In this document: positions 1 through 64,000 of the stretch, piece by piece | How the letters are laid out: each line of letters begins with the position of its first letter | Numbering within the stretch: the first letter of the stretch is position 1 | Source: Escherichia phage V18 | Sequence record: NC_041937.1 | Length of the DNA stretch: 64,000 bases | Strand: one strand, 5' to 3' | The notes under the pieces: model-generated | What the model was told of the DNA's origin: nothing | The model's database searches: none | Seen by the model: the letters and a program-made list of their open reading frames with translations, nothing else | Position numbers and translations under genes: made by a program

Positions 1-8780: not shown

Positions 8781-9394
8781 TGGATATTATTGTTCTTAAC
8801 GCCCCACCCAGCAGTGGTAAGGATCACATTGCAGATCTCTTGTTGGAAGCTATTCCTAACTCACACCACCGTGAGGTTAAGGAAATGCTCTTCAGTGTGG
8901 CAATTAAGGCAGCTGGTGTAACTCCTCAACTCTGGAATGCACTTTATGACCGCCACTACAAAGAAGAGCCTTGCCCTTTCTTAATGATAGACGGCAAGCA
9001 TGTTTCTCCGCGAGAATGGATGATCCATTGTAGTGAAAATCTGATTAAACCTATCTTTGGTGAAGATGCTTTCGGTAAAGCCGCAGTCGCATCTTTGAAG
9101 AAAGATTTCCCTGAAGGTAAAGGGGTTATTGTTTACTCCGATGGGGGATTCAAAGAGGAGCTGGCATGCCTTAGCGAGTACGCATACAGCACAGGTGGAG
9201 ATCTGTTGTTGTTCCGTATTCACCGTGTAGGATATGACTGGGGAAATGATTCCAGAACCTATCTAAGTCTGGAAAAGAACGGAATAAAAGGGGTTGAGTT
9301 TGATGTTGTAAACCCTGAAGGTGCACCTTGGGAGTGTGCATCGGAGATTGTGTGCAAGTATATTGATGTTAAAGAGGCCCAAGAAGAATGTTAA
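8780..9394 (+). CDS. P-loop kinase, possibly deoxynucleoside monophosphate kinase
   Basis: 204 aa; N-terminal Walker A-like LNAPPSSGKD; nucleotide-metabolism neighbourhood. Confidence 0.45.
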   Translation: MDIIVLNAPPSSGKDHIADLLLEAIPNSHHREVKEMLFSVAIKAAGVTPQLWNALYDRHYKEEPCPFLMIDGKHVSPREWMIHCSENLIKPIFGEDAFGKAAVASLKKDFPEGKGVIVYSDGGFKEELACLSEYAYSTGGDLLLFRIHRVGYDWGNDSRTYLSLEKNGIKGVEFDVVNPEGAPWECASEIVCKYIDVKEAQEEC

Positions 9395-9981
9395 TCGGAA
9401 TTGATGTAGATCTGACACTGGTAGATTCAGGAACAGCATGGTGGGAGTGGTTGGAGCGTTTGTATGGTCCAGCCAGTAAGACAGTAGCTAAACCTTCTAA
9501 TGGGCTAATGTATTACGATCTGTCAAAGTATTGGCCTGATCGTCCCAAAGAAAACATCATAGGACCTTTTGATTTCTGGAGTGATCCGTTCCTCTACGAC
9601 TTCCTTAAGCCTGAAGAGGGGGCTATTGAGGTTATGAAAGATTTGGTGGCTCGTGGTCACAAGCTTGCATTTATCTCGGTATGCAAGAAAGGTCACCTTG
9701 CATCTAAATCAAGGTTCTTAAAGCGTTGGACCAGTGATTTTATGGATCTGGACGACCACACCCAGGGCCACGGCTTCTACGCCACACATTTCAAAGGGAA
9801 TGTGGCTGTAGATGTTATAATTGACGACAGGCATGAATACCTGAACCAATTCGCTTCACGACCTGAAGTTATTAAAATCCTAAAAGATACGCCTTATGAG
9901 CAATTCGAGGAGTTAAAGGTCAGTGTTGACTATACCGCTAATAGCTGGTATAAAATAGGAAAATTTTTAGAAGGTATTTGA
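9388..9981 (+). CDS. HAD-superfamily phosphatase, possibly 5'(3')-deoxyribonucleotidase
   Basis: 197 aa; N-terminal IGIDVDLTLV (DxDxT motif I). Confidence 0.45.
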   Translation: MLIGIDVDLTLVDSGTAWWEWLERLYGPASKTVAKPSNGLMYYDLSKYWPDRPKENIIGPFDFWSDPFLYDFLKPEEGAIEVMKDLVARGHKLAFISVCKKGHLASKSRFLKRWTSDFMDLDDHTQGHGFYATHFKGNVAVDVIIDDRHEYLNQFASRPEVIKILKDTPYEQFEELKVSVDYTANSWYKIGKFLEGI

Positions 9982-9982
9982 A

Positions 9983-10183
9983 ATGGGCAGATGTTCTAAA
10001 GGTGGCGATCCTGTAGTCAGATATGGTGACTGGCTAGAGGTGTATGATCTAGAAGGTAAGCTAGTGTATGCCTCTAGGATCACCCAAGATATGTGCTCTG
10101 ACATGTTCAACAGATACCTTGCATTTAAGGCCAACATAAACCCAGACGAAATTTCCAAAATTAAAACAAGGAGAGCTAAATAA
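9983..10183 (+). CDS. hypothetical protein
   Basis: 66 aa ORF coupled to thyX. Confidence 0.3.
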   Translation: MGRCSKGGDPVVRYGDWLEVYDLEGKLVYASRITQDMCSDMFNRYLAFKANINPDEISKIKTRRAK

Positions 10184-11166
10184 TGCTAAAACTGTGCACT
10201 GCAAAGATTATTGCTGACAGCATTTCCGAGAAAGGTAAGCGTATCACCACTTTTGAACTAGAGTATCCTCGAATTATTCACTCAGAGCTTATGACGCACC
10301 GAGTGTTCAGCCGAAACGCCATGTCTTCCCGTGCAGTACCTGTCGGCAAGATGCTGCAACAGATTGTGGAGAATCCGGCAATGCCAGTTCGCTTCGGTGT
10401 AAATAAGCGAGGAATGGAAGATGGTGGGGAACACGATCAAAAGATCCGTGTAGAGTACACTGACATGGAGCTAACTCCTGAAGAGTTTTGGAAAGAAGCT
10501 GCAAAAAACGCCGCTTGGCATGCAGAGAAGTTCGCCCTTGCTGGTTACCATAAGCAAGTATGTAACCGCTTAGTGGAGCCGTTCCAGCGCATGAAAACAG
10601 TTGTAACAAGCACCGAGTGGAATAATTTTTTCCACCTCCGTTGCTGGCACGATGCGGATCCTACGATTCAGATGTTAGCTAATTGTATGTGGGAGGCTCT
10701 TGAGAATAGCACTCCTGAAATCCTTAAACCGGGTCAATGGCACACCCCATATGTAGAGCACGTTTATTTGGACGGAGAGTTTAACTACGCTGTACGTGAC
10801 ACAGAAGGAAAGCTTTGCATTCTCGATACTAAAGAAGCTCTGTCTATCAGTGCTAGTTGCTGTGCACAAGTATCTTATCGAAATATTGACAGCACGTTTG
10901 AAAAGGCAGATAGTGTTGCTAAAAAATTGATTGGTGGGGATCGTATTCATGCAAGCCCTTACGAGCACCAGGCAACACCTATGGATCACGATAATGCAAT
11001 GGAACGTTTAAACTACTACCTGTCTTCATGTGAAATCACACAAGACATCAGTACTTGGCAGGAAGGTGTAACCCATCAAGACCGTGATGGTAAATTCTGG
11101 TCTGCCAACTTTTGTGGGTGGGTTCAGCACAGACAACTGCTTAATAACCACTTCGTGAAAGGTTAA
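10183..11166 (+). CDS. thyX: flavin-dependent thymidylate synthase ThyX
   Basis: 327 aa; ThyX signature RHR-x7-S-x-R seen as MTHRVFSRNAMSSRA. Confidence 0.8.
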   Translation: MLKLCTAKIIADSISEKGKRITTFELEYPRIIHSELMTHRVFSRNAMSSRAVPVGKMLQQIVENPAMPVRFGVNKRGMEDGGEHDQKIRVEYTDMELTPEEFWKEAAKNAAWHAEKFALAGYHKQVCNRLVEPFQRMKTVVTSTEWNNFFHLRCWHDADPTIQMLANCMWEALENSTPEILKPGQWHTPYVEHVYLDGEFNYAVRDTEGKLCILDTKEALSISASCCAQVSYRNIDSTFEKADSVAKKLIGGDRIHASPYEHQATPMDHDNAMERLNYYLSSCEITQDISTWQEGVTHQDRDGKFWSANFCGWVQHRQLLNNHFVKG

Positions 11167-11195
11167 TCCTATCACAGCGATAGGTAACTTTTGTG

Positions 11196-11224
11196 TTGAC
11201 TAATAGTATCAGATAATCTATAAT
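11196..11224 (+). promoter_or_regulatory. sigma70-like promoter (TTGACT-17-TATAAT)
   Basis: -35 at 11196-11201, -10 at 11219-11224. Confidence 0.6.
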
Positions 11225-11264
11225 AATGGCTCACTTTGTTAGTGAGCCAGAAATGGAGACAGAT

Positions 11265-11726
11265 ATGAGTAATGTTATGATTCCTAAAAAGACATTTATT
11301 TCAGTTACTTTGGATTTCCTATCTACCGTTCCAGGGTTTAACGTTCGCACACGAAACGGTCTCCGAGCTGCACTCTTTGCCGTAGGGTTTGATTTAAAAA
11401 GTATTGATGTTCTTCGTGGAAAAAACGTTCGATGCAAAAATAAGCCAACACATTATCGAAAGGCAGATGTATTTGCTGGTGTCATGCGTGCAGACTTTAG
11501 ATACCCGCAAATGTATAACGGTGTAGATATTTTAGATGTAGATAAAGCACCCGGTGAGGCAATGCTTGTTCAAGATCTTCCGTATGATATCCCTGTAGAG
11601 GATCGTGTTAATGTAAGAAAGTATACAAAACAATCTGAAAAGGCTGAAGATATTCATATTGTTGATGAACCTTTCAATTTTGAAGATCTGCATCGCCTGG
11701 AAAAATTATTCGGTATTGAAAGCTAA
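11265..11726 (+). CDS. hypothetical protein
   Basis: ORF frame opens at 11226 directly after the -10 box; first RBS-preceded ATG is 11265. Confidence 0.4.
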   Translation: MSNVMIPKKTFISVTLDFLSTVPGFNVRTRNGLRAALFAVGFDLKSIDVLRGKNVRCKNKPTHYRKADVFAGVMRADFRYPQMYNGVDILDVDKAPGEAMLVQDLPYDIPVEDRVNVRKYTKQSEKAEDIHIVDEPFNFEDLHRLEKLFGIES

Positions 11727-11736
11727 GGTGGTGAAG

Positions 11737-11967
11737 ATGAGTCATAACTCCAAGTGGAAGGATCTTGGTTTTGCAAGTCGGGCAGAGTATGTTGGTTGGC
11801 TTTGGTTCAACGGCCTGACAAACGATATTAAAATGTATGATGATGTTTATTATGACGAGTATACAGGTAAAATTATAAATATCTCTGTAGAAGAGGATAC
11901 CTTTATCCAGCAAGATACTGATACCTGCCTTGATAAATACGTTAATGAAGTGGAGGAAGCAAATTGA
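11737..11967 (+). CDS. hypothetical protein
   Basis: RBS AAGGTGGTG before ATG 11737; stop overlaps nrdA start. Confidence 0.35.
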   Translation: MSHNSKWKDLGFASRAEYVGWLWFNGLTNDIKMYDDVYYDEYTGKIINISVEEDTFIQQDTDTCLDKYVNEVEEAN

Positions 11968-14279
11968 TCACCAAGGTAATTAAAAGCAACGGATGTGAAG
12001 TGGCATTCGATCCAGAACGTTTAAATAAGGCAGCTATTTTCGGTGACGACGGTAACGGCAATTGGTCACATATTGCACTGGATGCCTACAAGCGGTTGTA
12101 TGATGGATGTACAACCAAAGAAGTTAACCAAGCTATTATAGACTCTTGTGTTAGCCGTAAAGACGAAGCACATTCCCGTATGGCTGGTCGTGTTCTTATT
12201 GGTCAGATCTATAAAGAGGCTTTTGGAGGGTTTACAAAGATCCCTTCCTTACCATCATTTTACAATGACATGGTTGAGAAAGGTTATTGGGAGGATATGG
12301 GTTATAGCTTTACCGAGCTAAACACTTTAGACGCTGTTATTGACCACAGTAAAGATCTCGGTTATGGCTATGCAGTCCTTAAACAGTTTCGCGACAAATA
12401 CGGGATCAAGGATACTCTTAAAGACACCTTGTTTGAATCTCCCCAGATGATGTTTATGGGGATAGCAATGGCTGTCATGAAGAATATGCCGAAAGAACGT
12501 CGTATCAACGATGTTGTAAAATTATACACTTATCTGTCCGACTTAAAGATCAATGCCCCGACACCGTACTTAAACGGGCTGCGCACAGGTAAGACAGGGT
12601 ATGCATCTTGTTGTGTAATAAAAGCTGACGATACAGCAAAATCTATTGGTGTGGCACGTGAAGTTGCGTACACAATGACGGTTAACCAAGCAGGTATCGG
12701 CTACTACTTATCCTCAAGATCTGCAGGCGATGGTGTTCGTGGTAACACTATTAAACATATGGGTAAGATTCCATATTATCGAGGTATTGATGCTGGTGTT
12801 AAGGAGAACAGACAACAATCACGTGGCGGTTCTGCAACAGTATCATTCCTTGCACTGGACCCGCAGATTGATGAGCTAATCCGTTTGAGAAACCCTATGA
12901 CTGTTGCTTCAAAAAGAATCAACACCATGGACTACTCCATCGGTATTAATAGGTCGTTTATCAACCGTGTGGCTAAGAATTTAGATTGGATGCTTGTTTC
13001 TTATAAGCACGCTCCTCAACTGCATGAGGGTATCTTCACCATGTCTATGGAGGAGTTCGATGCAGAGGTTGAGCGTATTGCTAAAGATGACAGTATTCCT
13101 AAGACATGGATCCGGGCTAGAGATCTTGCTGTTGAGCTGATCACGCAGCGTACTGAGGTGGGAAGACTGTACGTATACTGGACAGATGAGATGAATAGAC
13201 ATACACCTTTTAAAGATGTGATCTATTCAAGCAACCTGTGTGCAGAAATAGCCCTCCCGACAAAAGGCTATTCAGATATGCGTAATATCTTCAAGTACGA
13301 TGTTGATGATGGTGAGGTTGCATTGTGCTTCCTGTCATCTCTTGTAGCTGGAAGGGTTACCCCAGAGGAGTATGAGGATGTTGCATACTACACGGTGCTT
13401 ATGATTGACAATGTTATGGAAATCATGACATATCCGTATGAAAACATGGAGAGTACTGTTAAAAAACGCAGATCCATCGGGGTTGGCCTTACCAATGTTG
13501 CACATTTTATTGCCAGCCACAAGGTTACTTACGGATCTCCTGAAAGTAAACAGCTTGTTCACGATCTTGCAGAACTTCACAGCTACAGCTTGCATAAGGC
13601 AAGTTTACGGTTGGCAAAAGAGCGTGGTGTCTGCGAGTGGATGTATAAAACAAAATATCCAGAAGGTTGGTTACCAATCGACACTTATAACAAAGAGGTC
13701 GATAGTGTGGTGAAAGATCCTTCTCTTAAACAGGATTGGGAAGGGTTACGTAAAGAAATCATTGAAAATGGTGGGCTACGTAATAGCGTTCTTGAAGCAT
13801 ATATGCCTAATGAAAGCTCTTCGCTGGCAACAAACACCACTAACGGGGTTTATCCTGTCCGTGAGCACATTATCTTTAAAAAGTCGCCACAAGGGCAGGT
13901 GCTGTTTATCGTTCCTGAATACGATGAGTTGAAAGAGTATTACACTTCGGCTTGGGACGTTGATACTAACGACATGATCGATATGTATGCTGTGATTCAA
14001 AAATTCACAGGTCAGGCAATCAGCGCGGATTTATACATAGACTACACCAAGTTGAAAGATGGTAAAATTTCAATGAAGGAGCAGCTAGGGTACCTTATCC
14101 GTGCCACTAAATTCGGGATGAAGACATGGTATTATTTAAACTCTAGGGTTGGTGCTGGTGACTCCTTGGCAGAGGAACTTCATGCCAAGAAACAGGCTGA
14201 AGATGAAACCAGAAAGAACTATCCTTTGATTGCAGATAGTTCAGTTGAAGATCCGTATTGCGAAAGTTGTGCACTATAA
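11964..14279 (+). CDS. nrdA: ribonucleoside-diphosphate reductase large subunit (class Ia)
   Basis: 771 aa; N-terminal ATP-cone, active-site NLCAEI, C-terminal CESCAL. Confidence 0.9.
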   Translation: MITKVIKSNGCEVAFDPERLNKAAIFGDDGNGNWSHIALDAYKRLYDGCTTKEVNQAIIDSCVSRKDEAHSRMAGRVLIGQIYKEAFGGFTKIPSLPSFYNDMVEKGYWEDMGYSFTELNTLDAVIDHSKDLGYGYAVLKQFRDKYGIKDTLKDTLFESPQMMFMGIAMAVMKNMPKERRINDVVKLYTYLSDLKINAPTPYLNGLRTGKTGYASCCVIKADDTAKSIGVAREVAYTMTVNQAGIGYYLSSRSAGDGVRGNTIKHMGKIPYYRGIDAGVKENRQQSRGGSATVSFLALDPQIDELIRLRNPMTVASKRINTMDYSIGINRSFINRVAKNLDWMLVSYKHAPQLHEGIFTMSMEEFDAEVERIAKDDSIPKTWIRARDLAVELITQRTEVGRLYVYWTDEMNRHTPFKDVIYSSNLCAEIALPTKGYSDMRNIFKYDVDDGEVALCFLSSLVAGRVTPEEYEDVAYYTVLMIDNVMEIMTYPYENMESTVKKRRSIGVGLTNVAHFIASHKVTYGSPESKQLVHDLAELHSYSLHKASLRLAKERGVCEWMYKTKYPEGWLPIDTYNKEVDSVVKDPSLKQDWEGLRKEIIENGGLRNSVLEAYMPNESSSLATNTTNGVYPVREHIIFKKSPQGQVLFIVPEYDELKEYYTSAWDVDTNDMIDMYAVIQKFTGQAISADLYIDYTKLKDGKISMKEQLGYLIRATKFGMKTWYYLNSRVGAGDSLAEELHAKKQAEDETRKNYPLIADSSVEDPYCESCAL

Positions 14280-14283
14280 TTTT

Positions 14284-14306
14284 AAAGGGGCTTCGGCCCC
14301 ATTTTA
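14284..14306 (+). terminator. intrinsic terminator
   Basis: ggggc-ttcg-gcccc hairpin then atttt. Confidence 0.6.
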
Positions 14307-14318
14307 GAGGTTAGAATA

Positions 14319-15407
14319 ATGGCTGTATTTAATGCTGAGAACACCGCTCATAAAACTGGTGACTATCCGCTGTTTTTAGGACAGCAAATGGGTATGTACG
14401 ACTCTATCAACAAAAAATATCCACAACTGTTTGAACTATACAAAAAACAAAAAGAACAAGATTGGGCAGAGGATGAAGTGGATTTGTCGCAATCTATTTC
14501 AGATTTTGTAACATGCTCAAAGTCAACTTATGACGTGATGGTACAGACCTTGATGTGGCAATGGGAGGCTGATAGCGTTGCGGCAAGATCGATCATCTGC
14601 CTCTTTTCACCGTTCATCACTAATAGTGAGCTTTTCACTCTATTGATGAAACAGTCGGAGATTGAAGTTCTTCACGCACTAACTTACTCAGAGATTGTTA
14701 GACAATGCCTCCCCAATGCCCGTGAGATTATAGAAGAGATTCAGGAAAACCAAAACGTTCTGAGCAGATCCGGTGTTATTGTCAAATACATGCAAGAGCT
14801 AGAGGTTATTGGTGCAAAATACCGACTGGATCCTTCTAGTGTTGAAGAAGATGTTGTGCGGAAATGCATTCTTAGAGCGCTTTTTGCACTTTTAGCTCTG
14901 GAAAGTATTGAGTTTATTGCAAGTTTTGCATGCACTTTCGCAGTAGCTGAACAGGGTATCTTTGTTCAGGTGGCGCAGCTTGTTCAAAAAATCATGCTTG
15001 ACGAAATGCTACATTCGAAAGGTGATTTTGCCATCATTGATATCTTGCTTAACGATCCCGCATGGGAGAAAAGCTTCCTGGAGATAAAAGGGGAGTTAAA
15101 AGAGATTCTTGATGAAGTACGAACCAAAGAGTACGGTTGGAGTGACTATATTTTCAGCGAAGGAAGAGCGATTATAGGTCTTAACTCACCGTTGCTTAAA
15201 GAATGGGTTGACTATAACTGCTCACCGATTTATGATTACTACGACATCGACAAAGACTTTGTGCCGCCAACAAAGGACCCGCTACCGTTTATGCAGGTGT
15301 GGATGAAACCTTCATTGCAACAGACGGCGAACCAAGAAATGTCGAACACTGACTACCGCGTCAACACAACTGTTAACGACGCTGAAGAAGAAATTTGGGA
15401 GTTTTAA
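14319..15407 (+). CDS. nrdB: ribonucleoside-diphosphate reductase small subunit
   Basis: 362 aa; follows nrdA; iron-ligand helix pattern (ESIEFIASFACTF). Confidence 0.85.
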   Translation: MAVFNAENTAHKTGDYPLFLGQQMGMYDSINKKYPQLFELYKKQKEQDWAEDEVDLSQSISDFVTCSKSTYDVMVQTLMWQWEADSVAARSIICLFSPFITNSELFTLLMKQSEIEVLHALTYSEIVRQCLPNAREIIEEIQENQNVLSRSGVIVKYMQELEVIGAKYRLDPSSVEEDVVRKCILRALFALLALESIEFIASFACTFAVAEQGIFVQVAQLVQKIMLDEMLHSKGDFAIIDILLNDPAWEKSFLEIKGELKEILDEVRTKEYGWSDYIFSEGRAIIGLNSPLLKEWVDYNCSPIYDYYDIDKDFVPPTKDPLPFMQVWMKPSLQQTANQEMSNTDYRVNTTVNDAEEEIWEF

Positions 15408-15410
15408 TAT

Positions 15411-15689
15411 ATGAGCTGCGAAAAATCTTTTTTCATCATCATTTACGGTAAGGATAACTGCCCACACTGTGTCAGAGCAAAAGAATTTGCAATCAGCAAA
15501 GGTCTGCCTTTTGTATATAAGACACTTGGCGATGGCTACACAAAAGAAGAGCTTATTGAGAAGTGTAGTCCAATTGTCCCCAGAACGTTGCCGCAGATCT
15601 TCTTAGAAAGCGATCTTGACAGTATCCATATAGGCGGTGCCGACGATTTCATCTCTTTTGTTAAGAATGGTTTTGGAGAGAAAAAGTGA
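15411..15689 (+). CDS. glutaredoxin-like protein (NrdH/NrdC-type)
   Basis: 92 aa; CPHC redox motif near N-terminus. Confidence 0.75.
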   Translation: MSCEKSFFIIIYGKDNCPHCVRAKEFAISKGLPFVYKTLGDGYTKEELIEKCSPIVPRTLPQIFLESDLDSIHIGGADDFISFVKNGFGEKK

Positions 15690-16597
15690 AAGTTGTAAAA
15701 CGGGACGGTAGAGAAGAGTTCTATAACGGAATTAAGGTGATCAAGGCGGCAGAGTCCGCCTTACTTGAGTCTGGACATACTGAAGAAGAAGCTTACCGGA
15801 TCGCCTGCGCGGTTAATGAAGTTGTTGCTAACAATCTACCAACCGACCAGTGCACGATCTCTGTAAAAAATATCCATATCCTTGTTGAAGATGCTCTTAT
15901 GGATATGGGTTTAAAATGTGCAGCCAGAGAATACATCCAGTATAGACAGACAAGAGATAATAACAGAGAGGCAGGTGGAAAACTGCTTGCAGATATTAGT
16001 GGCTTCTTGGATCGAACTTGTGATGAATTTACAAAAGAAAACGCAAATAAGCCCACTAATCATGTACACACTCATCGTGACCTGCTTGCAGGCATCCTTA
16101 GCAAACACCTTGCATCAACACAGATCCTGCCAGACCGTGTTTCAGAAGAGCACAATAAAGGCTTCATCCATGTGCATGATCTTGACTACTTGATCAGTCC
16201 GTTAACAAACTGTTGTTTGGTAAATTATCCAGATATGTTGGAAAACGGATTCAACATTGGCAACGCCCATGTCAGTAAGCCGAAGTCAATAGGGGTTGCA
16301 ACAACAATCCTTAGCCAAATCTCTAGTGCGGTAGCTAGTGCTCAATATGGTGGTCAGACTATGAGCCATATTGATCATTATCTGGCACAGTATGCTGAAG
16401 CGACCTATGAGAAGAACCTTAAATTTTGCCAGGAACATTGGTTGCCAGATGCTGAGACTGTTGCAATGCAAATGACAGATAAAGACGTGTTTGACAGCAT
16501 GCAGACGTTGCTTTATCAGATCAACACACTAACCTCGGTAAACGGTAACCCCTTTTATCACATTAAGTTTAGGTTTGGACACTTCGGTCTTTGGTAG
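15686..16597 (+). CDS. nrdD: anaerobic ribonucleoside-triphosphate reductase, N-terminal segment
   Basis: ATP-cone N-terminus and NrdD-like body; frame lost near 16547, the last residues before the stop are out-of-frame. Confidence 0.8.
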   Translation: MKVVKRDGREEFYNGIKVIKAAESALLESGHTEEEAYRIACAVNEVVANNLPTDQCTISVKNIHILVEDALMDMGLKCAAREYIQYRQTRDNNREAGGKLLADISGFLDRTCDEFTKENANKPTNHVHTHRDLLAGILSKHLASTQILPDRVSEEHNKGFIHVHDLDYLISPLTNCCLVNYPDMLENGFNIGNAHVSKPKSIGVATTILSQISSAVASAQYGGQTMSHIDHYLAQYAEATYEKNLKFCQEHWLPDAETVAMQMTDKDVFDSMQTLLYQINTLTSVNGNPFYHIKFRFGHFGLW

Positions 16598-16796
16598 AAT
16601 GATTACCAAAAACTACCTGAAAGTCCACAAAATGGGTCTTGGTGAAGAACGTATTACACCTGTGTTCCCTAAAGTGCTGTTCTTCCTAGAAGAGGGTGTC
16701 AACATGAACCCTGGGGATCCTAACTACGATTTGAAACGATTAGCTCTGGAATGCTGTGCAGAACGTATCTACCTGACTTCGTATCTGTACCACTAA
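16575..16796 (+). CDS. nrdD: anaerobic ribonucleoside-triphosphate reductase, internal segment in a second frame
   Basis: GLGEERITPVFPK...GDPNYDLKRLALEC matches the NrdD core; frame lost again near 16773 and 16843. Confidence 0.6.
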   Translation: MDTSVFGRMITKNYLKVHKMGLGEERITPVFPKVLFFLEEGVNMNPGDPNYDLKRLALECCAERIYLTSYLYH

Positions 16797-16941
16797 ATAG
16801 AAAAGTGACAGGCTCGACAGATGGCAAAGTAACGAGCATGGGATATGTAGAAGTTTCTTATCGAAATATAGCGACCCTGTAACAGGCGAGGAGAAATACC
16901 TTGGCAGATTTAACTTAGGCGTTGTTAGCCTTAACCTGCCA

Positions 16942-17808
16942 ATGATTGCGGCAAAAGCTAAGACGGAAGGTGTTGATTTCTTTGCAGTTCTTGACGAATA
17001 CTTGGATCTTGCATACGAGGCTCACCTTGTAAGGGTTAATCGTCTAAAAGGAACAAAGGCGGGGCAGAACCCCATCATGTGGTGTGAAGGCGCTCTTGCT
17101 CGCCTGGATCCCGAAGAGAGTATTGATAAACTCTTCTATGACGGGTACGCTTCCATCAGTATTGGGTATATCGGTGTGTATGAAACCTGTCAGATTTTGG
17201 GTAGAGAAGGCGACAAGGCTTTAGCTCTTGGAATCCTTCAGCACATGAGAGATGCTTGTGAGCGATACAAGAAGGAAAGTAGACTAGCATTTAGCTTGTA
17301 CGGCACTCCTTCTGAGAGTCTATGCTATAAAGCTGCAACCTGTCTGGATCGTGAATATCCGGAAGTGTTGAAGCACGAGCATGAATATCTCACCAACAGT
17401 TTCCATCAGCCAGTATGGATAAATAGCTCTCCTTTTGATAAGTGGGAGTATGAGGAAGGTTTTGCTATGATCTCCTCTGGTGGCAACATCGGATACGTAG
17501 AGACACCTAACCTGAAAAACAACCTGGATGCTTTAGAGGCCCTTGTTGACTTCGGGTATAAACACATTATGTATTTTGGTATTAACCAACCTGTAGATAA
17601 ATGTCTCAAGTGTGGTTTCTCTGGTGAGTTCAGTGCAACAGCTAAAGGCTTTGTATGCCCAGAGTGTGGAAACCATGAAGAGGGAACGATCAGTGTAATT
17701 CGACGTGTGTCTGGATACCTTTCCAGTCCTAACTCCCGTCCTTACAATAAAGGTAAGCAAGCGGAAGTTATCGAGCGAGTTAAGCACTACGGAAGTTGTG
17801 GTTGCTGA
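16942..17808 (+). CDS. nrdD: anaerobic ribonucleoside-triphosphate reductase, C-terminal segment
   Basis: CLKCGF...CPECG zinc site and glycyl-radical region IRRVSGYL. Confidence 0.8.
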   Translation: MIAAKAKTEGVDFFAVLDEYLDLAYEAHLVRVNRLKGTKAGQNPIMWCEGALARLDPEESIDKLFYDGYASISIGYIGVYETCQILGREGDKALALGILQHMRDACERYKKESRLAFSLYGTPSESLCYKAATCLDREYPEVLKHEHEYLTNSFHQPVWINSSPFDKWEYEEGFAMISSGGNIGYVETPNLKNNLDALEALVDFGYKHIMYFGINQPVDKCLKCGFSGEFSATAKGFVCPECGNHEEGTISVIRRVSGYLSSPNSRPYNKGKQAEVIERVKHYGSCGC

Positions 17809-17871
17809 TTCTTGACAAAAGCCACAAGGATGTGGCATATTATTGACACACAGTGAGCTAGGAGGTGCAGT

Positions 17872-17988
17872 ATGTCATCAGGTATTTATAAAATTTGCAA
17901 GTGTGGTTGTCGTTGCAATCTTCGTTGGTGCAAGGCACTAGACGATTTTATTTGGCATTGCCCTAAATGTGATGCGGAGTATCTATGA
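17872..17988 (+). CDS. small cysteine-rich protein (38 aa)
   Basis: GGAGG RBS; MSSGIYKICKCGCRCNLRWCKALDDFIWHCPKCDAEYL; ATGA overlap with nrdG. Confidence 0.3.
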   Translation: MSSGIYKICKCGCRCNLRWCKALDDFIWHCPKCDAEYL

Positions 17989-18458
17989 ACATTGTCGGAT
18001 ACACAGAAATATCTTACACCGAAGGGCCAGGTATTAGAACTGCCTTGTGGGTATCTGGGTGCCCACACGCTTGCCCTGGTTGCTTTAATCAGGCATTTTG
18101 GTCAAAAGATAAGGGGAGGGAGTTCACTGAAGAAGATTTGCAAAAAATCTTGTCAGATTTAGATAACCTGTCTGTGTGCGGTATCTCTCTGCTGGGTGGA
18201 GAACCCTTAGCATACTATAATGAGCCAGATATTATTAGCCTGATGGAGAAAATTAAGGAAAAATTTGGTGACAAGAAAACTATTCTTGTATATACTGGGT
18301 TCACATTTGACCATATCTCTAGTGATGTTCTTAAACTGGCTGATATCATCATTGACGGTAAGTATGTAAAAGATTTACCAACCAAGAAACCGTTCCGAGG
18401 CAGCGATAACCAAAGAATGTTTAAAAAAGTAGCAGGCGGTTGGGTTCAGGTAGACTAG
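17985..18458 (+). CDS. nrdG: anaerobic ribonucleotide reductase activating protein (radical SAM)
   Basis: 157 aa; CPHACPGC cluster near N-terminus. Confidence 0.85.
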   Translation: MNIVGYTEISYTEGPGIRTALWVSGCPHACPGCFNQAFWSKDKGREFTEEDLQKILSDLDNLSVCGISLLGGEPLAYYNEPDIISLMEKIKEKFGDKKTILVYTGFTFDHISSDVLKLADIIIDGKYVKDLPTKKPFRGSDNQRMFKKVAGGWVQVD

Positions 18459-18461
18459 TTG

Positions 18462-18491
18462 TTGACAAAGCTTGGTTTAGATAGGTATAAT
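18462..18491 (+). promoter_or_regulatory. sigma70-like promoter (TTGACA-18-TATAAT)
   Basis: -35 at 18462-18467, -10 at 18486-18491. Confidence 0.6.
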
Positions 18492-18522
18492 TATCGTAAA
18501 ATGAAAGCAGAGGAGGTGCCAA

Positions 18523-18636
18523 ATGGCTAAAAAAGCCTTGAAGAAGGCGTACAAAAAAGAGATTGCGCTTGAGCTTAAGAAAAAACACAAGCGTGAAAAG
18601 AAACATCATGAAGATGAAGAGGGGGTGCAACAGTGA
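18523..18636 (+). CDS. small lysine-rich protein (37 aa)
   Basis: GAGGAGG RBS 7 nt upstream; MAKKALKKAYKKEIALELKKKHKREKKHHEDEEGVQQ. Confidence 0.3.
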   Translation: MAKKALKKAYKKEIALELKKKHKREKKHHEDEEGVQQ

Positions 18637-18983
18637 CACAAGAACGTATCGATTTGGCTAATAAGTTTGTAGATCTCATTTTGCCACGGTTAGTTACTCA
18701 ACATGCAGATGCTATTTCTACTAATCTTGATGGCTTACGCCTAATGCTGAATCGCACAGATGACCCTCGTATTCGGGCTGATTTAGAAGCCTCTGCCAAC
18801 AAACTGGAAAAGTTCTTGCAAGTAGACACGCAAGAAGCCTTACACAAGATTATGGTGGAAGGTTTCTCTAAAGAATTTACCATTAAAGAGCTTAAGGAGC
18901 TGATCCACCAAGAAGAGATGAATATCCGAGTTCAGGCTGTTGCAAGCAGCATGGAAGCGGCTATTGAAAAACTGTTGCAGTAA
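18633..18983 (+). CDS. hypothetical protein
   Basis: 116 aa ORF, GTG start overlapping previous stop. Confidence 0.4.
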   Translation: MTQERIDLANKFVDLILPRLVTQHADAISTNLDGLRLMLNRTDDPRIRADLEASANKLEKFLQVDTQEALHKIMVEGFSKEFTIKELKELIHQEEMNIRVQAVASSMEAAIEKLLQ

Positions 18984-19021
18984 AAGTACTTGGCACATCT
19001 CAATCTGAAAGGAGTCCCAAC

Positions 19022-19387
19022 ATGGGTCGAGCTAAAGAAACAAAACGCATGCGTGATGAAGCTAGAGAGGCTCGCAAATCTGATCGCCTGCGTAAGGCTG
19101 CTGAGAAATTTGCTGACGAACGAGAGCACACTGCTCCAGCTCTCCGACCAATGAATAAGAAGCAGCAAAAGTATCTTGATTACCTAGGGTCGCGTAAAAT
19201 TATCATTGTAAACGGAGTGTTTGGGTCTGGTAAAACATTCATGGCATCTGCTATGCAGGTGACCTTCTGCGTAAGAATGAAATTGATAAGATCATTGTTG
19301 CACGTCCTTACGTTCAGACAGGAAAGACTTCAGGATTTAAACCTGGAAATGCAATGCAGAAACTGTGGCCCTATCTTCGAAGCATGA
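19022..19387 (+). CDS. phoH: PhoH-like ATPase, N-terminal segment (frame broken near 19255)
   Basis: Walker A GVFGSGKT; sequence after AMQ is out-of-frame. Confidence 0.7.
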   Translation: MGRAKETKRMRDEAREARKSDRLRKAAEKFADEREHTAPALRPMNKKQQKYLDYLGSRKIIIVNGVFGSGKTFMASAMQVTFCVRMKLIRSLLHVLTFRQERLQDLNLEMQCRNCGPIFEA

Positions 19388-19809
19388 TGGACACGATTTG
19401 TCGTCGTGTTGGCAAAGGTGCTTTTGCCGCAATGCTGGGAGACGGTCAGAACAGCCGTATCGAGATTTGTGAAGTTGAAAGCATTCGTGGTCGTAGTTTC
19501 GATGAGCGATGCTTTGTCCTGATTGACGAGGCACAGCAAACTAACCCTGAAGAAATGTTGTCAATTATCACAAGGATCTCTGATCAAGCCACCCTTGTAA
19601 TTATGGGTGATAATAGCCAACGTGACATCCCTGGTAAATCTGGCCTTGCATGGGTGACGGATTTCTTTACTCGTCATCCAGATCCTGAGGTTGGAATGAT
19701 CAGCTTTGATAGTCCAGACGATGTCGTTCGTTCTGGGTTGGGTCGTCAGATCGCACTCAATCTTATTGAGGATCGTGCAAATCATATTTGGACCCCTGTT
19801 TCCGAGTAA
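19354..19809 (+). CDS. phoH: PhoH-like ATPase, C-terminal segment
   Basis: VLIDEAQ (Walker B) and IMGDNSQRDIPG match PhoH; this frame extends upstream to ~19258. Confidence 0.7.
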   Translation: MQKLWPYLRSMMDTICRRVGKGAFAAMLGDGQNSRIEICEVESIRGRSFDERCFVLIDEAQQTNPEEMLSIITRISDQATLVIMGDNSQRDIPGKSGLAWVTDFFTRHPDPEVGMISFDSPDDVVRSGLGRQIALNLIEDRANHIWTPVSE

Positions 19810-19816
19810 TACAGAA

Positions 19817-19833
19817 GGGTGGTTATTCCACCC
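19817..19833 (+). terminator. hairpin, possible weak terminator
   Basis: gggtgg-ttatt-ccaccc followed by ttaaatatct. Confidence 0.4.
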
Positions 19834-19853
19834 TTAAATATCTAAAACAGTTG

Positions 19854-19882
19854 TTGACAAATAGGTAAGCTTTAGATATTAT
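19854..19882 (+). promoter_or_regulatory. sigma70-like promoter (TTGACA-17-TATTAT)
   Basis: -35 at 19854-19859, -10 at 19877-19882. Confidence 0.6.
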
Positions 19883-19910
19883 TATCGGACAAAACAGAGA
19901 GAAGGACAGT

Positions 19911-20222
19911 ATGGCTACAATACAAGAGAAACTGAATAAAATATACTGCCTGTTTGTCTATAACGGCGAGACAATTTTGGCAAATAAAGGATCCAAGAAT
20001 GTGTGGACCAAGGACAGCGGTGGTAATATAATTAACTTAGCGTTGCTACGTGAGCGCCGACACAGATTCTTTATCGAGTCTCGAATTATTGAAAGCAGCA
20101 CTTGCTACAGAACAGGCGATAAAGTAATTGTTGACAATGATACGTGGTATGTGGTAGACTGGCAATCATTGAGTTGTGATGCTTCTGACAATCGTAAGTA
20201 TTCCATAGTGATTGCTAAATAA
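19911..20222 (+). CDS. hypothetical protein
   Basis: 103 aa ORF downstream of promoter. Confidence 0.4.
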   Translation: MATIQEKLNKIYCLFVYNGETILANKGSKNVWTKDSGGNIINLALLRERRHRFFIESRIIESSTCYRTGDKVIVDNDTWYVVDWQSLSCDASDNRKYSIVIAK

Positions 20223-20282
20223 AGGTAAATGTGAATCAGGTTTAAATAAATAGCTTTCAACTTCCAATATTAAGGATTTCTC

Positions 20283-21329
20283 ATGAATTTAACACCTCGC
20301 AGCACCATGGTACACGGCATGAAAGAAAAACAGAACGGTTTCGAACCTATGAGTAATAAAATGTTTGGTATGCCGGGTGGTATCATGGAAACATACAGCT
20401 ACCCAACACCTGTTGTTGACCACGTTCTTTATATCGACGATTTGGAAGACCTGCAGGATCATATGTCTCGTCTGCAGACGATCCGTATGGCTCAGCCGGA
20501 AGAAAGCATTCGGGTGATCATCAATAGCCCTGGGGGTTGCGTGCACATTGCAATGGCTTATCTACAGGCATTCCGCGAGTCTCAGGCAAGCGTTGTTGCA
20601 CATGCTGAAGGGATGTGCTGCTCTGCGGGAACAATCTTATGGCTGGGTTGTAAAGAACGCACTGTGGCTCCGGACACAGAATTTATGTTCCACTACTATC
20701 AAGGTGGCACTTATGGTAATGGTGTGAACATGAATACTCAGGTCAGCTACTGGAAAAAACGTTTTGAACGCCTGATCGAAAAATACTACGGTGGGGTGCT
20801 GACAGAAGATGAGATCGCATCCATCACAGCTGGTGGTGAAGTGTGGTTGGACGGAGAGGAGCTGGCAGCTCGAACTGGAGCCATCATTCTGGATGAAGGC
20901 AACATACAACGCATCCAGAATGGACAAAAACCTAAAAAGCTTCTGGCAAAAGGTGATGAAGGCGTGTTAGGTGAAGCAGGTCTTCCGGAGATTCACCAGT
21001 GCACCTCTTTAGATGAGCTAGTTCATGCTGTTGAATCTGCGAAAGCGGTTGGTTCGAAAGGTGATGTTCACACTGTGTTCCTGAATCTGCAGATGGAAAG
21101 TGGTGAGACCATTAAGATTGCCTTAGGTGAGATTACCTCAGAAGATCTGCAGCGATTCTCTGTCGTTGAACTTCAAGACATTCTGTCCCAATTGAAGACA
21201 ACCCTGAACGGCGGTGAAGAGGTTAAGGTAAAAGATAAGACTCGCAAGCGTCTGGTGGACAATATTATTAAAACAGCAAAAGAACTCAATGAAAAAATCC
21301 TGGGTGCAGGAATTGTCGAAGAAGCTTAA
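20283..21329 (+). CDS. ClpP-like serine protease with C-terminal extension
   Basis: INSPGG, GMCCSAG (Ser) and FMFHYYQGG (His) match ClpP catalytic blocks; 348 aa. Confidence 0.75.
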   Translation: MNLTPRSTMVHGMKEKQNGFEPMSNKMFGMPGGIMETYSYPTPVVDHVLYIDDLEDLQDHMSRLQTIRMAQPEESIRVIINSPGGCVHIAMAYLQAFRESQASVVAHAEGMCCSAGTILWLGCKERTVAPDTEFMFHYYQGGTYGNGVNMNTQVSYWKKRFERLIEKYYGGVLTEDEIASITAGGEVWLDGEELAARTGAIILDEGNIQRIQNGQKPKKLLAKGDEGVLGEAGLPEIHQCTSLDELVHAVESAKAVGSKGDVHTVFLNLQMESGETIKIALGEITSEDLQRFSVVELQDILSQLKTTLNGGEEVKVKDKTRKRLVDNIIKTAKELNEKILGAGIVEEA

Positions 21330-21342
21330 ACATTAATTCTAA

Positions 21343-21365
21343 AGCCCTCTTCGGAGGGCTTTTAT
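21343..21365 (+). terminator. intrinsic terminator
   Basis: agccctc-ttcg-gagggct hairpin then tttat. Confidence 0.6.
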
Positions 21366-21380
21366 GATCTGGAGATTTGC

Positions 21381-21914
21381 ATGACTTGTGCTAGAAAACC
21401 TGATGAACAACGTAACGCCTACGATGAGTATGTGACACCGGAGTGGTGTGCAGAAGGGCTGTATGACCTTATTCCGTTCCCAGAAGACTGGACCTACTTA
21501 GAGCCTTGCAGGAATAGTGCCTCAGGTGTGTTCTACTCCCGTATGCCGTTAGGATCTGCATGGGGAGAAATCCAAGAAGGTGTTGACTATCTGAATACAG
21601 AATACAACCATGTTGACTGTATTATCACCAACCCACCATACAGTTTGGCTCGTGAGTTTGTAGACAAGGCGTTGAAAGATGCTGACGTAGTTATTATGCT
21701 TTTGCGTCTTAATTTTCTGGAAAGCAAAGCCAGATTTGAATGGTGGCTTGATAATGCACCTACCACTGTGATCACAATATCTAAGCGTCCATCTTTTCAA
21801 TCAAATGGCAGAACTGACGGGCAAGCATATGCATATTTTGTGTGGGATAAGAAAAACCGTTTAGGCTTGCCGCCATTTATGTGGTTGGCACCACCAGAGG
21901 TAGACCTGAAATGA
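21381..21914 (+). CDS. small N6-adenine DNA methyltransferase
   Basis: 177 aa; YVTPEW, LEPCRNSASG, IITNPPY motifs; paralog of 7316-7830. Confidence 0.6.
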   Translation: MTCARKPDEQRNAYDEYVTPEWCAEGLYDLIPFPEDWTYLEPCRNSASGVFYSRMPLGSAWGEIQEGVDYLNTEYNHVDCIITNPPYSLAREFVDKALKDADVVIMLLRLNFLESKARFEWWLDNAPTTVITISKRPSFQSNGRTDGQAYAYFVWDKKNRLGLPPFMWLAPPEVDLK

Positions 21915-22195
21915 AGATGAGTGCTAAGGACAAATTACACCAGTTAGCGCTAAAACGTCCTGTAACGCTCCCTGACGAGCTTAACTCCATTTATGATGCG
22001 ATTGTAGGGGAGATACAAAATAAAGCGTTAGCAGGCTTTCTGGGATGCGGATTTTCGATAAATCTACCCTCGCATCTCTCAGATTACTTCCCGCACATTG
22101 TTGGAGATTTGAGAGCAGGAGGTCTGCAGGTAGATGTTGTTGGCATCTCCCCAGAGAAAAATAACACGGTTGCCTACTTGACAGTAACCTGGTAG
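21881..22195 (+). CDS. hypothetical protein
   Basis: 104 aa ORF overlapping previous gene end; start uncertain. Confidence 0.3.
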   Translation: MVGTTRGRPEMKMSAKDKLHQLALKRPVTLPDELNSIYDAIVGEIQNKALAGFLGCGFSINLPSHLSDYFPHIVGDLRAGGLQVDVVGISPEKNNTVAYLTVTW

Positions 22196-22231
22196 TTGTG
22201 TATTGTTGTTCTCAACAAGGGGGAGTCATTT

Positions 22232-22471
22232 ATGTACAAGTCATTTTCAATTTACTCAAGACAGGGGAAACACTACACAGAGATCCTGATCACTCAGAAA
22301 AAATCTGTAGAAGGTGAGTGGGAATATCACCATAAAATGTTGCGTCCAGATTGGGTTTTTGATAGACTTATTGCCATGATCCCTCTTGGAGAAGTATATC
22401 CTCTGACAGGCGGGAGGGATGTTTGGGATTTAATTGCTTACATAGATTCATTTAAGGAGCCCAGTGTATGA
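22232..22471 (+). CDS. hypothetical protein
   Basis: RBS AAGGGGGAG before ATG 22232. Confidence 0.35.
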   Translation: MYKSFSIYSRQGKHYTEILITQKKSVEGEWEYHHKMLRPDWVFDRLIAMIPLGEVYPLTGGRDVWDLIAYIDSFKEPSV

Positions 22472-22869
22472 AGATTGAGATCACCAAAGAAGGCAAGAAA
22501 GTGTCTGGCGACTATGCAACAGTAATTCGGGATTTAATGTTTGAAGCCACCAAGATCGGTACATCTAAAGTTGGTCAAACTGTTAGTGTGCAAAGTAATA
22601 TCGCCACAGGAGAGAAGGTATTCATTGTGGTCAAAGGGCAGGATCCTGTGGAAGGAACAGTGGGCCGAGGAGGTTACCTGTGCATTTCTGAAGAGCCTCG
22701 TATGCTAGTGGCTGACTCCGCTACTATAGGTGGGAAACGTGTGTGCGAGGCGGATGAGGTAATGATTATCCAGCCTGTTGACCCAGATGATCCAGCAACT
22801 TGGGTGGTAGGAAATGAAATCTTCTCTTTAGAAGAGTTATCCTTCCCAGCCCCGCGCTCTGTTCAGTAA
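22468..22869 (+). CDS. hypothetical protein
   Basis: 133 aa, ATGA coupling, N-terminus MKIEITKEG. Confidence 0.4.
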   Translation: MKIEITKEGKKVSGDYATVIRDLMFEATKIGTSKVGQTVSVQSNIATGEKVFIVVKGQDPVEGTVGRGGYLCISEEPRMLVADSATIGGKRVCEADEVMIIQPVDPDDPATWVVGNEIFSLEELSFPAPRSVQ

Positions 22870-22908
22870 TAATTTATCTTACCAGGGACGGTAGAAGCAG
22901 GAGGTAGC

Positions 22909-23142
22909 ATGAAAGTTAAATTTCTTACAGATTTAGGGTACCCTTCCTTGGTTGACTGTGTTGGTAAAATTGTGGAAGCAAAACGGCTATCTGCAAACGA
23001 GAATGTTGTCCTGGTTAAAGGGAAGGATTTACTAGCTGCAGGTGCAGAGTCTGGCAGGATCTCTCCTGATTATATGTATTACCTATCTTTAAGTAATCTG
23101 CCAGAGCGAGGCGGTAAAGGCCTTGAAGTTGTGGAGGAGTGA
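22909..23142 (+). CDS. small acidic protein, MK[VI]K...VEE paralog family
   Basis: 77 aa; MKVKFL start, LLAAGAESG core, ends EVVEE. Confidence 0.45.
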   Translation: MKVKFLTDLGYPSLVDCVGKIVEAKRLSANENVVLVKGKDLLAAGAESGRISPDYMYYLSLSNLPERGGKGLEVVEE

Positions 23143-23344
23143 CAGGTATGCTTCTGATTAACTGGGAAGACCTCTATGGGCCTTTATGGGAAAAGAGCAT
23201 GTATTTAAAATGGTGCGTTAATTTAGGGAGGCCTTCCAGTGTTTCAAGCCATGTTTATTGAGATGCTATCTGGGGTATTGTTACTGGTAGCCATCTTAGG
23301 TGGTGCAGTTCTGATGTATAACTATCTTGAAAAAGGAGACAGCA

Positions 23345-23530
23345 ATGGTAAAAAATAAATCTTTAGAGCAGGCTGAAAACCTTCTCCACGAGCTGGTAAA
23401 GGAGTGGAAAGTTGAATACTCAGATTTTAATGCACGAGAGGGTGAAGATTATTGGCCTACGGAGCGCTCAGAGGGCGAATGGTATCAAGATTTTATAGAG
23501 TGGTTATATCAGACGTGCGATGAGGGGTGA
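23345..23530 (+). CDS. hypothetical protein
   Basis: RBS AAAGGAGA before ATG 23345. Confidence 0.35.
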   Translation: MVKNKSLEQAENLLHELVKEWKVEYSDFNAREGEDYWPTERSEGEWYQDFIEWLYQTCDEG

Positions 23531-23991
23531 CGATGTTTGTTAAATATGTAAAAACGTGCCTCAACAGTCTTGGCAGAGAGCATTGGTACACCTTGCTTGA
23601 AAAAGGGGAAATTTTAACAAAATCTGGAAAGATAACTTTTATACATAGTAAAGGTAAAGACCCGTCACGACTTGTTATAGATGATTACGTTACAGGTGTG
23701 ACGTTCGAGGTCTCTGTGGAGAGGTTAATACGCAGAGCTGGCGGCCCTTATGACCGAAGAGAGTATGTTTTCGATTCCGTTACAGAGATGGGGGAGCATC
23801 CGTCTTTAATGTTCAGGATGGTAATCAGAGATATGAGGTCATCTATAGATAGGATTGTAAAGGACATTAAGGAACCTTTTAGAGTAAAAGTTAAGAAGTT
23901 TTTCGATTCTAAGATTAACATACTCGCCGTTGCACTAGGTGTAGTTCAACTTCTGTTAATTTTGCACTATTTTGAACTACTATTTAAGTAG
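23527..23991 (+). CDS. hypothetical protein with C-terminal hydrophobic anchor
   Basis: 154 aa; C-terminal ILAVALGVVQLLLILHYF. Confidence 0.4.
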   Translation: MTMFVKYVKTCLNSLGREHWYTLLEKGEILTKSGKITFIHSKGKDPSRLVIDDYVTGVTFEVSVERLIRRAGGPYDRREYVFDSVTEMGEHPSLMFRMVIRDMRSSIDRIVKDIKEPFRVKVKKFFDSKINILAVALGVVQLLLILHYFELLFK

Positions 23992-24053
23992 TAGTTGAGA
24001 TATGGCACAAAGGATGTGCCATAGTGAAATAAACTAAGAAAGAGGTAGAGAGA

Positions 24054-24401
24054 ATGCCAAAGATTAAAACGTTATTACTGTGGGTAACTGTTTTAGCTTT
24101 TATAGGGTACTGGACTTGGGAAACTGAATTAAAAGATATAGGATATACCAGTCTTGAGAGCAAGGCGTGCATTGGCATAACCGATGCGTTCAGGCAAAAT
24201 GCTATGGATCACGAATGTGTTGATGCAGATATAGATGAGAAACTGTCTAAGGACAAAGATTTTTACCATGGGCATGCTTTACTTGATAGTGGTGACACTG
24301 TAGAGTTCTGGTCGTGGTTTCGTGAAGATGGAACAATAAAAACAGCAGTAAAGATCTCTAACAAAGAGTTAATGCTGTTGCAGCAAAAGGAGGCTCAATG
24401 A
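24054..24401 (+). CDS. hypothetical protein with N-terminal transmembrane segment
   Basis: 115 aa; LLLWVTVLAFIGYW. Confidence 0.4.
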   Translation: MPKIKTLLLWVTVLAFIGYWTWETELKDIGYTSLESKACIGITDAFRQNAMDHECVDADIDEKLSKDKDFYHGHALLDSGDTVEFWSWFREDGTIKTAVKISNKELMLLQQKEAQ

Positions 24402-24685
24402 TCTGGATATCCTATGCTGATGGCACCATGCTGTATACTGCAGGTACCAGATATGAAGTTCAGGAGAACGATAAAAAATTTATCGTAAAAACATTTGACA
24501 AGGACGACAACCTTTTGCTAGAATTGACTTACAAGGTTGGAGAGGTATCCAATATCCAATTGGATTGTGGTCATAAAGATAACCCACTCAAAAAACCTGG
24601 AATAGGCAAGGCTTCAGAAGAACGTTTGTCTCGTATTGCAGAAAGCGTTTCTACACAAAAATCTAAGAAGGGGACTAGAAAATGA
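24398..24685 (+). CDS. hypothetical protein
   Basis: 95 aa, ATGA coupling. Confidence 0.35.
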   Translation: MIWISYADGTMLYTAGTRYEVQENDKKFIVKTFDKDDNLLLELTYKVGEVSNIQLDCGHKDNPLKKPGIGKASEERLSRIAESVSTQKSKKGTRK

Positions 24686-24750
24686 AAAACTTACGTTTTA
24701 ACACTGGCGCAATGGAAGAAGCAATATTCTAAACCAGGCGGGAGGGTTTT

Positions 24751-24936
24751 ATGAAGCACTATTGCCTGTCTGGTAGAATGGGTACAGATTGTGATTGGGT
24801 TTTCTTAAAACTTGTCAGCATTCGAGAGTTCATCCCAGAGGAAGAGCAAGAAAGCGAGCTGATGTCATGGATCAACCATTACGGTAACACTTTTCGGCAT
24901 GTTAAGGTAGAAGAGTTGCCAAGCGAGGCTGATTGA
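24751..24936 (+). CDS. hypothetical protein
   Basis: 61 aa ORF. Confidence 0.3.
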   Translation: MKHYCLSGRMGTDCDWVFLKLVSIREFIPEEEQESELMSWINHYGNTFRHVKVEELPSEAD

Positions 24937-25031
24937 CTATGATTGCATCAATATTAACGTTTATGGGTGGCGTGGCATTCGGATTCATTGTTTGCCTGTT
25001 TATAGTGATTATGTCTATGCGAGGCTGAATT

Positions 25032-25403
25032 ATGAAACTTTTTGAGTGGTTTAAAAAGTTTAAATATAAAGCTGTAGCCATCGTGCCGTGGTCAATTCAG
25101 TGGGTTGATGAAGGTGGTCTACCAATACCTGGTGACAAAGATACTGGGTACTGGATTATGATGGAGAACGGGTTTGGAAAGCGAAAGTATACGTGCACAA
25201 ACTCTACTCGATCTGCCACTAACTGGTCTAAATTCTACTGGGGAGCCAACGAGTGGGGAAGATACGCCACCAAATCAATGGCACTTATTGGTATAGCAGA
25301 GTACATTGCAGCCAGAGATAGGGTTGGAGACACTTATTACTATACTGCGGACGATATTCGTAACAGTGTTTACGTCCCACAACCACCTGATGGAGACCGT
25401 TGA
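25032..25403 (+). CDS. hypothetical protein
   Basis: 123 aa ORF. Confidence 0.4.
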   Translation: MKLFEWFKKFKYKAVAIVPWSIQWVDEGGLPIPGDKDTGYWIMMENGFGKRKYTCTNSTRSATNWSKFYWGANEWGRYATKSMALIGIAEYIAARDRVGDTYYYTADDIRNSVYVPQPPDGDR

Positions 25404-25627
25404 TGAAAGTTAAAGTTTTAGATTCAAGCTTCTATATTGGTCAGGAGCCCTTAGTGGGGAAAGTGTTTACTGCTGTCCCTAACGAAGATTACCCCGACCT
25501 TTTAAAAATAAAAGGGGCAGATCTTATTGCCGCTGGTGCATCTCATGAATGCTTTGACAGTCAGTGGACCTACAACTTTGCCCTAGGTGAGGATGTAGAG
25601 ATAGTGGAGGACGATCATGAAGGTTAA
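25400..25627 (+). CDS. small acidic protein, MK[VI]K...VEE paralog family
   Basis: MMKVKVLDSSFYIGQ...GADLIAAGAS...EIVEDDHEG. Confidence 0.45.
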   Translation: MMKVKVLDSSFYIGQEPLVGKVFTAVPNEDYPDLLKIKGADLIAAGASHECFDSQWTYNFALGEDVEIVEDDHEG

Positions 25628-25871
25628 AATTCTTGATTCTAACGTCTACTTGGGACAATCCTTCCTGAAGGGAAAGGTAGTTCCTGCGGTATACTTTGAA
25701 GGGTTGCCGTGGGATGATCCTGTGCGGCAACATCACAGTTATGTAGGCCACAACGTAGTGTTTATCTTAGGATCAGACCTGATCGCTGCTGGTGCACCGG
25801 AATATTATTTCGGGGAAGAATCCTATTATGCCTTTGGGGCAGGGTCAGATGCAGATATTGTAGAGCTGTGA
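25617..25871 (+). CDS. small acidic protein, MK[VI]K...VEE paralog family
   Basis: MKVKILDSNVYLGQ...GSDLIAAGAP...DIVEL; tandem to previous. Confidence 0.45.
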   Translation: MKVKILDSNVYLGQSFLKGKVVPAVYFEGLPWDDPVRQHHSYVGHNVVFILGSDLIAAGAPEYYFGEESYYAFGAGSDADIVEL

Positions 25872-25883
25872 TGGGTAACCGTT

Positions 25884-26279
25884 GTGAAAAATAAACTGTT
25901 CAAAGTTACAATGAAAATTCGCGGAGCTTGGAGCGTAAAGCAAGGGCGTATCCCAGAATTTGAGAAAGACTTCTACGTAGTCTCCACCTCGGAGGAGGCT
26001 GCATGCTGGCAGGCTGGCTATGCCTATGCAAGAACCTGGTACGAAGGATACCAGACTGGGGGCTATGACGGAGAAATTATCAGCAAGGGTGTGGAAGAAA
26101 TTAATGTGTTGACAAGTAAAAATTTTGTTATAGTGCATCCAGATTCCAGAGTGAAGCATTACTGGAATGCCAGAACAAAAACTTGGACACCGTTTGCAGA
26201 TTCTGCTACACCACTTTTAAACCAAAAAGCTCTTGACTCTGCCCCGAGCTACGGGGTTGTTGAAGAAAAGCTAGACTGA
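25884..26279 (+). CDS. hypothetical protein (paralog of 28089-28484)
   Basis: 131 aa; shared block HP-S-xxYW-xxxx-WTP. Confidence 0.45.
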   Translation: MKNKLFKVTMKIRGAWSVKQGRIPEFEKDFYVVSTSEEAACWQAGYAYARTWYEGYQTGGYDGEIISKGVEEINVLTSKNFVIVHPDSRVKHYWNARTKTWTPFADSATPLLNQKALDSAPSYGVVEEKLD

Positions 26280-26296
26280 AACAGTGAGGTGCCACT

Positions 26297-26587
26297 ATGA
26301 TGGATTTAGTTCTGAATATTGATAACGCAGGGGAGTTTAAAGACGATGGTGTAACAAGCATTGACCAACCATGCTCTGCCAAGATTGACTCAAAATGGGC
26401 CTACAAGTTTGACGGAGAGATCTTCGCAAATGATGAGAAGGTTGTAGATGCTGCAGCCATTTTGAACGCTCTAGGGTACGACCCTGTGAATTCTTTGATC
26501 AAGGATCCTGTTGAGTTTGCAGAGTATGTTCGAAAAATGGCAGATCTTGCTGTAGATATTTTAGATACTATCGATAATAAGCTGTAA
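26297..26587 (+). CDS. hypothetical acidic protein
   Basis: 96 aa ORF. Confidence 0.4.
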   Translation: MMDLVLNIDNAGEFKDDGVTSIDQPCSAKIDSKWAYKFDGEIFANDEKVVDAAAILNALGYDPVNSLIKDPVEFAEYVRKMADLAVDILDTIDNKL

Positions 26588-26593
26588 AAACTG

Positions 26594-26622
26594 TTGACAC
26601 AACGCTTCAGATTTAGTATCAT
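26594..26622 (+). promoter_or_regulatory. sigma70-like promoter (TTGACA-17-TATCAT)
   Basis: -35 at 26594-26599, -10 at 26617-26622, immediately upstream of the HPF-like gene. Confidence 0.6.
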
Positions 26623-26671
26623 TGTTTTCAAAGAGAGATAGTTATTCCCTCTTCCTTAAAAGGAACACGTT

Positions 26672-26992
26672 ATGCAAATTGAAATCACTGGCAACAATGT
26701 AGAAATCACAGAAGGTATGGTATCTTTTATTTCCCGCAAAATGTCCAAGCTGGAGCGTTTACATCCCTCTGTCAACTATGCACGTGTGAGTGTAAAAGTT
26801 GAAAATGATCACCAGGAAGTTATGGCGTTCATTTTTGACAATTCTGGAAAAGAAGTTATTGCCAAAGCTAAAGGCAGTGATGCTTACGAGGCAACTGACC
26901 GTATGGTAGATGTTGCAGCACGTCAGCTGGCTAAATGCGGTGGAAAGAAAGGTAAGGGGAAAGGCAAAGTAAAGATTGACTTTGGAGAATGA
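26672..26992 (+). CDS. hpf: ribosome hibernation promoting factor / RaiA-like protein
   Basis: 106 aa; MQIEITGNNVEITEG...KLERL nearly identical to the bacterial HPF N-terminus MQLNITGNNVEITEA...KLE; similarity continues through VKVEN...ARQLAK. Confidence 0.8.
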   Translation: MQIEITGNNVEITEGMVSFISRKMSKLERLHPSVNYARVSVKVENDHQEVMAFIFDNSGKEVIAKAKGSDAYEATDRMVDVAARQLAKCGGKKGKGKGKVKIDFGE

Positions 26993-27129
26993 GGTGCTAC
27001 AATGGGTGTGATTAAGAAATTAGTCACAAATGTAGAGATTGCATGCTTTGAAATTATGTTTGCAATCGCAGTTGTAGTTAATGTGTTAGGTTACGGCTAT
27101 TAATATCAAATAATTGAGGAGACCTCTAA

Positions 27130-27399
27130 ATGAAAATTAAATTATTCAAAACTGAGCTGGCAGACAAAAACTGTGGACTGGTTGAAGGCATGATTGTTGA
27201 AGCACAACCAGTGGACTATATGAAGGTGGTTCGTGATGCCCTAGGTGAAGGTTTTGATCTGATGGAGCCAGCTCTGCGAGAAGATGTTATCGAGATGGCT
27301 AAAAAGCACACACCTGAAGGTTTGGTGGTGTTTGTTGCACCGGGTAACGGAGAAGAGTTGATTGTAACTCCGGATGTGTATGAGATTGTAGAGGAATAA
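27130..27399 (+). CDS. small acidic protein, MK[VI]K...VEE paralog family
   Basis: MKIKLFKTE start, ends YEIVEE. Confidence 0.45.
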   Translation: MKIKLFKTELADKNCGLVEGMIVEAQPVDYMKVVRDALGEGFDLMEPALREDVIEMAKKHTPEGLVVFVAPGNGEELIVTPDVYEIVEE

Positions 27400-27490
27400 T
27401 CCTGCTTGGATTAGCATACTTCCTCGATAAGGAAGATTTGTAATTATTTGTGGGAAAGGAATCCCAATCTCTTACCAGAGGTGATACTAT

Positions 27491-27670
27491 ATGATTGTTT
27501 ATTTTAAAACTTCAGGTGGATACCCTGATTCTCAAAGCTTGATCGGAAAAACGTGCACAGCATACTCACCTCTTGATGAGGAGGTAAGCGATATTCTACG
27601 AAATATGTATCGGATTGACCCCCAAGAAGCTTTGATCAAAACCTTGTATTTGTCAAGGGCTCAGATATGA
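27491..27670 (+). CDS. hypothetical small protein (59 aa)
   Basis: RBS GAGGTGA before ATG 27491; below the ORF-track size cutoff. Confidence 0.3.
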   Translation: MIVYFKTSGGYPDSQSLIGKTCTAYSPLDEEVSDILRNMYRIDPQEALIKTLYLSRAQI

Positions 27671-27757
27671 AGTCTTTGGGAGCATTCCCTGAAGCAGATG
27701 ATGATGCCGTTTATTCGTTCATGACTCCTTTTGAAGCTATGGTTGTTGGGTGATAAT

Positions 27758-27949
27758 ATGAAAGTACGCTTTATTGGTGAAACAATTCCTGTGCATCTCC
27801 GGTCTCCTGAGGATTCTGCAGATCTTGCATCTCAAAAGGCGAGAGGTTATGATAAGAAAGTAACCTCAACCGATGTAGTGCTTGAGGCTACTAGCTACCT
27901 GACCCTGCTGCATTCTTTAATCATTATGGGTACTATTTCAGCAACCTGA
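27758..27949 (+). CDS. hypothetical protein
   Basis: ATG 27758 (MKVRFIGE) inside the 27731 ORF frame. Confidence 0.3.
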   Translation: MKVRFIGETIPVHLRSPEDSADLASQKARGYDKKVTSTDVVLEATSYLTLLHSLIIMGTISAT

Positions 27950-28088
27950 TGAATATCGGTGAGCTTGTATTTATTAGTGGTGGAGAAATTGTTAGCAAGC
28001 TCGGTGGCGATCCAGATGTCTTTCATGAAACCTGTCCTTTTGCATTTGTGGTAGGTTCAGATGTGGAAGTTATTGAGGAGGTGCGGTA

Positions 28089-28484
28089 ATGGTAAGCCTA
28101 TACCGTGTCGAGTATAGCTCGGATACTGTATACAACGTAAGAAGCAAAGATCGCAGCGACAGAGTGCAAGAAATGTATGTTCTTGCCGACAGTCCGTTAT
28201 CTGCAGCGTTCAAGGCAGGGGCTCTTGCATCTCGTTGGAAATTTGAAGGTGGATCTTTCTATGAAGAAACCCTTGAAGATTCTGTTGTTATTTCTTCTGT
28301 AGAGGTTTCAGATGACTACGAAGGGAAAAAGTTCGTAATGCGGCACCCACACAGCAATATTGCGTACTACTGGGACGTTCTGAACAACGAGTGGACCCCA
28401 GATCTTCAGAAGGCTACTGTGCTAACACCGTTTTTGGCAGATAAGTTCCCACCAGAAGGTAATTTATCTGCACTGTTTCAGTAA
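28089..28484 (+). CDS. hypothetical protein (paralog of 25884-26279)
   Basis: 131 aa; FVMRHPHSNIAYYWDVLNNEWTP versus FVIVHPDSRVKHYWNARTKTWTP. Confidence 0.45.
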   Translation: MVSLYRVEYSSDTVYNVRSKDRSDRVQEMYVLADSPLSAAFKAGALASRWKFEGGSFYEETLEDSVVISSVEVSDDYEGKKFVMRHPHSNIAYYWDVLNNEWTPDLQKATVLTPFLADKFPPEGNLSALFQ

Positions 28485-28502
28485 TTTTCTTGCACACAGG
28501 TG

Positions 28503-28531
28503 TTGACAACGCCAACCCTGTGTGAAATAAT
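28503..28531 (+). promoter_or_regulatory. sigma70-like promoter (TTGACA-17-AATAAT)
   Basis: -35 at 28503-28508. Confidence 0.55.
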
Positions 28532-28563
28532 ACCTTCATCTTAACAAGACAGGAGACCGATTG

Positions 28564-28821
28564 ATGAAGATTAAATTGAAAAACCTTGAAACGGCAGAGA
28601 TTCAGGACGGTGTTGATTTCCGTTCTAAAGATGGTGACATCTTAGAGGTAAATATTCCAACCTACGATCTGATCAAAGGTTTTGGCAACGTCCCCGAGGA
28701 AGGTATCGCAGACGTTCTTCTAATGTTAATCGTTAGTGGGACAGTGTTCTTGGGTGAAGGTGAGAACGCTATTGCAATCCCAAGCCATTTTTATGAAGTA
28801 GTTGACGAAGAGGTGCTGTAA
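28564..28821 (+). CDS. small acidic protein, MK[VI]K...VEE paralog family
   Basis: MKIKLKNLE start, ends YEVVDEEVL. Confidence 0.45.
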   Translation: MKIKLKNLETAEIQDGVDFRSKDGDILEVNIPTYDLIKGFGNVPEEGIADVLLMLIVSGTVFLGEGENAIAIPSHFYEVVDEEVL

Positions 28822-29172
28822 ATGAAAGTAGAAATTACTGGTTTTGATGTGAATGCGGTTCCGGAAGATATTTTAGCTAAACTTCCGGAAGGTTTTGGTA
28901 ACGGTGTTGTGGTGGATGCTGTTCCTCCTACCAAAGACATTCTGCTGCAGTATGGTGTAGCAGAGGAAGATGTCGATAAAGTTCTTACAATGATGGCAAT
29001 CGATCGTGTTGTCGTTGTTAAAGGTCTCGATAATTTTGAGAGTGATCCCCTGATTATTCGTGGAGATGACTACAAAATCATCGATAATGAAGGCCAAGAG
29101 TTCTATGAACCTTGTGCAGAAGATATTCTTAACTTATTACTGGAAGCAGGCACCGAAGAGGAGGACGAATAA
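28822..29172 (+). CDS. hypothetical acidic protein
   Basis: 116 aa; MKVEITGFD start, very acidic C-terminus. Confidence 0.45.
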   Translation: MKVEITGFDVNAVPEDILAKLPEGFGNGVVVDAVPPTKDILLQYGVAEEDVDKVLTMMAIDRVVVVKGLDNFESDPLIIRGDDYKIIDNEGQEFYEPCAEDILNLLLEAGTEEEDE

Positions 29173-29501
29173 TGAAGATTGACCCGTTACTGAAGGCTCG
29201 TGCAGAAAAAGCGTACACCATTAAGCTGACCACCCTGGTTCCTGCTTGTCATCCGGATGTAGGTTGGCCCGAAGGTCTGGTAGAGGGGACTGTAACAGCC
29301 GCATACCTTCCTAACATCAAATACCTTATGGAAATCTTAGAGATGGATGAGGAAACTGCAGAACAGTTCCAGTTGGATATGAAACAAAGTGGGACTTTGG
29401 TTATTCACGGGTGGTATAATACTAAAGATGCAGAAGACCCTCTGGTAACTTCTAATCTGGCATATGAAATCTTAGGGCCTTTGAACCTGGGGGAAGACTA
29501 A
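29172..29501 (+). CDS. hypothetical protein
   Basis: 109 aa, start/stop coupled. Confidence 0.4.
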   Translation: MKIDPLLKARAEKAYTIKLTTLVPACHPDVGWPEGLVEGTVTAAYLPNIKYLMEILEMDEETAEQFQLDMKQSGTLVIHGWYNTKDAEDPLVTSNLAYEILGPLNLGED

Positions 29502-29788
29502 TGAAAGATCTGGTTAAGATTAAGATTAAAGATACCAATGGAGAACTCAGCCATTTTGGAATTAATGATGGTGACGAGCTGATCGCACACTTGCCTACCA
29601 AGGAAGTTGTAAGCAAAGCGGTTGCCGGAGAAGAAGCTGCAATGCAGGCTGCAGGTGTGGATGAAAACTATGTAGCCATGTGCATGTGCCGAGATCAGGT
29701 TGTTCTGTATAAAGCGTATCGACCAAACGGAGCCACGGAGTGGCTTGTATTCCGACCTGAAGGATATGAAATCTTAGAGGCACTATGA
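29501..29788 (+). CDS. hypothetical protein
   Basis: 95 aa, start/stop coupled. Confidence 0.4.
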   Translation: MKDLVKIKIKDTNGELSHFGINDGDELIAHLPTKEVVSKAVAGEEAAMQAAGVDENYVAMCMCRDQVVLYKAYRPNGATEWLVFRPEGYEILEAL

Positions 29789-29877
29789 TAAATCTTGCCA
29801 AGGTTGCAATGGTCCTGCTAATTATTTGCTGGTCAGTAACCTTAACACTGTGTCTTGTATTTCAGTAAGGTGCTTAT

Positions 29878-30075
29878 ATGAACATCCTGATGTGGGTTGT
29901 AGCAGTGGCGTTTGTTGCATGTTTTTGCTGCTGGGTTGCGGTGAGGATTTCTGTAGCTACCTTCGGAAGTTGGGGTTCTCAGAGTGGGATATTAATATCC
30001 TTTCTTTTCGCAATGAAACAATCTCAGCCGCCCTGCTCTGTAAGAAATTCAAGTGGGAACCTTGTGAGGTCATGA
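29878..30075 (+). CDS. small membrane protein
   Basis: RBS TAAGGTG before ATG; hydrophobic WVVAVAFVACFCCWVAV. Confidence 0.35.
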   Translation: MNILMWVVAVAFVACFCCWVAVRISVATFGSWGSQSGILISFLFAMKQSQPPCSVRNSSGNLVRS

Positions 30076-30295
30076 ACTATCTAAGAACGGGGGATATCCC
30101 TGAAAGATTTAAAAAAGTTCTTGACGGCAAGGATAAATGATAGTATAGTGACTAACAAGAGGTGAGGAATGACTGATTTTACTGAAGCTTTGATGATGGC
30201 CTTGTCTGTTTTAGCGCTATCGGTATGTTTTGGGGCGTTATTCACATCTCTGGTTAAAGTTTTACATACAGTATTATTACCCAAGGAGCGCAGTA

Positions 30296-30547
30296 ATGAC
30301 GAAGATTGACTTGAATGCTGGCGACCATGTTGTTGTCAAATGCATCGGAGATTATCTTGGATTCACAATCGGCAATACTTACGAGGCGGTAGTGTCGAAG
30401 GTTTATCATGATAAAGTCCTCAGTCTTGTATTTGACTGCGATGATGATGGGGATGACCGATACGTCTGTGAGGTGCTGGCACGAGACGATAGTGAAGACC
30501 AGAAATTCCTGGTTATTGAACTGAACGGTATTTTTGTAGAACGTTAA
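30296..30547 (+). CDS. hypothetical protein
   Basis: RBS AAGGAG before ATG 30296. Confidence 0.4.
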   Translation: MTKIDLNAGDHVVVKCIGDYLGFTIGNTYEAVVSKVYHDKVLSLVFDCDDDGDDRYVCEVLARDDSEDQKFLVIELNGIFVER

Positions 30548-30575
30548 TTTAAAACAACATAAGGAGACTCTTACT

Positions 30576-30881
30576 ATGGCTAAATCTAAAGTTGAACTGT
30601 TCACCTCTCTTCCTTCTGACACTGCAGAACGTGATCGCCTTCGCAAAACAATCGAAGAACTGGTGGAACTCCAGCTTCAGATTAAAGACCTGAAAGATGC
30701 CATCAAGGATATCATTCTCGTTGAGAAGCAGGATCATCTATATTCTCCTAAATTCATCAAATCTCTGGTGGCTACAGAGTTTGATATCCGCTACGAAGCT
30801 GAAAAACGTCGCGCTAAGATTGAAGAAGAGGTTGAGCACATGTCTGAGGCAGACATTCTGTTCAAACGCTCTGTAGAATAA
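30576..30881 (+). CDS. hypothetical coiled-coil protein
   Basis: 101 aa; RBS AAGGAGA; followed by strong terminator. Confidence 0.45.
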   Translation: MAKSKVELFTSLPSDTAERDRLRKTIEELVELQLQIKDLKDAIKDIILVEKQDHLYSPKFIKSLVATEFDIRYEAEKRRAKIEEEVEHMSEADILFKRSVE

Positions 30882-30886
30882 TGACA

Positions 30887-30913
30887 AAAAGAGGGGCCCA
30901 AGCCCCTCTTTTT
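30887..30913 (+). terminator. intrinsic terminator
   Basis: agaggggc-ccaa-gcccctct hairpin then ttttt. Confidence 0.65.
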
Positions 30914-30936
30914 ACTATCTATGAAGGAGATTTGAG

Positions 30937-31263
30937 ATGGGTATACCGATCACTGTAAAAGAATTGAATGAACGTGATGCAGGCGGTCTATGGCCTGCAC
31001 GAAAAATACGCTGCGTCTATATGAAAGAGAATCTTGAACATCTTGATCAACAGATAAAGGTCGGCGATATTTTCGAGGTCTTCTATTCCAATCGGCGCAA
31101 CTGGGAAACCATTCAGCCTTCTGGTTTTGTTCTTGCCAAACTTGACACTGGAGAAGTGATTATCCCTGGGTTGGATATTGTCTTCGAAATTATCCAGGAG
31201 TGGGATCCGGATAAGATTAGATACGAAGAACTATTCGGTAAAGGTATTATCAAACCTGTGTGA
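30937..31263 (+). CDS. hypothetical protein
   Basis: 108 aa; RBS GAAGGAGA. Confidence 0.4.
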   Translation: MGIPITVKELNERDAGGLWPARKIRCVYMKENLEHLDQQIKVGDIFEVFYSNRRNWETIQPSGFVLAKLDTGEVIIPGLDIVFEIIQEWDPDKIRYEELFGKGIIKPV

Positions 31264-31271
31264 GGTGGATT

Positions 31272-31655
31272 ATGTCTACAAAGGCGGCTAAATACTCTTA
31301 CATGCCATCAACCTCTGCAGAGGTAGACTTTAGTTTCGATGTGTTTCCACTGTTTGAGGTGGTTCTGGCATACCCAACAATACTATCTACTCCTGAATCA
31401 CTTGTGCCTGTTAAGTTGCAGAACGCTATGCATTCTATGCACTACAACAATAAATGTAGGCACAGATGGTGTCAAGACGAGGAAAAAGATTTGGATAGTT
31501 TGAGGGATTTTGACAGTCACCTTTTGACACCTTTCAGCTACTCCAACCTTGATAAGCCTCATGGGTATAGCAAAATATCAAATTTAAGACACCTAGGACG
31601 CTCTGTGGCGTCCTTTTCTTTATCTGGTGCACGATTGCATACCTTGGACAGATAA
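31272..31655 (+). CDS. hypothetical protein
   Basis: RBS GAGGTGG before ATG 31272. Confidence 0.4.
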   Translation: MSTKAAKYSYMPSTSAEVDFSFDVFPLFEVVLAYPTILSTPESLVPVKLQNAMHSMHYNNKCRHRWCQDEEKDLDSLRDFDSHLLTPFSYSNLDKPHGYSKISNLRHLGRSVASFSLSGARLHTLDR

Positions 31656-31928
31656 TCCCGTTACAGAGCGTTTAAGAGCTTCCTACAAACAAATCTCTCT
31701 TTCGAGCGTAGCGAGAACGCACGTCCGTTTTGACCCAAATCACCATACGCTCGGATTTTAACCAAACCCTCGCGGCGTTTCTGTTGACACATTACCGCTA
31801 CCGTGATAGTATCCACACAGTTTGGAGAATATGGAATACACAATGAGAACATTGTCTGAAGTTTTAGTGGTGATCCTGATGATCATTACGTCTATAGCGG
31901 CTGTTGCCGGAATACTCACGGGTGGAAC

Positions 31929-32129
31929 ATGATCAACACACATGCATCTGAAGGAGTGACGACATGTAGCCTGGATGAGCCAGTTAAAGAGGAAAACTTA
32001 GATTCTGATGACTCTTCATCTTCGTCCCAGACAGATCCTGAGGCTGATGACCTAACGTGGGAAGACATCGTAGACATCTGGTTCTCTATTATGCCTGAGC
32101 ACGAAGAGTTCAGAGGTGGTAGACTATGA
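31929..32129 (+). CDS. hypothetical acidic serine-rich protein
   Basis: 66 aa ORF. Confidence 0.3.
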   Translation: MINTHASEGVTTCSLDEPVKEENLDSDDSSSSSQTDPEADDLTWEDIVDIWFSIMPEHEEFRGGRL

Positions 32130-32250
32130 AGCACCGAGCCCACACAGATTCCTCATGCTAAAGCATGGCCTGAAGAGGCAAACGTGCATAATTCCAGCGT
32201 ATTGGAACGTATAAAACCCTGTTCACACTCTCATTTCCAGAGGAGATTTC

Positions 32251-32466
32251 ATGAAGATAGAAATATTTGGTGGAGCTGACAACACTCGTGGCCTGATTTA
32301 CCTTGAATTTGATGAATCATACCTGCCAGAGGTGTTAAATATAGACTCTGTTGCTGAGGCTTTGGGAGTAAACCCTAAAGAACTCCACTCTTGTGCTGAG
32401 ATCGATGGTTGGGAAGAGACCATGAACATTGATTTCAGTGAAGTGGAGGATGAACCGCTAGACTGA
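32251..32466 (+). CDS. hypothetical acidic protein
   Basis: 71 aa; RBS AGAGGAG; MKIEIFGG start; last plus-arm gene. Confidence 0.4.
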   Translation: MKIEIFGGADNTRGLIYLEFDESYLPEVLNIDSVAEALGVNPKELHSCAEIDGWEETMNIDFSEVEDEPLD

Positions 32467-32593
32467 CGCACAATTAGCTGCCCGGCTAAAGTGCTGGAAG
32501 CACCTATAACACATCTTTCAACTAAATTTCCTACCACCACAATCACTTACCTCCCGCACATGACTGTTTGCTTGTTTAGTGAGCAGTCATGCC

Positions 32594-32621
32594 TTGACAT
32601 TCTTGCCTATCCTGATAAAAT
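32594..32621 (+). promoter_or_regulatory. sigma70-like promoter (TTGACA-16-TAAAAT) firing into ORF-free DNA
   Basis: -35 at 32594-32599, -10 at 32616-32621; no credible ORF downstream. Confidence 0.5.
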
Positions 32622-33160
32622 TAAGTTCTTCTCTTTTCTTTTACCGAGTAATTCGGGTTTTCTGTTCTCTTCGGTTTGAAGGGGTATGGAGATACACCTG
32701 AGTGAACAGGGTGAACAACCGAACCATTAGCTATGGCATTAGCATGGCGAAGCGGACGGGTGACGAAAGAGGGGCCGGAGGACACCAGTCACTGCCATAT
32801 GATATATGGGTGATAACCTGAAGAGTCTGAATAAGTGTTTAAGTACCAGTCAGAGGAAAAGGTGAATGGTAGCCGAAGGGGGGAGGGGGGTTTCTTGTAT
32901 CTTTAATTTGTATATTATGTATACACTTGTAAACCAATCTAATCTGAATCTGTTTACCACACAAAGCGGATAGAGACAAATATTGCCTATTAAACTTGAA
33001 TTATTTATAGAAAATACCACAACACCCCTTAAGTCTTTGATTTACACACAAATCCTACAGATATTCAACCTCCATATTTAACATACTTGTAACATATTCC
33101 ATACTCTACCTGTCTGATCAATTTCCCAACTACATTCTCATATTTTCCCTGTCTGTACTA

Positions 33161-33356
33161 CCCCTGCCCCGCCGGGAGTCCCGTCATATCTGGCTTTCCA
33201 GCAAATATCACACCCACAAATATCATTGCCTGAAGAGGGTTTCATCCCATAATACCTGCCTTACCTGAAGAGCGCTTCATACACCACGTAAATTTTTTAA
33301 TTGACCTCCCCCTGCCCCTCCGGAGAGGTTGGCTTTTCCCACACAGACCTGAAGAG
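33161..33356. repeat. cluster of short direct repeats
   Basis: cccctgcccc-g/t-ccgg-g-ag at 33161 and 33308; cctgaagag at 33229, 33264, 33348. Confidence 0.5.
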
Positions 33357-33976
33357 TCAGCCAGAAATATCTGAATAGGCCCGATCTGCCCAGTCAGGAG
33401 CCAGTAGCGACTGGAGTGCTGCCAGGCGGACGGAATGGGAATACTTCTCATTCTTATAACAATTCTCAAATATCGAGGCAGTGAGAGAAATTAATAGGCC
33501 AGGCCGTTCACACAGTGGCACAACATTTGCAACCTATCCTGTGGGGATGAATGAGAATACCTATCATTGTGAGAACTATTATCATTACGGGCAATTTAAC
33601 ATAATACCCATTATGCGCACCACTGGCGATACATACAGGGATTGATACCATGAGTTACAGTTTACACACATAACAATTATATTTCTTACTATTTGTGTGG
33701 GATATAGTTAGCAGCCAATAGATTAGATATTGACCTGTAGACTTCCAACCGTCTGGACGTCTAAACGCCCACACACCAAGGGTTATACATACATCGCTGA
33801 ATGTAAACAGGGCCGCAAAAATGCTACCATACCAGTTTGTAAATTTTTCATGCAGCACTTGACAAAGAGGAGAAAAACTTGTCTGACACAATGTCACACA
33901 ATATGACACTTTACACTGGACACACTAGGCACAAAAAAAAAAAACTGCAGTGACTAGGTCACCCCTTCAGGTGTTT

Positions 33977-34171
33977 CTATGACATAATATAAAAGCAGGG
34001 CAACTATTACAAATCTAAAGTTGCCTTGCTTGTTATGTCATGATTAACTAAATACAAGGCAACTATGATCTGATTAATAGTTTGCAGACAAACTATCACG
34101 GGGGTGATGGTTACTGCTTTTATATTATGTCGCGACTCCGTCGCGCCATGCCATTCGTTTGCATAGTTGCC
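33977..34171. repeat. palindrome-flanked iteron cluster
   Basis: 19-bp inverted arms at 33980-33998 and 34114-34132; GGCAACTAT copies at 33999, 34048, 34087 (variant) and inverted at 34017, 34163. Confidence 0.55.
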
Positions 34172-34824
34172 TTATTGTTACAGATAAAATAATTGTATTG
34201 TTAATTATTTCTTATCTTTCTATTAGTCATCTAATGATTCCAGTTAGTATAGTAACGTATAGTAAACATTAGACGACTAAATATTTCTCTGTTTATGATA
34301 ACTCACCGTAATAATTTCGGACTGTTTACGAAAAATGTTGACACCCTGGCTGATTTATGTTATGCAATTTAAACGAATAATTATTTTATGCAGGTATTGA
34401 CTATTCCGTTATTCTATGGTTGGAATAAATACTTAGCAGGCTATAGAATGGTGAGCGTACGTAAATTCTGAGATCTGTCGGCTATAGTTATACCCGATTT
34501 TTCACGTAGAACACGCTTTCGATGCTGTGTAAGTGTATGACTTATAAAGATTTTTAGTTGTTGACAAGATATTGGAGATGTGCATCAGGTTAAAATTTGT
34601 GCAATAGCGGCATTACGTGCACTTTTGGGAGAGAAAACGGGTAAAAATGGACTTGCTACCACACAATGAAAAATTATGCAATAGCTATTTTACATGTATG
34701 TTTGTACAGTGCGGGCAATTGATGGCTCGTCAATTATTCCACTTGCCAGGTAGGGCCGTTTATGGTAGGGGGAAGAGCAGACAAAAAGAAAGGGGCCTAA
34801 GCCCTTGATAATTCAGTTAAAAAA

Positions 34825-35244
34825 TTATAATGATTCGTATATTTCAAAAATCCGATTTGCCAGGTCGTTACGGTAGCGGAATTTTTCCTCACGTTTGATC
34901 ATCAGATCTTTAAAGCCATATTCTTTAAGCACTTCATTAACTTTATGGCGGCACACCTTCATATTATCTTGAGCGTCACCAATAAACTTGTTGCTGTGGT
35001 GCATTGCTTTAATTTCTTCTTCCAGGACCAGGGCAACTACCCGGACCGGATCAAGCTGGTAGGCGGTAACATCGATGCGGCATTGTAGACGGCTTTTAAC
35101 GTCTGCCACCGGATATACTGCAACCTCTTCCCCGTCAACATTGACAATAACTAGTTTACCATCGATCTCGAATCCTTTCGCCGCCGGACCGTGACAAAAA
35201 GCGTTATCAAAGCTATATGCCGGATTATTAGATTTAATGTTCAT
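34825..35244 (-). CDS. hypothetical protein (last gene of minus arm)
   Basis: 139 aa; RBS AGAGGTAAA upstream. Confidence 0.4.
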   Translation of the reverse strand: MNIKSNNPAYSFDNAFCHGPAAKGFEIDGKLVIVNVDGEEVAVYPVADVKSRLQCRIDVTAYQLDPVRVVALVLEEEIKAMHHSNKFIGDAQDNMKVCRHKVNEVLKEYGFKDLMIKREEKFRYRNDLANRIFEIYESL

Positions 35245-35388
35245 GGTGTTTTTACCTCTTAGTTAATTTTCTTACAACTTCCCTTCAAAAAAGAATATAG
35301 CAAAACTGCCGATCCCTGTCAACCAAGGATGGCATAATTTTTATGTGATCAAGGGGCTTTATTGCCCCTGACCATGTAACTTGTTGTA

Positions 35389-35652
35389 TTATTTGTTATT
35401 CATCCAGTTTTCCCAAGCTGCCTGATAATCTGCCTCACTGCGGCGGATCTCTTCTTGCTCTTCAAGCCGGATCTCTTCTTCCAGGTACCCCAAGATATCG
35501 GCTTTTTTGGTCTGGCGTAACATCCAATCATCTTTTTTACGGGTAAAGATCTTATATGCTTTCTCGCAAACCTCTTTTTTGCTACCTTTTTGGACTTTAA
35601 GAACTTTGTAGGCCATGTACTGAACTAGTTTGAGCTGATCAAGACGTTTCAT
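35389..35652 (-). CDS. hypothetical protein
   Basis: 87 aa; RBS AAAGAGGTAAA; GC hairpin in leader. Confidence 0.4.
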   Translation of the reverse strand: MKRLDQLKLVQYMAYKVLKVQKGSKKEVCEKAYKIFTRKKDDWMLRQTKKADILGYLEEEIRLEEQEEIRRSEADYQAAWENWMNNK

Positions 35653-35744
35653 GATGTTTACCTCTTTATGAGGTTCTGGTTTGGTGTGGGCCTTTTGGCC
35701 CGTGTCATTATCTTATTACTTACGGCGGCAAAATTCAAGTGTTT

Positions 35745-35987
35745 TTAATTGATAATCTTCCTCAGCTTGGAGTACAACCGCTCGATCATTTCGTTGGCAT
35801 TGGTGAAGCCATACCCTTGAGCGAACTCATCCGCGCCACCTTCGTGATCATGTTCTGCGTTCATCGCTTCCACAAAATGGAATTCAAGATTATTGAGGTA
35901 AGGGCTTGATGTTCCGTCCTCTTTTTCGATGAGATCCCAGATAGCATTAAAACGTGATTCAACTTCTTGATTAATCCAGCTTGACAT
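35745..35987 (-). CDS. hypothetical acidic protein
   Basis: 80 aa; RBS AGAGAGGAAA. Confidence 0.4.
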   Translation of the reverse strand: MSSWINQEVESRFNAIWDLIEKEDGTSSPYLNNLEFHFVEAMNAEHDHEGGADEFAQGYGFTNANEMIERLYSKLRKIIN

Positions 35988-36197
35988 AATGTTTTCCTCT
36001 CTTCTGGTTGTTGTGTGGGCACTTTTGCCCCTTCAAGATAAATAATATCCCACCACCTGGCAGATGTCAACGGTTTTTATAGTTTTTATATAACAGGCAC
36101 CCCCGGTGATTGTCTCCCCCCGTCGCCAGGTGCCACCCGTGAAACAAGTATAACAAAAAACAGGACAAAAACAAGCCCTGTTTTGTAGATATAAGGA

Positions 36198-36389
36198 TTA
36201 TATTTTTTCGCCTATGTAGTCCGGCCTATTCTTTTCGGTCATACGCTTAAGCATTTTTTGCAAAGAGTTAATATATAACACCAGATCGCTGACTACCAGG
36301 ACAACATTAATCAGCACATACCTAACCATAAAGGGAAAGATCGCCAACATTGCCGCCACGATCCCCATGGTAATAATTACCTTTCTCAT
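36198..36389 (-). CDS. small membrane protein
   Basis: 63 aa, two hydrophobic segments. Confidence 0.35.
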   Translation of the reverse strand: MRKVIITMGIVAAMLAIFPFMVRYVLINVVLVVSDLVLYINSLQKMLKRMTEKNRPDYIGEKI

Positions 36390-36399
36390 GGTTAGCGGT

Positions 36400-36675
36400 T
36401 TACGTAGCTTTACCGTTTACGGTTATCGGCAGATCCTCCAGGTCTGGATCTTCTTTAAGGTCGCGAGCAAGTTCACCGCACCGAACGCCCTCGAATCCGT
36501 AGTACTCTGTCGTGCCATCCTGGAAAGTTTTAGCGGCAAGGCATAGGCGATAAGTAACACCGATTTGATTGACGGCATGGATATCAGTTAGATCTACCTC
36601 TTTTGCCAGCTCTTTGGCCATTACAGGCGCATTAAGTCCAACAACCAGGGCAACCACTGCGATCATCTTTTTCAT
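36400..36675 (-). CDS. small secreted protein with signal peptide
   Basis: MKKMIAVVALVVGLNAPVMA signal-like N-terminus. Confidence 0.45.
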   Translation of the reverse strand: MKKMIAVVALVVGLNAPVMAKELAKEVDLTDIHAVNQIGVTYRLCLAAKTFQDGTTEYYGFEGVRCGELARDLKEDPDLEDLPITVNGKAT

Positions 36676-36766
36676 TGTATCTATCCTCTTTCTGCTACGT
36701 TTAAGGCGGCGGCAACCGCCTGTTTATGCTTTGTTGGTTAATTTTCGGGTATCGGTATAAATTAAA

Positions 36767-36982
36767 CTATGCTGTACGCTCAACTATAACAACGGCTTGA
36801 GGGATCTCACCTTCCACCACTATCAAGGCTTTTTTCTGCGTAATGGATATCTTTACCCGCTTCAGCGTGGCGGTAAAGTCTTTCATTTCGTCACGTGGTG
36901 TTTTAGTGCAATACCAGATCTCAGGCTTGCCGATCTGTAAGTTGCGTAAAAATTCCGTTTTGCCTGTTTTGTTAGTGATCAT
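36767..36982 (-). CDS. hypothetical protein
   Basis: 71 aa ORF. Confidence 0.35.
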   Translation of the reverse strand: MITNKTGKTEFLRNLQIGKPEIWYCTKTPRDEMKDFTATLKRVKISITQKKALIVVEGEIPQAVVIVERTA

Positions 36983-36991
36983 TTGCCAACC

Positions 36992-37096
36992 TCACCCGAT
37001 ACCGTTGGAAGACAAGATCACATTAGCCATGGTTGCAATCAGGCCAATACCCAGGGCAATAACCAGGATCACCGCATCAATTAATTTCTGTTTCAT
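36992..37096 (-). CDS. small hydrophobic peptide (34 aa)
   Basis: RBS AGGAAGAGGATAAA; MKQKLIDAVILVIALGIGLIATMANVILSSNGIG. Confidence 0.3.
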   Translation of the reverse strand: MKQKLIDAVILVIALGIGLIATMANVILSSNGIG

Positions 37097-37240
37097 GGTG
37101 TTTATCCTCTTCCTGTTGCGTTTAATGGGGCGCTTGTCTCCCCTACTTATTATGTTTTAATCTTCTTGTTCCAGGTGGCGGACCATTCCACCGCCTTATG
37201 TATTATGCTTTGTAAGATGGTTGTTTGTTTTCAAACTATT

Positions 37241-37420
37241 TTAACGATAATCATCGTACGCTTTATTAACCTGGCGAATATAACATTCAAAAGCCAGATC
37301 AATAGATTTATATTCACGGATATACTCACCATAGGAAACCACATACATTTCTATAGCTTCCTCATATGCGAGGAGAGTAGAATCCAAGCCTACGATCTCA
37401 GTCTTTGCAATAATAGCCAT
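37241..37420 (-). CDS. hypothetical small protein (59 aa)
   Basis: RBS AAAGAGGA before ATG; below ORF-track cutoff. Confidence 0.35.
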   Translation of the reverse strand: MAIIAKTEIVGLDSTLLAYEEAIEMYVVSYGEYIREYKSIDLAFECYIRQVNKAYDDYR

Positions 37421-37490
37421 GATTTTTATCCTCTTTGTGGTTGGTGGGCTTGCCCCTTTGATTTATATACTACAGTCTTATATGGTCATG

Positions 37491-37724
37491 TCAACTATTT
37501 TCAAAAAATTTTTCTGCCGTGATATTCTTCCCGGTGGGGTTCGCCACCTTCAAAATTTTATCATGCACTGGACGCCCAAAAGAATAAGCGCCGTACGCAG
37601 TAAGCCAATAATCCCCGTCAGGCTGTACTATTACCGCCGCATATGGTACGCCTTTTTCGTTTTTGCTGACAAAATAGATCACATTGCCATTAATAGCCTC
37701 AGCGCGTTTAATTTGTTCCATCAT
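37491..37724 (-). CDS. hypothetical protein
   Basis: 77 aa ORF. Confidence 0.4.
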   Translation of the reverse strand: MMEQIKRAEAINGNVIYFVSKNEKGVPYAAVIVQPDGDYWLTAYGAYSFGRPVHDKILKVANPTGKNITAEKFFENS

Positions 37725-37780
37725 GATGATTCACCTATCTTTATTTTTAATAGTTTCAGGCCTTTTTGGCCCCGCCAGGT

Positions 37781-38065
37781 TTATTTATTGATAGCGTGCA
37801 ACGGGAAAGGTACGCCAGGTTGATAGATAACTTTTACAACCTCATCGGGGCAAAAGAAATTACAAAATTCACCCCGATAAGCTTCATCTTCTTTTAATTC
37901 TTCATCAACATACTCAAAAAAGTAGTCGATGCTTGGATAATCCTGACCGGGATTATAGTCAACCATTGTCAGGACTAGTTCAAGATCGTTGCGTAGGATA
38001 TGCATACCTGCTTTTAAGTATTTTGCTTCCATTTCTACTACATCGCCAACGGTAACAATAGCCAT
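37781..38065 (-). CDS. hypothetical protein
   Basis: 94 aa; RBS TAGGAGTTAAAA; leader contains the G17 tract. Confidence 0.4.
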   Translation of the reverse strand: MAIVTVGDVVEMEAKYLKAGMHILRNDLELVLTMVDYNPGQDYPSIDYFFEYVDEELKEDEAYRGEFCNFFCPDEVVKVIYQPGVPFPLHAINK

Positions 38066-38101
38066 GATTTTAACTCCTATCTATCCGGTTAATGATTGGA
38101 G

Positions 38102-38118
38102 CCCCCCCCCCCCCCCCC
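38102..38118. repeat. homopolymeric C17 tract (G17 on the coding strand)
   Basis: 17 consecutive C residues counted in the sequence, 37-53 nt upstream of the 38065 start. Confidence 0.9.
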
Positions 38119-38298
38119 GACACCCTTTATTATCCATATTGTAGGGCTTGATGCAAGTACTTCTTTAAAAATTTTTTAAGCGCCTTGGGGGCCGCTGTAG
38201 CGCTAAAATAATAAAGGCCATGCAACCGCATAGCTTTATGTGATTATATCGCTGCAGGCCCTACCATGGGCCTTATTTTGCATCATTTGCTGGAATTA

Positions 38299-38616
38299 TT
38301 AAGAGAAAACATCGTTCACAATAGCGATCACAATGCCGCCCACCTTGTCACGGTCAACAATGCACAAATCACCATAGATCATGTGGTAGTCTGGATGATC
38401 TTTCACGGAATAGTCAATGAGTGTCTTCTTATCGTCCAGCTTACTAACTTCCATTCTCATAAAGATATGAGAATCATCAAAGGCATTATTCCGAAAAGTC
38501 ATAACCTGACCGCCAGGGCACCCGGTGATTTCCACCTCCACGCCGTCTACGATCTGACCATCAAAGAAATAAAGATTATTAGCGGGTATAAACATGATCA
38601 TTGCTCCTTTTTGCAC
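38299..38616 (-). CDS. hypothetical protein
   Basis: 105 aa; RBS AAAAGGAG. Confidence 0.4.
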   Translation of the reverse strand: MQKGAMIMFIPANNLYFFDGQIVDGVEVEITGCPGGQVMTFRNNAFDDSHIFMRMEVSKLDDKKTLIDYSVKDHPDYHMIYGDLCIVDRDKVGGIVIAIVNDVFS

Positions 38617-38640
38617 TGATTATTTTAACAGGGTTTAAAT

Positions 38641-38689
38641 TTACTTTATTGATGGCCCTGGAGTCAAGGCCATCTAAAAATAAATTTTA
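38641..38689. repeat. copy 1 of a conserved ~50-bp intergenic element
   Basis: ttactttattgatggccctggagtcaaggccatctaaaaataa; near-identical to copies at 42367 and 42987. Confidence 0.7.
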
Positions 38690-38694
38690 CAGGC

Positions 38695-38886
38695 CTACAA
38701 TCTCTTTATTCGTTTTACTGCTGCCTCAGCGCCTTGAGGGTAAAAATTATGGTAACCAATCACGCGGGTAATACTGATCGCCGCCTGATGATCTTCATAA
38801 TACCCCTTGAATATTTCTTGACCATCAACCAGCACAGCAATTTTTTCTTCTTTTTTGAAGTTAATAACGCGGATATTGTTGCTCAT
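38695..38886 (-). CDS. hypothetical protein
   Basis: 63 aa ORF. Confidence 0.35.
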   Translation of the reverse strand: MSNNIRVINFKKEEKIAVLVDGQEIFKGYYEDHQAAISITRVIGYHNFYPQGAEAAVKRIKRL

Positions 38887-39364
38887 TTTGTTTCTCCTTT
38901 TGGAACTTTGTCTGTGTGGTGGGGAGTGTCTCCCCGTTGATTGTTATTATCCATATTCAGGACCGGATTGCAACACCCAGGGAGAAAAAATTTGAAAAGT
39001 TAGGCCCCAGGGATCGGGGCCGTTATCAGGCACGTACAGCGATAAAATACATCCCTACGCCTAACAATATTTCAAGGGCGATGATCTCCAGCCATACCAT
39101 AACACGGCGCGCCTTATCGGTGCTGGGCTTATCCTTGGGTGTCATCGTCTCCCCCTTTCCTCCTGTTAGTAGTGACGTGGTTTGTAATGGTCCCCAGGAG
39201 TATTATCACCACGCACATTACAAGAAAAATTATCTCTGTCGTTGTTCGATCCATTGTTATAAAACTCCTTAAGATCAGGCCTGAAAATAAAGCTTTCGTT
39301 ATTGAATCCATCCCGCCAGGCGGCTGGCTTCAAATCTTCACTAAATGGATTAATTAACGTGGTA

Positions 39365-39736
39365 TTATTTAAACGGCTGGCCCACATATTTTCTATTCCT
39401 CTCAAATAAGCGATCCGCCTCAGTTAAACAAATCTCATGGGCGTGATCTCTGGTTTTAGCTTCATCGAAAACCTGTTGTGCAAGGCTGCAACGTAGGGAG
39501 ACTGGAAGATCACTATAATAGGCGTTGACAAACGTTTGAGCGTCGTACAGGTCTGAAAATACTTTACCCTTTCTATTATTCCCCTTGTCAACAATTGCAA
39601 GGATAACCAATACAATAGTTGCAACCACCCCCAGGAAAATAGATATAATAAACCATAAAAAGGCGGATCTTCCCATCTTGCCAGCGATCCAGGCGTTAAA
39701 CAAGGCAACCAATACAGCCAAAATAATAAATTCCAT
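39365..39736 (-). CDS. membrane protein
   Basis: RBS AAGAGG before ATG 39736 (MEFIILAVLV); two transmembrane segments. Confidence 0.4.
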   Translation of the reverse strand: MEFIILAVLVALFNAWIAGKMGRSAFLWFIISIFLGVVATIVLVILAIVDKGNNRKGKVFSDLYDAQTFVNAYYSDLPVSLRCSLAQQVFDEAKTRDHAHEICLTEADRLFERNRKYVGQPFK

Positions 39737-39877
39737 TCTATGTACCTCTTTTACAGTTCTGATTAACAATAAGGCGGCAAATATGCCGCCTGTTACCTGA
39801 TTAAAAATTATCGCCGTAAAGCTTTCCGCTTTCTGCCCATACCACCACGCGAGGCATACTATCCCACACGTCTTGTT

Positions 39878-40180
39878 TTAGATTAACGCGTGCAATTCTT
39901 CGGTGGTGCTCATACCGGGCACGGGCTGATTGTATACTGCAAAACGACCGCCTGCATAATCATAGGCCAGGGTTAAATCACACTGGATCATCTTTTTGAT
40001 CATGGCATTAAGCATGGCGTTAGCCGCATATTGATCACGTTTTAAAGGCAACTCTTTGATTAGTTTGCGATAGTTTTCGATATGGTCGCACACTGTTTCA
40101 CGAGGAAGATCTTTCATATCCTCGCGAAAGGTAACCAGGTTAAACATAACGGTGTCAATAGCTTTGGTAGTGTTTTTCAT
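39878..40180 (-). CDS. hypothetical protein
   Basis: RBS AAAGAGGA before ATG 40180. Confidence 0.4.
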   Translation of the reverse strand: MKNTTKAIDTVMFNLVTFREDMKDLPRETVCDHIENYRKLIKELPLKRDQYAANAMLNAMIKKMIQCDLTLAYDYAGGRFAVYNQPVPGMSTTEELHALI

Positions 40181-40268
40181 GATGTTATCCTCTTTGTTTT
40201 GTGTGGGGCAAATCATCGCCCCCTTGAGTTTTAATATAGCAGGTTTTTAGGTTATTGCAACACTTTAT

Positions 40269-40478
40269 TTATGAAAAAGTCATCTCACCATATTCATCGA
40301 CATCAAACCGCCAATCATTGGCCTCGATAAGGCCGATCAGGTTTTCTGCGGTGAACTGTTCTAGATAGGCCTCCTCCAGGTCTACGTAAACCTTGCGGGA
40401 TAGCTCCCGTACCGTCTCGGTGATCAGTTCTTCCAGTCTTCCACTTTGTTTTCTTGTTTGGCGGTCAGATCTAGCCAA
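40269..40478 (-). CDS. hypothetical acidic protein
   Basis: 69 aa ORF. Confidence 0.35.
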   Translation of the reverse strand: MARSDRQTRKQSGRLEELITETVRELSRKVYVDLEEAYLEQFTAENLIGLIEANDWRFDVDEYGEMTFS

Positions 40479-40497
40479 GTGGTATCAATGTACCCGC

Positions 40498-40890
40498 TTA
40501 CAGTGTTTTCATGGCTGTAATGGCTGTACTTGTCGCGTTCAACACTGGCTGATAACTCGCATCGTGCATTGTGCCGAACAAGTGACGAATTGATCGGAAC
40601 TTGGTCAGGGCCCTTACTTTACGCAAAAATTTTTCTAAATCCACGTTTTCAGCACTGATTGAAGCGCCGTCACCCTGGCACCAAAAGCCGGACCAATGTA
40701 CTTCGGTATCTTCAAGGCCGTACTCTGGAAAGATATATTCTTTGTAGTGTTCAATTACACTTTCTGCAAAAAAGTCATCCCCGCTGCGTTCTTCTCTTTC
40801 GCGGACCATTTCAATGGCTTTTTCTTTTTGTTCGTCGGTCAGCACGTCGAAAGATAAATTGCAACCTGTAGTAATGTTAACGGTAGTCAT
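40498..40890 (-). CDS. hypothetical protein
   Basis: 130 aa; RBS ATAGGAGAAAA; promoter and leader hairpin upstream. Confidence 0.4.
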   Translation of the reverse strand: MTTVNITTGCNLSFDVLTDEQKEKAIEMVREREERSGDDFFAESVIEHYKEYIFPEYGLEDTEVHWSGFWCQGDGASISAENVDLEKFLRKVRALTKFRSIRHLFGTMHDASYQPVLNATSTAITAMKTL

Positions 40891-40946
40891 GATGTTTTCT
40901 CCTATTTTCTTTGTTAGTGGCGGGAAGTTTTCCCGTTTACGTGTTT

Positions 40947-40975
40947 AAGTATACTTATCAAGATTTACTTGTCAA
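40947..40975 (-). promoter_or_regulatory. sigma70-like promoter (TTGACA-17-ATACTT)
   Basis: plus-strand tgtcaa at 40970-40975 and aagtat at 40947-40952. Confidence 0.5.
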
Positions 40976-41225
40976 CACTATTTTTTAAATTATTGTGGCG
41001 CAAAATGTTTAAAATCTCCTCAACGTCATCAACACGGCGGCAATTTTTAAACGCTACCAATTGCCCCATGATTTTAATCACTGGGCGGCCTTGCCAGTGC
41101 CCCTGGAGAAAGCGCGCCTTGACTTTATCGGTGGAACTATCACGCCACCAAATAGCCTTGTTGTTGCAGTAGTAAAAATTATTCAGGACAACATCAACTT
41201 TATCAAAATTTTTTAATTTACGCAT
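40965..41225 (-). CDS. hypothetical protein
   Basis: 86 aa ORF. Confidence 0.35.
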   Translation of the reverse strand: MRKLKNFDKVDVVLNNFYYCNNKAIWWRDSSTDKVKARFLQGHWQGRPVIKIMGQLVAFKNCRRVDDVEEILNILRHNNLKNSVDK

Positions 41226-41430
41226 GGCGTTTACTCCTTTCTCTCTTTGATGTGGTTAGTATAGCTAACCTGTTGACGATGTCAAGGTTAAATAAAAAAC
41301 TGTCAATGATATTTTTAACGCCATAAAACGGCCCTAAGCGATGTTTTCAGGTTAAAGGGGGGGCGATTGCATAGGTGGGGCCTTTTTGGCGCTTACAGGG
41401 CCAACCAGGGGCGCTATTCGTAGGATAGAA

Positions 41431-41457
41431 ATAAAAAGCCCCGCACAATGGCGGGGC
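41431..41457 (-). terminator. intrinsic terminator
   Basis: gccccgc-6 nt loop-gcggggc then U5 on the minus-strand transcript, just after the 41466 stop. Confidence 0.6.
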
Positions 41458-41465
41458 GTTGGTTG

Positions 41466-41687
41466 TTATTTGTCTTTATGGCGGTATCGTTCTGCCTGTC
41501 GTTCACGTTCCAAAAGTAGGCCGGGCAATTTACGATCATAATGATTGCGCCAGATCTTCCCAAACCTTTTTGGCTTATTCAGTTTATTGTTACGCTGGCG
41601 GCGTTCTGGCAGCTCTTCGGAATCATGAGGGCGCTTTACAATTTTCTCGAAATTAATTTTCATATATTCCCCCCTTGCTAACTTCAA
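41466..41687 (-). CDS. hypothetical basic protein
   Basis: 73 aa, Arg/Lys-rich. Confidence 0.4.
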   Translation of the reverse strand: MKLARGEYMKINFEKIVKRPHDSEELPERRQRNNKLNKPKRFGKIWRNHYDRKLPGLLLERERQAERYRHKDK

Positions 41688-42004
41688 TATTGGCCTGAAT
41701 AGCCGATACGGCGCTTTATAACTTCCTGATCTGTGTGGTCATATCCCCAAAAGTCTACGATTTTTGCGCCTCCAGCCTTTAGGCGGTATAGTGTTTCTTG
41801 CATCTTGTAAGCTGGGATCGGTCGCGGTGTTACCTGGTCGCCTCTCTCATCCTTGTACTTGATAATGTAGTCTTCGTTGTCGTTGAATGCCCAAAATGGG
41901 TATTCTGTGAGCGCGTTGCTATCTTTTTCGTTTTTAGATTGGATCTTGTTTACAATTAAAGCCGTAGCAATAGCGCCAATGATAAAACTAGCCCCGCTAA
42001 TCAT
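41684..42004 (-). CDS. membrane protein
   Basis: 106 aa; N-terminal SFIIGAIATALIV. Confidence 0.4.
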   Translation of the reverse strand: MISGASFIIGAIATALIVNKIQSKNEKDSNALTEYPFWAFNDNEDYIIKYKDERGDQVTPRPIPAYKMQETLYRLKAGGAKIVDFWGYDHTDQEVIKRRIGYSGQY

Positions 42005-42079
42005 GTACTTTCTCCTTTCATGGTGTTAATAAATTATCTTTATAGATGGCCCTGCAACCAGGACCACCGAAAAAACAGC

Positions 42080-42325
42080 TTATTTGACGATACCGACAAA
42101 ACAGATCCCGCCTTCCCCTATATAGGCAATATCGGTAATTTTATAATTTGTCAAGATCTGCTTATTTAGTTCATTAATAAAATCGGTCATTGCGTTGGTG
42201 TAGTTGTCTTCCGTGTCTAAGGCATAATCCCAGGTGTACACCTTTTTACGTCCGAAGCCTTTTACCATGATACGGGCGCTTTTGGTGTTGGTAGGGGCAT
42301 AATATTTGGTGATTAGTGCTGCCAT
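42080..42325 (-). CDS. hypothetical protein
   Basis: 81 aa ORF. Confidence 0.4.
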   Translation of the reverse strand: MAALITKYYAPTNTKSARIMVKGFGRKKVYTWDYALDTEDNYTNAMTDFINELNKQILTNYKITDIAYIGEGGICFVGIVK

Positions 42326-42366
42326 GGTTTTAACTCCTATGCATTAGTTCAGTGTTAACAGTATAA

Positions 42367-42417
42367 AGTTTACTTTATTGATGGCCCTGGTGTCAAGGCC
42401 ATCTAAAAATAAGCTTA
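42367..42417. repeat. copy 2 of the conserved ~50-bp intergenic element
   Basis: 51 nt identical to 42987-43037. Confidence 0.8.
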
Positions 42418-42755
42418 CTCGTTTTCTTCCAGCTCCGCAAGCTCTTCTTTTGCTTCTTCCAACCCTGTCTGTAATTCCTGGTATTCTTCATCGTCCTCAA
42501 TATCCAGCTGTCGATGTAGTCGCTAAATCCGCAGCGGTAAGCGATAGGATCTAGCTCCTTGAGGATACGCGACGGAAGAAAAGAAATGTTTCCGATCATA
42601 ATTTCGCCGTAGATCTCGTCTAACCATTCATCATAGTTTTCGTCGTACTTGTCCTCGTCGATTTCAAAGTTATCGATCTTATTCTCAAGGTCTGCGATCT
42701 GTTTTTTCAGCGCGGCGATCTGCATGGCTTTTTCTGCGGCGGTCATAGTAGTCAT
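42393..42755 (-). CDS. hypothetical coiled-coil acidic protein (3' end probably frameshifted)
   Basis: tracked frame ends in a K/R-rich tail; an alternative frame gives an acidic end LDIEDDEEYQELQTGLEEAKEELAELEENE with stop at 42416. Confidence 0.4.
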   Translation of the reverse strand: MTTMTAAEKAMQIAALKKQIADLENKIDNFEIDEDKYDENYDEWLDEIYGEIMIGNISFLPSRILKELDPIAYRCGFSDYIDSWILRTMKNTRNYRQGWKKQKKSLRSWKKTSKLIFRWP

Positions 42756-42806
42756 GGTGTTTTTCTCCTTTTGTGTGTTCTGGGAAGTTTTCCCGTTTAT
42801 GTGCTT

Positions 42807-42834
42807 ATTATAGCGATTTAAGTTAGCTTGTCAA
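42807..42834 (-). promoter_or_regulatory. sigma70-like promoter (TTGACA-16-TATAAT)
   Basis: plus-strand tgtcaa at 42829-42834 and attata at 42807-42812. Confidence 0.5.
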
Positions 42835-42954
42835 TTAAAAGTTTAAGAAAAATTTTGCGACACCGTTGGCGCTACCCATCAACATTTGCGCCAGGATGTA
42901 CCCAATGATGCAAACGATGATGGTTACCTTTGTGTGCTGGCGTGTAGTGCTCAT
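42835..42954 (-). CDS. small hydrophobic peptide (39 aa)
   Basis: MSTTRQHTKVTIIVCIIGYILAQMLMGSANGVAKFFLNF. Confidence 0.3.
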   Translation of the reverse strand: MSTTRQHTKVTIIVCIIGYILAQMLMGSANGVAKFFLNF

Positions 42955-42986
42955 CTTCAAGCCTCCTTTTTCGCTTAATTGAGATT

Positions 42987-43037
42987 AGTTTACTTTATTG
43001 ATGGCCCTGGTGTCAAGGCCATCTAAAAATAAGCTTA
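42987..43037. repeat. copy 3 of the conserved ~50-bp intergenic element
   Basis: 51 nt identical to 42367-42417. Confidence 0.8.
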
Positions 43038-43183
43038 GTAAATTTTCAGTACTTTACCGTCCAACCTGTCAAGCTGGATCTCGATAGCTGCAGAAAACCT
43101 ATTGTACACCACGTCGCCCATAGAATCCAACCAGTCTATGACGTTATACACTTGCTCTTTGTTCTTGCAGGTCCGGATCCGTT

Positions 43184-43396
43184 TCATGATGTAAGCCGGA
43201 TCAATATTGGTACTCTCGTTGGGGCCTTTACCACCACCTGGAATGGCTTTAAGGTGCCTTTTGCGTTCATCTCACGCGCTTTTGCGGCGCGGTTGTTATA
43301 TGTTACACAACGGCGGCAAATGTTGATCAAATGCATGTCAATAATTTTTTCATCGTTTGCCAACTCGTTCATGATGCGGCGTACGTTCTTATTCAT
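43184..43396 (-). CDS. hypothetical protein
   Basis: 70 aa ORF; C-terminal part may be out of frame. Confidence 0.3.
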   Translation of the reverse strand: MNKNVRRIMNELANDEKIIDMHLINICRRCVTYNNRAAKAREMNAKGTLKPFQVVVKAPTRVPILIRLTS

Positions 43397-43443
43397 GATC
43401 TTTTTCCTTTGTGCTGGCGGGAAACATTCCCGCCTTTTGTGTC

Positions 43444-43472
43444 TAGTTTACTTAAATTTTGCAGCGTGTCAA
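43444..43472 (-). promoter_or_regulatory. sigma70-like promoter (TTGACA-17-AAACTA)
   Basis: plus-strand tgtcaa at 43467-43472. Confidence 0.45.
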
Positions 43473-43478
43473 TGATTT

Positions 43479-43877
43479 TTATTCGTGGGCGCATGTTACA
43501 ATGTGCTTTTTATAACCCAGGTGGTCAGCAAGTGCCGACAAAAACTCTTCTTCGTAGATCCAGCCGTCGGCAGTGATCCCCATAGCATCTAATGCGCTTT
43601 CAAGTGCTGCGTTGGCTTTATCGTAACCGTGACCGCTCGCCTTGCCGCCAGTATAACCGTACTTATTGTTCTTGTTGTCGTGAATCCAAAACACGCAGTA
43701 GTAAGTGTTCCCGCTGGCTGCGGCATAATACCGGATCTCAGCTACTTCGTGCAAATTATTGTCATCGTCCAGGCCCACCAGATTATAAGCCTTGTAAAAT
43801 CCACGATCACGGCGGCAGTTCTTAACATCAGAAAAAGAGAAGTTAGCATTATCAAAATTAAAGGTAGTGGTTTTCAT
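43479..43877 (-). CDS. hypothetical protein
   Basis: 132 aa; RBS AAGAGGATAAA. Confidence 0.4.
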   Translation of the reverse strand: MKTTTFNFDNANFSFSDVKNCRRDRGFYKAYNLVGLDDDNNLHEVAEIRYYAAASGNTYYCVFWIHDNKNNKYGYTGGKASGHGYDKANAALESALDAMGITADGWIYEEEFLSALADHLGYKKHIVTCAHE

Positions 43878-43941
43878 GATTTTATCCTCTTAGTGTCTTT
43901 TGTGCTTTCAGTGTATTTTGTGTCAGACTATATGTCAATAC

Positions 43942-44139
43942 TTATTTTTTATTAAACCAGTGGTTGATCTGACCTTTTGTCAGGGCGCAACGGTTAAGCT
44001 GTTGCAGGGTATAGCTATGACCGCGACGGAATTTATAAAGGCCTTGCCCGTTGTTGATGGTTACATCCACCCGGCAAATCACTTGATTGGTGACCACCTG
44101 GCGAGTATTGCGACGTACTTTAATTCCGTAGGCGTTCAT
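43942..44139 (-). CDS. hypothetical basic protein
   Basis: 65 aa; RBS AGAGGATAAA. Confidence 0.35.
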   Translation of the reverse strand: MNAYGIKVRRNTRQVVTNQVICRVDVTINNGQGLYKFRRGHSYTLQQLNRCALTKGQINHWFNKK

Positions 44140-44215
44140 GATTTTTATCCTCTCTGTTAATTAGTGTGGTGTTGTTCACCTTGCGAGGATAAGAATAACA
44201 GAACTATCCGAGCTG

Positions 44216-44386
44216 TCAACCATTGGTTAGAATTATTTTTTGGGCAGAATCCCCGCCCAGGTTAACCATCATTTTTTCGTACTCTTCTTTATGTTCCAAT
44301 GCTTCCGTTTTAGCCTTTTCGACCAGGGTGATAGCCTCAGCGTCATTAATCGCTACATTTCCCAGGTGAGTAGCATTACCTTTCAT
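44216..44386 (-). CDS. hypothetical small protein (56 aa)
   Basis: strong RBS GAGGAGGT 7 nt before ATG; translation checked by hand. Confidence 0.4.
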   Translation of the reverse strand: MKGNATHLGNVAINDAEAITLVEKAKTEALEHKEEYEKMMVNLGGDSAQKIILTNG

Positions 44387-44544
44387 TTTTGTACCTCCTC
44401 TTCAATTGTTTACCCTACAGCATGGGCCTACCAGGTTTGCAAGATTTCACCCTCTCCCACCTGGTCAGTTAGGTCCTGCCAGGCTGGCCCCGCCAGGTTG
44501 CAGCGGTTGGCGCATTATGTTAGAAAAAAAATTTTGAAAAGGTG

Positions 44545-44573
44545 TTGACAGCGGCCCCGCCAGGTGGCACAAT
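44545..44573 (+). promoter_or_regulatory. sigma70-like promoter on the plus strand inside the minus arm
   Basis: TTGACA at 44545-44550, 17-nt GC-rich spacer, CACAAT. Confidence 0.4.
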
Positions 44574-44670
44574 ATACCTATCGAAAGGACGGCAGGCACC
44601 GGTGACGGGGGAGACAACCACCGGGGATGGGCGCTGCATAAAATGAGAACGGTTATCATTATCATTTAAA
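44574..44670 (+). ncRNA. candidate small non-coding element, copy 1
   Basis: no ORF; GGGAGACAACCACCGGGG core and GAGAACGGTTATCATTATCATT tail; paralogous to 44720-44800. Confidence 0.3.
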
Positions 44671-44719
44671 AATTTATGCAAAAAATCCTTGCTTTCTTTG
44701 TCCTGTGTGATACTATAAT

Positions 44720-44800
44720 AACAAGCCGGGGCAACAGGGGCCGGGAGACAATCACCGGGCCTGCCCGTTATTCTGCAAACGAGAATGATTATCATTCAAA
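44720..44800 (+). ncRNA. candidate small non-coding element, copy 2
   Basis: TATAAT at 44714-44719 upstream; GGGAGACAATCACCGGG core and palindrome GAATGATTATCATTC. Confidence 0.3.
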
Positions 44801-44913
44801 ATTCTAAATGAGAACTCCTCGCATTTAACAAATTTAATTAGCATGCTAATTACCTTCCGTAACAATTTCCTATAAAATAGTACCCCATAAAATATTCCCA
44901 TATAGAAATTTTA

Positions 44914-45089
44914 AAAATCCATTTCTGAAAACGAAAAATCGATTTCGTTCCCAAAAATTTTAGACCTGGTGCTGGACCAATTTCAAGAAAATCCGATTCA
45001 GAAAACGAAAAACAGATCGAGTACCGAAAAATTTATCGAGAAAAATTTTCAGAAAATTCAATCTTTGAAACGAAAAACAGATCGAGTAC
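44914..45089. repeat. tandem direct repeats (three units of ~66-74 bp)
   Basis: gaaaacgaaaaa(c/t)... at 44927, 45001, 45067; a 23-mer is identical between units 2 and 3. Confidence 0.7.
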
Positions 45090-45401
45090 TTGGAAAGCTG
45101 TGCCGCAACTTCAAGATAGTGGTTGGATTATTACCATAAAAGGTCAAGGGTAAGCGGAGGAAGTTCCCGTAGAAGGGTGTGAGCATGTGCGGGAAATCTG
45201 TAATGGTGATCTGGAATATGGTGCAAACGATAGGATGAGTGATTCATCTCGTCGTGCCTGCTCTGAAAAATCCATTTTAGTTTTCGATCCATTTTCTGAT
45301 TTTCTAAGGATTTTAAAATATCCGGGCAGGTAAAATATCAAAAGGAGGAAATCCATTTTAGAAATCCCCCTTACACTTGATATGCCAGGAATTTTCAAGT
45401 A

Positions 45402-45728
45402 TCAGCTGTTTTTGTTTTTAGGTTTGTACATGCGCAGAGGTATGGTCGTAACAGTCCATCTCCCCAGCCCTTCCCAGTTCCAGTTGTAGGCATGGTACCC
45501 GGTTATGCATGCACTGCTAGAGTGGTCATAGGCATAAGAGAACGCTATACGCACCAAATGGAACCAGTCTTTCCACGGTTGTGGTCCGTAAGCTTTTCTC
45601 CAACACCGACACAAACTAAATGTCTCAAGAATAGGCAGGATAACAAATCCATACACCGCCACCAGAATAGCCAGCGCAATGATTGTCAGGAATACATACC
45701 CTGCAGTTGAAACGATGATCTCTGTCAT
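45402..45728 (-). CDS. membrane protein
   Basis: 108 aa; N-terminal YVFLTIIALAILVAVYGFVILPIL. Confidence 0.4.
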   Translation of the reverse strand: MTEIIVSTAGYVFLTIIALAILVAVYGFVILPILETFSLCRCWRKAYGPQPWKDWFHLVRIAFSYAYDHSSSACITGYHAYNWNWEGLGRWTVTTIPLRMYKPKNKNS

Positions 45729-45928
45729 TTGTCGTCCCCTTTCTTACGGATATAGATGTGAGAGCCTGCCTGTATATAAATTTCTCGACCATCTTCTGCA
45801 AAGATATGAAATACACGATCACCTTCATACTCGATACGTGATATCTTCATAATGGTCTTTCCACCTGGGATGCGGATCTCGTCCCCCACAGCGATGTTCC
45901 ATGCAGATTTAAGCTTAAACATCTGCAC
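45725..45928 (-). CDS. hypothetical small protein
   Basis: 67 aa ORF. Confidence 0.4.
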   Translation of the reverse strand: MQMFKLKSAWNIAVGDEIRIPGGKTIMKISRIEYEGDRVFHIFAEDGREIYIQAGSHIYIRKKGDDK

Positions 45929-46160
45929 CCTCCTTTGGGAGCTCTAACTCTGGCATAGCCATATACGCCACAACAGGGTTGTAATCAAAGTAGAAATGAC
46001 CGTTAATTATCCCAGTTTTGTGAGCATAGTCACCAGATCCTGCAAGAACAACCTCGCAAACTCCGAAATCCACCTTGCCATTCTCATCTGCCATGGCTAC
46101 AATATACTTTCCTAGAGGCATGTTTTTAACGCCGTCTACAAATGTCCACCCTTTGTTCAT
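45915..46160 (-). CDS. hypothetical protein
   Basis: 81 aa ORF. Confidence 0.4.
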   Translation of the reverse strand: MNKGWTFVDGVKNMPLGKYIVAMADENGKVDFGVCEVVLAGSGDYAHKTGIINGHFYFDYNPVVAYMAMPELELPKEGADV

Positions 46161-46180
46161 ACTTTATCTCCTGCATTCTC

Positions 46181-46513
46181 TTAAGGTAACCAGTAAACAA
46201 TCTCGCCTTTCAGCTTCATGTCGTTTCCAACATAAATTTGCCAGCCATCCATCTTAGCAGCTGCAGGCCCAAAGTCATCCGCACCCCTTACCTCTTTCCA
46301 GGTCCCGTAGTCAGGTTGCCAGATGTAAAATCCACCATCTTTATCCCATGCTCCGTACACTACGTTTAACAGGTTTCCCATTGCAACAATGGTGGGCCGT
46401 GGGAATAATACATCTACAGATGCGCCACAATTTCTGGTATCTTTTAAGTTGCAATCCCAAAAGATGTCTGCCAGTGTGGCGGCGATAGCTTTACGTCTTT
46501 CCAATGTTACCAT
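46181..46513 (-). CDS. hypothetical protein
   Basis: 110 aa ORF. Confidence 0.4.
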   Translation of the reverse strand: MVTLERRKAIAATLADIFWDCNLKDTRNCGASVDVLFPRPTIVAMGNLLNVVYGAWDKDGGFYIWQPDYGTWKEVRGADDFGPAAAKMDGWQIYVGNDMKLKGEIVYWLP

Positions 46514-46710
46514 ATCATACTCACTTTGTTAATAAGTTCTAAAACTTTCTGTCTTACTTTGTCAAGGTCTGTGGATTCAAAAACTGTACGGTATCCCCAA
46601 CTTTGCCCATAGGAGTGACTGCAATCCCCGTAGCACCATTGCTCAATTTGATAGTATTCAAGGAACGGGTGCTGTCTAACTATGATACCATCTCGGTTAA
46701 AAATTACCAT
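46507..46710 (-). CDS. hypothetical protein
   Basis: 67 aa ORF. Confidence 0.35.
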   Translation of the reverse strand: MVIFNRDGIIVRQHPFLEYYQIEQWCYGDCSHSYGQSWGYRTVFESTDLDKVRQKVLELINKVSMIW

Positions 46711-46773
46711 AATACATCGCTCTCTGTTAGTTTATGCGTATATTATACACTGCAGTCTTCAGATGTCAACCTC

Positions 46774-46968
46774 TTACAGATTGCTCCAGTACAATCGGCA
46801 TTTACATTTTGGGCAATGAGGTTCTTTTATGTAATAACCGTCAGTCTTTGGAACACTTTTTGGTGCAGTTTTAAGATTGTACCTGGTAAAACATCGGAAG
46901 CAGGTTACCTCTCCCACCTGTTGATCGTTGATCCACTCACCAGAGTAAAGTTCTTTCTTGTTTCTCAT
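46774..46968 (-). CDS. small zinc-ribbon protein
   Basis: RBS GGGAGAG before ATG 46968; CFRC...CPKCKC. Confidence 0.4.
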   Translation of the reverse strand: MRNKKELYSGEWINDQQVGEVTCFRCFTRYNLKTAPKSVPKTDGYYIKEPHCPKCKCRLYWSNL

Positions 46969-47164
46969 AATTCTCTCCCAAATCATCTGCAATCTTATAC
47001 CAAAATCTCCAGCCAGAAAGCACACGGGAACACTTTGAGGATTGAATCTTTACTTGGCTCGGAAGTTCTTTTCCGTATGGTAGGTAGAAATACCCTCCTG
47101 CAGATTCGAATATAGCTCCTTCGGTTGTATCTACCACAGCAAGAATTAAGATTTTAGTCTCCAC
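46937..47164 (-). CDS. hypothetical protein
   Basis: 75 aa; own promoter-like TTGACG-17-TATAGT upstream. Confidence 0.4.
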   Translation of the reverse strand: METKILILAVVDTTEGAIFESAGGYFYLPYGKELPSQVKIQSSKCSRVLSGWRFWYKIADDLGENYEKQERTLLW

Positions 47165-47252
47165 AGTGCTCTCCTCTCTTAGTTGTTGTGGAAACTATAT
47201 CACCTCAGAAGATGGTCGTCAACACTTTTAACCTTTCATGATTGAAAAGTAT

Positions 47253-47543
47253 TCAGCATTGGGTCCTGGGTAGAACTGGGTATACAGCTAGATTGCCATA
47301 AGCAGTCTCTTTGTCGGCTGCCAGTGCTTGAGGGAACTCACGGGCAATATCTTTCGCTATACCTGCACCCATTGTGTGAAAGCAGTTACAACCGTGGATC
47401 ATGTGGCCTGACCCTTTCTTGAAAATGGAGATTAGATCTCCCTTTACAGTATCAATAATCACGGTATGCCAACTCCTCTTCCGCAATTTCAAAAAACTCA
47501 GTCCAGCACTGTGGCATATTGGAGTTACCGAAGTGGCTTTCAT
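47253..47543 (-). CDS. short protein with TARG1/DarG-type macrodomain-like N-terminal motif (possibly truncated)
   Basis: VKGDL...HGCNCFHTMGAGIAKD resembles the TARG1 block VKGDL...HCISEDCRMGAGIA; only ~96 aa. Confidence 0.3.
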   Translation of the reverse strand: MKATSVTPICHSAGLSFLKLRKRSWHTVIIDTVKGDLISIFKKGSGHMIHGCNCFHTMGAGIAKDIAREFPQALAADKETAYGNLAVYPVLPRTQC

Positions 47544-47877
47544 AGTAAAGGTTCTCACCACTTGGAAGGTAGAAATCTGTTACCTCATAGAATCCACAAT
47601 CGTCGCACTCACCTTCTTCAAACTTGGCCTCAACCTTAATACCGAGGAAGGTAAAAAGTTTATGGATATCTTCAGTTTCGAACTCCCAGTGAATGTTGTT
47701 TTCCGCATCGGTATAGAACTGGATCAGCAGACCATTGTCCAGTTTACCAAAATACTCTGTGAAGTAACTTCCTTCCCAGAAATCTTTATGACAAATAATA
47801 TCCATGCGTTTACCCATAATAATGGTGTGAGCGTTTTGGGCATCGTCACGAATCAGTTTTGGCATTTCATAGCTCAT
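47452..47877 (-). CDS. hypothetical acidic protein
   Basis: 141 aa ORF. Confidence 0.4.
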   Translation of the reverse strand: MSYEMPKLIRDDAQNAHTIIMGKRMDIICHKDFWEGSYFTEYFGKLDNGLLIQFYTDAENNIHWEFETEDIHKLFTFLGIKVEAKFEEGECDDCGFYEVTDFYLPSGENLYYESHFGNSNMPQCWTEFFEIAEEELAYRDY

Positions 47878-47945
47878 CTTAGTTCTCCGGGTTCAACAGG
47901 TGGTGGCGCTACAGGAAGATCATAAAACATGGCTATCACAGTCTC

Positions 47946-48143
47946 TTACACAGGAATTGCTTCAAATAGACCGTTATCTATACCGTCCTTCAGGTAGAGG
48001 TTATATTCTATGTCGGTATCTGTATAAAGGGCAGCATCCAGCATTCTATCCGTGAGTCCATCCATCGGGGGGAGAAACCACCACCCACGCCAGTCAAAGT
48101 AACAGCCTGGTGCATCTTCTCTTACACGGATTCGATAAATCAT
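47946..48143 (-). CDS. hypothetical protein
   Basis: 65 aa ORF. Confidence 0.35.
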   Translation of the reverse strand: MIYRIRVREDAPGCYFDWRGWWFLPPMDGLTDRMLDAALYTDTDIEYNLYLKDGIDNGLFEAIPV

Positions 48144-48239
48144 GAGCAGTGGCCTCCTGTTAGTTATACATCCCAGTTTTCTTCGTTCATCACGTCCTCC
48201 CGTTCTATGAAGTTATAATTGCACACCTTTCAACCTGTG

Positions 48240-48656
48240 TCAACAGAAAACTTCAACAAATTCTTCCACAGTTTTAATGTCGTGGGAAAAAGGTTTACGG
48301 CTATAACGGGCAATAGCACTATCAACCACCGCCCGGTACTCCAAATCTTCAGAATATTTCATGAAGCATTGTAGCGTCTCTGGACAGATAGCTAAATAGC
48401 TCCACCACCCCTCTTCAGATTGGTAGTCGAATCCCATACTCTCCAACCATGAAGCATATACGCCTGCACCCTCAAGCCAGTGAGTGTTTTCATCCAGGAA
48501 CTTGTTAACAGACATGTGGGCTTCCAAGCATTTATCCAACTCTTTTCCGTTAACCAGCCACGCACTGACCGTGGCGCATCCAAGGTCTACAGATTGAGTT
48601 GACAGGTTGTATTGGTCATAGTTCTCAGGCTTAACAATGATATCTTCTAATGTCAT
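48240..48656 (-). CDS. hypothetical protein
   Basis: 138 aa ORF. Confidence 0.4.
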   Translation of the reverse strand: MTLEDIIVKPENYDQYNLSTQSVDLGCATVSAWLVNGKELDKCLEAHMSVNKFLDENTHWLEGAGVYASWLESMGFDYQSEEGWWSYLAICPETLQCFMKYSEDLEYRAVVDSAIARYSRKPFSHDIKTVEEFVEVFC

Positions 48657-48718
48657 TTTTCAGATCTCCTTATACAAAAATGCCCCACCCTTTCGGGCAG
48701 GGCTATGTCAGTTAGGTG

Positions 48719-49153
48719 CTAAAAGTATTCATAGAAGTATCCATCTGGAGCTGGAATTTTTTCATGAATGTAGTAACCAATATATATTCCGGTTTCTCTG
48801 CTACAAGAGTTGTGGGATACCCATTCTTTAAGAACGTTACCATTCATGTCCAACCTCCTTACATTTTTGCACCGTCTACCGCTGGTGCTTCTATGCAACA
48901 GAATATCCTCCGTCTGCTTATCTTTATTTTCTCCCCAAGTCGTTAAACGGATATTATCAAAAGAGTACCCTTTGAAATCATCTATCCTGTCACAAGAAGG
49001 CTTTTTCCTTTTGTCGTATCCGCTGGCTACCCACTGATCATACAACTCTTTGTAACCGTTTAGGTATAGCCACTCCTTAAACTCTTTTTTGGTGTAAGTC
49101 GGAGGAGGGTGACCTCTTTGCTTGCTGTTGCACTTTTGAGCCTTGTACAACAC
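48719..49153 (-). CDS. putative HNH-family endonuclease
   Basis: PSCDRIDDFKGYSFDNIRLTTWGEN resembles the HNH_3 core (DxID...DN...EN). Confidence 0.35.
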   Translation of the reverse strand: MLYKAQKCNSKQRGHPPPTYTKKEFKEWLYLNGYKELYDQWVASGYDKRKKPSCDRIDDFKGYSFDNIRLTTWGENKDKQTEDILLHRSTSGRRCKNVRRLDMNGNVLKEWVSHNSCSRETGIYIGYYIHEKIPAPDGYFYEYF

Positions 49154-49263
49154 ACGTATTACACCTTTTTCTGAAGAGTCTTTAGCAAATTGGTCAGCCT
49201 CCCTGCTGGCCTTCTTGCAACACTCTTTGCACGTTGATTTGTTGCTGGTATAGAAGTCGGACC

Positions 49264-50490
49264 TTAGAAAGGGATCGAGTCATCGAACTCATACTGTGCT
49301 GGATTCTGATCCATTGGGTCATCTTCCTCATCATTTACAGGAGGAGCGTCTACAGTGTTTTGCTGTGGAGCTGCTTCCTGTTTGGCAGCTTGAGGTTCTT
49401 GATGGTCAGTGGACCCAGCACCGTTCTTGATCCAATCGTACAACGGCTCAGCCAGATTAGTCAAGACATCTTTTGCTTCTGCAGTAATTGCCGCTGCAAA
49501 ATCATCAACTTTCGTTTTCTTGTCAATACGGCGACAAGCGTTCAACACCGCATTGCCGACACTGGCACCTACTTCATCTTCAGTTCGGTTGGTGGCTTGA
49601 GCATACTCTTTCTTAAGCTCAATGGTGACTACGTGCAGTGTTTTAGCCACGCCTAGTGGGTCGTCCACCTTAAACCCGCGATCCAGGATGATCTGCAACG
49701 CATTGATGCTATGTCCCGTCTCCACACCGATAGGGTCGTAAGAGGATTTACGCTTGCCACCAGAGCCTTGAGTGCCGTTCTCTGCCTTAGGAGGATAGGC
49801 CTTGAAACCACTGATAATGTTTCCGGTGTCTTTGTCAACAATGGCTGCAACACGACCACCTACCACCAGGTCTTTAAGCTGCTCATCAGTGACAACCATA
49901 GCACCTTCGCCAATCTTGTGGTCATTAACAGTAACCACGTTGCCAACAATCTGAGTCACATCACCATAGATGCGTAAAACGTCCTGATTGGCATTCTGCT
50001 GAGGTTTCTGCTTCTGGCCTTGTGATTGTGCACCTTGTTGCTGTTTTTGCTGCTGAGTCGCTGCTGGAGCCTCTCCTGCACCCAGCTTAACCATCTTAGC
50101 CAGTGAGCCTTTGTAATAGGTCTTACCGTTATGCTCGTTTGCCTTCAAAGGGATATTTACGATCCATCCTGGCGTTACGGTTTCCCACTTGTCATCAATC
50201 TTAACAGAGACAGAGTCTTGATGACCCGGTTTAAGCAGTTTATCACCCATGCTGATCCAGACTTCTTCACCACCTTGAAGCAGGTTATCAGAGGAATCCA
50301 GTTCAGAAATCAGTAAAGAGATGGTGTGGCTGGATTCAATTTTCTTACCTTGCCACACAGTGGTTTTAATACCTGTTGTAGGATCAGTACCTTTGATAGG
50401 CTTGATGCTGACACGTTTAATCATGCCGTGAGCCAGTAAAACAGTTTCACGCGGATTCATCGGGTTAGCGAATTGTTGAATAACGCTCAT
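49264..50490 (-). CDS. SSB-like protein with conserved acidic C-terminal tip
   Basis: 408 aa; Gln-rich linker; C-terminus EFDDSIPF like bacterial SSB DFDDDIPF. Confidence 0.5.
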   Translation of the reverse strand: MSVIQQFANPMNPRETVLLAHGMIKRVSIKPIKGTDPTTGIKTTVWQGKKIESSHTISLLISELDSSDNLLQGGEEVWISMGDKLLKPGHQDSVSVKIDDKWETVTPGWIVNIPLKANEHNGKTYYKGSLAKMVKLGAGEAPAATQQQKQQQGAQSQGQKQKPQQNANQDVLRIYGDVTQIVGNVVTVNDHKIGEGAMVVTDEQLKDLVVGGRVAAIVDKDTGNIISGFKAYPPKAENGTQGSGGKRKSSYDPIGVETGHSINALQIILDRGFKVDDPLGVAKTLHVVTIELKKEYAQATNRTEDEVGASVGNAVLNACRRIDKKTKVDDFAAAITAEAKDVLTNLAEPLYDWIKNGAGSTDHQEPQAAKQEAAPQQNTVDAPPVNDEEDDPMDQNPAQYEFDDSIPF

Positions 50491-50855
50491 TATTTGTCTC
50501 CTTGTTCTTCGTTAGTGTTTGCCGTGTGTGCAAACCCTGCCTGAATTAATTTGTCCTGAACTTGAGCCAACAGGCCCATTGCAAAACTTGTGGTCCCAGA
50601 GAGAGCCATCAGCATATCTCGTTGTTGAGCTACCCAACCTAAGGCATAGTCCAAACGACGATATTTTTCTTCTTCGCGCAGAGCCTGAAATAATTGTTCA
50701 GCCTCCGGTTGTTGTGTGAGCTCCTGAAGTCTTCCCATGAAAGAAGAAAGCACTAGCAAAAGAGACACTTGATCTTTACTTAACCCTAAGAAAAATTCTT
50801 GAGGTTGTTCTTGCTCGTTCATTGCAACCGACGTTTGATCGTTCATTTGTTCCAT
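50490..50855 (-). CDS. hypothetical protein
   Basis: 121 aa ORF. Confidence 0.4.
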   Translation of the reverse strand: MEQMNDQTSVAMNEQEQPQEFFLGLSKDQVSLLLVLSSFMGRLQELTQQPEAEQLFQALREEEKYRRLDYALGWVAQQRDMLMALSGTTSFAMGLLAQVQDKLIQAGFAHTANTNEEQGDK

Positions 50856-50938
50856 TATGGAATCTCCGATTTTATTTGAACAACATAGAAGGAGACACTA
50901 TTTTAGCATCCCCTTCTGCAAATTACAATAGGTATTTG

Positions 50939-51184
50939 TTAGCCAATCACTTCAAAAGTTCCCCAATTCCCGTCCAGCAGGCAGGTGATCGGATCCCCAT
51001 CGTCGTCAAAGATTTCAAAGTTTTCAGCATCCAGGATGTGACCCTCGAACACGATACTTTCGTCTCCACCACCAGAAATAACAGCGTATTCCTTACCTTG
51101 AGTCAAGTTTTGACACCCTTTGCCACCAAAACCTACTTCAACACAACGTACTTTCTGTCCTGCGCGAGCAACTGCTTCAGTCAT
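50939..51184 (-). CDS. hypothetical protein
   Basis: 81 aa ORF. Confidence 0.4.
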   Translation of the reverse strand: MTEAVARAGQKVRCVEVGFGGKGCQNLTQGKEYAVISGGGDESIVFEGHILDAENFEIFDDDGDPITCLLDGNWGTFEVIG

Positions 51185-51201
51185 CTTAAGGTCTCCTGAT
51201 A

Positions 51202-51522
51202 TTAATCGTCAAGTTCAAAATAGATTTTAACAGCTTCATCAAAGATTGGAATCCCGATGTTGTTGATAAGCTGCCAAACTACCATATCTTTACCTGGATC
51301 TGGGAGAATGTCAACCTTTCTCCATGCGCTGTATACCCAGTTCGGACCGCCTTCTGCACTAACTGGCAGATTTTCACCAGCTTCTTGTAGATACTTATAC
51401 AGCAAAAGATATTCTGGATACTCTAGAACACTGTCCTCTGTAGTATATAGCAGTTCACGGTATACTTTTAAGAACCCTGCTGGGGTAATGTTTTCAGTCT
51501 TCATTTGCCGCTTCTCCTGCAT
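51202..51522 (-). CDS. hypothetical protein
   Basis: 106 aa ORF. Confidence 0.4.
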   Translation of the reverse strand: MQEKRQMKTENITPAGFLKVYRELLYTTEDSVLEYPEYLLLYKYLQEAGENLPVSAEGGPNWVYSAWRKVDILPDPGKDMVVWQLINNIGIPIFDEAVKIYFELDD

Positions 51523-51676
51523 TCATCAGGTCTGCCATAGCGTCACCCACGAAGAGGACAACCACATCGTTGACAGCGTCAGCATCATCTTTGTTGACGT
51601 TGCTGAATTTAGGACACACAGCAATGATCATATAGACACCGTTACCAACCTGAACTGTCCGTGTGGTGCACATCAT
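51494..51676 (-). CDS. hypothetical protein
   Basis: 60 aa ORF starting ATGATG. Confidence 0.35.
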   Translation of the reverse strand: MMCTTRTVQVGNGVYMIIAVCPKFSNVNKDDADAVNDVVVLFVGDAMADLMNAGEAANED

Positions 51677-51882
51677 GGCGGTATTTGTGCCTTCTTTGAA
51701 GGCGAAGCTTGAAGACGCTCCTCTAAAGTGTTACCGGTAGATTTCAGAAGCGCCAGCTCGTCCAAGGCATAGATGATATCTCCGGAAGTTAGTGTTGCCT
51801 TGCCATCAGACACCATAATCACTCCATCAGCACCGTCAAGCTTAGAGGCTTCAAAGATATCAATATCCCAAATATTTTTCAT
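51673..51882 (-). CDS. hypothetical protein
   Basis: 69 aa ORF, ATGA coupling. Confidence 0.35.
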   Translation of the reverse strand: MKNIWDIDIFEASKLDGADGVIMVSDGKATLTSGDIIYALDELALLKSTGNTLEERLQASPSKKAQIPP

Positions 51883-52214
51883 TACGCTTCCTCGTCGTCT
51901 AAGTAATCATCAAGAGAGGTGAAGATTTCACCGAAGTATTCTAAGATTTCTAGCTCACGTGTGGTGCAGCAAACATAATCTCCTTGGTCGTCCTTAATAG
52001 TGGCCTCTTTACCCAGAACATCTACTTCAAATTCATCGTTCAGCAGGACGGCCCCTGTGTAAACTTTGTCAGCTGTGCAGTCCCGAAAAGCAGAGTCCTT
52101 TTCCAGATAGTCTGGCTTAACCTTGGCTTTAATTCGTTGATATTGTTTGGTCATTGCTGTGGTCTCCTTTCGTTTTGATAGGGCCATTATATTAGGCCCC
52201 ATCACTGTTGTCAA
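51882..52214 (-). CDS. hypothetical protein (paralog of 52218-52472)
   Basis: shared KP(D/E)...D-AF(R/K)DCT...KDD(Q/E)GD. Confidence 0.4.
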   Translation of the reverse strand: MTTVMGPNIMALSKRKETTAMTKQYQRIKAKVKPDYLEKDSAFRDCTADKVYTGAVLLNDEFEVDVLGKEATIKDDQGDYVCCTTRELEILEYFGEIFTSLDDYLDDEEA

Positions 52215-52217
52215 GTA

Positions 52218-52472
52218 TTAATGTTCAGGTTTTACAAAAACTACTTCATTAACAGTGCACCAGACAGAGTCTCCTTCGTCATCTTTAAAGGTAAGGCACT
52301 GTGCTGAGTTTTCCAGCTCATCAATCTCTTCTTGTGATAAAGGGGCCCCTTCTTCCAGAAGGGCTTTTACCAGAGGGTTCTCACAAAACTCTGCTTCATA
52401 AATTGCACCGACTGTGCAATCTTTAAAAGCTCGGTCATTTGCAACGCATTCTGGCTTCAAAGTAATTTTCAT
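52218..52472 (-). CDS. hypothetical protein (paralog of 51882-52214)
   Basis: 84 aa; tandem paralog. Confidence 0.4.
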   Translation of the reverse strand: MKITLKPECVANDRAFKDCTVGAIYEAEFCENPLVKALLEEGAPLSQEEIDELENSAQCLTFKDDEGDSVWCTVNEVVFVKPEH

Positions 52473-52548
52473 CTTGGCAGTCTCCTTAGTTATTTAAAAA
52501 TCAACGCTCTGTTTGTGTGAAGCATCTTATATCTAATCTTACTTCTTG

Positions 52549-52947
52549 TCAATGACTATTTTCAATCAGCCACACAGGGTCGAGGTAGATTTGTTGGCGT
52601 GTTGCCCAATGACAAACTTCATTGTACATCTGCACCTCTTTGTCTGTCAATTCACGAATAGGCTCATCTATACCCTCATTTTTGTGGTAATCCCAGTCGG
52701 CATCGATTTCCCACAGCCATGACTTGTTGTCACCACGCTTACGCACACAGAAGTCACCAGGACGGCCTGCCAGTGCATTTAAGAACTCGTTCTCTGCTCG
52801 CTCTTGAAGAATGCTAAGGAGCAAAACGTTGGAGCATGACCGTAAAATATGCTTCAGCTCACAATCATCAATCTCAACTTCAATACGTTGTTTGACTGTG
52901 TGGGTACCTTTTACTAACATCCTACCTCCTCTAAACGAACTCTGCAA
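52549..52947 (-). CDS. hypothetical protein
   Basis: 132 aa ORF. Confidence 0.4.
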   Translation of the reverse strand: MQSSFRGGRMLVKGTHTVKQRIEVEIDDCELKHILRSCSNVLLLSILQERAENEFLNALAGRPGDFCVRKRGDNKSWLWEIDADWDYHKNEGIDEPIRELTDKEVQMYNEVCHWATRQQIYLDPVWLIENSH

Positions 52948-53125
52948 GGGTTGTGTTGTTCACTGCACCACAGTAAATGGAGTATCCCAGCCCATTAGAG
53001 TGCAGAAACCACGGCGTGCCGAAATTATCTTTCACGTAGACATCGCCGTTGCTTGTAAAGGGCCAATATTCTTCACCAAGGGTGAAATACCTACTCATAC
53101 CCTCAGCCAGATACTTTACTTTCAT
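52931..53125 (-). CDS. small protein of a tandem paralog family
   Basis: LGEEYWPFTSNGDVYVKDNFGTPWFLHSNG. Confidence 0.4.
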   Translation of the reverse strand: MKVKYLAEGMSRYFTLGEEYWPFTSNGDVYVKDNFGTPWFLHSNGLGYSIYCGAVNNTTLAEFV

Positions 53126-53349
53126 AGGTCCTCTTCAACAGCTACAAACTTGGCAAGCAGGGTGGTTCCGTAGATATGATACTCACCGTTTGCCAGATGG
53201 GAGATAAACCAGGCAATCCCTTCCTCGTCTTTAATCATCTTGTTTGCACGATTTTTATCGTAATAAACCTCGTAGGTCTTTCCTTCTTTAAAGAAGGACA
53301 GGTCTGTCATCTTTTCTTCTACAAAAGTAGCTTTAACCAAAGTTGTCAT
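53122..53349 (-). CDS. small protein of a tandem paralog family
   Basis: EGKTYEVYYDKNRANKMIKDEEGIAWFISHL. Confidence 0.4.
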   Translation of the reverse strand: MTTLVKATFVEEKMTDLSFFKEGKTYEVYYDKNRANKMIKDEEGIAWFISHLANGEYHIYGTTLLAKFVAVEEDL

Positions 53350-53720
53350 TGATCGGTCTCCTTCTTGTTAAGTCTGAATACTGCAATAATAGCATTCCCA
53401 AGGTGCAGTGTCAAATCATTTCCAAGATACCACAGCATCCCACGGTCATCTTTAATGAAAGGGTAACAATCTGGTGCCTTCCAGACATTGTACACTTTGC
53501 CAACCTGAAAGAAATCAGGCCCTGTTGGGATTTTAGTTCCAGGCCACACTTGAGATACCTGAACACATTCCACCTGCATAATAACAGGGATAGTCATGGA
53601 TGTAAATGTTTTTGTTGGTTCTACTACCATAAAAGTCTCCTCTTTGCTCAACAACACTTCCATGTGTTGATAGTTTACATTAGTGACAATCACCCCAATT
53701 ACGACCACACAAGTATTCAC
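53346..53720 (-). CDS. small protein of a tandem paralog family
   Basis: VGKVYNVWKAPDCYPFIKDDRGMLWYLGND. Confidence 0.4.
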   Translation of the reverse strand: MNTCVVVIGVIVTNVNYQHMEVLLSKEETFMVVEPTKTFTSMTIPVIMQVECVQVSQVWPGTKIPTGPDFFQVGKVYNVWKAPDCYPFIKDDRGMLWYLGNDLTLHLGNAIIAVFRLNKKETDQ

Positions 53721-56457
53721 CTGTGATCTGGAACGGGACTCCCATCATTTTAGAAGCTTGCCAGAAGCAATGCACCACCATTTCACCCACAGGGCTCCAG
53801 ATAAGCTCAAGCTTTCCGTCATCGTTCAGGATAGGATCGTACACCGTGTTTCCGTCTCTGTCAACCACTTCGTTTCCGTCCTCATCCTTGCGTGCCTTTT
53901 TGTACTTATGACCGTCGAACACATGAAGTTTGGCCTCCTGCTCTGCCTTAAATGCTTCCAGTTCTTCGATTGTGTCGAAGGTGTACACAGTCTTATACTT
54001 CGGTGTGTCAGGGACTTGAAGCTGATATTCGTCATGGTAATAGATAATACGACGAACACCTTCATCGTACCACCCACGCTTCACCATTTGGTGGTGCATG
54101 AGTATCCCAACTAAGTCACACAGCGATGCACCACCATTCTGTTGGTATGCATTAAGTAAAGAGTGTTTAGATCGGGTCCAGATAGCATGACCATCAAAAG
54201 AGTAGATAAACTTCTTACCCGTTGCTTCCCAGAATTTCTCCAGATCTTCTTTACGCCCCTTAAGACCGGGGTTGGCATCCCAAAGTGCATCGATTACCCT
54301 TTGTCCCAACTCTGGAGAGATGTCCAGCATATCTGCAACTTTATCTTTTTGTGCCCCATACATAACCCCATACGTGATAGGTTTACCGTCGTTACGAGAC
54401 ACCTCTCTGCCTGCTACTTTTGTATATGCTTCAGCATTGTTTTGGTGTGCGTCCCCGTTACTTACAACATCATAATACAATCCGTTGTCGAACTCAAAGG
54501 CACCCCAAGCCCCGATAAGCTGCTCTAAGTTGGACCCGTCAATACCGATCTCAAAGTATCCTGGAGGAACACCCCACAGACTACGCATCTCTTTACCCAT
54601 GACCACTTTAGGAGATGGTTTAGGCATGTTTGCACAAATACTGTGTTTCTGTCGGGAAGTGTTTGTTAACCCAGAGCTTTTAGCAGGAAGCTTATGGTCA
54701 ATCTTCAAACGTGGATGATTAAGAAGACCAGTATCAACCTTATCCTCCTTGATTGGATCAAGTACCGATCTGCGGTTTCGCAATGATAACCACAAGACGA
54801 TATCTTTAGCCATCTCTCCGTTCAATTTTTCAAGATTCGGGCATAGGTGTCCAAACGTATCTTTCAGTTGCGGAGAAGTAATAAGTGCCCTAGCTTTTCT
54901 ACGTATTTTCCCGAATACTTCCTTTTTAATCCTTTCGGAGTTAGGAAAGCTTCGGAACTTGTGCACGGTTGTCTGGAACTTAGCATCAGTTTTGTTCCAG
55001 AAGTTGATAATCAGGTCACAATACTCTGACTCTAAAAGCTCGTCCATATATGCATATACTCGTGCATCAACATCTGCATCAGGTAGAGCTTTCTTCTTGC
55101 TGTCTTTAGTTACATCCTTAGTTCTCCACATTGTCGGAAGCCAACCAGCACTGATCAGGTATCGCTTAATGTCGTCCTGGTTGCTGATTTTCATAGGTAT
55201 CTTGCAGTCCGGCATTCGCTTCTGCTGTAGATCACTTATTGCCTGATCCATTAGCTCTTTAGGTAAAGGTTGTGGTGTGGAGGTGCCCTTAATATAGCCT
55301 CTCAAGAAATCAGCCATCTTATCGGGGTCTTTGCAGCCCATCTCTTCACACCATTTTATCCCCATCTTACTGACATCTCCTGTAGAGGTAAATGCTCGCT
55401 TAGGCGGGGCTTTGAACTCTAAAGCGCTCATATCTACAGGATAGCCAAGCTTATCTTTTAACCATTTCCAACCATTATTGGAGATTGTCCCATCTTGGTT
55501 AAACGGCTTTTCAGGGAACTTGGGCCGCTGAGACATTGACAGCTCTTTTAAAGGTAGTTGCGGTTCAACACGATCAGCGATTTCTTTCATCCACGCATCG
55601 CAACGGTCACGTAAAGCAATAGCTCCATCTATGTCAAAATACACACCCTGACGGGCCTGCAGCTCCATCAGGAAGTGCTGCAGCATGCCTCGGCGTAATG
55701 CGTTCTTCCAGGTGATCTTCTTGAACCCTTTCGGCTTCTCTTTGGCAGGATCGTACATAAAGTTCTGCATGTCAGATTTGCCGTAGAATACACCTTTTGA
55801 TTCCGCTACCAGCTCTTTCCAGAGCAGCTCCTGGATGATAACGTCCTCGAATACACGATCCACATACTTCCACAACGGAAGATCGCGCCAGTCATCAATT
55901 TGAACTTTCTGGTTACCAAGGGCGTAGCCCCATGCCATAAGGCCGTGAGGACCAACAGGTTGCATTTTCTTAGTAACCGGGTTGAATACAGCGTCCGGAC
56001 AACCTTTTGGTAAAGGGCGATCAGGCCACAAGATTCGGCTCATAGCCAACGTATCAAACAGGTTAACCTGGTGGTCGTTGATAGTCCCCATGCATTTAGG
56101 ATCACGGAACATATCAAAATGAATACCGGATAATCTTTCCATCAGCATAAAGTCATAACTGTAGCAGTTATGGCAGTTCAAAGCTGTTGGTGACCAGTCG
56201 GAATTGCCTGTAAGCCAACCTTCCAACTCCGAAAAATCTGCTATGCGAACTTCAAAATCTTTATAAAGAGTTTTCTTTGCCAGAATAAAGTTCTTAGCCT
56301 TTTCTATATCCTCCTCGGAGTAGTGTGTGCGGCTATTTAGAGGAAGGAACAGCATAAAACGGTTCTTATTCAGCTCTTTAAACAGACCGCAGTGATAATA
56401 AAGATCTGGGTCTTCCAGCAAACCGGATGACTCAAAATCGAACGACCACATACTCAT
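53680..56457 (-). CDS. DNA polymerase, family A (Pol I/T7-like) with 3'-5' exonuclease domain
   Basis: 925 aa; N-terminal FDFESSGL (Exo I), motif B-like KPITYGVMYGAQ, motif C YYHDEYQ. Confidence 0.9.
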   Translation of the reverse strand: MSMWSFDFESSGLLEDPDLYYHCGLFKELNKNRFMLFLPLNSRTHYSEEDIEKAKNFILAKKTLYKDFEVRIADFSELEGWLTGNSDWSPTALNCHNCYSYDFMLMERLSGIHFDMFRDPKCMGTINDHQVNLFDTLAMSRILWPDRPLPKGCPDAVFNPVTKKMQPVGPHGLMAWGYALGNQKVQIDDWRDLPLWKYVDRVFEDVIIQELLWKELVAESKGVFYGKSDMQNFMYDPAKEKPKGFKKITWKNALRRGMLQHFLMELQARQGVYFDIDGAIALRDRCDAWMKEIADRVEPQLPLKELSMSQRPKFPEKPFNQDGTISNNGWKWLKDKLGYPVDMSALEFKAPPKRAFTSTGDVSKMGIKWCEEMGCKDPDKMADFLRGYIKGTSTPQPLPKELMDQAISDLQQKRMPDCKIPMKISNQDDIKRYLISAGWLPTMWRTKDVTKDSKKKALPDADVDARVYAYMDELLESEYCDLIINFWNKTDAKFQTTVHKFRSFPNSERIKKEVFGKIRRKARALITSPQLKDTFGHLCPNLEKLNGEMAKDIVLWLSLRNRRSVLDPIKEDKVDTGLLNHPRLKIDHKLPAKSSGLTNTSRQKHSICANMPKPSPKVVMGKEMRSLWGVPPGYFEIGIDGSNLEQLIGAWGAFEFDNGLYYDVVSNGDAHQNNAEAYTKVAGREVSRNDGKPITYGVMYGAQKDKVADMLDISPELGQRVIDALWDANPGLKGRKEDLEKFWEATGKKFIYSFDGHAIWTRSKHSLLNAYQQNGGASLCDLVGILMHHQMVKRGWYDEGVRRIIYYHDEYQLQVPDTPKYKTVYTFDTIEELEAFKAEQEAKLHVFDGHKYKKARKDEDGNEVVDRDGNTVYDPILNDDGKLELIWSPVGEMVVHCFWQASKMMGVPFQITGEYLCGRNWGDCH

Positions 56458-56515
56458 ATACAGTTCTCCTTAAAGGGGAGGCGGTTGTACTACCCCTCCC
56501 ACTCTTTGTTAAACA

Positions 56516-58222
56516 TTAAAAAGGCGTTTCATCATCCTCAAAACCAGGGACCGGGTCAGAGGATGGATCATCGTACTGGAGGTCTTCCTGCGTGTCAACA
56601 GGCTTAACAGTAGGAGTTACAACCTTATCAGCCACAACCTTGCCCATAGGTGTTTCTACAACTGCATGCTCCTGATCCTCAAACATAGCCTGAGGTCTCC
56701 AAACAACCTCCCCGCCTTCTCCGTCTGTAAACATTTGCATTTCTTTGTCCCAGTACCAATTACTGGCATCATGGAACTTACCTGTGTGCGGGTCCATAAC
56801 CAAAGTGTCAGCAATACCTAGAGTTTTTGCTGGACGGTTTTTAAGACCTACCAGACGGACACGTCCACGAGAACGATCCACCATTTCTTCGGCCTCGACA
56901 CCTATGACTACCCAACTCAACTGTTCAAGCCCAGCCGATCCTCGCAAATTCTCTTTTCGCACAGGATACCAGAAAGGTAACGGGTTACCATCCTTGTCCT
57001 TAGGAGGCACAATCTCTGTACGTTTGAGGTGAGCGATCACCAAGATAAACACATTAAACTGCTTACAAAACGCAGCCAGTTGGGTCATAGCCATGTCCAG
57101 TTCTTTTCGCTCATCCTTAACATTAAGCCCTGAAATTACCATGGACAGGTGATCCAGCACAATATAACGACAATGGTACAGGCAAACCATTTGCTTAAGC
57201 TTGGTAATCAACTCGTCCACCGGAATAGACCCGAAATGTTTGAACACTTTGATTTTTCCAGCTTTTGCCCATGATTGGTGAATCTCTGCGTGTTCTTGAT
57301 CAGTTAAAAACTGGCTAGGATCTTCAACAAACTCTTTAACATCAAACCCTAACTGGTTTGCATACAAGGAGTTAATTGCTTCCTCTGGGTCCTCCTCAAG
57401 ATGGATCATGCATAGACGATCATCCTCTTCATAGTCATCAGCCTTCGGGCATGTCGGGTCCATTAGGTATCTTGCAATACAGTGTTCCAGTTTTTTAGCC
57501 ACGGTTGTTTTACCGCCCCCTGATGGCCCTGTAAGCATTACGAGTGTCCCTTTGTGCAAGCCTTTTAGCATTTTTTGCAGTTTTGGGAACTCTGCGCTGA
57601 TATCTACCCCGTTGGAAGTCTTTTTCCGCAAAGACTCGATAGAGAAGTCTTCTAAATCCGACACAGCATCAGGCACATATTTAACAGGATGCCGGAACAT
57701 GTTGACAATATCTTCCAGCTTTTTAGCCTTCAGCATGTCACGGATATCTTTTACACCGTCAGGATCGTTTACCTCACCGGGGTATTCTACGTGGTAAACG
57801 TTATCAGCCATCAAAAATGCTGCAATATTGTGCGTGGCCTCGACACCTTTAATGACGTGTTTTTGCTTCTCTACCTCGTTAGCTGCATCGTTATCCATTG
57901 CCAGCACAACTGTTCCATAGCTACGGATAAACTTCTCATTGTTTGCAAAAGTATCTACTGCGTTTGCACATCCACAGTTAATTCCAACAAAAGGTAGGCA
58001 AGGTTTTCCTGCCAGATCACCACCGTTGATAACTGCGTCGATCCCGTCCTGGACCTCTTTAGCCCACTGCTTCACCTTTGCCGGGGCTTTAGCGTTGGTG
58101 AGAATCCCTTTTACTTGTATCTGATATGCAGCCTGCCATGCTGCAATAACATCACCTTCTCCCTCACAAACGTTAATCTGCTTACGGTTGTTGGAAGATG
58201 CACACAGCTTTTGACCAAACAT
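56516..58222 (-). CDS. primase-helicase (T7 gp4-like): TOPRIM plus DnaB-family helicase
   Basis: 568 aa; TOPRIM VLAMDNDAANE; Walker A TGPSGGGKT; acidic C-terminus ending EDDETPF. Confidence 0.85.
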   Translation of the reverse strand: MFGQKLCASSNNRKQINVCEGEGDVIAAWQAAYQIQVKGILTNAKAPAKVKQWAKEVQDGIDAVINGGDLAGKPCLPFVGINCGCANAVDTFANNEKFIRSYGTVVLAMDNDAANEVEKQKHVIKGVEATHNIAAFLMADNVYHVEYPGEVNDPDGVKDIRDMLKAKKLEDIVNMFRHPVKYVPDAVSDLEDFSIESLRKKTSNGVDISAEFPKLQKMLKGLHKGTLVMLTGPSGGGKTTVAKKLEHCIARYLMDPTCPKADDYEEDDRLCMIHLEEDPEEAINSLYANQLGFDVKEFVEDPSQFLTDQEHAEIHQSWAKAGKIKVFKHFGSIPVDELITKLKQMVCLYHCRYIVLDHLSMVISGLNVKDERKELDMAMTQLAAFCKQFNVFILVIAHLKRTEIVPPKDKDGNPLPFWYPVRKENLRGSAGLEQLSWVVIGVEAEEMVDRSRGRVRLVGLKNRPAKTLGIADTLVMDPHTGKFHDASNWYWDKEMQMFTDGEGGEVVWRPQAMFEDQEHAVVETPMGKVVADKVVTPTVKPVDTQEDLQYDDPSSDPVPGFEDDETPF

Positions 58223-58239
58223 CTGGGAGTTGGCCTTTA

Positions 58240-58509
58240 CTATGCTACTACAGACCAGTGCCCTTTCTGCTCTTTCGGCTTAGACCAGTCACGCTTTTTG
58301 AAACCAGACAGATTTCCGTAGCGGTCGTAATATGGGAAATATGTTGCAGTGACTGTCACACCGTCTTCTTGGGACAATGCTGATCGCACACCAAAATATT
58401 GTGCAGCCATCAGACCGATATTTTGTTGTGGGACAGGGACAATTTTAGTATTTTCTAAAACAGTCTCTACAGTTTCAACCTCTTTTTCATCACGATAGTC
58501 TCGTTTCAT
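58240..58509 (-). CDS. primase RNA-polymerase-domain N-terminal segment, frame-separated from the primase-helicase
   Basis: RSALSQEDG...YDRYGNLSGFKKRD resembles the T7 gp4 segment YSALTARGIS...YRDQNGNIVSQKVRD; no Cys4 zinc-binding domain. Confidence 0.55.
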   Translation of the reverse strand: MKRDYRDEKEVETVETVLENTKIVPVPQQNIGLMAAQYFGVRSALSQEDGVTVTATYFPYYDRYGNLSGFKKRDWSKPKEQKGHWSVVA

Positions 58510-58582
58510 ACTACCCCCACTTTTGTATCTTGTTGCAACTGGGTTAGGTTCTCCATAGCGGCTATATGCAGAGGATATAAAC

Positions 58583-59368
58583 TTATTCCCCTCTCCTTAC
58601 TACAGGCTCGTTTGCTAAGAATACAGCTTTTGCCCAGCCACGTGGTGTGAGGCTTCGAATCATCTTCGTTCTTGCACTCTTTCCACCAAGCTTGGCGTGT
58701 TGCATGGAATACCCGCTAACCACGTCAACTATTTGCGGGACAGGTTTTGTGTCCGGGATTATAAATCCATTACCTATCCAGCCGCAAGTTATTTTTGGAT
58801 AGGCATCACGTGGAGCTATAAATTCAGGAAACCATGGGTTTACATCATCCTCAGGTAAATACCCGCCATAGTCAGAAGGATGAAAACGGTAATCAGGTTT
58901 GCGCCACAGTGTGGACATAACACCAACAGGATTCTCTACATGCCACGGGCAATCGTAAATCTCTCCCAGCTCTTCCGCAACCCGAGCATCCTTTACAGCA
59001 TTAATTTGGATCATGGGGTCCTTAGCCAGCTTTTTCTTAAAATGTGCAGCACCCGATACCGCTAAATGCGTGCACGGAGGAAATGCAAGAATAAAGTCTG
59101 GAGCTGGATACATGCAAAAAGTTTCCTGAGGGAACCACGGGTCAATCCAATAGTCAACATAGTGAATGTTGGGATGATCGGTTATCACCTCTGCATAACT
59201 GCCGTGATCAGCACCTTCTGCGTTAAAGCACAGGCACAGATATCCAGCTTTTGCCCAGTCAATGACTGCACCACCAGACCCGTCAAATAGACTCCACACA
59301 ACACCTTTGTGGTAGTGTTCTTTGTAGATAAATTTCAATTTGCTGTCTCCTAATGCAAAAAGCCCCAC
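58583..59368 (-). CDS. putative DNA cytosine-5 methyltransferase-like protein
   Basis: 261 aa; SLFDGSGG (motif I-like), FPPCTH (PC motif), HVENPVG (ENV motif). Confidence 0.5.
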   Translation of the reverse strand: MGLFALGDSKLKFIYKEHYHKGVVWSLFDGSGGAVIDWAKAGYLCLCFNAEGADHGSYAEVITDHPNIHYVDYWIDPWFPQETFCMYPAPDFILAFPPCTHLAVSGAAHFKKKLAKDPMIQINAVKDARVAEELGEIYDCPWHVENPVGVMSTLWRKPDYRFHPSDYGGYLPEDDVNPWFPEFIAPRDAYPKITCGWIGNGFIIPDTKPVPQIVDVVSGYSMQHAKLGGKSARTKMIRSLTPRGWAKAVFLANEPVVRRGE

Positions 59369-59389
59369 CCTTTCGGGCAGGGCCTAGTG

Positions 59390-59872
59390 TTAAACCCGGA
59401 TACCTATTGTATACTCGGTGGATACCAATGTCAAATCTAAATTTAAAATTTCTTGCATCTCATAATATGCGTCCAGGGTGAGATACATTTCCCCATCCTT
59501 TTCTACATACTTGTCCAAGTGCTTGAGGCATTTCGGATAACTATCAAGTGCAGCTTTCAGACACTCAAATTCTGTGCTGTTGATGAATCCTTCCATCTTA
59601 GCTACCCGTTCTGGAGTAACGATAGCACTGTAGTGAGATTTAGCTTCCTGAATGCAATGGGTCCAAGCATCAACTTTCTCTTCAAAAAGTCCGAAGAACT
59701 TCTTTTTGGTGAGCTTCAGATTCTTTAAGTGCTTAAGCACTCGGTTGCCGATCACAGCTACATCACGAAACTTAAGGATCACTTTGTCGATATCCTCGCG
59801 GCCTATTTTCACAAAGCAAGCCTCGCACATTTCAGGAGTGGCATAGCCTACTTTCCACATAAAATCTGACAT
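59390..59872 (-). CDS. hypothetical protein
   Basis: 160 aa ORF. Confidence 0.4.
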   Translation of the reverse strand: MSDFMWKVGYATPEMCEACFVKIGREDIDKVILKFRDVAVIGNRVLKHLKNLKLTKKKFFGLFEEKVDAWTHCIQEAKSHYSAIVTPERVAKMEGFINSTEFECLKAALDSYPKCLKHLDKYVEKDGEMYLTLDAYYEMQEILNLDLTLVSTEYTIGIRV

Positions 59873-59884
59873 AGCACTCTCTCC

Positions 59885-60280
59885 TTATTCCTGAAAAGCA
59901 ACGATATCATATGAACTTGCAGATGATCCTGGTGAAGAATGACTCCAGTCTAGGTCATCAGAGTAGTCAGCGTACTGTGCACCACTACGTAGTTTGTATT
60001 TTACCCACTTACCTGGTGCAGGGTTTTCACCACCTTCCCATACTTCCCAGCCTTCTGGCAGGCCGTCCTGGGGGTAGTCATCCACCTCACTAATAATCTT
60101 AGGGTTTGGCACCAAGATCCCCGCAGGCTCTTCCTTCCGGATAAGTGTCCACACAGCGCAGGTGTCTGAGCAGGCGCATGATAGCAAAGTATATCCACTA
60201 TTCAGAACTTCTGCAAGCTCTTTTTCAGCATCTTCTAATTTGGTTAAGTGGTATTGGATAATCTTCACACCTGTAATCAT
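59885..60280 (-). CDS. hypothetical protein
   Basis: 131 aa ORF. Confidence 0.4.
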   Translation of the reverse strand: MITGVKIIQYHLTKLEDAEKELAEVLNSGYTLLSCACSDTCAVWTLIRKEEPAGILVPNPKIISEVDDYPQDGLPEGWEVWEGGENPAPGKWVKYKLRSGAQYADYSDDLDWSHSSPGSSASSYDIVAFQE

Positions 60281-60624
60281 CAGAAACCTCCCACTTCTTC
60301 AGCAAATGCAGCTGCTGTCGTCGCTGCATCCAGATAGGACTCTAGTTCACGGGATGCACGTTTGTAAATTGAGTGGCGCATATCGTTTGGCAGTTGGTGG
60401 AAGTCCACCTCTTCACCGTTGTGGTAAACATGCACATCGGTAATTTGTCTAAATCCGTAATAGTCAACATCAGAATCACGGCACTCTGGGTCTGGCAACT
60501 GGACAACTGCCTGAGCTTCCACAGTGAACATATCGTCAAGTTCGAAATCGATTTCAAAAGTGTATGGTTTATAACGTTTCATCATTTGATTGTGCTCTTT
60601 ATTGATCAGACTTATCTTTCGCAA
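60280..60624 (-). CDS. hypothetical protein
   Basis: 114 aa ORF. Confidence 0.4.
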   Translation of the reverse strand: MRKISLINKEHNQMMKRYKPYTFEIDFELDDMFTVEAQAVVQLPDPECRDSDVDYYGFRQITDVHVYHNGEEVDFHQLPNDMRHSIYKRASRELESYLDAATTAAAFAEEVGGF

Positions 60625-61924
60625 TTAAGGTCGGGGTAAGTTTGTAATAACGGAAGCCACCACCACCTTTCCAGTTTACAGACTTAGAAATACCACCTTG
60701 ATCTTCGCCATCGATCACTTTTTCCAAGCGCGGAATAATATGGGTATGACAATGATCACCTAGCTCGATTGAGATCCAACGTCTTTTCATCTTGTGAGCT
60801 ACAGCAGCAGTAGTTCCCGAACCACCGAATGAATCCAATACCAAATCGCCTTCTCGCGTACACATTTCTAAAATCCGCTTCAAAAGAGCTTCTGGTTTTT
60901 TCCCATTTTTGAAACTGACGCCGCCTTCATTTGCTATTCCATTCCAACTAATGTCTGTCCAAACATCAGTTATTAGTTCCGCAGGTTGCATCTCACCGTC
61001 AATTTCCAAAAGTCTATTGGAGTAAAAGACCATTTGCCTACCATTTGCGATATAAAATCCTTCAACATCCTCATTTGGATGTACATAAACCTTATCCCTA
61101 TCTTTCTTTGACTTCTCGATAGTTTCTTTTCTCTTTATTTTAGCACCACCACCAATTGCAACAGATTGAAATACACGTTCTGCATTATCAGTTGCGAATT
61201 GTGCTAATTCATCATCGAATGTATCAGGCAGTTTTTTCTTGGCTTCTTTTGCATCTTTATAACCATTGGCCTTTGCAAACGCATCGGCAATACCGCACCA
61301 CGTCCAATTTTTATAATGGTCATCCGGGTTTAATAGGTATTTGTTATATCCTGTATCATACCCTTTAGGTATATAGATTTTGTTAAGCGGTTTCTGGGTG
61401 CGATCTTTTGCATATACAAGCAAAAAGTTTGCTGTGGAGAAAACTGTGGCTCCTGTTGCCTTAAATCCCGAAGGGGAATTTGTGGTCATCGATATGGTAT
61501 TTAACTGATTTGCACGACCAAAAATCTCGTCCATCAAAACTTTTAAATACGCCATTTCGCAATCATCTAAGTGAACGAATATTACCCCATCATCACTTAG
61601 AAGATTACGAATTATTTCTAACCTATCCCTCATTAAGCCCAGCCAAATGGAATGCTCCAGGCTATCATCGTAGTGCTCAAAAGCCCTTCCGGTATTGAAT
61701 GGTGGGTCTATGTAAACACACTTCACTTTGCCTGCATACTCTTGCTCTAGCGCCTTCAATGCTAATAAGTTATCTCCAAAAATCAGTTTATTATCAAAAA
61801 TATCGTTTTCGGTCACTTTCTGGCTGTGGTAAGACTTGCTAGAATCCTCTAACAAAATGTGCGGCTCTAACTTTTTGCGCTCGTTTTTACCTATCCAGGT
61901 AAGTTCTAATTTGGTTTTGCTCAT
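60599..61924 (-). CDS. DNA N6-adenine/N4-cytosine methyltransferase, type III Mod / ParB-methylase-like
   Basis: 441 aa; YIDPPFNTG (DPPF motif) upstream of LDSFGGSGTT (SAM-binding); N-terminal ELTWIGK. Confidence 0.8.
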   Translation of the reverse strand: MSKTKLELTWIGKNERKKLEPHILLEDSSKSYHSQKVTENDIFDNKLIFGDNLLALKALEQEYAGKVKCVYIDPPFNTGRAFEHYDDSLEHSIWLGLMRDRLEIIRNLLSDDGVIFVHLDDCEMAYLKVLMDEIFGRANQLNTISMTTNSPSGFKATGATVFSTANFLLVYAKDRTQKPLNKIYIPKGYDTGYNKYLLNPDDHYKNWTWCGIADAFAKANGYKDAKEAKKKLPDTFDDELAQFATDNAERVFQSVAIGGGAKIKRKETIEKSKKDRDKVYVHPNEDVEGFYIANGRQMVFYSNRLLEIDGEMQPAELITDVWTDISWNGIANEGGVSFKNGKKPEALLKRILEMCTREGDLVLDSFGGSGTTAAVAHKMKRRWISIELGDHCHTHIIPRLEKVIDGEDQGGISKSVNWKGGGGFRYYKLTPTLIAKDKSDQ

Positions 61925-61985
61925 CGTTTGGTGCTCTCCTTAGTTTTTGTGGGGAGGAGTGCCTCCCCTTTATACTCACATCTTA

Positions 61986-62327
61986 CTACTCAAGGTCTTC
62001 AGAGTCAAGCTCAAAAAGAATCAAACTGTGCATGCCTGCAGAGAGATTAACACACCCTGCAACAATAAGGGTTTGATAGTAAGGTTCAGCACCCTCAATG
62101 TCTTCGTTAAAATCCACAACAAGGTAGTCACCTTTGTTAAAGGTGTATTTGTCCGATGTAAACGCAAAACCTGCCCAGTCCCCTACTGCAGGATCTTTAT
62201 CAGTCACCTTTGTTAGCAGTAGATCTTTTTCACGAGATCTTTTAGTAAAATCGTGAATCACAACATCCTTCTCTTCAGGAGTCGGATTGCCACACACGTA
62301 GTTAACGATATTTCTCCACAAACTCAT
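61986..62327 (-). CDS. hypothetical protein
   Basis: 113 aa ORF. Confidence 0.4.
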   Translation of the reverse strand: MSLWRNIVNYVCGNPTPEEKDVVIHDFTKRSREKDLLLTKVTDKDPAVGDWAGFAFTSDKYTFNKGDYLVVDFNEDIEGAEPYYQTLIVAGCVNLSAGMHSLILFELDSEDLE

Positions 62328-63694
62328 ACGTCCCCCTCTTCTGCTCTGGTTTCAAAATCTTTCCTGACAATTTTGTCTAAGTCAGGGAATGTTGTATTGT
62401 AAAACTCTACGACTCGCGGGTCAACAATAATGTCAACTTCTCTTAGCGGACGCAACAAGTTTATTCCTTGTATTGTCTTAACTCTACTCAAAGCGACATA
62501 CGTCATCCCAGGAGAGAAAGCTCCGTTCTTTCCAAGGTCTAGGTTGTAACAATCTAGCGTAAGTCCTTGACTTTTATGAGATGTTACGGCGTACCCAGAT
62601 TTCAGAGGAAGTTGCTTGTATGACCCAATCACTACCCTCTCTATAAACTTCTCCATCTTCCTTTCTGCAATGTTGTATCTCTGAGATGGCTTATACTCGT
62701 TATTCTCCCACAACCTCTGCTCTATGTCAACCTGTGTTCCATCTTCAAGCTCTACCACCACCGCCTTGTTCTTAAATTTAACAATCGTGGCACGTGTTCC
62801 GTTAACATAATAAGGTACTTTGTGCGTCGGGTCAACATCGTTGGCGGTTATCATAACTTTCATGCCAATTTTCAACTTCATCTCCTGCTCAACTGGCAGG
62901 GTGGAGGGAAACTTACCCTTCATTTCACCAGTGTATACCTTCTCTGGGGCGTTGATGGCATCATAGAACCTTCTGTTCACTTCCTCTGCTTGTTTGTTGG
63001 TGGCGCAAATTGTGAGAGCATCTGTTGGTACACCACCTTTGTAACAGCGAGCATTAAGTTCTGCTACAACCTCTTTTATGCGACGACCCTCACGAACACA
63101 GTTGAGCATTGTGGCAAATCGAATAGACTCCTGTCGGAACTGATCTATTAGGGCTATGTTGTGGAGGTCAAGCTCTTTCCAAGATTCGGTATAGCAACAC
63201 AGGTCCGTATGGTAGAAGTTGAAATAGGCTTCCTTCTCCATAGAAGAGACAACAGGAGGTGCCTGGTAAAAATCGCCAAACAATATGACCTGTATGCCTC
63301 CGAAAGGTTTGTCATTTTTTCGAAGGAAGCGGAGTTTCCTATCCATCTCTATAAACTTATCAGCGCGGATCATAGAGATTTCATCGATAATTAGGATGGT
63401 AAATGCCTTGCTTTTCAAAGGCTTTGCTGTTTTTGCCCTTATTGCGGTCCAGTCTGACTCCATGCTCACACCTGCTGCAAGATCGAAGGTTCGGTGTGCT
63501 GTTGCTCCATTAACGTTTAAAGCGGCTACCCCTGTCGGGGCAACCGTTATGCAAGAGTCTCCATACATTGACTGGATCATGTTGATGAGATACGTCTTCC
63601 CACAACCTGCAGGCCCTGAAACGAAGACATTCTCACCACTCATGATTGCAACGAGGGCAGCATCTGTGCCTACATCATACTGCCCTTTTTCCAT
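62324..63694 (-). CDS. SF1B DNA helicase (Dda/RecD-like)
   Basis: 456 aa; Walker A VSGPAGCGKT, IIDEISM, TSHKSQGLT, YVALSRV. Confidence 0.8.
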   Translation of the reverse strand: MEKGQYDVGTDAALVAIMSGENVFVSGPAGCGKTYLINMIQSMYGDSCITVAPTGVAALNVNGATAHRTFDLAAGVSMESDWTAIRAKTAKPLKSKAFTILIIDEISMIRADKFIEMDRKLRFLRKNDKPFGGIQVILFGDFYQAPPVVSSMEKEAYFNFYHTDLCCYTESWKELDLHNIALIDQFRQESIRFATMLNCVREGRRIKEVVAELNARCYKGGVPTDALTICATNKQAEEVNRRFYDAINAPEKVYTGEMKGKFPSTLPVEQEMKLKIGMKVMITANDVDPTHKVPYYVNGTRATIVKFKNKAVVVELEDGTQVDIEQRLWENNEYKPSQRYNIAERKMEKFIERVVIGSYKQLPLKSGYAVTSHKSQGLTLDCYNLDLGKNGAFSPGMTYVALSRVKTIQGINLLRPLREVDIIVDPRVVEFYNTTFPDLDKIVRKDFETRAEEGDV

Positions 63695-63972
63695 TACGCC
63701 TCCTCGTAAAGAATGTCGATAGTGTTACCGTCACGATCAACTACATATTCAATAGGGTCTCCATCTTTGCGTGCTTCCGGAGCTACCACAATCTCATAGC
63801 GGCATGCACGGCACTTAGCGCTATTGTGTTGGTATGGCACACTAACCACATCTGCAGGGTCAACCATAACAGTCATTACAGTGCCGTAGCTCTTTGCATA
63901 CTCTTTGCTGGCGCAGTGTAGGCCATAGGAGCACGCAGCTTCAGGATCATCCTCTACAAAGTTACGAGGCAT
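63694..63972 (-). CDS. hypothetical protein
   Basis: 92 aa ORF. Confidence 0.35.
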   Translation of the reverse strand: MPRNFVEDDPEAACSYGLHCASKEYAKSYGTVMTVMVDPADVVSVPYQHNSAKCRACRYEIVVAPEARKDGDPIEYVVDRDGNTIDILYEEA

Positions 63973-64000
63973 GGATACAAAAGCACCTTGGTATTGTGGG

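Follow-up and report, generated by a model that had tools for sequence, protein, structure and literature searches.

A conserved long-range inverted repeat beside the terminal repeat of rV5-like phages: candidate genome-end signal or replication origin

What is the role of the inverted repeat, repeated short motifs and AT-rich tract that lie together in a large non-coding gap of an rV5-like phage genome? The window analysed here, a 64-kb stretch of the Vequintavirus Escherichia phage V18 (NC_041937.1), holds this module inside the largest gene-free stretch of the region (32467-34824). An earlier note took it for a candidate replication origin, with iterons and a DNA-unwinding element as its parts. 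Judged from its sequence, the combination of palindrome, motifs and AT-rich tract is a genuine, selected, non-coding cis-acting element, since its architecture, with perfect stems, recurs in nine diverged lineages. That the parts co-occur in a cis-element therefore stands, but the iteron and initiator components of the origin proposal do not. The module is essentially unannotated and carries no coding signal. Rfam 15 gave no hit at gathering score in the window and none at E<=1 in 32400-34900, and ARAGORN found neither a tRNA nor a tmRNA.

The module lies next to what appears to be a physical end of the genome. In phage EdH4 (MK327930.1) the last 459 nt are an exact copy of the first 459, and both map to 33425-33883 of the window; the bov10K2 record opens at the same base as EdH4 and the start of the direct terminal repeat (DTR). 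Terminal repeats of 458/459 bp have been published for EdH4, HdK5 and Gotham. By homology, the virion DNA of this rV5-like phage would be linear with 459-bp DTRs, its physical left end at 33425 and its right end formed by the second DTR copy, ending at 33883. The DTR is single-copy in the window, as in a concatemer or a circularised assembly. Many database records for this group begin at an arbitrary point, though the physical ends appear to be here, and in the rV5 genome paper no origin is defined and the genome is termed circularly permuted (PMC3606486). The module begins 98 nt into unique DNA past the DTR boundary, at the physical left end. The distance from the boundary to the left arm, 98 nt here, is about 190-370 nt in other vequintaviruses. 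Phapecoctavirus Mt1B1_P17, from a different subfamily, has an exact 328-bp DTR with the equivalent inverted repeat 197 nt further on, and in the phi92-like PHB05 an arm lies 216 nt from the end of the record. This end of the genome also carries sigma70-driven small early genes. From the DTR onwards the features are (window coordinates, strand where assigned):

33425-33883: equivalent of the 459-bp DTR, placed by homology to phages with defined ends
33884-33932, plus strand: remnant of a short-repeat array (TGACACAATG TCACACAATA TGACAC...), beginning exactly at the DTR boundary, with a 10-11-nt period
33933-33978: window-specific deletion scar, made up of an A12 run at 33933-33944, then the GTGAC-TAG-GTCAC hairpin at 33950-33962, and a linker
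33981-33998, plus strand: left arm of the inverted repeat, GACATAATATAAAAGCAG, whose outer 9 nt repeat the TGACAYAAT motif of the DTR boundary
33993-34005 with 34019-34031: hairpin 1, extendable to 33979-34041
33999-34113: structured spacer of 115 nt, with GGCAACTAT copies, hairpins, a palindrome and a G-run
34078-34095: spacer palindrome, TAGTTTG-CAGA-CAAACTA
34091-34112: hairpin AACTATCAC-GGGG-GTGATGGTT, with the conserved G-run and GGTTA directly before the right arm
34114-34131, plus strand: right arm, CTGCTTTTATATTATGTC, complement of the left arm
34132-34148, plus strand: GC-rich box R, GCGACTCCGTCGCGCCA, directly after the right arm
34145-34164, plus strand: right copy of the flanking direct repeat GCCATGCCATTCGTTTGCAT, whose left copy is deleted in this window
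34145-34173, plus strand: that right flanking copy together with an inverted GGCAACTAT copy (34163-34171)
34158-34330, plus strand: AT-rich tract, T-biased on this strand

The central feature is the inverted repeat. It had been described as 19 bp long with 18 of 19 positions complementary; it is real and perfect over 18 bp (18/18, with 115 nt between the arms), and the nineteenth pair, T33980/G34132, is a mismatch. A scan of the 64-kb window for perfect inverted repeats with arms of 13 nt or more and 40-200 nt between them finds this one alone, where about 0.0001-0.004 would be expected by chance; in six diverged relative loci of 5-8 kb the scan likewise finds a single such repeat in each. The stem stops sharply at GTC, beside a conserved box (GCTCCCTMCGGTCGCGCC) or a covarying hairpin. 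A second inverted repeat, AAGGCAACTATG / CATAGTTGCCTT, crosses the first, and short motifs in both orientations permit several mutually exclusive pairings. The segment 33975-34185 folds far better than its shuffles on both strands (z -7.3 and -7.2). Folding does not assign a strand: in 10 of 12 cases the plus strand folds at the lower energy, an effect of its G>C composition, but shuffle z-scores split 6/6, and the preference is gone once composition is controlled.

The arms share their motif with the DTR boundary. Six matches to TGACAYAMT with at most one mismatch fall in 33884-34132, where the density over the whole window predicts 0.24, a local enrichment of about 25-fold; both arms are among the six, in inverted orientation. 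Only a remnant of the array that starts at the boundary is left in the window; relatives carry three to five such units and then up to about 12 AACTGTTTACR units (alignment of seven vequintaviruses). Phapecoctavirus has its own analogue of the boundary motif, GCTAATNNT, in five copies.

The 9-mers of the spacer fared less well than the stem. Five copies of GGCAACTAT had been counted, a generous figure: three are exact (33999 and 34058 on the plus strand, 34163 on the minus strand), the minus-strand copy at 34017 has one mismatch and is perfect in other vequintaviruses, and the fifth has two. The copy placed at 34048 is truly at 34058, a slip of 10 nt, and the variant at 34087 (ACAAACTAT) is the two-mismatch copy and forms half of the local palindrome TAGTTTG-CAGA-CAAACTA. 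The exact copies are the only three in 64 kb, where about 0.5 would be expected, and all fall within 173 nt. Their conservation in related phages is limited: one other lineage shares the 9-mer in part and the others lack it. What is conserved, in place of GGCAACTAT, is the long stem together with the G-run, GC box and T-rich tract. The outer pair that was thought to flank the palindrome (33950 and 34101) dissolves into a local hairpin, GTGAC-TAG-GTCAC, and a 7-nt match, GGGGTGA, with no conserved pairing; the segment that contains it is deleted in EdH4 and in an IMG/VR relative (L008), and in another relative (L040) a module related to it sits within the spacer instead. The surrounding scar region measures 26-85 nt in the window against 140-257 nt in relatives. 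A terminator-like call on the minus strand at the scar exists only through the A12 run. The AT-rich stretch beside the repeats, by comparison, is as described: 34158-34317 has 25% GC, the lowest of any 160 nt in the window, and only 0.02% of window stretches are as low in GC as 34172-34331.

The same architecture is found in nine diverged lineages of the Vequintavirinae and Stephanstirmvirinae. Protein-anchored scans gave 3 loci from IMG/VR and 8 from metagenome contigs, and a box R DNA pattern together with blastn using the Phapecoctavirus end yielded more loci than these scans. The shared layout consists of a perfect 15-18-bp stem, a 70-188 nt spacer and a G-run before the right arm, followed 3' of that arm by a GC-rich box or a covarying hairpin and then a T/AT-rich tract. 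The box reads GCTCCCTMCGGTCGCGCC in other Vequintavirinae-type lineages, and in Stephanstirmvirinae a covarying hairpin with a TGTCCGG-type loop takes its place. The nine lineages have nine different arm sequences, and all 150 of 150 stem pairs are Watson-Crick, with zero G.T/G.U. Among the first seven lineages more than one pair type occurs at 16 of 18 positions, and pairing the arms of one lineage with those of another gives just 49% complementarity. Spacer length varies inside lineages as well (82/129, 138/188 and 115/149). Unphased variation over 70-188 nt implies no helical phasing and favours a base-paired stem in single-stranded nucleic acid, and the lack of G.T/G.U pairs fits DNA better than RNA.

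Other parts of the layout are also retained. In nearly all lineages the spacer folds better than its shuffled versions, whichever strand is taken, and the inner hairpins covary. Each of the nine lineages has 200 AT/T-rich nt after the element, with a GC content of 19-38% where the loci have 33-45%. Of 118 records from the genus, 108 share a core of 95-99% identity, and the arms are invariant while their flanks diverge by 5-10%. Spacers of Stephanstirmvirinae contain a conserved dyad, GCTTGCAA-N3-TTGCAAGC. No spacer of any lineage contains an IHF consensus, GATC clustering in the spacers is not conserved, and the lineages do not share a promoter set at one constant interval before the left arm. 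The FV3 record is missing the whole inverted-repeat element, which, unless FV3 is a cloning or assembly artefact, was evidently removed by recombination between the two GCCATGCCATTCGTTTGCAT copies. The window, for its part, is without the repeat array that relatives carry. Neither part is thus strictly essential, with the same proviso for FV3.

The position beside the DTR opens a reading as a DTR-processing or packaging signal, which is as good as the origin reading or better; the sequence is compatible with either. We give the packaging reading a probability of roughly one in three (about 0.35). All short-DTR phages must cut and re-synthesise a single repeat at each concatemer junction, and the module would work together with the DTR during maturation and packaging of the replicated concatemers. 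The short motif (TGACAYAAT), which starts at the DTR boundary and recurs inverted as the outer part of both 18-bp arms, would be the target of a lineage-specific protein, most plausibly the recognition subunit of terminase or some other factor that binds genome ends. When the AT-rich tract opens or a strand is displaced, the complementary arms could pair and close a 150-220-nt stem-loop whose base abuts the conserved GC-rich box. This hairpin-plus-box would then mark or assist cutting and re-synthesis of the single repeat at each concatemer junction. Protein binding, formation of the stem in single-stranded DNA and a role in end processing or packaging rather than in replication initiation are what we infer here.

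Several observations point to this packaging reading: the module sits next to the DTR also in Mt1B1_P17 and PHB05; the stems are under selection (150/150 pairs, nine arm sequences); the arm motif matches the boundary motif, with the same logic for GCTAATNNT in Phapecoctavirus; the core is kept in 108 of 118 records against DNA just outside both DTR boundaries that is hypervariable within the genus; and there are precedents near the terminal repeats of T7 and T5. Against it, the linkage to the DTR is confounded by the general synteny of these phages, the conserved AT/T-rich tract is explained more naturally as an unwinding element of an origin, T7 ends have no comparable inverted repeat, and no IHF site lies between the arms. 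Nor does it favour this reading that FV3, unless an artefact, does without the inverted repeat and this window without the array. No terminase domain was found in the ten largest ORFs of the window, and there is no terminase gene within 30 kb, in contrast to lambda, P22 and T7. A more specific version, which we regard as improbable, makes the element a rolling-hairpin-like device that regenerates the terminal repeat. A nick at the junction of stem and box (...GTC|GC...) would free a 3' end carrying the right arm, which could fold onto the left arm and prime leftward synthesis through the short-repeat array and the single DTR, so that a second DTR copy is made before the terminase cut. Such a device would explain complementarity to the last base, the variable loop and the abutting box, as well as the fixed side relative to the DTR and the easily melted AT tract nearby.

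The origin proposal, in amended form, is possible though on balance unlikely. In this form the AT/T-rich tract would be a DNA-unwinding element, the stem-loop, G-run and GC box would nucleate melting, R-loop or primer formation or the loading of helicase and primase, and the repeated motifs would bind a phage or host factor; initiation would be transcription- or structure-primed in the manner of T7 or T4, neither of the lambda iteron type nor protein-primed. It draws on the most AT-rich 160 nt of the window directly adjoining the element, on the AT/T-rich tract found after it in nine of nine lineages, on the site lying in the largest gene-free stretch (32467-34824) and on motifs repeated in both orientations. 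The replisome genes in the window are T7-like (a family-A DNA polymerase with a DnaB-like helicase beside it; see also PMC3606486), which agrees with it, and a related lineage has three perfect DnaA boxes nearby. The T7 secondary-origin promoters phiOL and phiOR sit just inside both terminal repeats. Loss of the element in FV3 would be easier to accept if it were one of several origins. The classical parts are the difficulty. The GGCAACTAT 9-mers, which the earlier note called iterons, are lineage-specific, lie in orientations +,-,+,- and have start-to-start distances of 18, 41 and 105 nt, and do not form the three or more direct repeats of about 17-22 bp, regular and helically phased, that define classical iterons. 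Protein priming is contradicted by ends that are direct 459-bp repeats rather than inverted ones and by a polymerase of family A. For an initiator-dependent origin we found no initiator gene, DnaA box or IHF site: the flanking ORFs have no Pfam domain and only PHROGs of unknown function, and the non-coding region 32467-34824 has no DnaA box, although unknown small proteins could still serve. The cumulative GC skew is maximal at the module and two gene arms converge there, an arrangement that looks like a terminus and not an origin, as replication forks running in the direction of transcription would terminate at this site instead of leaving it; it is confounded by transcription, to which the rV5 authors attributed the skew change (PMC3606486). 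T5 origins, moreover, are reported near the centre of the molecule and not in its analogous terminal repeat-rich region.

Convergent transcription meeting at the site also suits an element that acts as RNA, either a structured non-coding RNA closed by the long stem or a composite bidirectional terminator or insulator between the convergent gene arms and the DTR, in which the last inner hairpin on each strand is followed by a U-rich arm. Both strands fold strongly (z about -7) and the inner hairpins covary; on the plus strand the hairpin at 34091-34112 is followed by CTGCTTTTATATT, called terminator-like, and the same U-rich arm comes after hairpin 1 on the minus strand. An equivalent geometry of hairpin and U-tract is seen in some lineages (L032 and L041), not in all. 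There is a TTGACA box at the right end of the DTR, and a promoter close to consensus, at 32594, is oriented toward this part of the window. We consider an RNA role unlikely, given that the 150 stem pairs include 0 G.U, the strand preference is lost under composition control, the several mutually exclusive pairings are atypical of a defined RNA fold, and the long stem is followed by a GC box and not by a U-tract. In addition, no promoter keeps a conserved distance from the left arm, the region has no Rfam match at E<=1, and the variable-length repeat array would fall in the 5' part of the transcript.

It is likewise doubtful that the module serves neither packaging nor initiation but is a platform of double-stranded DNA to which proteins bind at the leading end of the genome, such as an injection-stop or membrane-anchoring signal (T5 iss-like), a protection of the end from RecBCD or an operator array for an early regulator. 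Lineage-specific motifs repeated directly and inverted, arms invariant within a genus whose flanks have diverged by 5-10%, the dyad in Stephanstirmvirinae spacers, the small early genes at this end and the similar conserved untranslated region at the terminal-repeat boundary of T5 (repeat region 3) would all suit such a platform. Unphased, variable arm spacing and full-length perfect complementarity exceed the needs of a protein site, however; paired DnaA boxes are absent from the window, the model for T5 is no more than a hypothesis itself, and no candidate binding protein was found. ORF164, the highly conserved neighbour, was considered as the binder and set aside: it has no Pfam or PDB match, belongs to a PHROG of unknown function and gives a single-sequence AlphaFold pLDDT of 48. 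That the module is mobile or switchable, whether as a MITE-like insertion or as an 'inverton' able to flip, is very improbable and largely refuted. Perfect terminal-type inverted repeats of 15-18 bp around 70-188 nt, flanking direct repeats of 20-30 nt and FV3 as an 'empty site' with one repeat copy resemble such elements. Yet wherever the DTR and ORF164 were mapped, the element keeps the same place and direction with respect to them, with the sequences themselves diverged, which indicates vertical inheritance; there is one copy per genome window or locus, no target-site duplication abuts the arms, and no recombinase or transposase is nearby. As to an inverton, the 211-nt core is collinear in a single piece in 116 of 118 records with no inverted form seen, and the G-run adjoins the right arm in every lineage.

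Myoviruses of the rV5-like and phAPEC8/phi92-like kinds are widely isolated, and many are described with therapy in view. In their literature we found no description of origin or packaging signals, and for the Septuagintavirus lineage neither transcriptome nor termini data. A cis-element that is compact and under strong selection can now be placed beside the terminal repeat at a fixed position in both subfamilies. Whichever function it has, it bears on how non-T7 short-DTR phages recognise their ends and regenerate the repeat, and in phage engineering or the design of transducible cargo the segment should probably be kept intact or could be exploited. Hairpin-primed duplication of the DTR, if true, would be new for tailed phages and common to two subfamilies of large myoviruses.

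Among known systems, the concatemer junction of T7 and T3 offers a parallel. Short-repeat arrays flank the terminal repeat of T7. As in these phages, a short DTR is accompanied here by arrays of 7-12-nt repeats that start from the boundary (a remnant in the window, TGACAYAATR and AACTGTTTACR arrays in relatives), non-coding cis-signals lie a few hundred bp inside the repeat, and a single junction repeat has to be duplicated. A passage in PMC4281155, which cites Chung & Hinkle 1990, mentions hairpin DNA containing the terminal repeat in T7 infection. A search of about 800-900 bp at each end of T7 gave no perfect long-range inverted repeat, which makes T7 only a loose analogue. T7 also has its own RNA polymerase and promoters, a pause site at the junction and adjacent terminase genes, none of which is seen here; the large ORFs of the window include no phage RNA polymerase, and there is no sequence similarity to the T7 junction.

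Like lambda cosB and SPP1 pacL-pacR, the module has copies of a putative recognition motif in both orientations within about 50-300 bp of the cut, on the side of the first genes, and six TGACAYAMT-type sites in 249 nt from the DTR boundary make a cosB-like set of repeats, with terminase binding putative. Lambda needs an IHF bend between inverted R sites, and no IHF consensus occurs here; its R sites are similar but not perfectly complementary, whereas the arms described here are perfect over 15-18 bp. The terminase genes of lambda and SPP1 are adjacent, which is not so in this genome. In T5, repeat region 3 is a conserved untranslated region with inverted repeats and palindromes that straddles the terminal-repeat boundary (bioRxiv 10.1101/866236). 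Both systems have a large untranslated region with direct and spaced inverted repeats and palindromes, conserved above the neighbouring ORFs. The T5 terminal repeat is 10 kb long, and its IRD'-spacer-IRC' unit has a fixed 52-bp spacer and paired DnaA boxes; by contrast, DnaA boxes are absent from the non-coding region here and spacer length ranges over 70-188 nt, and the T5 function is itself hypothetical.

Classical origins (lambda ori, plasmid oriV and the SV40 and HSV ori) resemble the module in having motifs and/or a palindrome beside an AT-rich unwinding tract, but the regular 17-22-bp iterons and the linked initiator are absent here, and skew and gene orientation are terminus-like. With arms 70-188 nt apart, the repeat is too widely spaced for ordinary cruciform extrusion. 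Hairpin signals of single-stranded DNA include ssi or primosome assembly sites, Frpo-type ssDNA promoters, CTX-phi attP and the parvovirus hairpin with its nick site. These signals act in naturally single-stranded genomes or transfer intermediates, and no link to an HUH nuclease, Xer or a primosome is evident here, but they share with the present element a long stem that would form only in single-stranded DNA, pairing that is kept while the sequence varies, and a conserved box that abuts the stem.

The inverted repeat and its adjoining G-run, GC box and AT-rich tract lie where two gene arms converge, within ~2.36 kb (32467-34824) that contain no genes. For the 1.4 kb around this element, matches at 90-96% identity come from 118 phage records, each an rV5-like myovirus of the genus Vequintavirus. 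GC skew changes sign at the locus, and thus cumulative skew is maximal there. The rV5 genome paper saw the same change, attributed it to transcription orientation and left the origin undefined (PMC3606486). The features considered here (DTR, direct terminal repeat) are:

ends at 32466, plus strand: gene arm that includes DNA ligase and ribonucleotide reductase genes
32594-32621, directed toward the DTR: near-consensus sigma70 promoter (TTGACA-16-TAAAAT with TG)
33367-33416: hypervariable DTR flank, 66% column identity
33884-33966: hypervariable DTR flank, 50-77% column identity
ends at 34825, minus strand: gene arm that includes DNA methylase and PIF1 helicase genes, ending at the homologue of rV5 ORF164
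34825-35244, minus strand: ORF164 homologue, 139 aa (phrog_12277, a PHROG of unknown function)
53680-56457, minus arm: family-A DNA polymerase
56516-58222, minus arm: DnaB-like helicase

No terminase domain was found in the ten largest ORFs of the 64-kb window. Eighteen records named "Campylobacter phage" (MG0656xx, e.g. locus L025) share 90-96% identity with E. coli vequintaviruses over the element region; at least one bears an UNVERIFIED mark, and these genomes are probably mislabelled or contaminants.

The inverted repeat described in the earlier note is confirmed as 18/18 perfect (33981-33998 and 34114-34131, spacer 115 nt). It is the sole perfect inverted repeat of >=13 nt with a spacer of 40-200 nt in the 64 kb, where chance would give ~0.0001-0.004. 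The AT-rich tract also held up: at 25% GC, no other 160-nt stretch of the window is richer in AT. Of the five proposed copies of the 9-mer GGCAACTAT, three are exact (33999, 34058 and, inverted, 34163, all within 173 nt) and one has a single mismatch (34017), while the variant at 34087 is weak; the copy placed at 34048 truly lies at 34058. The "outer pair" proves to be a local hairpin that falls outside the element, because some relatives lack that segment. In their outer 9 nt the arms carry a motif of a lineage-specific family, which is also repeated, in direct orientation, starting at the DTR boundary (TGACAYAMT, 6 matches in 249 nt versus 0.24 expected); the Phapecoctavirus counterpart, GCTAATNNT, is present in five copies.

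Identity over a 211-nt core is 95-99% for 108 of the 118 records. Ten others, including rV5-derived typing phage 5, match over a longer span at just 80-90%; the lower match of rV5 itself (L003; L numbers denote relative loci compared) is caused by a 33-nt spacer insertion. Since the core is one collinear piece in 116/118 records, the enclosed segment is never found inverted among them, and an inverton was rejected; a MITE was likewise ruled out. Three search routes, through the adjacent ORF164 gene, through a DNA pattern based on the conserved box and through a blastn query with a Phapecoctavirus end, recovered an equivalent element in eight further lineages, each with a different arm sequence and all with perfect complementarity.

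Arm sequences of the element by lineage
Vequintavirus (window): GACATAATATAAAAGCAG
L009/L018/L040: GACATAATAACGCTGAG
A7_1/W70 (Septuagintavirus): GACACTATAAAACGAG
L021/L031: GACACAATAACGCAGTAG
L032: GACCAAATAGCAAGAATG
L041: GACCAATAGAAAAAGGG
Phapecoctavirus: GCTAATAATAAGCCA
Justusliebigvirus PHB05: GCTAATAATAACGCA
Klebsiella phage KP2025: TGCTAATAATAACACA

Over the nine lineages, all 150 stem pairs are Watson-Crick, with zero wobble; the pair type varies among the first seven lineages at 16 of 18 stem positions, and arms paired across lineages are a mere 49% complementary. The spacer ranges from 70 to 188 nt and differs even within lineages (82/129, 138/188, 115/149), so helical phasing is not conserved. 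Shared among lineages are a G-run, in many cases with GGTTA or GTGTAGT after it, directly 5' of the right arm, and directly 3' of that arm a GC box conserved in sequence (GCTCCCTMCGGTCGCGCC; window version GCGACTCCGTCGCGCCA), which in Stephanstirmvirinae is replaced by a covarying hairpin (CGCTATG/CATAGCG, GCTACG/CGTAGC, GCCTATG/CATAGGC, GCCTACG/CGTAGGC). An AT-rich tract, T-biased on the plus strand, adjoins the stem in 9/9 lineages, and direct repeats flank the whole unit in the vequintavirus and L009-type lineages. The ORF164 homologue adjoins the module in the Vequintavirus and Phapecoctavirus loci examined; its protein is 91-93% identical between Vequintavirinae and Stephanstirmvirinae, where the neighbouring DNA is unalignable. 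Pfam and PDB gave no match for this protein, and a single-sequence AlphaFold model is poor (pLDDT 48).

A mini-module (GGCTATGCC, then AGGTG-hairpin-CCCC...GGG) sits left of the left arm in vequintaviruses (window 33945-33978) and inside the spacer in L040, and the rV5-type insertion also contains GGCTATGCC, which suggests that mini-modules are shuffled into and out of the stem-loop. Two further boxes (34482-34504 and 34541-34566; CTATAGTTATACCCGATTTTTCA and TTATAAAGATTT(T/A)TAGTTGTTGACA) are near-identical in the diverged L009 lineage amid unalignable DNA. Plus-strand TTGACA boxes at 34337, 34396 and 34561 have no downstream ORF and are directed against the minus-strand early genes.

The element is real, selected and non-coding. 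Because the spacer is variable and unphased and complementarity is perfect over the full length, the sequences point to pairing of the arms into a stem within single-stranded nucleic acid; DNA would fit better than RNA, given the zero G.U/G.T pairs. The segment 33975-34185 folds far better than shuffles on both strands (z about -7), and folding with composition controlled gives no strand assignment. An RNA or terminator role is possible but unlikely in our view. Rfam returned no family match to the element even at E<=1, and there is no tRNA or tmRNA in it. The membership of the outer 9 nt in a repeated motif family and the invariance of the arms within a genus argue that a protein may also read the arms.

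The position of the element relative to the genome ends bears on how its function is read. A DTR of 458/459 bp has been reported for vequintaviruses EdH4, HdK5 and Gotham, in conflict with the rV5 paper, which calls the genome circularly permuted (PMC3606486). The first 459 nt of EdH4 equal its last 459 nt exactly and correspond to window 33425-33883, and the bov10K2 record opens at the same nucleotide; these matches would place the virion left end at 33425, with the reported feature starting 67-98 nt into unique DNA. Mt1B1_P17 (Phapecoctavirus) has an exact 328-bp DTR followed 197 nt on by the inverted repeat, so two subfamilies place the element alike with respect to the DTR. The least conserved DNA of the region lies just outside both DTR boundaries; the DTR and palindrome core are conserved. 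In other vequintaviruses a variable array directly follows the DTR, with 3-5 TGACAYAATR units (10-11-nt period, the first exactly at the boundary) and then up to ~12 AACTGTTTACR units. These arrays differ greatly in length among relatives; the window has mostly lost its array, and an A12 run (33933-33944) fills the deletion.

Across the DTR, a purine-rich non-coding stretch (~32617-32916) after the 32594 promoter is 98.6-99.7% identical in most of ten vequintavirus loci compared and 95.9% in the two most divergent. It is better conserved than the DTR and the DTR's other neighbours, and weakly kept in the L009/L040 lineage. The stretch has no Rfam match, and its fold z-score is just -0.9. An unannotated RNA and a protein platform are both conceivable. 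In L009 (5839-5886) and L018, the area corresponding to the terminal-repeat region holds three perfect DnaA boxes (TTATCCACA), all inside 40 nt; the window has no counterpart.

We tentatively favour a role in genome-end processing and packaging (probability about 0.35), in which the module, acting together with the DTR, would provide both a docking site and a structural signal for concatemer cutting and regeneration of the single junction repeat. In the FV3 record (L024, NC_019517.1; ~1680-1720) the entire inverted-repeat element is missing, deleted between the flanking direct repeats, of which a single hybrid copy, GCCATG(A)CATTCGTTTGCAT, links the repeat array straight to AGTTGCCTTATTG. The loss reflects either a deletion that is natural and viable or an artefact of cloning or assembly; unless FV3 is such an artefact, the parts are redundant or dispensable, FV3 lacking the element and the window the array. 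Both losses urge caution toward every reading as an essential signal.

The main rival, which we consider possible though somewhat less probable, is a replication origin primed through transcription or structure. In its favour are the AT tract, which is conserved, and a precedent in T7, where phiOL and phiOR lie just inside the terminal repeats; against it, skew and gene orientation are terminus-like, and no initiator was found at the window locus. The origin types first proposed are rejected: protein priming is contradicted by genome ends made of direct repeats and by a family-A polymerase with a DnaB-like helicase adjacent, and a classical iteron origin by GGCAACTAT, which is short, irregularly spaced, mixed in orientation and lineage-specific, and by the lack of an initiator gene and of DnaA boxes and IHF sites at the locus. 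Another protein platform, like the proposed T5 injection-stop region (bioRxiv 10.1101/866236), is likewise possible but unlikely.

In the records inspected the element is essentially unannotated, with just occasional "terminator" or "repeat_region" features. Cis-signals beside terminal repeats are a known kind of element; the architecture common to Vequintavirinae and Stephanstirmvirinae, a long stem of perfect covariation with a free loop, G-run, abutting GC box and AT tract, appears to be undescribed so far.

Follow-up and report, generated by a model that had tools for sequence, protein, structure and literature searches.

Sites for iron-dependent and other nutrient-sensing regulators of the host have been described on phage DNA in several settings. 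Temperate phages carry iron-regulated toxin promoters, such as stx1, controlled by Fur, and corynephage tox, controlled by DtxR, and virulent cyanophages carry pho boxes for the host PhoB together with NtcA sites. In the classical arrangement, the Fur box is placed over the -35/-10 region of a promoter. A Fur site with 22.3 bits was also identified upstream of nohA in the Qin cryptic prophage and confirmed by gel shift, and in the same work clusters shifted by 3 and 6 bp are typical of Fur sites (PMC2189734). In Enterococcus faecalis, TGAGAATGATTCTCA and TGAGAACGATTCTCA are Fur boxes of Fur-repressed iron transporters (PMC6056675), and the Fur-box consensus of Xanthomonas campestris is AATGAgAATcATTctCATT (PMC1790865). 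In the literature searched, we found no description of Fur boxes in Vequintavirinae or in lytic phages. Here, we describe a palindromic motif in two ORF-free regions of an rV5-like phage, which probably represents a set of six operator sites for host Fur, with a possible seventh.

A palindromic motif in two ORF-free islands

In the present study, we analysed a window of 64 kb, that is, the whole stretch of 64,000 nucleotides from Escherichia phage V18. The window is collinear with approximately 69.9-137.0 kb of phage rV5 and belongs to an rV5-like Vequintavirus. Two islands in it are without credible ORFs. Island 1 (about 32470-34820) lies between convergent gene blocks and is the ORF-free box marked 'non-coding' in the rV5 genome paper (PMC3606486), and island 2 (about 44390-45140) has a block of minus-strand genes on either side. 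Both regions match more than 100 rV5-like phages (genus Vequintavirus) with 90-99% identity. The islands are AT-rich and repeat-rich.

The preliminary description had reported GAGAAY-N3-TATCATT as common to both islands in four copies, and an exact scan bears this out. GAGAAYNNNTATCATT has four exact matches in the window, all on the plus strand (33553-33568, 33571-33586, 44645-44660 and 44781-44796), with 0.01 expected by chance and four reached in 0 of 100 shuffles. The back-to-back pair in island 1 (2 x 18 nt) and the perfect 7-1-7 palindrome GAATGATTATCATTC at 44783-44797, which had also been pointed out, can both be read in the sequence. The unit and the count needed correction. When mismatches were allowed, two degenerate copies were found adjoining the exact ones, at 33437 and 44810, and ATGAGAA-N3-TTCTCAT at up to 2 mismatches gave six copies in the window, every one inside the two islands. 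The four exact copies stand, but there are six in all, and what replaces the asymmetric pattern as the true unit is an inverted repeat of 19 bp, AATGAGAAT-N-ATTMTCATT, whose geometry is the 7-1-7 of Fur boxes, TGAKAAT-N-ATTMTCA. In GAGAAY-N3-TATCATT, the left half of this palindrome is G-type and the right half is the canonical T-type. The consensus of 26 copies from seven phages is AAATGAGAAT-G-ATTCTCATT.

Three boxes are located in island 1. Box 0 (33434-33452, AATGGGAATACTTCTCATT) is a degenerate Fur-like site, which is kept in 7 Vequintavirus genomes with changes confined to the central 3 nt. Box 1 (33550-33568, AATGAGAATACCTATCATT) is the first exact motif copy and its 17-mer is invariant in 7 Vequintavirus genomes, while box 2 (33568-33586, TGTGAGAACTATTATCATT), the second exact copy, lies 18 bp from box 1 and has a variable central triplet (CTA, TAG or CCT) between half-sites that are kept in the same number of genomes. 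In the annotation of phage navn, boxes 1 and 2 appear only as a 36-nt 'repeat_region', and no interpretation of this repeat was found in sequence records or in the literature. This repeat, together with the pseudo-ToxI (type III antitoxin-like) of the related phage phiTE, prompted a comparison with ToxI-like antitoxin repeats, which were rejected with a best match of 20-21/36, the level of chance.

Island 2 holds three further boxes. Box 3, the third exact copy, follows a predicted promoter, P_A, and occupies 44642-44666 (AATGAGAACGGTTATCATT) when a second, overlapping site at 44648-44666, shifted by 6 bp, is included. Box 4 (44778-44796, AACGAGAATGATTATCATT), the fourth exact copy, follows a second predicted promoter, P_B, and is invariant in 8 Vequintavirus genomes; its counterpart in phiTE, KNP2, Mydo and GAP31 is AATGAGAATGATTATCATT, so that this copy is conserved across genera. 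Box 5 (44807-44825, AATGAGAACTCCTCGCATT) lies 29 bp from box 4, which is also the spacing in other genera. A possible weak seventh box of uncertain status (AATTATAATGATTCGTATA, 15.4 bits) is found at 34823-34841, on the right edge of island 1, where it overlaps the 3' end of the minus-strand gene 34825-35244; it is also present in rV5 at 106616. When the six boxes were compared in 7-8 Vequintavirus genomes, 4 of 84 half-site columns were variable versus 73 of 495 other non-coding columns (p=0.009), and the central triplets varied in 7 of 18 columns (half-site vs centre, p=0.0004). Conserved half-sites around a variable centre are the pattern expected of a dimeric protein that contacts two half-sites.

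Likeness to the Fur operators of E. coli

For comparison with the host, a palindromic 19-mer matrix was learned de novo, with no phage input, from eight Fur-regulated promoter regions of E. coli K-12 (three from ent/fep, and those of fhuA, cirA, exbB, fecI and ryhB). Its consensus, AATGATAATCATTATCATT, has a register identical to that of the phage motif. On the window, the 8 best matches of this E. coli Fur matrix all fall inside the two islands, and the four exact motif copies take ranks 1 to 4 with 26.6 bits (box 4, the top match of the window), 25.5 (box 3), 18.6 (box 1) and 18.5 bits (box 2). Boxes 3 and 4 thereby equal the best K-12 training sites. The site overlapping box 3 has 16.0 bits, box 0 has 14.7 bits and box 5 has 12.1 bits with the same matrix; box 0 reaches 22.5 bits with a phage matrix built without the Vequintavirus copies, and box 5 reaches 20.5 bits with the phage matrix. 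In random first-order windows the mean maximum was 14.3 bits, and at 14 bits or more 0.65 matches were expected versus 7 observed. The best score in a coding region of the window was 9.8 bits, compared with 12-27 bits for the boxes, and hence the confinement of the motif to the ORF-free islands, which had been proposed from the window, holds: there is no coding match of comparable strength. Furthermore, the classical Fur 19-mer GATAATGATAATCATTATC has its best match in the window at box 3 (16/19) and its second best at box 4 (15/19), and the phage TGAGAAT-N-ATTCTCA differs from the 7-1-7 Fur consensus TGATAATnATTATCA at one symmetric position.

The reciprocal comparison gave the same picture. 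A symmetrised matrix made of phage copies only was scanned on 50 kb of E. coli K-12 (590000-639999), and its 7 best matches lie in the fepA-fes, fepD-entS and fepB-entC divergent intergenic regions, which are Fur-regulated and make up 726 bp of the 50 kb. In the complete rV5 genome (137,947 bp), a matrix without Vequintavirus copies found four matches of 23-27 bits, all in the islands, with the next at 16 bits or less, and the picture was unchanged with the E. coli Fur matrix, whose strongest sites again lie only in the two islands; a genome-wide matrix scan, of the kind suggested earlier, agrees with the window. The boxes are also clustered as Fur boxes are, with the 6-bp-shifted overlap at box 3 and arrays of 2-4 boxes that are 18 or 29 bp apart. 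The resemblance to a Fur box that the preliminary description had noticed is therefore upheld by the classical 19-mer, by the K-12 de novo matrix and by the phage matrix on K-12, which all agree. By sequence, the sites are indistinguishable from strong E. coli Fur boxes. Because the consensus and the reciprocal matrix tests agree, an operator for a host regulator, one of the two possibilities that had been suggested, is the best-supported reading, and we consider it likely that Fur binds the boxes.

The distribution of the motif points in the same direction. The segment 44741-44832, a part of island 2, is conserved well beyond the genus, and arrays are carried by Certrevirus (phiTE, CR8, F2M1E), Mydovirus (KNP2, Mydo), Seunavirus (GAP31, GEC_vB_MG, LNA4) and Phapecoctavirus (phiWec179), so that the module is found in five genera, counting Vequintavirus. 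In those genera the motif is the palindrome ATGAGAA-N3-TTCTCAT, with one to four copies per array, 15-29 bits with the E. coli Fur matrix and a spacing of typically 29 bp, within a homologous non-coding module. The hosts of the box-carrying genera include Pectobacterium, Cronobacter, Enterobacter, Klebsiella, Proteus, Salmonella and E. coli. In exact scans of IMG/VR, at least 120 viral contigs carried the perfect 19-mer, and 35 had the variant of box 4. Many such contigs, with 32-59% GC, have no proteins in common with rV5, and arrays were seen in unrelated contigs too: L077 has three perfect copies at a spacing of 30 bp, L142 has four copies spaced by 26 bp, and L093 and L154 carry further arrays. 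A site that is common to unrelated phages indicates a widely conserved host protein.

These data also bear on whether the copies have any function. They could be chance similarities in AT-rich DNA or relics of a duplicated segment, and the base composition and repeats of the islands, together with the paralogy of units A and B within island 2, would fit such an origin. With 0.01 exact copies expected and null maxima far below the observed scores, chance accounts poorly for them, and segmental duplication was rejected as the source of the copies in both islands, as the copies of island 1 and those of island 2 have flanks without homology to each other. In addition, the half-sites are kept across five genera while the surrounding non-coding DNA has diverged beyond alignment. 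A non-functional origin is thus strongly disfavoured, and we regard it as highly improbable.

The identity of the binding protein deserves more caution, on account of a bias within the half-sites. The left half-site has G at -4 in 21 of 25 distinct phage copies, and position +4 of the right half-site is C in 15 and A in 9 of them. In the K-12 de novo matrix, G/C at ±4 has a frequency of 0.25, so that the G-type left half compares with about 25% of E. coli half-sites. The G-type half-site (TGAGAAT / ATTCTCA) is native to E. coli Fur promoters, since it occurs in the best K-12 sites, namely fecI (TATGAGAATGGTTATCATT), ryhB (AATAATAATCATTCTCATT), fhuA and exbB. The perfect G-type palindrome was absent from 5,426 E. 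coli genomes, with a near-match in one prophage only, upstream of terminase genes. The left-half bias of the phage copies could point to a protein other than Fur, and because it is so persistent, a phage-encoded regulator has to be kept as a rival to host Fur. The palindromes would then be operators of a dimeric DNA-binding protein of the phage, a regulator or a replication initiator, whose specificity resembles that of Fur by chance. Besides the consistent departure of the G from the host average, this is favoured by the place of the boxes next to iterons and promoters, within a module that the subfamily has conserved, and by two rV5 annotations, a 'replication initiation protein' (gp075) and a 'transcriptional regulator' (gp153) that lies some 2.7 kb upstream of island 1. 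However, the 19-mer is present, and also arrayed, in viral contigs without proteins in common with rV5, and the identity to bona fide Fur boxes would need a coincidence. For the ten ORFs that flank the islands, among them the gp153 homologue, Pfam gave neither a DNA-binding domain nor a credible match; the one hit, below threshold, was to a type III secretion leucine-rich repeat family. Across the genera compared (Certrevirus, Mydovirus, Seunavirus and Phapecoctavirus), the boxes have no conserved neighbouring gene. A tblastn search of E. coli Fur against 50,697 phage records gave no homologue in any Vequintavirinae record, and a phage-encoded Fur was accordingly rejected. We therefore judge an operator for a phage protein to be quite unlikely, and host Fur is the protein considered below.

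Architecture of island 2 and possible modes of action

The boxes of island 2 are part of an ordered module of two paralogous units, A and B. The predicted promoter P_A (44545-44573, plus strand) is of the sigma-70 type, TTGACA-17-CACAAT with an upstream TG, and has 10/12 matches in the promoter scan; it reads rightward, opposite to the flanking genes, and its core is invariant in 8 genomes. P_B (44689-44719, plus strand) is a promoter-like sequence, TTGCTT-19-TATAAT, and at homologous positions in other genera TTGCAA-17-TATATT or similar is found, so that the architecture is kept while the sequence has changed. Both putative promoters are directed away from the genes on their flanks, and no ORF follows them. 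Each is followed by a GC-rich block with GGGAGACAAYCACCGGG and then by a box. The block of unit B (44743-44777, plus strand, GGGAGACAATCACCGGG...CTGCCCGTTATTCTGCAAA) is a GC-rich dyad between P_B and box 4, contains the direct repeat D7 and is conserved across genera, and its paralogue in unit A lies at 44609-44625. Downstream of the boxes, three iterons of about 47 nt each with GATCGAGTAC (repeat family D1) occupy 44914-45099 and are accompanied by an A6T6 tract, and equivalent iterons follow the boxes in other genera (GATCGAGAAC and GATCGAGACC). This iteron block is a candidate replication origin or another protein-binding array.

No box overlaps P_A or P_B, none clearly overlaps the core of another convincing promoter in the promoter scan of the islands, and boxes 1 and 2 are overlapped by weak promoter-like matches only. 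The boxes downstream of P_B lie at about +55 to +140 from it. A further putative promoter, P_C (TTGACA...TGnGAAAAT), was found in Seunavirus, Mydovirus and the L143-type contig, where the last box ends 16-18 nt before its -35, which places the box centre near -62; a P_C-like promoter is not evident in Vequintavirus or Certrevirus. A minus-strand promoter formed by the conserved flanks, TTGAAT-18-CAGAAT with the box between its two elements, was also considered and rejected: the essential A in the second position of the -10 is not kept, the corresponding sequence being CGGAAT in phiTE and CTGAAT in KNP2.

The motif might also act in the P_A and P_B transcripts at the RNA level, either as 7-bp hairpins, AUGAGAA-N3-UUCUCAU, serving for example as terminators or processing sites, or as the starts of Ile-rich leader peptides (ATGAGAACGGTTATCATTATCATTTAA encodes MRTVIIII and a stop). 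Perfect palindromes would indeed fold into hairpins, and a stem with conserved arms and a loop of variable sequence would suit the observed pattern as well. Several copies begin with ATG or GTG, which gives short ORFs rich in Ile codons. Nevertheless, the stem of the most conserved copy would be interrupted at its middle by a G/A mismatch, which is retained uncompensated in four genera, and compensatory changes are absent. RNAalifold gave no consensus RNA structure or covariation for the segment from P_B to box 4, and Rfam gave no family matches; single-sequence folds do form stems in the region of the GC-rich block. A structured RNA element (hairpin, terminator or sRNA) was rejected on these grounds. 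The tiny ORFs or leader peptides (MRTVIIII, MRIPIIVRTIIITGNLT and MRMIIIQxxK, each ending in a stop) were likewise rejected, since they have no Shine-Dalgarno sequence, their stop codons come from the next box, and the constraint is not that of codons, with a fixed T at the third codon position while the first and second vary. Neither form would explain the reciprocal match to E. coli Fur promoters, and action at the RNA level is in our view very unlikely.

If host Fur is the binding protein, Fe2+-Fur dimers would be expected on the boxes in iron-replete cells, and with neighbouring boxes 18-29 bp apart and an overlapping site shifted by 6 bp at box 3, the dimers would be able to cover the DNA cooperatively and without gaps. 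The array of island 2 would then stand between the rightward, ORF-less and possibly early promoters P_A/P_B and the iteron block, and in some genera about 62 bp upstream of P_C. From this position of the array, Fur occupancy may gate non-coding transcription into the origin-like iteron region according to iron status. Amplification of the phage DNA might also draw Fur off the host operators. The sign and the target of such regulation, in the version in which Fur acts by roadblock or occlusion, can be proposed tentatively and with low confidence. The direction of control is uncertain because these phages grow well in rich medium, and repression of an origin-activating transcript under iron-replete conditions is hardly what one would expect of them. 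In the literature searched, no transcriptome of a Vequintavirinae infection was found. In its widest form, the proposal would be that Vequintavirinae and Phapecoctavirus, and apparently several unrelated lineages, carry very strong Fur-operator arrays beside an origin-like region of iterons or DnaA boxes and use the host iron sensor directly. In one mode, origin or primer transcription, and with it the replication of phage DNA, would depend on sufficient iron; in the other, the amplified arrays would act as a sponge for Fur and so derepress the iron-uptake regulon of the host during the lytic infection. As a whole this is a doubtful proposition. If it is true, then in either mode a virulent phage would, for the first time, be seen to exploit the Fur regulon with nothing but DNA sites.

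The boxes might also bind host Fur with titration as their only selected function, without cis-regulation of phage transcripts. The derepressed host Fur regulon (iron uptake, RyhB and nrdHIEF) would then supply the iron-dependent enzymes of the phage, and rV5 has genes for two ribonucleotide reductases, NrdAB of class Ia and the anaerobic NrdDG. One Fur box on a multicopy plasmid suffices for the titration of Fur, and the FURTA assay makes use of this. This assay has been described in PMC2189734. The strength of the phage boxes, 26.6-28.6 bits and thus as high as or above the best host training sites (20-26.6), would suit such a role, as would a copy number that ranges from 1 to 4 among genera, the second box island of Vequintavirus and the lack of clear overlap between boxes and promoter cores. 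On the other hand, in every genus the first box holds the same position with respect to P_B and to the conserved ATTCTGCAAAT block, and the promoter-proximal box keeps its constant 16-18 nt from the P_C -35 where P_C is present. This fixed geometry counts against a pure sponge, which would not need it. In addition, a benefit of Fur derepression to the phage would have to be assumed, and overall we consider titration as the sole function unlikely.

Comparison with known iron-responsive sites

If Fur binds these boxes, the rV5-like, PVP-SE1-like, phiTE-like and phAPEC8-like phages, a large family of virulent enterobacterial phages in therapeutic use, would be tied to the iron status of their host. 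Since iron limitation is normal in the animal hosts that are treated, control of phage transcription or replication by iron, or derepression of siderophore receptors by the phage, could affect therapy, with possible effects on efficacy, receptor expression and bacterial virulence-gene expression during therapy. The boxes would also give the 'non-coding' region of rV5, for long without an explanation, a first link to a function, and likewise a non-coding module that two phage subfamilies have conserved. The novelty appears to lie in the setting, namely arrays in ORF-free modules of virulent phages over two subfamilies rather than single operators of iron genes, and the arrays suggest that the phage reads or perturbs the iron status of its host.

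The closest relatives of the boxes by sequence are the E. coli operators themselves (fecI, ryhB, fhuA, exbB, cirA and ent/fep), with which they share the register and the 19-bp inverted repeat. They differ from them in their placement, because E. coli Fur boxes overlap the promoter cores of iron-uptake genes, whereas the phage boxes lie in ORF-free DNA, downstream of putative non-coding promoters and beside iterons; the arrays at 18-29 bp and the strong G-type bias also set them apart. The Xanthomonas and Enterococcus Fur boxes are letter-for-letter the same as the phage consensus and individual copies, for example those of phiWec179 (AATGAGAATCATTCTCATT) and CR8 (AATGAGAACGATTCTCATT). Unlike the phage boxes, they stand upstream of chromosomal iron-transport genes in non-enterobacterial hosts.

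Among phages, nohA, stx1 and tox resemble what is proposed for the rV5-like boxes in that an operator for an iron regulator of the host is located on phage-derived DNA. Those are single operators at protein-coding promoters of temperate or cryptic phages, whereas here arrays are found in non-coding modules of strictly virulent phages. The cyanophage boxes are alike in concept, since a lytic phage carries sites for a nutrient-sensing regulator of the host. They serve another regulator and another nutrient, however, and precede auxiliary metabolic genes, while the arrays of the rV5-like phages have no gene that they obviously control.

Repeats around the boxes of the two islands

Downstream of the Fur-like box array of island 2, the window has three iterons at 44914-45099. 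These direct repeats are each about 47 nt long, with spacings of 74 and 65 nt, and every one of them carries GATCGAGTAC-like cores together with internal dyads. In other genera, the box array is likewise followed by equivalent iterons with GATCGAGAAC and GATCGAGACC, in addition to an A6T6 tract. The iteron block is a candidate for an origin of replication or for a signal used in packaging. Immediately downstream of box 5 lies a perfect 18-bp palindrome, TAATTAGCATGCTAATTA (44835-44852), which was largely kept within Vequintavirus in the genome alignment and appears similar to the SlyA/MarR-type consensus, TTAGCAAGCTAA.

Island 1 was also densely packed with many further short repeats (32800-34200). 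These include three to four copies of ACCTGAAGAG, two copies of CTMCCCCTGCCCCKCCGG 148 nt apart, repeats of GGCAACTAT, and a perfect inverted repeat of 18 nt (33981-33998 and 34114-34131).

Searches with 33000-34600 and 44380-45200 of the window also returned about 16-19 GenBank records titled 'Campylobacter phage' (e.g. MG065658 and MG065646), which match this coliphage region at 93-96% identity and are probably mislabelled or contaminated entries.

Structured RNA candidates

An element of about 90 nt, GACGCCACCCCACGGCGAAAAGGCGGGGCTAACGTACCGGGC...GGTCGGAAGGTGGATCGCCGG, was found downstream of the sigma-70-type promoter P_A in phiTE (L002 1325-1420) and in the retrieved sequences L003-L006 and L128-L131. 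It is highly conserved among the other genera and shows pseudoknot-like complementarity; it gave no match in the Rfam search, and was absent when looked for in the V18 window. This element may be an undescribed structured RNA. Within the window, a weak Rfam match to Clostridium-PBP RNA at 40178-40247 on the minus strand (34.4 bits and E=0.18, where the gathering score is 94.4) is most likely due to chance.

Fur-like boxes in other viruses and in E. coli

In unrelated IMG/VR viral contigs, the Fur-like box was surrounded by clusters of DnaA boxes (TTATCCACA / TGTGGATAA), at about 1180-1400 in L044 and near the box in L136, L144, L146, L148, L150, L161 and L162. Since these clusters are present and L044 encodes a T7 gp4-like primase-helicase about 2 kb away, the context again suggests an origin-like setting. 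Two viral contigs of 115-139 kb and low GC (33%) carry clusters of 4-7 canonical Fur-like boxes of the T-type (L145 13219-14420; L153 279-1689), besides a G-type pair (half-site TGAGAAT) 28-29 bp apart.

Among E. coli chromosomes, the closest match to the phage box was AATGAGAATGAATCGCATT in strain YPE10 (L171 2500-2523), which was also found in four other genomes. In YPE10 it is intergenic within a prophage and directly upstream of the terminase genes, a location resembling that of the known Fur site at nohA.

Follow-up and report, generated by a model that had tools for sequence, protein, structure and literature searches.

A private G17 run at a length-variable homopolymer in an early-gene leader of an rV5-like coliphage

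We analyzed a 64-kb stretch of phage DNA (hereafter the window) that carries 17 consecutive C on its + strand, that is, G17 on the − strand, which is coding here, in the leader of a small gene of the gp176 family. We favor, with a probability of roughly 55%, that G17 is a real expansion at a G homopolymer that is naturally hypermutable in rV5-like coliphages. This reading is based on the length polymorphism of the homologous run in relatives, on natural intermediates found among them, and on the lack of a bias toward lengthening G runs in the assembly.

Results

Position of the run and identity of the phage

As the initial annotation had described, direct reading of the window gave 17 C at 38102-38118, bordered on the + strand by a G at 38101 and a G at 38119. 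The distance it reported, 37-53 nt upstream of gene 37781-38065, also agrees with an ATG at 38065, with 36 nt between the end of G17 and this start codon. C17/G17 is the sole homopolymer longer than 12 nt across the 64 kb, the next-longest being A12 at 33933-33944, then A8 and G7. Considering the base composition of the window (C, 21.0%; G, 22.0%), about 5e-7 G/C runs of at least 17 nt were expected on one strand of 64 kb; therefore, the run is not a chance occurrence.

By its sequence matches, the window belongs to Vequintavirus and is an rV5-like E. coli myovirus, with a best identity of about 95% in the INPHARED phage collection. Neither that collection nor IMG/VR nor the JGI metagenomes yielded the phage itself, and two of its distinctive proteins had no match on record. 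The RNR alpha and gp176 proteins are common to other phages at only 92-98% DNA identity, and the exact 94-aa protein encoded downstream of G17 recurs in many independent assemblies. Searches for a function of this protein matched only PHROG families of unknown function, and no Pfam family scored above threshold.

We also noticed over 20 records that bear the name of Campylobacter jejuni phages (MG065635-MG065690, "Campylobacter phage" A13b, A140-A142, C12, C14, D1, and others) but match the window across the region at 92-93% identity; mislabelling or contamination is the probable cause. In addition, a presence/absence polymorphism was observed beside G17. An extra 116-aa gene (351 bp, VOG7213; 1374-1724 in L001) lies in many relatives at the site corresponding to ~38283-38288 of the window, between gene 38299-38616 and the upstream hairpin. 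Its carriers include rV5_ev147, EdH4, ime, nimi, and EmilHeitz, whereas the window lacks it, as do rV5, YN3, Gotham, and RudolfGeigy.

Predicted promoter and leader of the 94-aa gene

Read along the − strand, the region contains in order a terminator-like hairpin, the homolog of the rV5 terminator t177, an A/T-rich block, a sigma70-like promoter, AAAGGGTGTC, G17, CTCC, AGGAG, and the ATG (Table 1). As the t177 homolog ends the upstream transcript, the 94-aa gene needs a promoter of its own, and we infer that TTGCAT-N16-GATAAT plays this role. Its hexamers, like the A/T block, are invariant among the aligned relatives, and phage Gotham carries a PhagePromoter annotation at the homologous place. 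Table S4 of the rV5 paper lists the upstream terminator t177 and no promoter for gene 176; the promoters of that table are all TTGACA-type, and the MEME subset kept 10/12 consensus matches. A search of the literature for transcription start site (TSS) or transcriptome data on Vequintavirus found none.

Considering the usual distance of 6-8 nt from the −10, the TSS is predicted at ~38121-38123, and G17 would therefore lie at roughly +3/+5 to +19/+21 in the mRNA. Ten nucleotides separate the −10 from the run, and 23 nt separate the run from the Shine-Dalgarno downstream. The CTCC that follows it is complementary to the GGAG of the Shine-Dalgarno, with a 19-nt spacer between CTCC and AGGAG. We also observed that the t177 homolog has a private 1-nt deletion at 38234, which costs one stem pair.

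Table 1. Features of the G17 leader and frameshifted genes named in the text (positions in the window).
Feature	Position	Strand	Remark
Terminator-like hairpin	38273-38256	−	Upstream of the t177 homolog
Rho-independent terminator, rV5 t177 homolog	38207..38234	−	Ends upstream transcript
A/T-rich UP-element-like block, TTAAAAAATTTTTAAAGAAG	38160..38181	−	Just 5' of the −35; putative function
Sigma70-like promoter, TTGCAT-N16-GATAAT	38129..38156	−	Predicted
−35 TTGCAT; 16-nt spacer; −10 GATAAT	38156-38151; 38134-38129	−	Read from the sequence
AAAGGGTGTC, discriminator and first transcribed bases	38119..38128	−	Read from the sequence; TSS predicted
G17 (C17 on +)	38102..38118	−	Slot of hairpin 5' arm, loop, and part of 3' arm in relatives
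CTCC, remnant of hairpin 3' arm	38098..38101	−	GCCTCC in murica-type relatives
Shine-Dalgarno AGGAG	38074..38078	−	8 nt before ATG
94-aa acidic protein, rV5 ORF176/gp176 family, phrog_12610	37781..38065	−	Function-unknown family
Adenine methyltransferase, frameshift	7684/7690
PhoH-like ATPase, frameshift	19252
207-aa gene, two frameshifts	40436, 40560
DNA primase/helicase, frameshift	58246

Alleles of the run in relatives

The site was read in 32 other genomes or contigs, namely 18 phage records, 1 IMG/VR contig, 3 metagenome contigs, and 10 ENA/Logan assemblies, the last all encoding exactly the same 94-aa protein. Results showed that the homologous G run is 4-9 long in these 32 relatives. 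In the murica-type allele, GTC-G(n)-CGGTGAGGCCTCC, n is 5 (CM1, HeinrichReichert, contig L059), 6 (EdH4, Alma, PDX, contigs L056 and L061, and also MaxBurger), 7 (rV5_ev147), 8 (nimi, ECP32, contig L058), or 9 (ime, EmilHeitz), while the rV5-type allele reads GTCA-G(4-7)-CGG-C(4-7). EdH4, nimi, and EmilHeitz show 0 differences over ~380 nt of flank, yet they carry G6, G8, and G9, respectively; the flanks of rV5_ev147 and ime are likewise identical, yet the run is G7 in one and G9 in the other. Such differences in length between phages with identical flanks indicate that the locus is genuinely slippage-prone, as had been supposed of the tract from the window. Moreover, assemblies that are independent and come from different countries share the same alleles, an argument for the G5-G9 variation being real.

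G17 itself is private to the window: 115 phage records gave matches (best identity 96.3%), and neither they nor 14 Vequintavirus contigs from IMG/VR, metagenomes, ENA, and Logan carry it. Its immediate flanks (AAAGGGTGTC ... CTCC) are those of the murica type. Starting from the G9 version in ime and EmilHeitz (G9-C-GG-T-G-A-GG-CC), the window's allele is obtained exactly by turning C, T, and A into G and dropping one C, for a total length of 18 nt vs 19 nt. Partial intermediates occur in relatives with good assemblies: WalterGehring reads G7-TGAGG, with the CGG absorbed into the run, and MaxBurger has a T>G change in the loop.

A second variable intergenic G run was observed at 41357-41363, being G7 in the window, G6 in RudolfGeigy, and G4 in L006 and L037.

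Leader hairpin and G-quadruplex potential

A GC hairpin is found at this slot in 32/32 relatives, close to a 5' end that is itself predicted, with the G run as its 5' arm and a stem that is either GGGGGC/GCCUCC or G5/C5. Over the 22 alleles folded, the hairpins of relatives had energies of −6.5 to −13.1 kcal/mol, and with a longer 5' G run the overhang grows and the hairpin stays intact. For the window, folding gave a minimum free energy of −6.1 to −6.4 kcal/mol with z = +1.2, worse than its own shuffles, and an unpaired centroid. Folding thus predicts that the G17 allele removes the leader hairpin. Compared to shuffles, the hairpin of relatives at the site is only weakly favored (z = −0.6 to −1.9), and because both arms are homopolymeric and the sole pair change is G-U to G-C, covariation is uninformative. 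The weak z and the lack of true compensatory covariation count against our explanation of the site.

GC hairpins had also been noted in the leaders of sibling genes, and this was confirmed for two promoter-like sites of the − strand, 38973, directly followed by GGGGAG-ACA-CTCCCC (z = −2.4), and 42834, directly followed by GGGAA-AAC-TTCCC (z = −3.2). The sites at 59434 and 11196 have the same layout, a promoter-like site and then a GC stem-loop with the G-rich arm first. 5'-Terminal stem-loops stabilize bacterial and phage mRNAs, as in the ompA leader and the T7 phi10 leader. The sites in the window suggest that promoter-then-stem-loop is a recurring design of this genome, plausibly providing early mRNAs with stabilizing 5' stem-loops. 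A search with Rfam 15 covariance models assigned no family to the leader and returned two sub-threshold chance hits elsewhere.

Other hairpins of the window deserve a separate mention. At 59434-59340 (−), a consensus promoter TTGACA-N17-TACAAT (rV5 P231) is followed within ~20 nt by a very strong terminator-like hairpin, GGCCCTGCCCGAAAGGGTGGGGC, with a T run (rV5 t232, −21 kcal/mol), an arrangement that is attenuator-like. In the homolog of terminator t181, at 39003-39021 (−), each arm has one base less than its RudolfGeigy counterpart (C4/G4 vs C5/G5), which is either a compensatory natural variant or the product of two parallel homopolymer under-calls.

The G-quadruplex potential attributed to the tract was borne out by prediction. 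G17 contains the minimal motif G3N1G3N1G3N1G3 (four tracts of at least three G on the same strand, separated by short loops), and when quadruplex terms are included, folding with ViennaRNA gives a predicted RNA quadruplex of three tetrads (leader at −52.7 vs −19.6 kcal/mol). The same folding predicts that the Shine-Dalgarno region is paired with the freed GCUCC.

Reliability of the assembly

We counted a 1-nt indel as private to a genome when all available relatives were alike at the site and differed from that genome. Over ~31 kb compared, the window has 23 private indels, of which 20 are deletions, and most comparators (L049, L006, L017, L037, L050, and L062-L067) have 0-3. In ~9.4 kb covered by at least 3 comparators, the window shows 13 (12 deletions), against 2 in RudolfGeigy, 3 in L006, 3 in L017, 1 in L037, and 7 in L022, a short and more divergent metagenome contig. 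In ~21.4 kb of conserved core with at least 4 comparators, it shows 10 (8 deletions), against 0-1 in each of seven genomes. Compared with RudolfGeigy, its closest relative, 34 of the 43 isolated indels of the window are deletions, and most window deletions sit in runs of 2-4 bases.

Genes are affected as well. Compared with all relatives, about 14 of 127 genes (the RudolfGeigy count) have lost their frame in the window through private single-base deletions, at sites including 2610, 7684/7690, 19252, 27634, 29960, 35781, and 39883, and further at 40436, 40560, 41705, 42507, 47069, 51709, and 58246 (Table 1). In 6/6 further relatives, neither the PhoH gene nor the methyltransferase gene is disrupted. 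This indel profile looks like that of an unpolished, deletion-biased long-read-type consensus and, considering so many single-base errors, the length and purity of G17 are not trustworthy.

The initial annotation had offered an assembly artefact as the alternative to a biological role of the tract. The true allele would then be an ordinary murica-type one (about G9 or fewer, then CGGTGAGGCC), and G17 would be a base-calling or polishing failure at a G-rich, structure-forming stretch in an error-prone assembly of long-read type. We regard this as possible, although less probable than a real expansion. This reading gains weight from the excess of private indels and from the frameshifts in essential genes such as the primase/helicase. 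The allele is also unique, and its length falls within 1 nt of the G9 allele with exactly three non-G bases replaced, as a miscall of three bases would give; these facts, like the unreliability of the assembly at single bases, speak against a real expansion. Modified DNA degrades long-read base-calling; the methyltransferases annotated in relatives, one Dcm-like and several for N6-adenine, indicate that the phage DNA is probably modified, and modification could contribute to the errors of this assembly.

A bias of the kind that would create or lengthen a G run was not seen in the assembly. The error profile is deletion-biased, and as deletions shorten runs, the bias by itself would not create a 17-mer. 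G/C runs of at least 5 are symmetric between the window and RudolfGeigy, which shows no systematic over-calling of G; errors are not enriched at CCWGG; and intermediates that absorb interruptions exist in the good assemblies of WalterGehring and MaxBurger. These points speak against the artefact reading.

Error signatures that could have been specific to this assembly were tried and rejected. A Dcm-motif signature was dropped as 14/66 CCWGG sites were altered vs ~25% expected for any 5-mer at this divergence, and control motifs gave similar values. A systematic over-calling or "purification" of G runs was dropped as well, as G/C runs of at least 5 number 38 in the window vs 41 in RudolfGeigy, and those interrupted in the other genome are 12 of the window's vs 10 of RudolfGeigy's. 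The A12 run was considered as a control of homopolymer accuracy, and its region proved too variable between relatives, with large indels. A scan of genome contigs gave unrelated matches only.

Regarding the surroundings of A12, it sits in an ORF-free, repeat-rich stretch (33880-33990) with iterated TGACAC/GTCACA-like motifs. The rV5 paper marks the equivalent stretch as a "non-coding" box, and an origin or some other cis element may be located there. Regarding the methyltransferases, phages of this group have four genes, one for a Dcm-like C5-cytosine enzyme and three for putative N6-adenine enzymes; the RudolfGeigy loci lie at 6359-7123 and 3770-5095 of L051 and at 7254-7787 and 21290-22108 of L050, and the window homologs lie at ~58595-59338, 60602-61924, 21381-21911, and 7316-8129.

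Discussion

We propose that the mRNA of the early gene of the gp176 family would open with a small GC stem-loop, whose 5' arm is the G homopolymer. Replication slippage would alter the length of the run, and as the hairpin is left intact in relatives, this variation is probably near neutral. In the phage of the window, slippage together with substitutions at the borders of the run may have removed the interruptions, converting G9-C-GG-T-G-A-GG into G17. A pure and longer run would then slip more, and G17 would represent the end state of a loss of interruptions followed by growth.

The resulting mRNA would lack its 5' stem-loop and gain a G17 able to form an RNA quadruplex, while G17 on the non-template strand near the promoter would favor the formation of R-loops and quadruplexes on the DNA. 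Promoter-proximal G-rich tracts of the non-template strand have been reported to strongly block transcription in vitro (PMC5499740, PMC3561996), and stimulation has been reported as well (PMC7341879). The most likely effect would be a changed, probably reduced, expression of the downstream gene through loss of the stem-loop, a G-quadruplex, or an R-loop. As in vitro reports describe either blockage or stimulation, the sign of this effect is uncertain. The phage would probably tolerate lower expression, given that this early gene is small and accessory.

Known contingency loci act by shifting an ORF out of frame or by altering the −35/−10 spacing. The initial annotation had also suggested that the tract could be a length-variable, phase-variable expression switch, and this suggestion is not supported in such a form: the run lies between the −10 and the Shine-Dalgarno, outside the −35/−10 spacer, and no plausible ORF crosses G17, which leaves spacing and reading frame unaffected. 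A different kind of switch would be a non-coding contingency locus, in which tract length is selected to vary and tunes the expression of the early gene, the leader toggling among the hairpin, the G-quadruplex, and an anti-Shine-Dalgarno pairing of CUCC with GGAG, with mixed populations as a form of bet-hedging. We hold this to be unlikely and the weakest of the three readings. Such a locus would fit the length polymorphism between otherwise identical relatives as well as the predicted pairing of the freed GCUCC, and G-rich non-template DNA by a promoter does change yield strongly in vitro (PMC5499740 for blockage, PMC7341879 for stimulation). Moreover, a preprint reports homopolymer contingency loci in the coliphages T2 and T4 and surveyed them in BASEL phages (PMC12633550). 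However, G5-G9 alleles keep the same predicted hairpin with similar energies, therefore most of the variation should be phenotypically silent, and rV5-type relatives get the same structure with short runs. In a further version, the spread of run lengths within a lysate would fix how much product is made, in a graded or bimodal manner, as the leader switches between a stabilizing hairpin, a G-quadruplex/R-loop block, and the anti-Shine-Dalgarno pairing, with G17 as a genuine "off-like" extreme; this appears to us more improbable still.

If the long run is real, as we favor, it would be an unusually clear case in a lytic coliphage of a homopolymer growing by loss of interruptions, located in a 5' leader and not within a gene. 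Such a run would equally provide a natural test of the effect of a promoter-proximal G tract on E. coli transcription and mRNA stability. In any case, Vequintavirus genomes reliably vary in length at this hot spot, which can serve to mark strains and is also liable to mislead assemblers, and any single-base feature of the window should be read as coming from an assembly that contains errors.

Several known systems can be compared with this site. As in the studies of R-loop and quadruplex-forming tracts (PMC5499740, PMC3561996, PMC7341879), G17 is on the non-template strand, ~10 nt past the −10, in the orientation that matters; those studies used T7 RNA polymerase and designed sequences in vitro and found effects in opposite directions, whereas the polymerase acting on this leader would be that of E. 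coli. As in the ompA and T7 phi10 leaders, relatives and sibling genes carry a GC stem-loop near the predicted 5' end, with the G-rich arm first, but in contrast to those leaders the hairpin is short, is not clearly better than shuffles, and is lost in the window, and its 5' end is predicted.

The closest comparison is with homopolymer contingency loci of bacteria, of Campylobacter phages, whose polyG tracts are reportedly the subject of a 2021 Cell Reports paper, and of T2 and T4. As in these loci, a G/C tract slips far faster than its surroundings: it is long enough to slip (about 7 nt or more), at G17 in the window and G5-G9 in murica-type relatives, and its length differs between very close relatives. 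Unlike in these loci, G17 is in a 5' leader, and a single unreliable assembly is the source of the extreme allele. As these two contingency features are shared and the placement of a switch is absent, we do not call the site a phase-variation switch; it is a hypermutable leader homopolymer that takes its place among the simple-sequence repeats of phages.

Follow-up and report, generated by a model that had tools for sequence, protein, structure and literature searches.

The 64-kb window analysed here (the whole stretch of DNA under study) represents the early region of a Vequintavirus (rV5-like phage), with transcription from the minus strand. Between its small early genes lie four copies of a unit of ~55 bases, in which a predicted host-type early promoter is joined to a conserved sense-strand RNA hairpin. 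The four copies cluster within 4.4 kb, and each is located after the stop codon of a minus-strand gene and before the RBS and ATG of the next one, in agreement with a preliminary description of this DNA that had placed the element at gene boundaries. On the minus strand, the order within the unit is the stop codon of the upstream gene, a T-run, a 10-bp GC-rich stem with its tetraloop and an A-rich run; the RBS and ATG follow ~40 nt beyond the -10 (TAAACT). The copies and their neighbours are as follows.

38637-38687, minus strand: copy 1, full hairpin, with the upper stem at 38651-38674 and a lower stem of 11 bp
38662-38667 and 38638-38643, minus strand: predicted promoter of copy 1, -35 TTGACT and -10 TAAATT, respectively
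38695-38886, minus strand: gene upstream of copy 1, stop codon TAG at 38695-38697
38299-38601, minus strand: gene downstream of copy 1
42028-42084, minus strand: copy 4, with a 10-bp upper stem at 42045-42068 and a lower stem of 13-14 bp, within which lies the stop codon TAA of the ORF191 homologue (42080-42082)
42367-42417, minus strand: copy 2, upper stem 42380-42403, -35 TTGACA 42391-42396, -10 TAAACT 42367-42372; the normal stop codon TAA of the ORF192 homologue is at 42415-42417, and the copy is predicted to drive the ORF191 homologue (42080-42325)
42987-43037, minus strand: copy 3, upper stem 43000-43023, -35 43011-43016, -10 42987-42992; the stop codon TAA of the upstream ORF is at 43035-43037, and the copy is predicted to drive the ORF193 homologue (42835-42954)

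Three of the copies are nearly identical (38638-38688, 42367-42417 and 42987-43037). The core, GATGGCCCTGGNGTCAAGGCCATC, gave three matches at up to 3 mismatches, against a shuffled expectation of 0.00 (100 shuffles), which bears out the earlier report of a ~50-bp element present three times. The identity of copies 2 and 3 extends over exactly 51 nt, as had been stated, and copy 1 (38638-38688), which shows 90% identity to the reference, had been put in the right place with an immaterial offset of ~3 nt. The count of three is correct for the near-identical copies but overlooks a fourth, diverged one (42032-42082, 73% identity; extended hairpin 42028-42084), which was detected by repeat search, nhmmer and a covariance model. 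With its filters off, the covariance model found these four copies only in the whole 64-kb window. The element occurs in 119 phage records, typically in three detectable places per record, and orthologous positions hold all four copies in each full-length Vequintavirus locus examined; the check on positional conservation in relatives, which the preliminary description had proposed, was thus passed. The proteins flanking the copies all belong to PHROG families of unknown function, and a Pfam search with them gave no significant match; the small variable ORFans that mark regions with promoter-early stem-loops (PeSLs) are found here as well.

On the minus strand, copies 2 and 3 read TTGACA-N18-TAAACT, which matches the consensus at 10 of 12 positions, and copy 1 reads TTGACT-N18-TAAATT (9 of 12). 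Judged by consensus match, copies 1-3 carry the properly spaced sigma70-like promoter of a PeSL-type unit; copy 4, in which CTGGTT replaces TTGACA and the -35 is lost, does not, and it counts as a degraded 'half' copy. Among the 25 distinct promoter-bearing copies TTGAC is invariant, with variation at hexamer position 6 and the next base alone. In the record of phage Gotham the same site is annotated as a promoter, a prediction of the PhagePromoter software. The stringent promoter list of the rV5 authors omits the site, and in rV5 each neighbouring gene has its own listed sigma70 promoter. The promoter of the element is suboptimal (18-bp spacer, 4/6 match in the -10), promoter density in this region is very high, and the typical promoters of these phages have an A-tract upstream of the -35, not a T-run and a GC stem. 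A literature search returned no transcript data for any Vequintavirus. From the hexamers and their spacing we infer that the element is a sigma70-type early promoter. The combined promoter and terminator cassette envisaged in the preliminary description thus keeps its promoter half, which is favoured by the consensus matches, the distance of ~40 nt to the RBS and ATG and the Gotham annotation, but loses its canonical-terminator half, as a T-run precedes and an A-run follows the hairpin on both strands.

On the sense (minus) strand, an upper stem of 10 bp, GAUGGCCUUG/CAGGGCCAUC, with one G-U pair, carries a loop of 4 nt; below it come a 2x3 internal loop and a lower stem of 7-14 A/U bp, formed by the T-run upstream and the A-rich run downstream, -10 included. 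The full hairpin therefore comprises 20-24 bp in two stems around an asymmetric internal loop. The 7-bp stem gatggcc/ggccatc noted earlier is the Watson-Crick core of this structure but not its full extent, and the TTGAC that had been assigned to the loop does belong to a minus-strand TTGACA -35, although it spans the stem top and the loop. The RNA minimum free energy of the hairpin, -20.7 to -23.6 kcal/mol (z = -4.7 to -5.4), is that of a stable stem-loop of the PeSL type and makes the three copies the most structured among 105 promoter-like sites in the window (median -8.1). A scan of Rfam 15 yielded no family at the gathering score; the sole overlap, with the rhtB sRNA, reached 23.1 bits versus 55 (E = 2.9) and is attributable to chance.

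The pairing of the hairpin is maintained by compensation, and it is strand-biased. Fitted to 34 distinct copies, which represent few independent lines of descent (in essence, two families of paralogues with their sub-variants), a 24-pair model is 90.7% paired, as against 36-54% with the partners slid. In this set the upper helix is 100% paired, its three variable pairs all being wobble-compatible, and the lower-helix pairs 11/51 (UA, GU, AU, GC) and 12/50 (AU, UA) are paired without exception; within a family, variation is limited to loop and internal-loop bases. The gene-sense strand is 98.5% paired and the other strand 86.5%, with mean dG of -24.1 and -14.7, respectively, and the ssDNA folds of the element are weak. 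In copy 4, all 10 upper-stem pairs are kept via two G-U pairs and one U-G to C-G change, so that the DNA palindrome is degraded to 8/10 while RNA-type pairing is still 10/10. Its lower-stem pairs are kept by double changes (A-U to U-A, U-A to G-U/G-C, C-G to U-A), and the changes that worsen its -10 (GATAGT, GACAGT) maintain or improve pairing. Composition could contribute to the complementarity of the upstream T-tract with the A-rich -10 region, the lower stem being A/U-rich, and gene conversion could partly account for the invariance of the stem within the main family.

The copies also coincide with the gain and loss of genes. Copies 3 and 2 bound the following cassette.

42418-42986, minus strand: the cassette, containing the ORF193 homologue, P192 and the ORF192 homologue
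42835-42954, minus strand: ORF193 homologue
42807-42834, minus strand: consensus promoter TTGACA-16-TATAAT, the 'P192' of rV5
42415-42755, minus strand: ORF192 homologue, with a 1-nt frameshift in this window

Exactly 620 bp, that is, the cassette and one element copy, is cleanly absent from at least four phages (magaca, ime, phiWec189 and ECP32) and from one metagenomic contig (IMG/VR contig L024), all of which carry a single hybrid element, flanked on the left as copy 3 is and on the right as copy 2 is. The two flanks of the junction copies have different nearest relatives, and loop variants are frequently common to paralogous copies within one genome. Phage KKE7M, a Justusliebigvirus of another subfamily, shares only 42363-42835 (93.5%), which corresponds to the promoter, ORF192 and the element, and this homology ends just past the -10; the gene and the element thus appear to have been transferred to it. 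Repeated copies coincide with indels between close relatives, as expected of PeSL-type units, and the recombination scar suggested earlier is better described as an active recombination substrate and module boundary, given relatives that lack exactly the inter-copy segment. Most other indels of this region do not have the element at their flanks. Since fine-scale mosaicism is general in the region, homology alone may account for recombination at the copies, which would then be a side effect and not a function under selection.

Taken together, these observations suggest that the element is probably a composite regulatory cassette of the PeSL type in the ORFan-rich early region of Vequintavirus; no PeSL-like cassette has previously been described for rV5-like phages. 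As double-stranded DNA it would act as a sigma70-type early promoter, consisting of the T-rich upstream tract, TTGACA, the 18-bp spacer and TAAACT/TAAATT, from which a monocistronic-like mRNA would start ~7 nt past the -10, for the small gene beginning ~40 nt downstream. In read-through RNA from upstream promoters the unit would fold into the long sense-strand hairpin, whose lower stem would begin at the upstream stop codon and finish at the -10. This hairpin presumably sets or protects the 3' end of the upstream cistron and so uncouples it from the downstream one, with an RNase III-type cut at the internal loop as the leading candidate and a 3' exonuclease barrier or weak attenuator as the alternative. 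Its almost identical repetition at a distance of a few hundred bases would also make the unit a substrate for homologous recombination, leading to deletion, insertion or exchange of the intervening genes.

As modelled, the hairpin makes an RNase III-type site plausible: its 10 bp, 2x3 loop and 7-14 bp provide the ~two turns of dsRNA and the stems around an internal loop found at T7-type sites, although a literature search turned up no report of RNase III cleavage at the element. One could go further and regard it as a strict RNase III processing site, as in the T7 early region, with the promoter-like hexamers secondary or fortuitous. The conserved asymmetric 2x3 internal loop, 10 bp below the tetraloop, speaks for this, since two stems around an asymmetric internal loop are reportedly the geometry of T7 early RNase III sites (the work of Dunn and Studier and of Nicholson), and so do the intercistronic position, in polycistronic early transcripts without terminators between the genes, and copy 4, which retains the hairpin without a promoter. 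Yet TTGAC is invariant in all distinct main-family copies, the spacing to the -10 and the RBS is exactly promoter-like, Rfam gives no match, and the 10-bp upper stem alone would be too short should the weak A/U lower stem not form in vivo; we consider this reading possible but doubtful. It is unlikely that the element combines its promoter with an intrinsic terminator or attenuator that stops or strongly cuts upstream read-through, as reported for PeSLs, even though the upper stem is GC-rich and stable, copy 4 is annotated as 'terminator' in the record of phage Murica, and placing a PeSL stem-loop upstream of lacZ, behind a promoter, lowered expression as much as rrnB T1 did (PMC2839356). The flanks are in the reverse order, U-run before and A-run after, and the hairpin is followed by AAUAAAGUAAA in the minus sense and UAAAAAUAA in the plus sense. 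As no copy has a U-tract 3' of the hairpin on either strand, the sequence speaks against a canonical intrinsic terminator. A terminator scan of the window did not call the hairpin; it did call the following intrinsic terminator, which is predicted to close the unit that copy 2 would start.

41438-41457, minus strand: canonical intrinsic terminator, GCCCCGC...GCGGGGC then TTTTTATTT

Moreover, copy 4 has a promoter-bearing gene on one side and, on the other, the ORF190/189 homologues, which lack a good promoter themselves and have a canonical terminator behind them; these genes need read-through, and copy 4 therefore cannot terminate efficiently. That the element is a plain duplicated sigma70 promoter, its inverted repeat functionless and conserved through recent duplication and gene conversion, seems quite unlikely. 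Homogenisation is suggested by the identity of copies 2 and 3 and by the loop variants common to paralogues, the hexamers and their spacing are conserved, and promoters are dense here. On the other hand, copy 4 has no -35 and still keeps its upper-stem pairs through wobble-compatible changes and its lower stem through double changes, the pairing is strand-biased, the typical local promoters have an A-tract in place of the T-run and GC stem, and the stem arms fall at -42 to -36 and in the spacer, positions normally free of sequence constraint. The perfect 7-bp inverted repeat GATGGCC-N10-GGCCATC, centred on the -35 of three promoters and with arms invariant in >100 genomes, might instead be an operator at which a dimeric phage or host protein switches the early promoters off or on. 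This is highly unlikely: in copy 4 it is the palindrome that decays and not the RNA-type pairing, covariation reaches the A/U lower stem, the pairing is asymmetric between strands, and no candidate regulator was found. Least probable, and very improbable in our opinion, is that the imperfect palindrome after the stop codon of each cassette ORF, strand-specific and backed by covariation, is a structure-recognised recombination site, beyond a regulatory signal alone. Such a site may be a lytic-phage analogue of integron attC sites or be recognised by a dedicated recombinase or resolvase, a PeSL 'helper' such as phage endonuclease VII, and would serve for the active excision and insertion of promoter-equipped ORFan cassettes; if real, it would account for the clean cassette indels and for the transfer to a different phage subfamily.

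To the best of our knowledge, promoter/stem-loop cassettes have so far been described only for T4-like phages. The same architecture in the unrelated rV5-like phages, with direct comparative evidence of cassette loss or gain and of cross-subfamily transfer, suggests convergence, and such cassettes may be a general route by which large lytic phages maintain a shuffleable pool of self-expressed accessory genes. The structural conservation is unusually clear, in compensation, strand bias and persistence after promoter decay, and a hairpin that wraps the entire promoter offers a compact test case for one sequence serving as a DNA promoter and as an RNA processing or stability signal. As rV5-like phages are widely used in therapy and biocontrol, the element is also of practical interest: it marks natural, tolerated insertion and deletion points of the early region and is a predicted promoter mostly missed by current annotations.

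Among known systems, integron attC sites resemble the element in being imperfect palindromes of ~55-60 nt directly after the stop codon of a cassette ORF, with a strand-specific fold, and in the gain and loss of small gene cassettes. The resemblance is no more than an analogy. The element lacks R/L core boxes (no GTTRRRY), no integrase was found, its fold as ssDNA is weak and the cassettes carry their own promoters. Bacterial REP/BIME elements are likewise short imperfect palindromes repeated intergenically just 3' of stop codons, and REP elements are known as hot spots of recombination that also shield the mRNA upstream of them against 3' exonucleases; unlike them, the present element has neither the GTAG head nor an associated RAYT transposase, and is phage-borne, promoter-carrying and of very low copy number. 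The early RNase III sites of T7/T3 (R0.3 to R1.3) are also intercistronic hairpins of polycistronic early mRNA, in which an asymmetric internal loop separates an upper from a lower stem over ~two helical turns, and by analogy the upstream message could retain a protective 3' stem once the hairpin is cleaved. The T7 sites, however, lie clear of promoters and are unlike the element in sequence, and the lower stem of the element is all A/U and weak.

PeSLs are known from the T4-like phages RB49/phi1, PST/T4 and nt-1/KVP40 (Arbiol et al. 2010, PMC2839356; Comeau et al. 2014, PMC4122927). Their stem-loops may overlap the -35, with G-T pairs noted, and indels and mini-circles have been reported (PMC2839356), as have degraded half-PeSLs with the stem-loop only (PMC4122927). 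The present element occurs in an unrelated myovirus lineage (Vequintavirinae), has no sequence similarity to PeSLs and amounts to only four copies; its hairpin, far longer than theirs, takes in the complete promoter: the -35 is found at its tip and the -10 in its basal stem. PeSLs have the terminator-like form G(n)-loop-C(n)T(n) and their stem-loops are reported to terminate, whereas here a U-run precedes and an A-run follows, and the element lacks the expected U-tract. Yet the two kinds of unit share their layout: an AT-rich tract starting at the stop codon of the upstream ORFan, a sigma70-like early promoter with a stem-loop that can overlap its -35 (G-T pairs), and an end at the SD/ATG of the next ORFan. 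In each case the unit recurs within an early region that is hyperplastic, the genes between two copies are subject to clean indels, and some copies are degraded to the stem-loop alone.

The repeat considered here, a unit of about 51-55 nt that places a promoter and a hairpin between small early genes, occurs in four copies in the window:

38638-38688, minus strand: copy 1, 90% identical to copies 2 and 3
42032-42082, minus strand: copy 4, a diverged copy with 73% identity
42367-42417, minus strand: copy 2
42987-43037, minus strand: copy 3, identical to copy 2 over 51 nt

Copies 1 to 3, and the exact 51-nt identity of the last two, had been put forward in the preliminary description and proved real; a 24-nt core occurs three times, as against 0.00 expected from shuffled sequences. 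Copy 4 was recovered by a repeat search, by nhmmer and by a covariance model, which, run with filters off over the whole 64 kb, returned nothing beyond the four copies. A weak nhmmer match at 54166-54216 lies within coding sequence and was rejected as a chance hit. All four copies occupy conserved intergenic positions. The surrounding 10 kb matches 252 phage records, at best with 92-94% identity to Escherichia Vequintavirus, the closest rV5-like phages being WalterGehring, RudolfGeigy, navn, naam and rV5. The genes annotated there are nearly all small, hypothetical and on the minus strand, and this part of the genome is the early region, for which the rV5 authors tabulated many sigma70-type promoters (PMC3606486 Table S4). 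Some 17-22 records in GenBank that bear the name 'Campylobacter phage' (UNVERIFIED and without annotation) also show >90% identity to E. coli Vequintavirus over the element's region and are probably contaminating coliphages.

On the minus strand, copies 2 and 3 read TAA-GCTTATTTTTA-GATGGCCTTG-ACAC-CAGGGCCATC-AATAAAG-TAAACT. The upstream gene ends at the leading TAA. TTGACA straddles the stem top and the loop, 18 nt separate it from TAAACT, and the AGGAG and ATG of the next gene lie ~25-40 nt beyond that. In a consensus scan, copies 2 and 3 scored 10/12 and copy 1, which reads TTGACT-18-TAAATT, 9/12, and the GenBank record of phage Gotham carries a PhagePromoter prediction at the same site. This layout suggests that the element acts as an early promoter. 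It is absent from the promoter and terminator tables of the rV5 paper, probably because a spacing of N15-17 and a score of 10/12 were required there. The usual promoters of these phages have an A-tract ahead of the -35 hexamer, whereas the element has a T-run and a GC stem. Stem-loops enclosing or abutting the -35 hexamer were also seen at other sigma70-like promoters, at 28503 (+), 35322 (-), 22178 (+) and 2078 (+); these unrelated promoters include the equivalents of rV5 P150, P164 and P090, and at 28503, 35322 and 22178 the -35 lies inside the hairpin, so that pairing a promoter with a hairpin looks like a general feature of this phage's design, not peculiar to the repeat. A second repeated regulatory unit lies on the minus strand at 40910-40947 and 42770-42807, ahead of two different genes, and also in phage KKE7M (locus L007, 6581-6677); in this unit a 5'-UTR hairpin, GGGAAAACTTCCC, lies between a consensus promoter, TTGACA-16-TATA[AC]T, and the RBS.

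The hairpin noted in the preliminary description is present, but the 7-bp stem given for it was too short: the RNA fold is larger and belongs to the sense strand. In each copy a tetraloop caps an upper stem of 10 bp, one of them a U-G pair; beneath this come a 2x3 internal loop and a lower A/U stem of 7-14 bp, in which the T-run and the stop codon pair with the A-rich run that includes the -10 hexamer. The gene-sense RNA has a free energy of -20.7 to -23.6 kcal/mol (z = -4.7 to -5.4), that from the other strand reaches -18.2 and -10.6 kcal/mol, and the three promoter-bearing copies are the most structured among 105 promoter-like sites in the window (median -8.1).

This sense-strand hairpin is conserved with compensation. 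The comparison drew on the window, 12 GenBank phage loci and three IMG/VR loci, which together gave 34 distinct copies; a 24-pair model was 90.7% paired across them, as against 36-54% when the partners were slid. The upper helix is paired in all 34, and its three variable pairs show wobble-compatible changes only (A-U/G-U, C-G/U-G and U-G/C-G). Pair 11/51 of the lower helix occurs in four types (UA, GU, AU, GC) and pair 12/50 in two (AU, UA), neither ever being unpaired, while pair 9/53 switches between U-A and C-G. Variation inside each family is confined to the bases of the loop and the internal loop. Pairing of the inner 20 pairs reaches 98.5% on the gene-sense strand versus 86.5% on the other, with a mean RNA dG of -24.1 versus -14.7. 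A function as a cruciform or as single-stranded DNA is unlikely, since the DNA folds are weak (-7.6 to -12.6 for ssDNA) and the plus-strand arm is mismatched. In copy 4 the -35 hexamer is lost (CTGGTT), and some phages also have a decayed -10-like hexamer there (GATAGT, GACAGT), with pairing kept or improved in every case; selection therefore acts on the hairpin independently of the promoter, although the sample consists essentially of two paralogue lineages with their sub-variants, and the independent events are few. No Rfam family matches the element.

The element had been proposed to combine a terminator with a promoter, and the Murica record labels copy 4 a terminator; the canonical terminator did not survive closer inspection, as no U-tract follows the stem on either strand. 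All copies have a U-run before the stem and an A-run after it, an order found on both strands because the unit is palindromic. A terminator scan did not call the element, though it picked out a textbook terminator at 41438-41457. That terminator ends the ORF190/189 homologues, which have no good promoter themselves and are separated from the ORF191 homologue by copy 4, so that transcription would have to read through copy 4. In such read-through transcripts the hairpin could set or protect the 3' end of the preceding gene's message. The leading candidate for its role, already among the early suggestions, is cleavage of the RNase III type in the internal loop; alternatively, it may serve as an exonuclease barrier or a weak attenuator.

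The remaining suggestion, a recombination scar, was supported by relatives that lack exactly the segment from copy 3 to copy 2 and keep a single hybrid element. In phiWec189, magaca and ECP32 the ORF191 homologue directly follows the ORF194 homologue, and the one element at the junction is flanked on the left as copy 3 is and on the right as copy 2 is; phage ime and one IMG/VR contig have the same single hybrid. The absent piece is exactly 620 bp and comprises the homologues of ORF193 and ORF192 together with a consensus promoter. A cassette has thus been lost or gained exactly at the two copies. At the phiWec189 junction the left flank is 99% like rV5 and the right flank 99% like navn, and in magaca they are 100% like naam and 99.6% like ev146; given these differing backgrounds, the state without the 620 bp must have arisen or moved more than once. 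One loop variant is often common to the paralogous copies of a genome, as gene conversion would predict. Some observations caution against reading too much into these junctions. None of the rV5_ev146 deletions maps to the copies, and the other indels nearby have at their ends not the element but different short repeats, an RBS/start motif being one example. One of these, a 306-nt one-gene indel (window 37060-37220 versus navn locus L003, 3200-3640), has direct repeats of that motif (AGAGGATAAACACCATGAAA) at its ends; recombination junctions in the region therefore form at short conserved translation signals as well. The full-length phages compared show no sharp breakpoint of identity at the element, mosaicism being fine-grained throughout. 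We infer that the phage benefits from recombination at the copies and that this exchange is not incidental.

A gene has also been transferred, together with the element, across subfamilies. KKE7M (Justusliebigvirus, Stephanstirmvirinae) belongs to a different subfamily and has only a few short patches in common with the window, the best of which (42363-42835, 93.5%) covers a promoter, the ORF192 homologue and the element. The homology starts at the -35 of the upstream promoter and stops just past the -10 of the element; in KKE7M the element precedes, and as a putative promoter would drive, a gene specific to that phage. Homologues of the ORF191 protein are present in distant phages, yet BLAST found the element outside Vequintavirus in KKE7M alone. 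A search of IMG/VR for diverged copies, with a pattern drawn from the flanks only, returned 21 loci, and the element was present in only three (two Vequintavirus contigs), the remainder being AT-rich chance matches without the hairpin; protein-anchored searches of IMG/VR with two neighbouring ORFs led to the same two contigs only. The isim record labels the element a repeat_region.

Several neighbouring features were also noted. Proteins 31-47% identical to the 81-aa ORF191 homologue (42080-42325, minus) occur in phages of Pseudomonas and Klebsiella as well as in unrelated siphoviruses (Seoulvirus/Nonagvirus-like), an example of the wide travel of early ORFans. The ORF192 homologue (within 42393-42755, minus) has a 1-nt deletion at ~42497 relative to naam and rV5 (CAGCCTGG -> CAG-CTGG), which extends the ORF into the element, where it stops at the TGA within TTGACA; this reflects either an error in sequencing or a genuine pseudogene. 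A patch at 43180-43286 is only 51-64% identical to all seven relatives compared, with flanks above 90%, and breaks the ORF194 homologue (405 nt in rV5) into ORFs at 43035-43187 and 43184-43396. At 44914-45099, where there is no convincing ORF, three ~47-nt direct repeats (AAAATCCATTTCTGAAAACGAAAAATCGATTTCG...) spaced by 74 and 65 nt could form an iteron-like or regulatory array; a long A/T hairpin in the same stretch (44921-44958) was called by the terminator scan.

The closest described system is a cassette known from T4-like phages, the promoter-early stem-loop (PeSL). It begins at the stop codon of the gene upstream, within AT-rich sequence, contains a sigma70-like early promoter and ends at the SD/ATG; its stem-loop takes one of five places, among them a position over the -35 with G-T pairs; PeSLs cluster in hyperplastic ORFan regions, mediate indels and form mini-circles (PMC2839356), and degraded PeSLs that keep the stem-loop alone are on record (PMC4122927). 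A literature search found no paper tying PeSLs to rV5-like phages and no Vequintavirus transcriptome. The element shares all the sequence-level features of PeSLs that were testable. It differs in its unrelated host lineage, in its four copies only, all clustered, in a long hairpin that encloses the promoter and in the lack of a terminator-like C(n)T(n) tail. Judged by its sequence, the element is probably a cassette of the PeSL type.

Follow-up and report, generated by a model that had tools for sequence, protein, structure and literature searches.

Short GC-rich hairpins in early leaders of the rV5-like Escherichia phage V18 look like the stem-loop halves of promoter-plus-stem-loop cassettes

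The DNA analysed here, called the window below, is a stretch of 64,000 nucleotides from Escherichia phage V18 (NC_041937.1), an rV5-like Vequintavirus. Its minus arm is an early, ORFan-rich region that carries GC hairpins with stems of 5-8 bp and loops of 3-5 nt (Table 1). About half of the early promoters have such a short GC-rich hairpin at the predicted start of the RNA, and about half have none. Where a hairpin is present, the leader runs from a sigma70-like promoter through the hairpin and an unstructured CA-rich stretch to a strong Shine-Dalgarno sequence. The promoters match 9-12 of the 12 hexamer positions, have spacers of 16-18 nt and are preceded by A/T-rich 5' flanks; P192, P168 and others are included in the annotation of rV5. 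Apart from the methylase, the genes downstream of the cassettes matched no Pfam family above the curated cut-off.

An earlier, sequence-only reading had named several of these hairpins. All of them are present on the minus (coding) strand, but their stems had been parsed slightly wrongly and are corrected in Table 1 for a, b, c, d, e, g and the polymerase hairpin. The hairpins that it placed before the polymerase and Mod methyltransferase genes both exist; the latter (g) follows a promoter, whereas none could be assigned convincingly to the former.

Table 1. Promoters, hairpins and related repeats in the window. Numbers flanked by hexamers are spacer lengths (nt).
Feature	Position	Strand	Sequence or architecture	Gene served and remarks
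Promoter a	43445..43472	(-)	TTGACA-16-TAAACT	Gene starting 43396
Leader hairpin a	43416..43434	(-)	GGCGGGAAtgtTTCCCGCC; stem GGCGGGAA-tgt-TTCCCGCC	Starts 10 nt past -10; -14.6 kcal/mol, z -3.4
Promoter b	42807..42834	(-)	TTGACA-16-TATAAT	Gene starting 42755; rV5 P192
Leader hairpin b	42782..42794	(-)	GGGAAaacTTCCC; GGGAA-aac-TTCCC	Starts 12 nt past -10; -5.5 kcal/mol, z -1.7
Promoter c	40948..40975	(-)	TTGACA-16-TATACT	Gene starting 40890
Leader hairpin c	40921..40935	(-)	CGGGAAaacTTCCCG; CGGGAA-aac-TTCCCG	In relatives, 8 bp stem GGCGGGAA..TTCCCGCC
Promoter j	40233..40260	(-)	TTGCAA-16-TATATT	Gene start probably 40180
Leader hairpin j	40205..40222	(-)	GGGGCGAtgatTTGCCCC	One G·U, paired only on the sense strand
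Promoter h	38946..38973	(-)	TTGCAA-16-GATAAT	Gene starting 38886
Leader hairpin h	38921..38935	(-)	GGGGAGacaCTCCCC	-13 kcal/mol, z -2.9
Cassette k	38098..38156	(-)	TTGCAT-16-GATAAT, then G17 run (38102-38118) + CTCC	Gene starting 38065; relatives have GGGGG-loop-CCCCC or GGAGG-loop-CCTCC in place of the 17-nt G run
Cassette f	37446..37494 (hairpin 37446-37455)	(-)	TTGACA-16-TAGTAT; hairpin degenerate in this genome	Gene starting 37420; hairpin in relatives GGGGCaacaaGCCCC
Leader hairpin i	36708..36720	(-)	GGCGGttgCCGCC	Before gene starting 36675; promoter weak
Cassette d	36017..36070	(-)	TTGACA-17-TATTAT	Gene starting 35987
Hairpin d	36017-36030	(-)	GGGCAaaagTGCCC; GGGCA-aaag-TGCCC	
Cassette e	35688..35738	(-)	TTGAAT-17-TAAGAT (weak promoter)	Gene starting 35652
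Hairpin e	35688-35701	(-)	GGGCCaaaaGGCCC; GGGCC-aaaa-GGCCC	
Cassette g	61951..62008	(-)	TTGACT-17-TAAGAT	DNA methylase gene (N6_N4 methylase) starting 61924
Hairpin g	61951-61968	(-)	GGGGAGGcactCCTCCCC; GGGGAGG-cact-CCTCCCC	
Intercistronic hairpin	56475..56500	(-)	GGGAGGGG..CCTCCCC	Between primase/helicase and polymerase genes; identical in L001
Sister class, hairpin over -35	43000..43023	(-)	GATGGCCTTGacacCAGGGCCATC, enclosing -35 TTGACA	Member of 51-nt repeat
Other hairpin copies of 51-nt repeat	42380-42403; 38651-38674	(-)		
Promoter-less copy of 51-nt repeat	~42045-42068	(-)		
Sister class, hairpin over -10	52181..52199	(-)	GGGCC..GGCCC, enclosing -10 TATAAT	Promoter at 52214

The placement of the hairpins is not random. 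Hairpins a-e and g each begin 8-12 nt past a sigma70-like -10 hexamer, and the whole 64 kb holds only 30 perfect GC hairpins. On the sense strand of the minus arm, ten hairpin hits begin 8-13 nt past a -10 hexamer against 1.58 expected; they represent 8 distinct loci, of which 7 are in leaders, and the Poisson probabilities are 7e-6 for hits and ~1e-4 for loci. The plus arm and both antisense strands showed no such excess. Negative controls came from an IMG/VR search with the protein of the gene starting at 42755, which returned one true relative (L002) and 38 unrelated phage contigs; the latter contained none of these hairpins, with 1.39 expected. The claim of a non-random structure shared by leaders, between promoter and ribosome-binding site, is thereby borne out (8 loci against ~1.6 expected). 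Genome-wide, at least seven stem-loops are placed downstream of the -10 hexamer, four over the -35 and one or two over the -10. No hairpin occupies the stretch from the stop codon to the -35 or the middle of a leader.

Structure prediction gave each hairpin as both the minimum free energy (MFE) and the centroid structure of its RNA; the energies span -5.5 to -17 kcal/mol and, f aside, z lies between -1.5 and -5.0. Hairpin-less leaders fold at 0 to -1.9 kcal/mol, the exception being the 43016 leader (-4.9 kcal/mol). Leaders with a hairpin are also longer (43-56 nt as opposed to 26-37 nt), which implies that the hairpin is a 5' add-on module; the remainder of the leader is predicted to be free of structure. 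A scan of the whole window against Rfam at gathering thresholds returned no family, and a tRNA scan of the window returned no tRNA.

The proposed structure is kept up in related genomes. All the hairpins are retained at orthologous sites in the 14 Vequintavirus genomes compared, and every orthologue variant still folds (-3.8 to -14.6 kcal/mol). Pairwise differences average 0.063 for stems and 0.10-0.11 for flanks, and are highest for loops (0.23); stem conservation is on a par with coding DNA, and the loops are hypervariable between strains in both sequence and length. Columns vary at 20 of 94 stem positions as against ~30% in flanks. Restructured variants keep or lengthen the stem, as in hairpin d of one genome (L051), where a 4-nt insertion extends it to 7 bp. 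Transitions inside stems were compatible with pairing of the sense strand in eight cases and incompatible in one, and between orthologues of hairpin k a pair passes from G-C through G·U to A-U. Compensatory changes were taken from direct reading and RNAfold; formal pair counts were not used because MAFFT misregistered the G-run stems and the paralogue stems are unequal in length. Folding energies of the sense and antisense strands did not differ significantly across 49 orthologue variants (P = 0.21), so the strand argument rests on the counting of substitutions. Further afield, the arrangement recurs in Avunavirus Av-05, where the stems are unrelated. In CR9 (Certrevirus) and KPP-1 (Mydovirus), from two other genera of the Vequintavirinae, no leader hairpins were found in the regions downstream of the polymerase gene, which consist of tightly packed genes with few promoters; as the ORFan-rich regions of these two phages were not located, this does not amount to negative evidence.

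The closest known system is the promoter-early stem-loop (PeSL) cassette of the T4-type phages RB49/phi1, PST and nt-1 (Arbiol et al. 2010, PMC2839356; Comeau et al. 2014, PMC4122927). PeSLs and the V18 cassettes each combine a sigma70 promoter close to consensus, preceded by an AT-rich stretch, with a stem-loop of the G(n)-loop-C(n) form described in PMC4122927, and G·T pairs occur in their stems. Placement of the stem-loop is variable in either system: past the -10, on the -10 or the -35, or in the spacer that separates the two. Both kinds of cassette are repeated, and the copies precede small ORFans of a hyperplastic early region. In V18, these traits are confined to the minus arm, which has the repeat families D1 and D10 and recurrent indels between relatives. 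Both systems also show chimeric cassettes, and indels with cassette sequence at their borders, with the caveat that viable indels are intergenic anyway. The lineages differ: V18 belongs to the Vequintavirinae, whereas the PeSL phages are Straboviridae. So does the dominant position of the stem-loop, which is just past the transcription start in V18 and between -35 and -10 or over the -10 in phi1/RB49. Termination or attenuation of upstream transcription in reporter assays, and the formation of mini-circles, also belong to the description of PeSLs; at the level of sequence, the V18 hairpins have no U-tracts. The ORFan at 46507-46710 encodes a protein 88-90% identical to the product of a Krischvirus (RB49-like) gene, but this similarity ends at the borders of the ORF, and the cassettes themselves are therefore not shared. 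In the literature searched, PeSLs were not mentioned outside T4-like phages, and no such cassette was reported in rV5-like phages; the genome papers of rV5, CB7 and ICP1 give promoters and terminators without any leader hairpin. The best explanation is that each hairpin forms the stem-loop half of a composite, PeSL-like cassette, the other half being an early promoter, in the part of the genome rich in ORFans. The leader hairpins are better described as one positional subclass of such cassettes; other copies in the genome lie over the -35 or -10 hexamer.

As to function, generic protectors of RNA ends are most likely, in preference to a specific regulatory switch. With moderate confidence, the hairpins may be regarded as a sequence-independent barrier to decay at the 5' end and, on read-through transcripts, at the 3' end. 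The mRNA from the adjoining promoter would begin with an A-rich tail of 2-6 nt, followed by the GC-clamp hairpin and 26-38 nt of unstructured CA-rich leader; this last part and the strong Shine-Dalgarno sequence would be the same as in hairpin-less leaders. Placed at the 5' end, the hairpin would hinder the 5'-end-dependent decay of its own transcript by RppH and RNase E. On transcripts reading through from upstream promoters, it would act as a barrier to, or pause for, 3' exonucleases. The predicted unpaired tail of 2-6 nt assumes that transcription starts 7-8 nt past the -10, 7 nt being usual; in the literature searched, no transcriptome or start-site study of a Vequintavirus was found. The 8-12 nt spacing in at least seven leaders spanning several unrelated stem families counts in favour of protection, as do the retention of the hairpins and the preservation of their pairing in relatives, and the similar layout in Av-05.

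There are precedents for such a role. RNase E is known to be slowed where the 5' end of its substrate is base-paired (review PMC3997798, citing Emory 1992 and Bouvet 1992). Further support comes from Srd: rV5 has a gene for a probable homologue (PMC3606486), and the T4 protein stimulates RNase E on host mRNA (PMC4980113). The 5'-terminal stabilising stem-loops of the E. coli ompA and papA mRNAs (Emory, Bouvet & Belasco 1992, as cited in PMC3997798) have, as is predicted for the V18 leaders, a short, stable hairpin at the very 5' end, and share with them an accessible ribosome-binding site after it and an indifference to stem sequence. They differ in that the V18 tail is predicted to be 2-6 nt long and in that the V18 element recurs on many phage genes instead of one long-lived host mRNA. 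REP-type and operon-internal blockers of 3' exonucleases, and intrinsic terminators, are likewise GC-rich hairpins that separate the cistrons of a polycistronic transcript. The V18 hairpins are much shorter than REP elements and, unlike intercistronic stabilisers and terminators, keep a set position relative to the promoter, not to the stop codon of the gene before.

Several points count against protection of the 5' end. Protection reportedly requires no more than ~2-4 unpaired 5' nucleotides, so with a predicted tail of 2-6 nt several hairpins may lie too far in. The stems are only modestly better conserved than their flanks. Hairpins of the sister cassettes, over the -35 or -10, fall outside the transcript of the adjacent promoter, and 5'-end protection therefore cannot explain the whole cassette family. 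The early promoters without any hairpin also weigh on this side.

It is considered unlikely that the stem-loops are terminators or attenuators of upstream transcription, in cassettes that serve mainly as homologous recombination sites for shuffling ORFans, with the leader position being incidental. Termination was the function first proposed for PeSLs. Their stem-loop is found at five different places with respect to the promoter, one of them immediately past the -10, and an RB49 stem-loop lowered lacZ expression to a degree similar to that of rrnB T1 (PMC2839356). The V18 genome, too, has hairpins over the -35 (the 51-nt repeat family) and the -10. Recombination is suggested by hairpin c, the 5' half of which is b-type in this genome, making the cassette a b/c chimera with its junction inside the hairpin. 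An extra ORF in rV5 is flanked by a repeated e-leader, and the inserted methylase gene, which comes after leader g, has a repeat of ~15 nt on its flanks. However, any viable indel must break in intergenic DNA, which makes this evidence weak. Terminator features are lacking: the 8 nt after hairpins a-j are CA-rich and hold 0-2 U, and k is followed by three non-consecutive U, whereas the true terminators of the genome carry T5 runs. The lack of a U-tract speaks against intrinsic terminators and against the attenuation suggested earlier. Such a terminator would moreover abort the transcripts of its own promoter, and termination predicts neither the tight clustering at +3 to +6 nor the absence of hairpins between stop codon and -35.

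A more elaborate form of protection is improbable. If the Srd homologue of rV5-like phages boosted RNase E against host mRNA, as Srd does in T4, phage early transcripts might be exempted through a 5' stem-loop cap, so that self and host mRNA would be discriminated by 5'-end structure alone. In a narrower variant, the identical a and c stems (GGCGGGAA/TTCCCGCC), partly retained in b, would mark out a small regulon whose leaders are bound by a protein of the phage.

There is a slim chance that the hairpin instead acts during transcription, by forming within the RNA exit channel shortly after initiation and favouring sigma release and promoter escape or suppressing backtracking or R-loops at very strong promoters. 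The fixed distance from the promoter, the adjoining near-consensus promoters and the irrelevance of stem sequence would fit, but equally strong promoters in the region, such as those at 46769 and 41285, have no hairpin.

Of the post-transcriptional control envisaged in the sequence-only reading, a feature acting at the RNA level is most likely, while the specific mechanisms named there are not supported. It is very unlikely that the hairpins all bind a single trans-acting factor that co-regulates the genes, be it a translational repressor, a boxB/N-type antiterminator or a processing nuclease. Hairpins a, b and c do share a CGGGAA/TTCCCG stem, and the paralogues a and c have identical 8-bp stems despite flanks only ~75% identical. 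However, the stems vary by leader family (CGGGAA, GGGCA, GGGCC, GGGGAG(G), GGGGCGA, GGCGG, GGGGG), no Rfam family matches, and variation is greatest in the loops, where strains differ in sequence as well as length. No stem or loop sequence is thus held in common, as a shared repressor site would imply. An RNase III processing site needs ~20 bp or more of double-stranded RNA, and stems of 5-8 bp are far too short. A sequence-specific RNA operator of the boxB/N, T4 gp43 or RegA type would call for a conserved loop or stem sequence, against which stand a loop difference of 0.23 and the variation in loop length and in stems between leaders.

Least probable of all is that the palindromes work as DNA, as operators for a dimeric protein just past the start, or as terminators of antisense (plus-strand) transcription: their centres at ~+12 to +15 are a classic repressor position, a T-rich stretch follows on the plus strand and a terminator scan flagged a and b there, but palindrome length, and with it half-site spacing, differs between strains (a 19 or 18, h 15 or 14, d 14 or 19, i 13 or 16), no half-site is common to the leaders, substitutions and standing wobble pairs favour pairing of the sense RNA by 8 to 1, and the plus-strand T-runs are short (TTTA, TTCA, GTGT) and merely complement an A-rich start region that hairpin-less leaders also have.

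No new regulatory principle would be revealed by these hairpins. If confirmed, they would mean that promoter/stem-loop cassettes are not peculiar to T4-type phages and also occur in the rV5-like lineage. Together with the one ORFan common to RB49-like phages, this would point to a general route by which large virulent coliphages package, express and exchange small accessory genes. As natural 5' leader modules, each combining a strong promoter, a GC clamp and an unstructured leader, the cassettes would also be well suited to asking how phage early mRNAs escape RNA decay, whether of the host or stimulated by the phage.

The window comes from an rV5-like myovirus of E. coli (Vequintavirus); its polymerase and that of phage slur16 share 99.9% identity. 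Genes between about 33 and 64 kb are on the minus strand, those between about 35 and 48 kb being small ORFans with intervening spacers of 60–95 nt that carry near-consensus σ70 promoters. A sequence-only reading had placed a shared hairpin between promoter and ribosome-binding site of several of these genes. All the hairpins it named are present on the coding (minus) strand, some of their stems slightly misparsed, and a systematic scan found others. Hairpins a to e and g start 8–12 nt after the −10 of a TTGACA-like/TATAAT-like promoter; the polymerase hairpin is the exception. The cassette formed by promoter and hairpin opens with an upstream AT-rich stretch, the −35 and −10 hexamers and 8–12 A-rich nucleotides (often ATAAA). 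A G-rich arm, a loop of 3–5 nt and a C-rich arm come next, and a CA-rich spacer (such as ACACAACAACC) leads to a purine-rich Shine-Dalgarno sequence and the ATG. If transcription starts 7–8 nt downstream of the −10, as is assumed, 2–6 nt would be left unpaired at the 5' end.

Leader hairpins of the minus arm
Hairpin	Start of gene	Position	Strand	Sequence (arm-loop-arm)	Remark
a	43396	43416-43434	minus	GGCGGGAA-tgt-TTCCCGCC	
b	42755	42782-42794	minus	GGGAA-aac-TTCCC	
c	40890	40921-40935	minus	CGGGAA-aac-TTCCCG	
d	35987	36017-36030	minus	GGGCA-aaag-TGCCC	
e	35652	35688-35701	minus	GGGCC-aaaa-GGCCC	
f	37420				systematic scan; degenerate in this genome
g	61924	61951-61968	minus	GGGGAGG-cact-CCTCCCC	precedes gene called N6_N4 DNA methylase by Pfam
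h	38886	38921-38935			systematic scan
i	36675	36708-36720			systematic scan; promoter weak
j	~40180	40205-40222			systematic scan
k	38065				upstream of gene; intact in relatives, 17-nt G run in its place here
polymerase		56475-56500	minus	GGGAGGGG...CCTCCCC	precedes polymerase gene

Only 30 perfect GC hairpins of at least 5 bp occur in all 64 kb. On the sense strand of the minus arm, 10 hairpin hits begin 8–13 nt downstream of a −10 hexamer, 1.58 being the expected number (Poisson probability 7e-6, or about 1e-4 when counted as eight distinct loci). Seven of these loci are gene leaders, and the single intragenic one is probably due to chance. At this distance there was no excess on the plus arm, nor on the antisense strand of either arm, and the identical pipeline found none in 38 unrelated phage contigs (721 kb, both strands counted), where 1.39 were expected. 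A smaller second peak, at −37, is made up of hairpins that enclose the −35 hexamer. The sole plus-arm promoter adjoined by a hairpin (11227–11249, plus strand) reads TATAAT, 2 nt, TGGCTCACTttgttAGTGAGCCA and then the ribosome-binding site, the hairpin being nearer its −10 than those of the minus arm.

RNA folding, one of the checks proposed by the sequence-only reading, returns each hairpin except the degenerate f as both MFE and centroid structure (−5.5 to −17 kcal/mol, z −1.5 to −5.0) and leaves the remainder of the leader unstructured. In this region, leaders lacking a hairpin fold at 0 to −1.9 kcal/mol (the 43016 leader at −4.9) and are 26–37 nt long, versus 43–56 nt with a hairpin. Because the hairpin-bearing leaders are longer and otherwise unstructured, the hairpin looks like a module added 5' to a standard leader.

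The 3.3-kb stretch around the hairpins is matched by 120 phage records at 90–96% identity. Early regions were compared among 14 Vequintavirus genomes, including rV5, FV3 and one IMG/VR contig of about 83% identity. All nine alignable hairpins are present at their orthologous sites, and every variant still folds (−3.8 to −14.6 kcal/mol). The observation itself is real and statistically robust, and the leader hairpins are maintained in evolution. Pairwise, stems differ by 0.063 on average, as does flanking coding sequence; the figure is 0.095–0.112 in leader flanks and 0.232 in loops, which vary freely in length and sequence (TGT, ATGTC, AACA or ACA in a; AAAA, GGGA or GAAA in e; ACA, GCTAA, GCAA or GACA in h; TTG, TTA or CGGTGA in i). 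From strain to strain, the loops of these four hairpins are more divergent (0.23) than flanks that look unconstrained (about 0.10), and the loop of hairpin a is exactly inverted in the IMG/VR relative L002 (TGT to ACA); template-switch mutagenesis at short palindromes may account for this hypervariability.

Some variants rebuild the stem: a 4-nt insertion in L051 turns d into a 7-bp hairpin. Stem transitions giving a G·U pair in the sense RNA occur in c (L002), d (L048 and L001), i (L050) and k (L049), with three more in a promoter-less copy of the −35-type cassette, and one transition, in f of L053 and L045, gives a sense mismatch. Sense-compatible transitions thus outnumber incompatible ones 8:1 (binomial probability about 0.02, for events collected post hoc). 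The orthologues of k form one clean compensatory series: most genomes have GGGGG/CCCCC, L049 has GGGGG/CCTCC with a G·U pair, and L002 and L047 share GGAGG/CCTCC. Uncompensated changes are seen as well: three genomes have C to A in c, L048 has G to T in h, and terminal pairs are lost in several cases. The folding energies of sense and antisense did not differ significantly in an overall comparison of the variants. Since compensatory and G·U changes coexist with uncompensated ones and with this non-significant comparison, selection for pairing is supported, though not overwhelmingly.

At the k site, 13 relatives carry GGGGG-loop-CCCCC or GGAGG-loop-CCTCC, with G runs of at most 5–7. In the window, C17 on the plus strand (38102–38118), G17 on the coding strand, lies exactly there. 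This run is a poly-G artefact of sequencing or assembly, or else a genuine expansion by which the hairpin was destroyed. Beyond the genus, three of eight early promoters of Avunavirus Av-05 are followed, 11–13 nt beyond the −10, by a hairpin whose stem is unrelated (GGGGAGAG..CTCTCCCC and GACGGGGAG..TTCCCCGTC are examples). The regions examined in Mydovirus KPP-1 and Certrevirus CR9 hold few promoters and no such leaders.

The hairpins strongly favour the position immediately after the predicted start site and are never found in the middle of a leader or in the interval from stop codon to −35, which points to the importance of a place at the 5' end of the new transcript. A 5'-terminal stem-loop would, independently of its sequence, hinder 5'-end-dependent decay by RppH and RNase E, an established principle for E. 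coli mRNAs (PMC3997798). In read-through transcripts, the same hairpin could act as a barrier to 3' exonucleases, the only RNA-level role that would be open to hairpins enclosing the −35 or −10. The idea of a decay barrier gains plausibility because rV5 encodes a probable homologue of Srd (PMC3606486), which in T4 stimulates RNase E against host mRNA (PMC4980113). At up to 6 nt, the predicted 5' tails may exceed the length at which protection works. A sequence-independent 5'-terminal decay barrier is the best-supported mechanism, with about an even chance of being correct.

It is unlikely that the stem-loops serve only as attenuators and/or recombination sites. Termination or attenuation of upstream transcription was proposed for similar stem-loops, the PeSLs (promoter-early stem-loops; PMC2839356). 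In the leader class, the 8 nt 3' of the hairpin contain at most two U from a to j and three non-consecutive ones in k, and the real terminators of this genome have T5 runs. This lack of a U-tract speaks against attenuation, suggested by the sequence-only reading, and a terminator in this position would cut off the transcripts that start at its own promoter. An effect on promoter escape is improbable. Still less probable is a specific regulator as in the translational repressor site suggested earlier: the stems fall into six or more sequence families unrelated to one another, and no positions vary more than the loops, the part that RNA-binding proteins usually read. The proposed shared RNA leader structure stands, without a specific common control; Rfam contains no matching family, and stems of just 5–8 bp exclude the suggested RNase processing as far as RNase III is concerned. 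A DNA-level or antisense role is equally remote: palindrome length (19 or 18 in a, 15 or 14 in h, 14 or 19 in d, 13 or 16 in i) and half-site spacing differ by strain, and substitutions favour sense-strand RNA pairing, which argues against a dimeric operator, while antisense terminators are not convincing, the short plus-strand T stretches being the mere complement of the A-rich start region common to hairpin-less leaders.

Several other features were noted in this arm. The gene behind hairpin c (40498–40890) encodes 130 aa here, whereas relatives including rV5 and FV3 have 207 aa (624 bp), and tblastn matches cover only residues 1–111; it is probably frameshifted or truncated here. Its homologues occur in jumbo phages, one annotated as a YeeU-like antitoxin. 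A segment of about 539 bp (48725–49263), with an ORF at 48719–49153, is missing from five relatives (L001, L043, L045, L047 and L049) and is likely a mobile nuclease gene, since rV5 annotates endonuclease VII (ORF 213) in the neighbourhood. The terminator hairpin GCCCTGCCCgaaaGGGTGGGGC occurs at 48682–48703 and at about 59362–59383. Three diverged copies of a 47-nt unit, spaced 65–74 nt apart (44914–45099) and each folding as a long AT-rich hairpin, sit in a gene-poor stretch that also contains promoter-like sites.

Among known elements, the cassettes most resemble the PeSLs described in hyperplastic regions of the T4-type phages RB49 and phi1 (Arbiol et al., PMC2839356) and extended to other T4-likes by Comeau et al. 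(PMC4122927). A PeSL combines a consensus σ70 promoter, an AT-rich upstream region and a G(n)-loop-C(n) stem-loop (PMC2839356). Comparable in the window are the leader hairpins downstream of the −10, a 51-nt repeat in four copies whose hairpin GATGGCCTTGacacCAGGGCCATC encloses the −35, and one hairpin enclosing the −10 of the promoter at 52214; the cassettes are likewise repeated (families D1 and D10) and located before ORFans. In this genome, leader c carries the 5' half of other strains' b-type leader, with the junction inside the hairpin, and a repeated piece of leader e flanks an extra ORF in rV5 and others. Relative to phage EduardKellenberger, the N6_N4 DNA methylase gene (60599–61924; region 60588–61920) is an insertion directly after leader g, and its flanks carry an imperfect repeat (GAGCACCAAACGATG / GAGCACAATCAAATG) of about 15 nt matching the leader's end. 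These arrangements provide apparent evidence of recombination at the level of cassettes.

In the literature searched, no report of PeSL-like cassettes in rV5-like phages was found, and the rV5 genome paper gives promoters and terminators only (PMC3606486). PeSL-type cassettes and 5' stabiliser hairpins are known kinds of element, here seen in Vequintavirinae. The ORFan at 46507–46710 (minus strand, 67 aa) shares 88–90% protein and 84.5% DNA identity with a gene of RB49-like Krischvirus phages (MIZ3, ELT4, JK32 and others), and the similarity ends at the ORF borders. This likeness indicates that two myovirus lineages exchanged one small gene fairly recently and suggests that rV5-like and RB49-like phages draw on a common pool of early ORFans.
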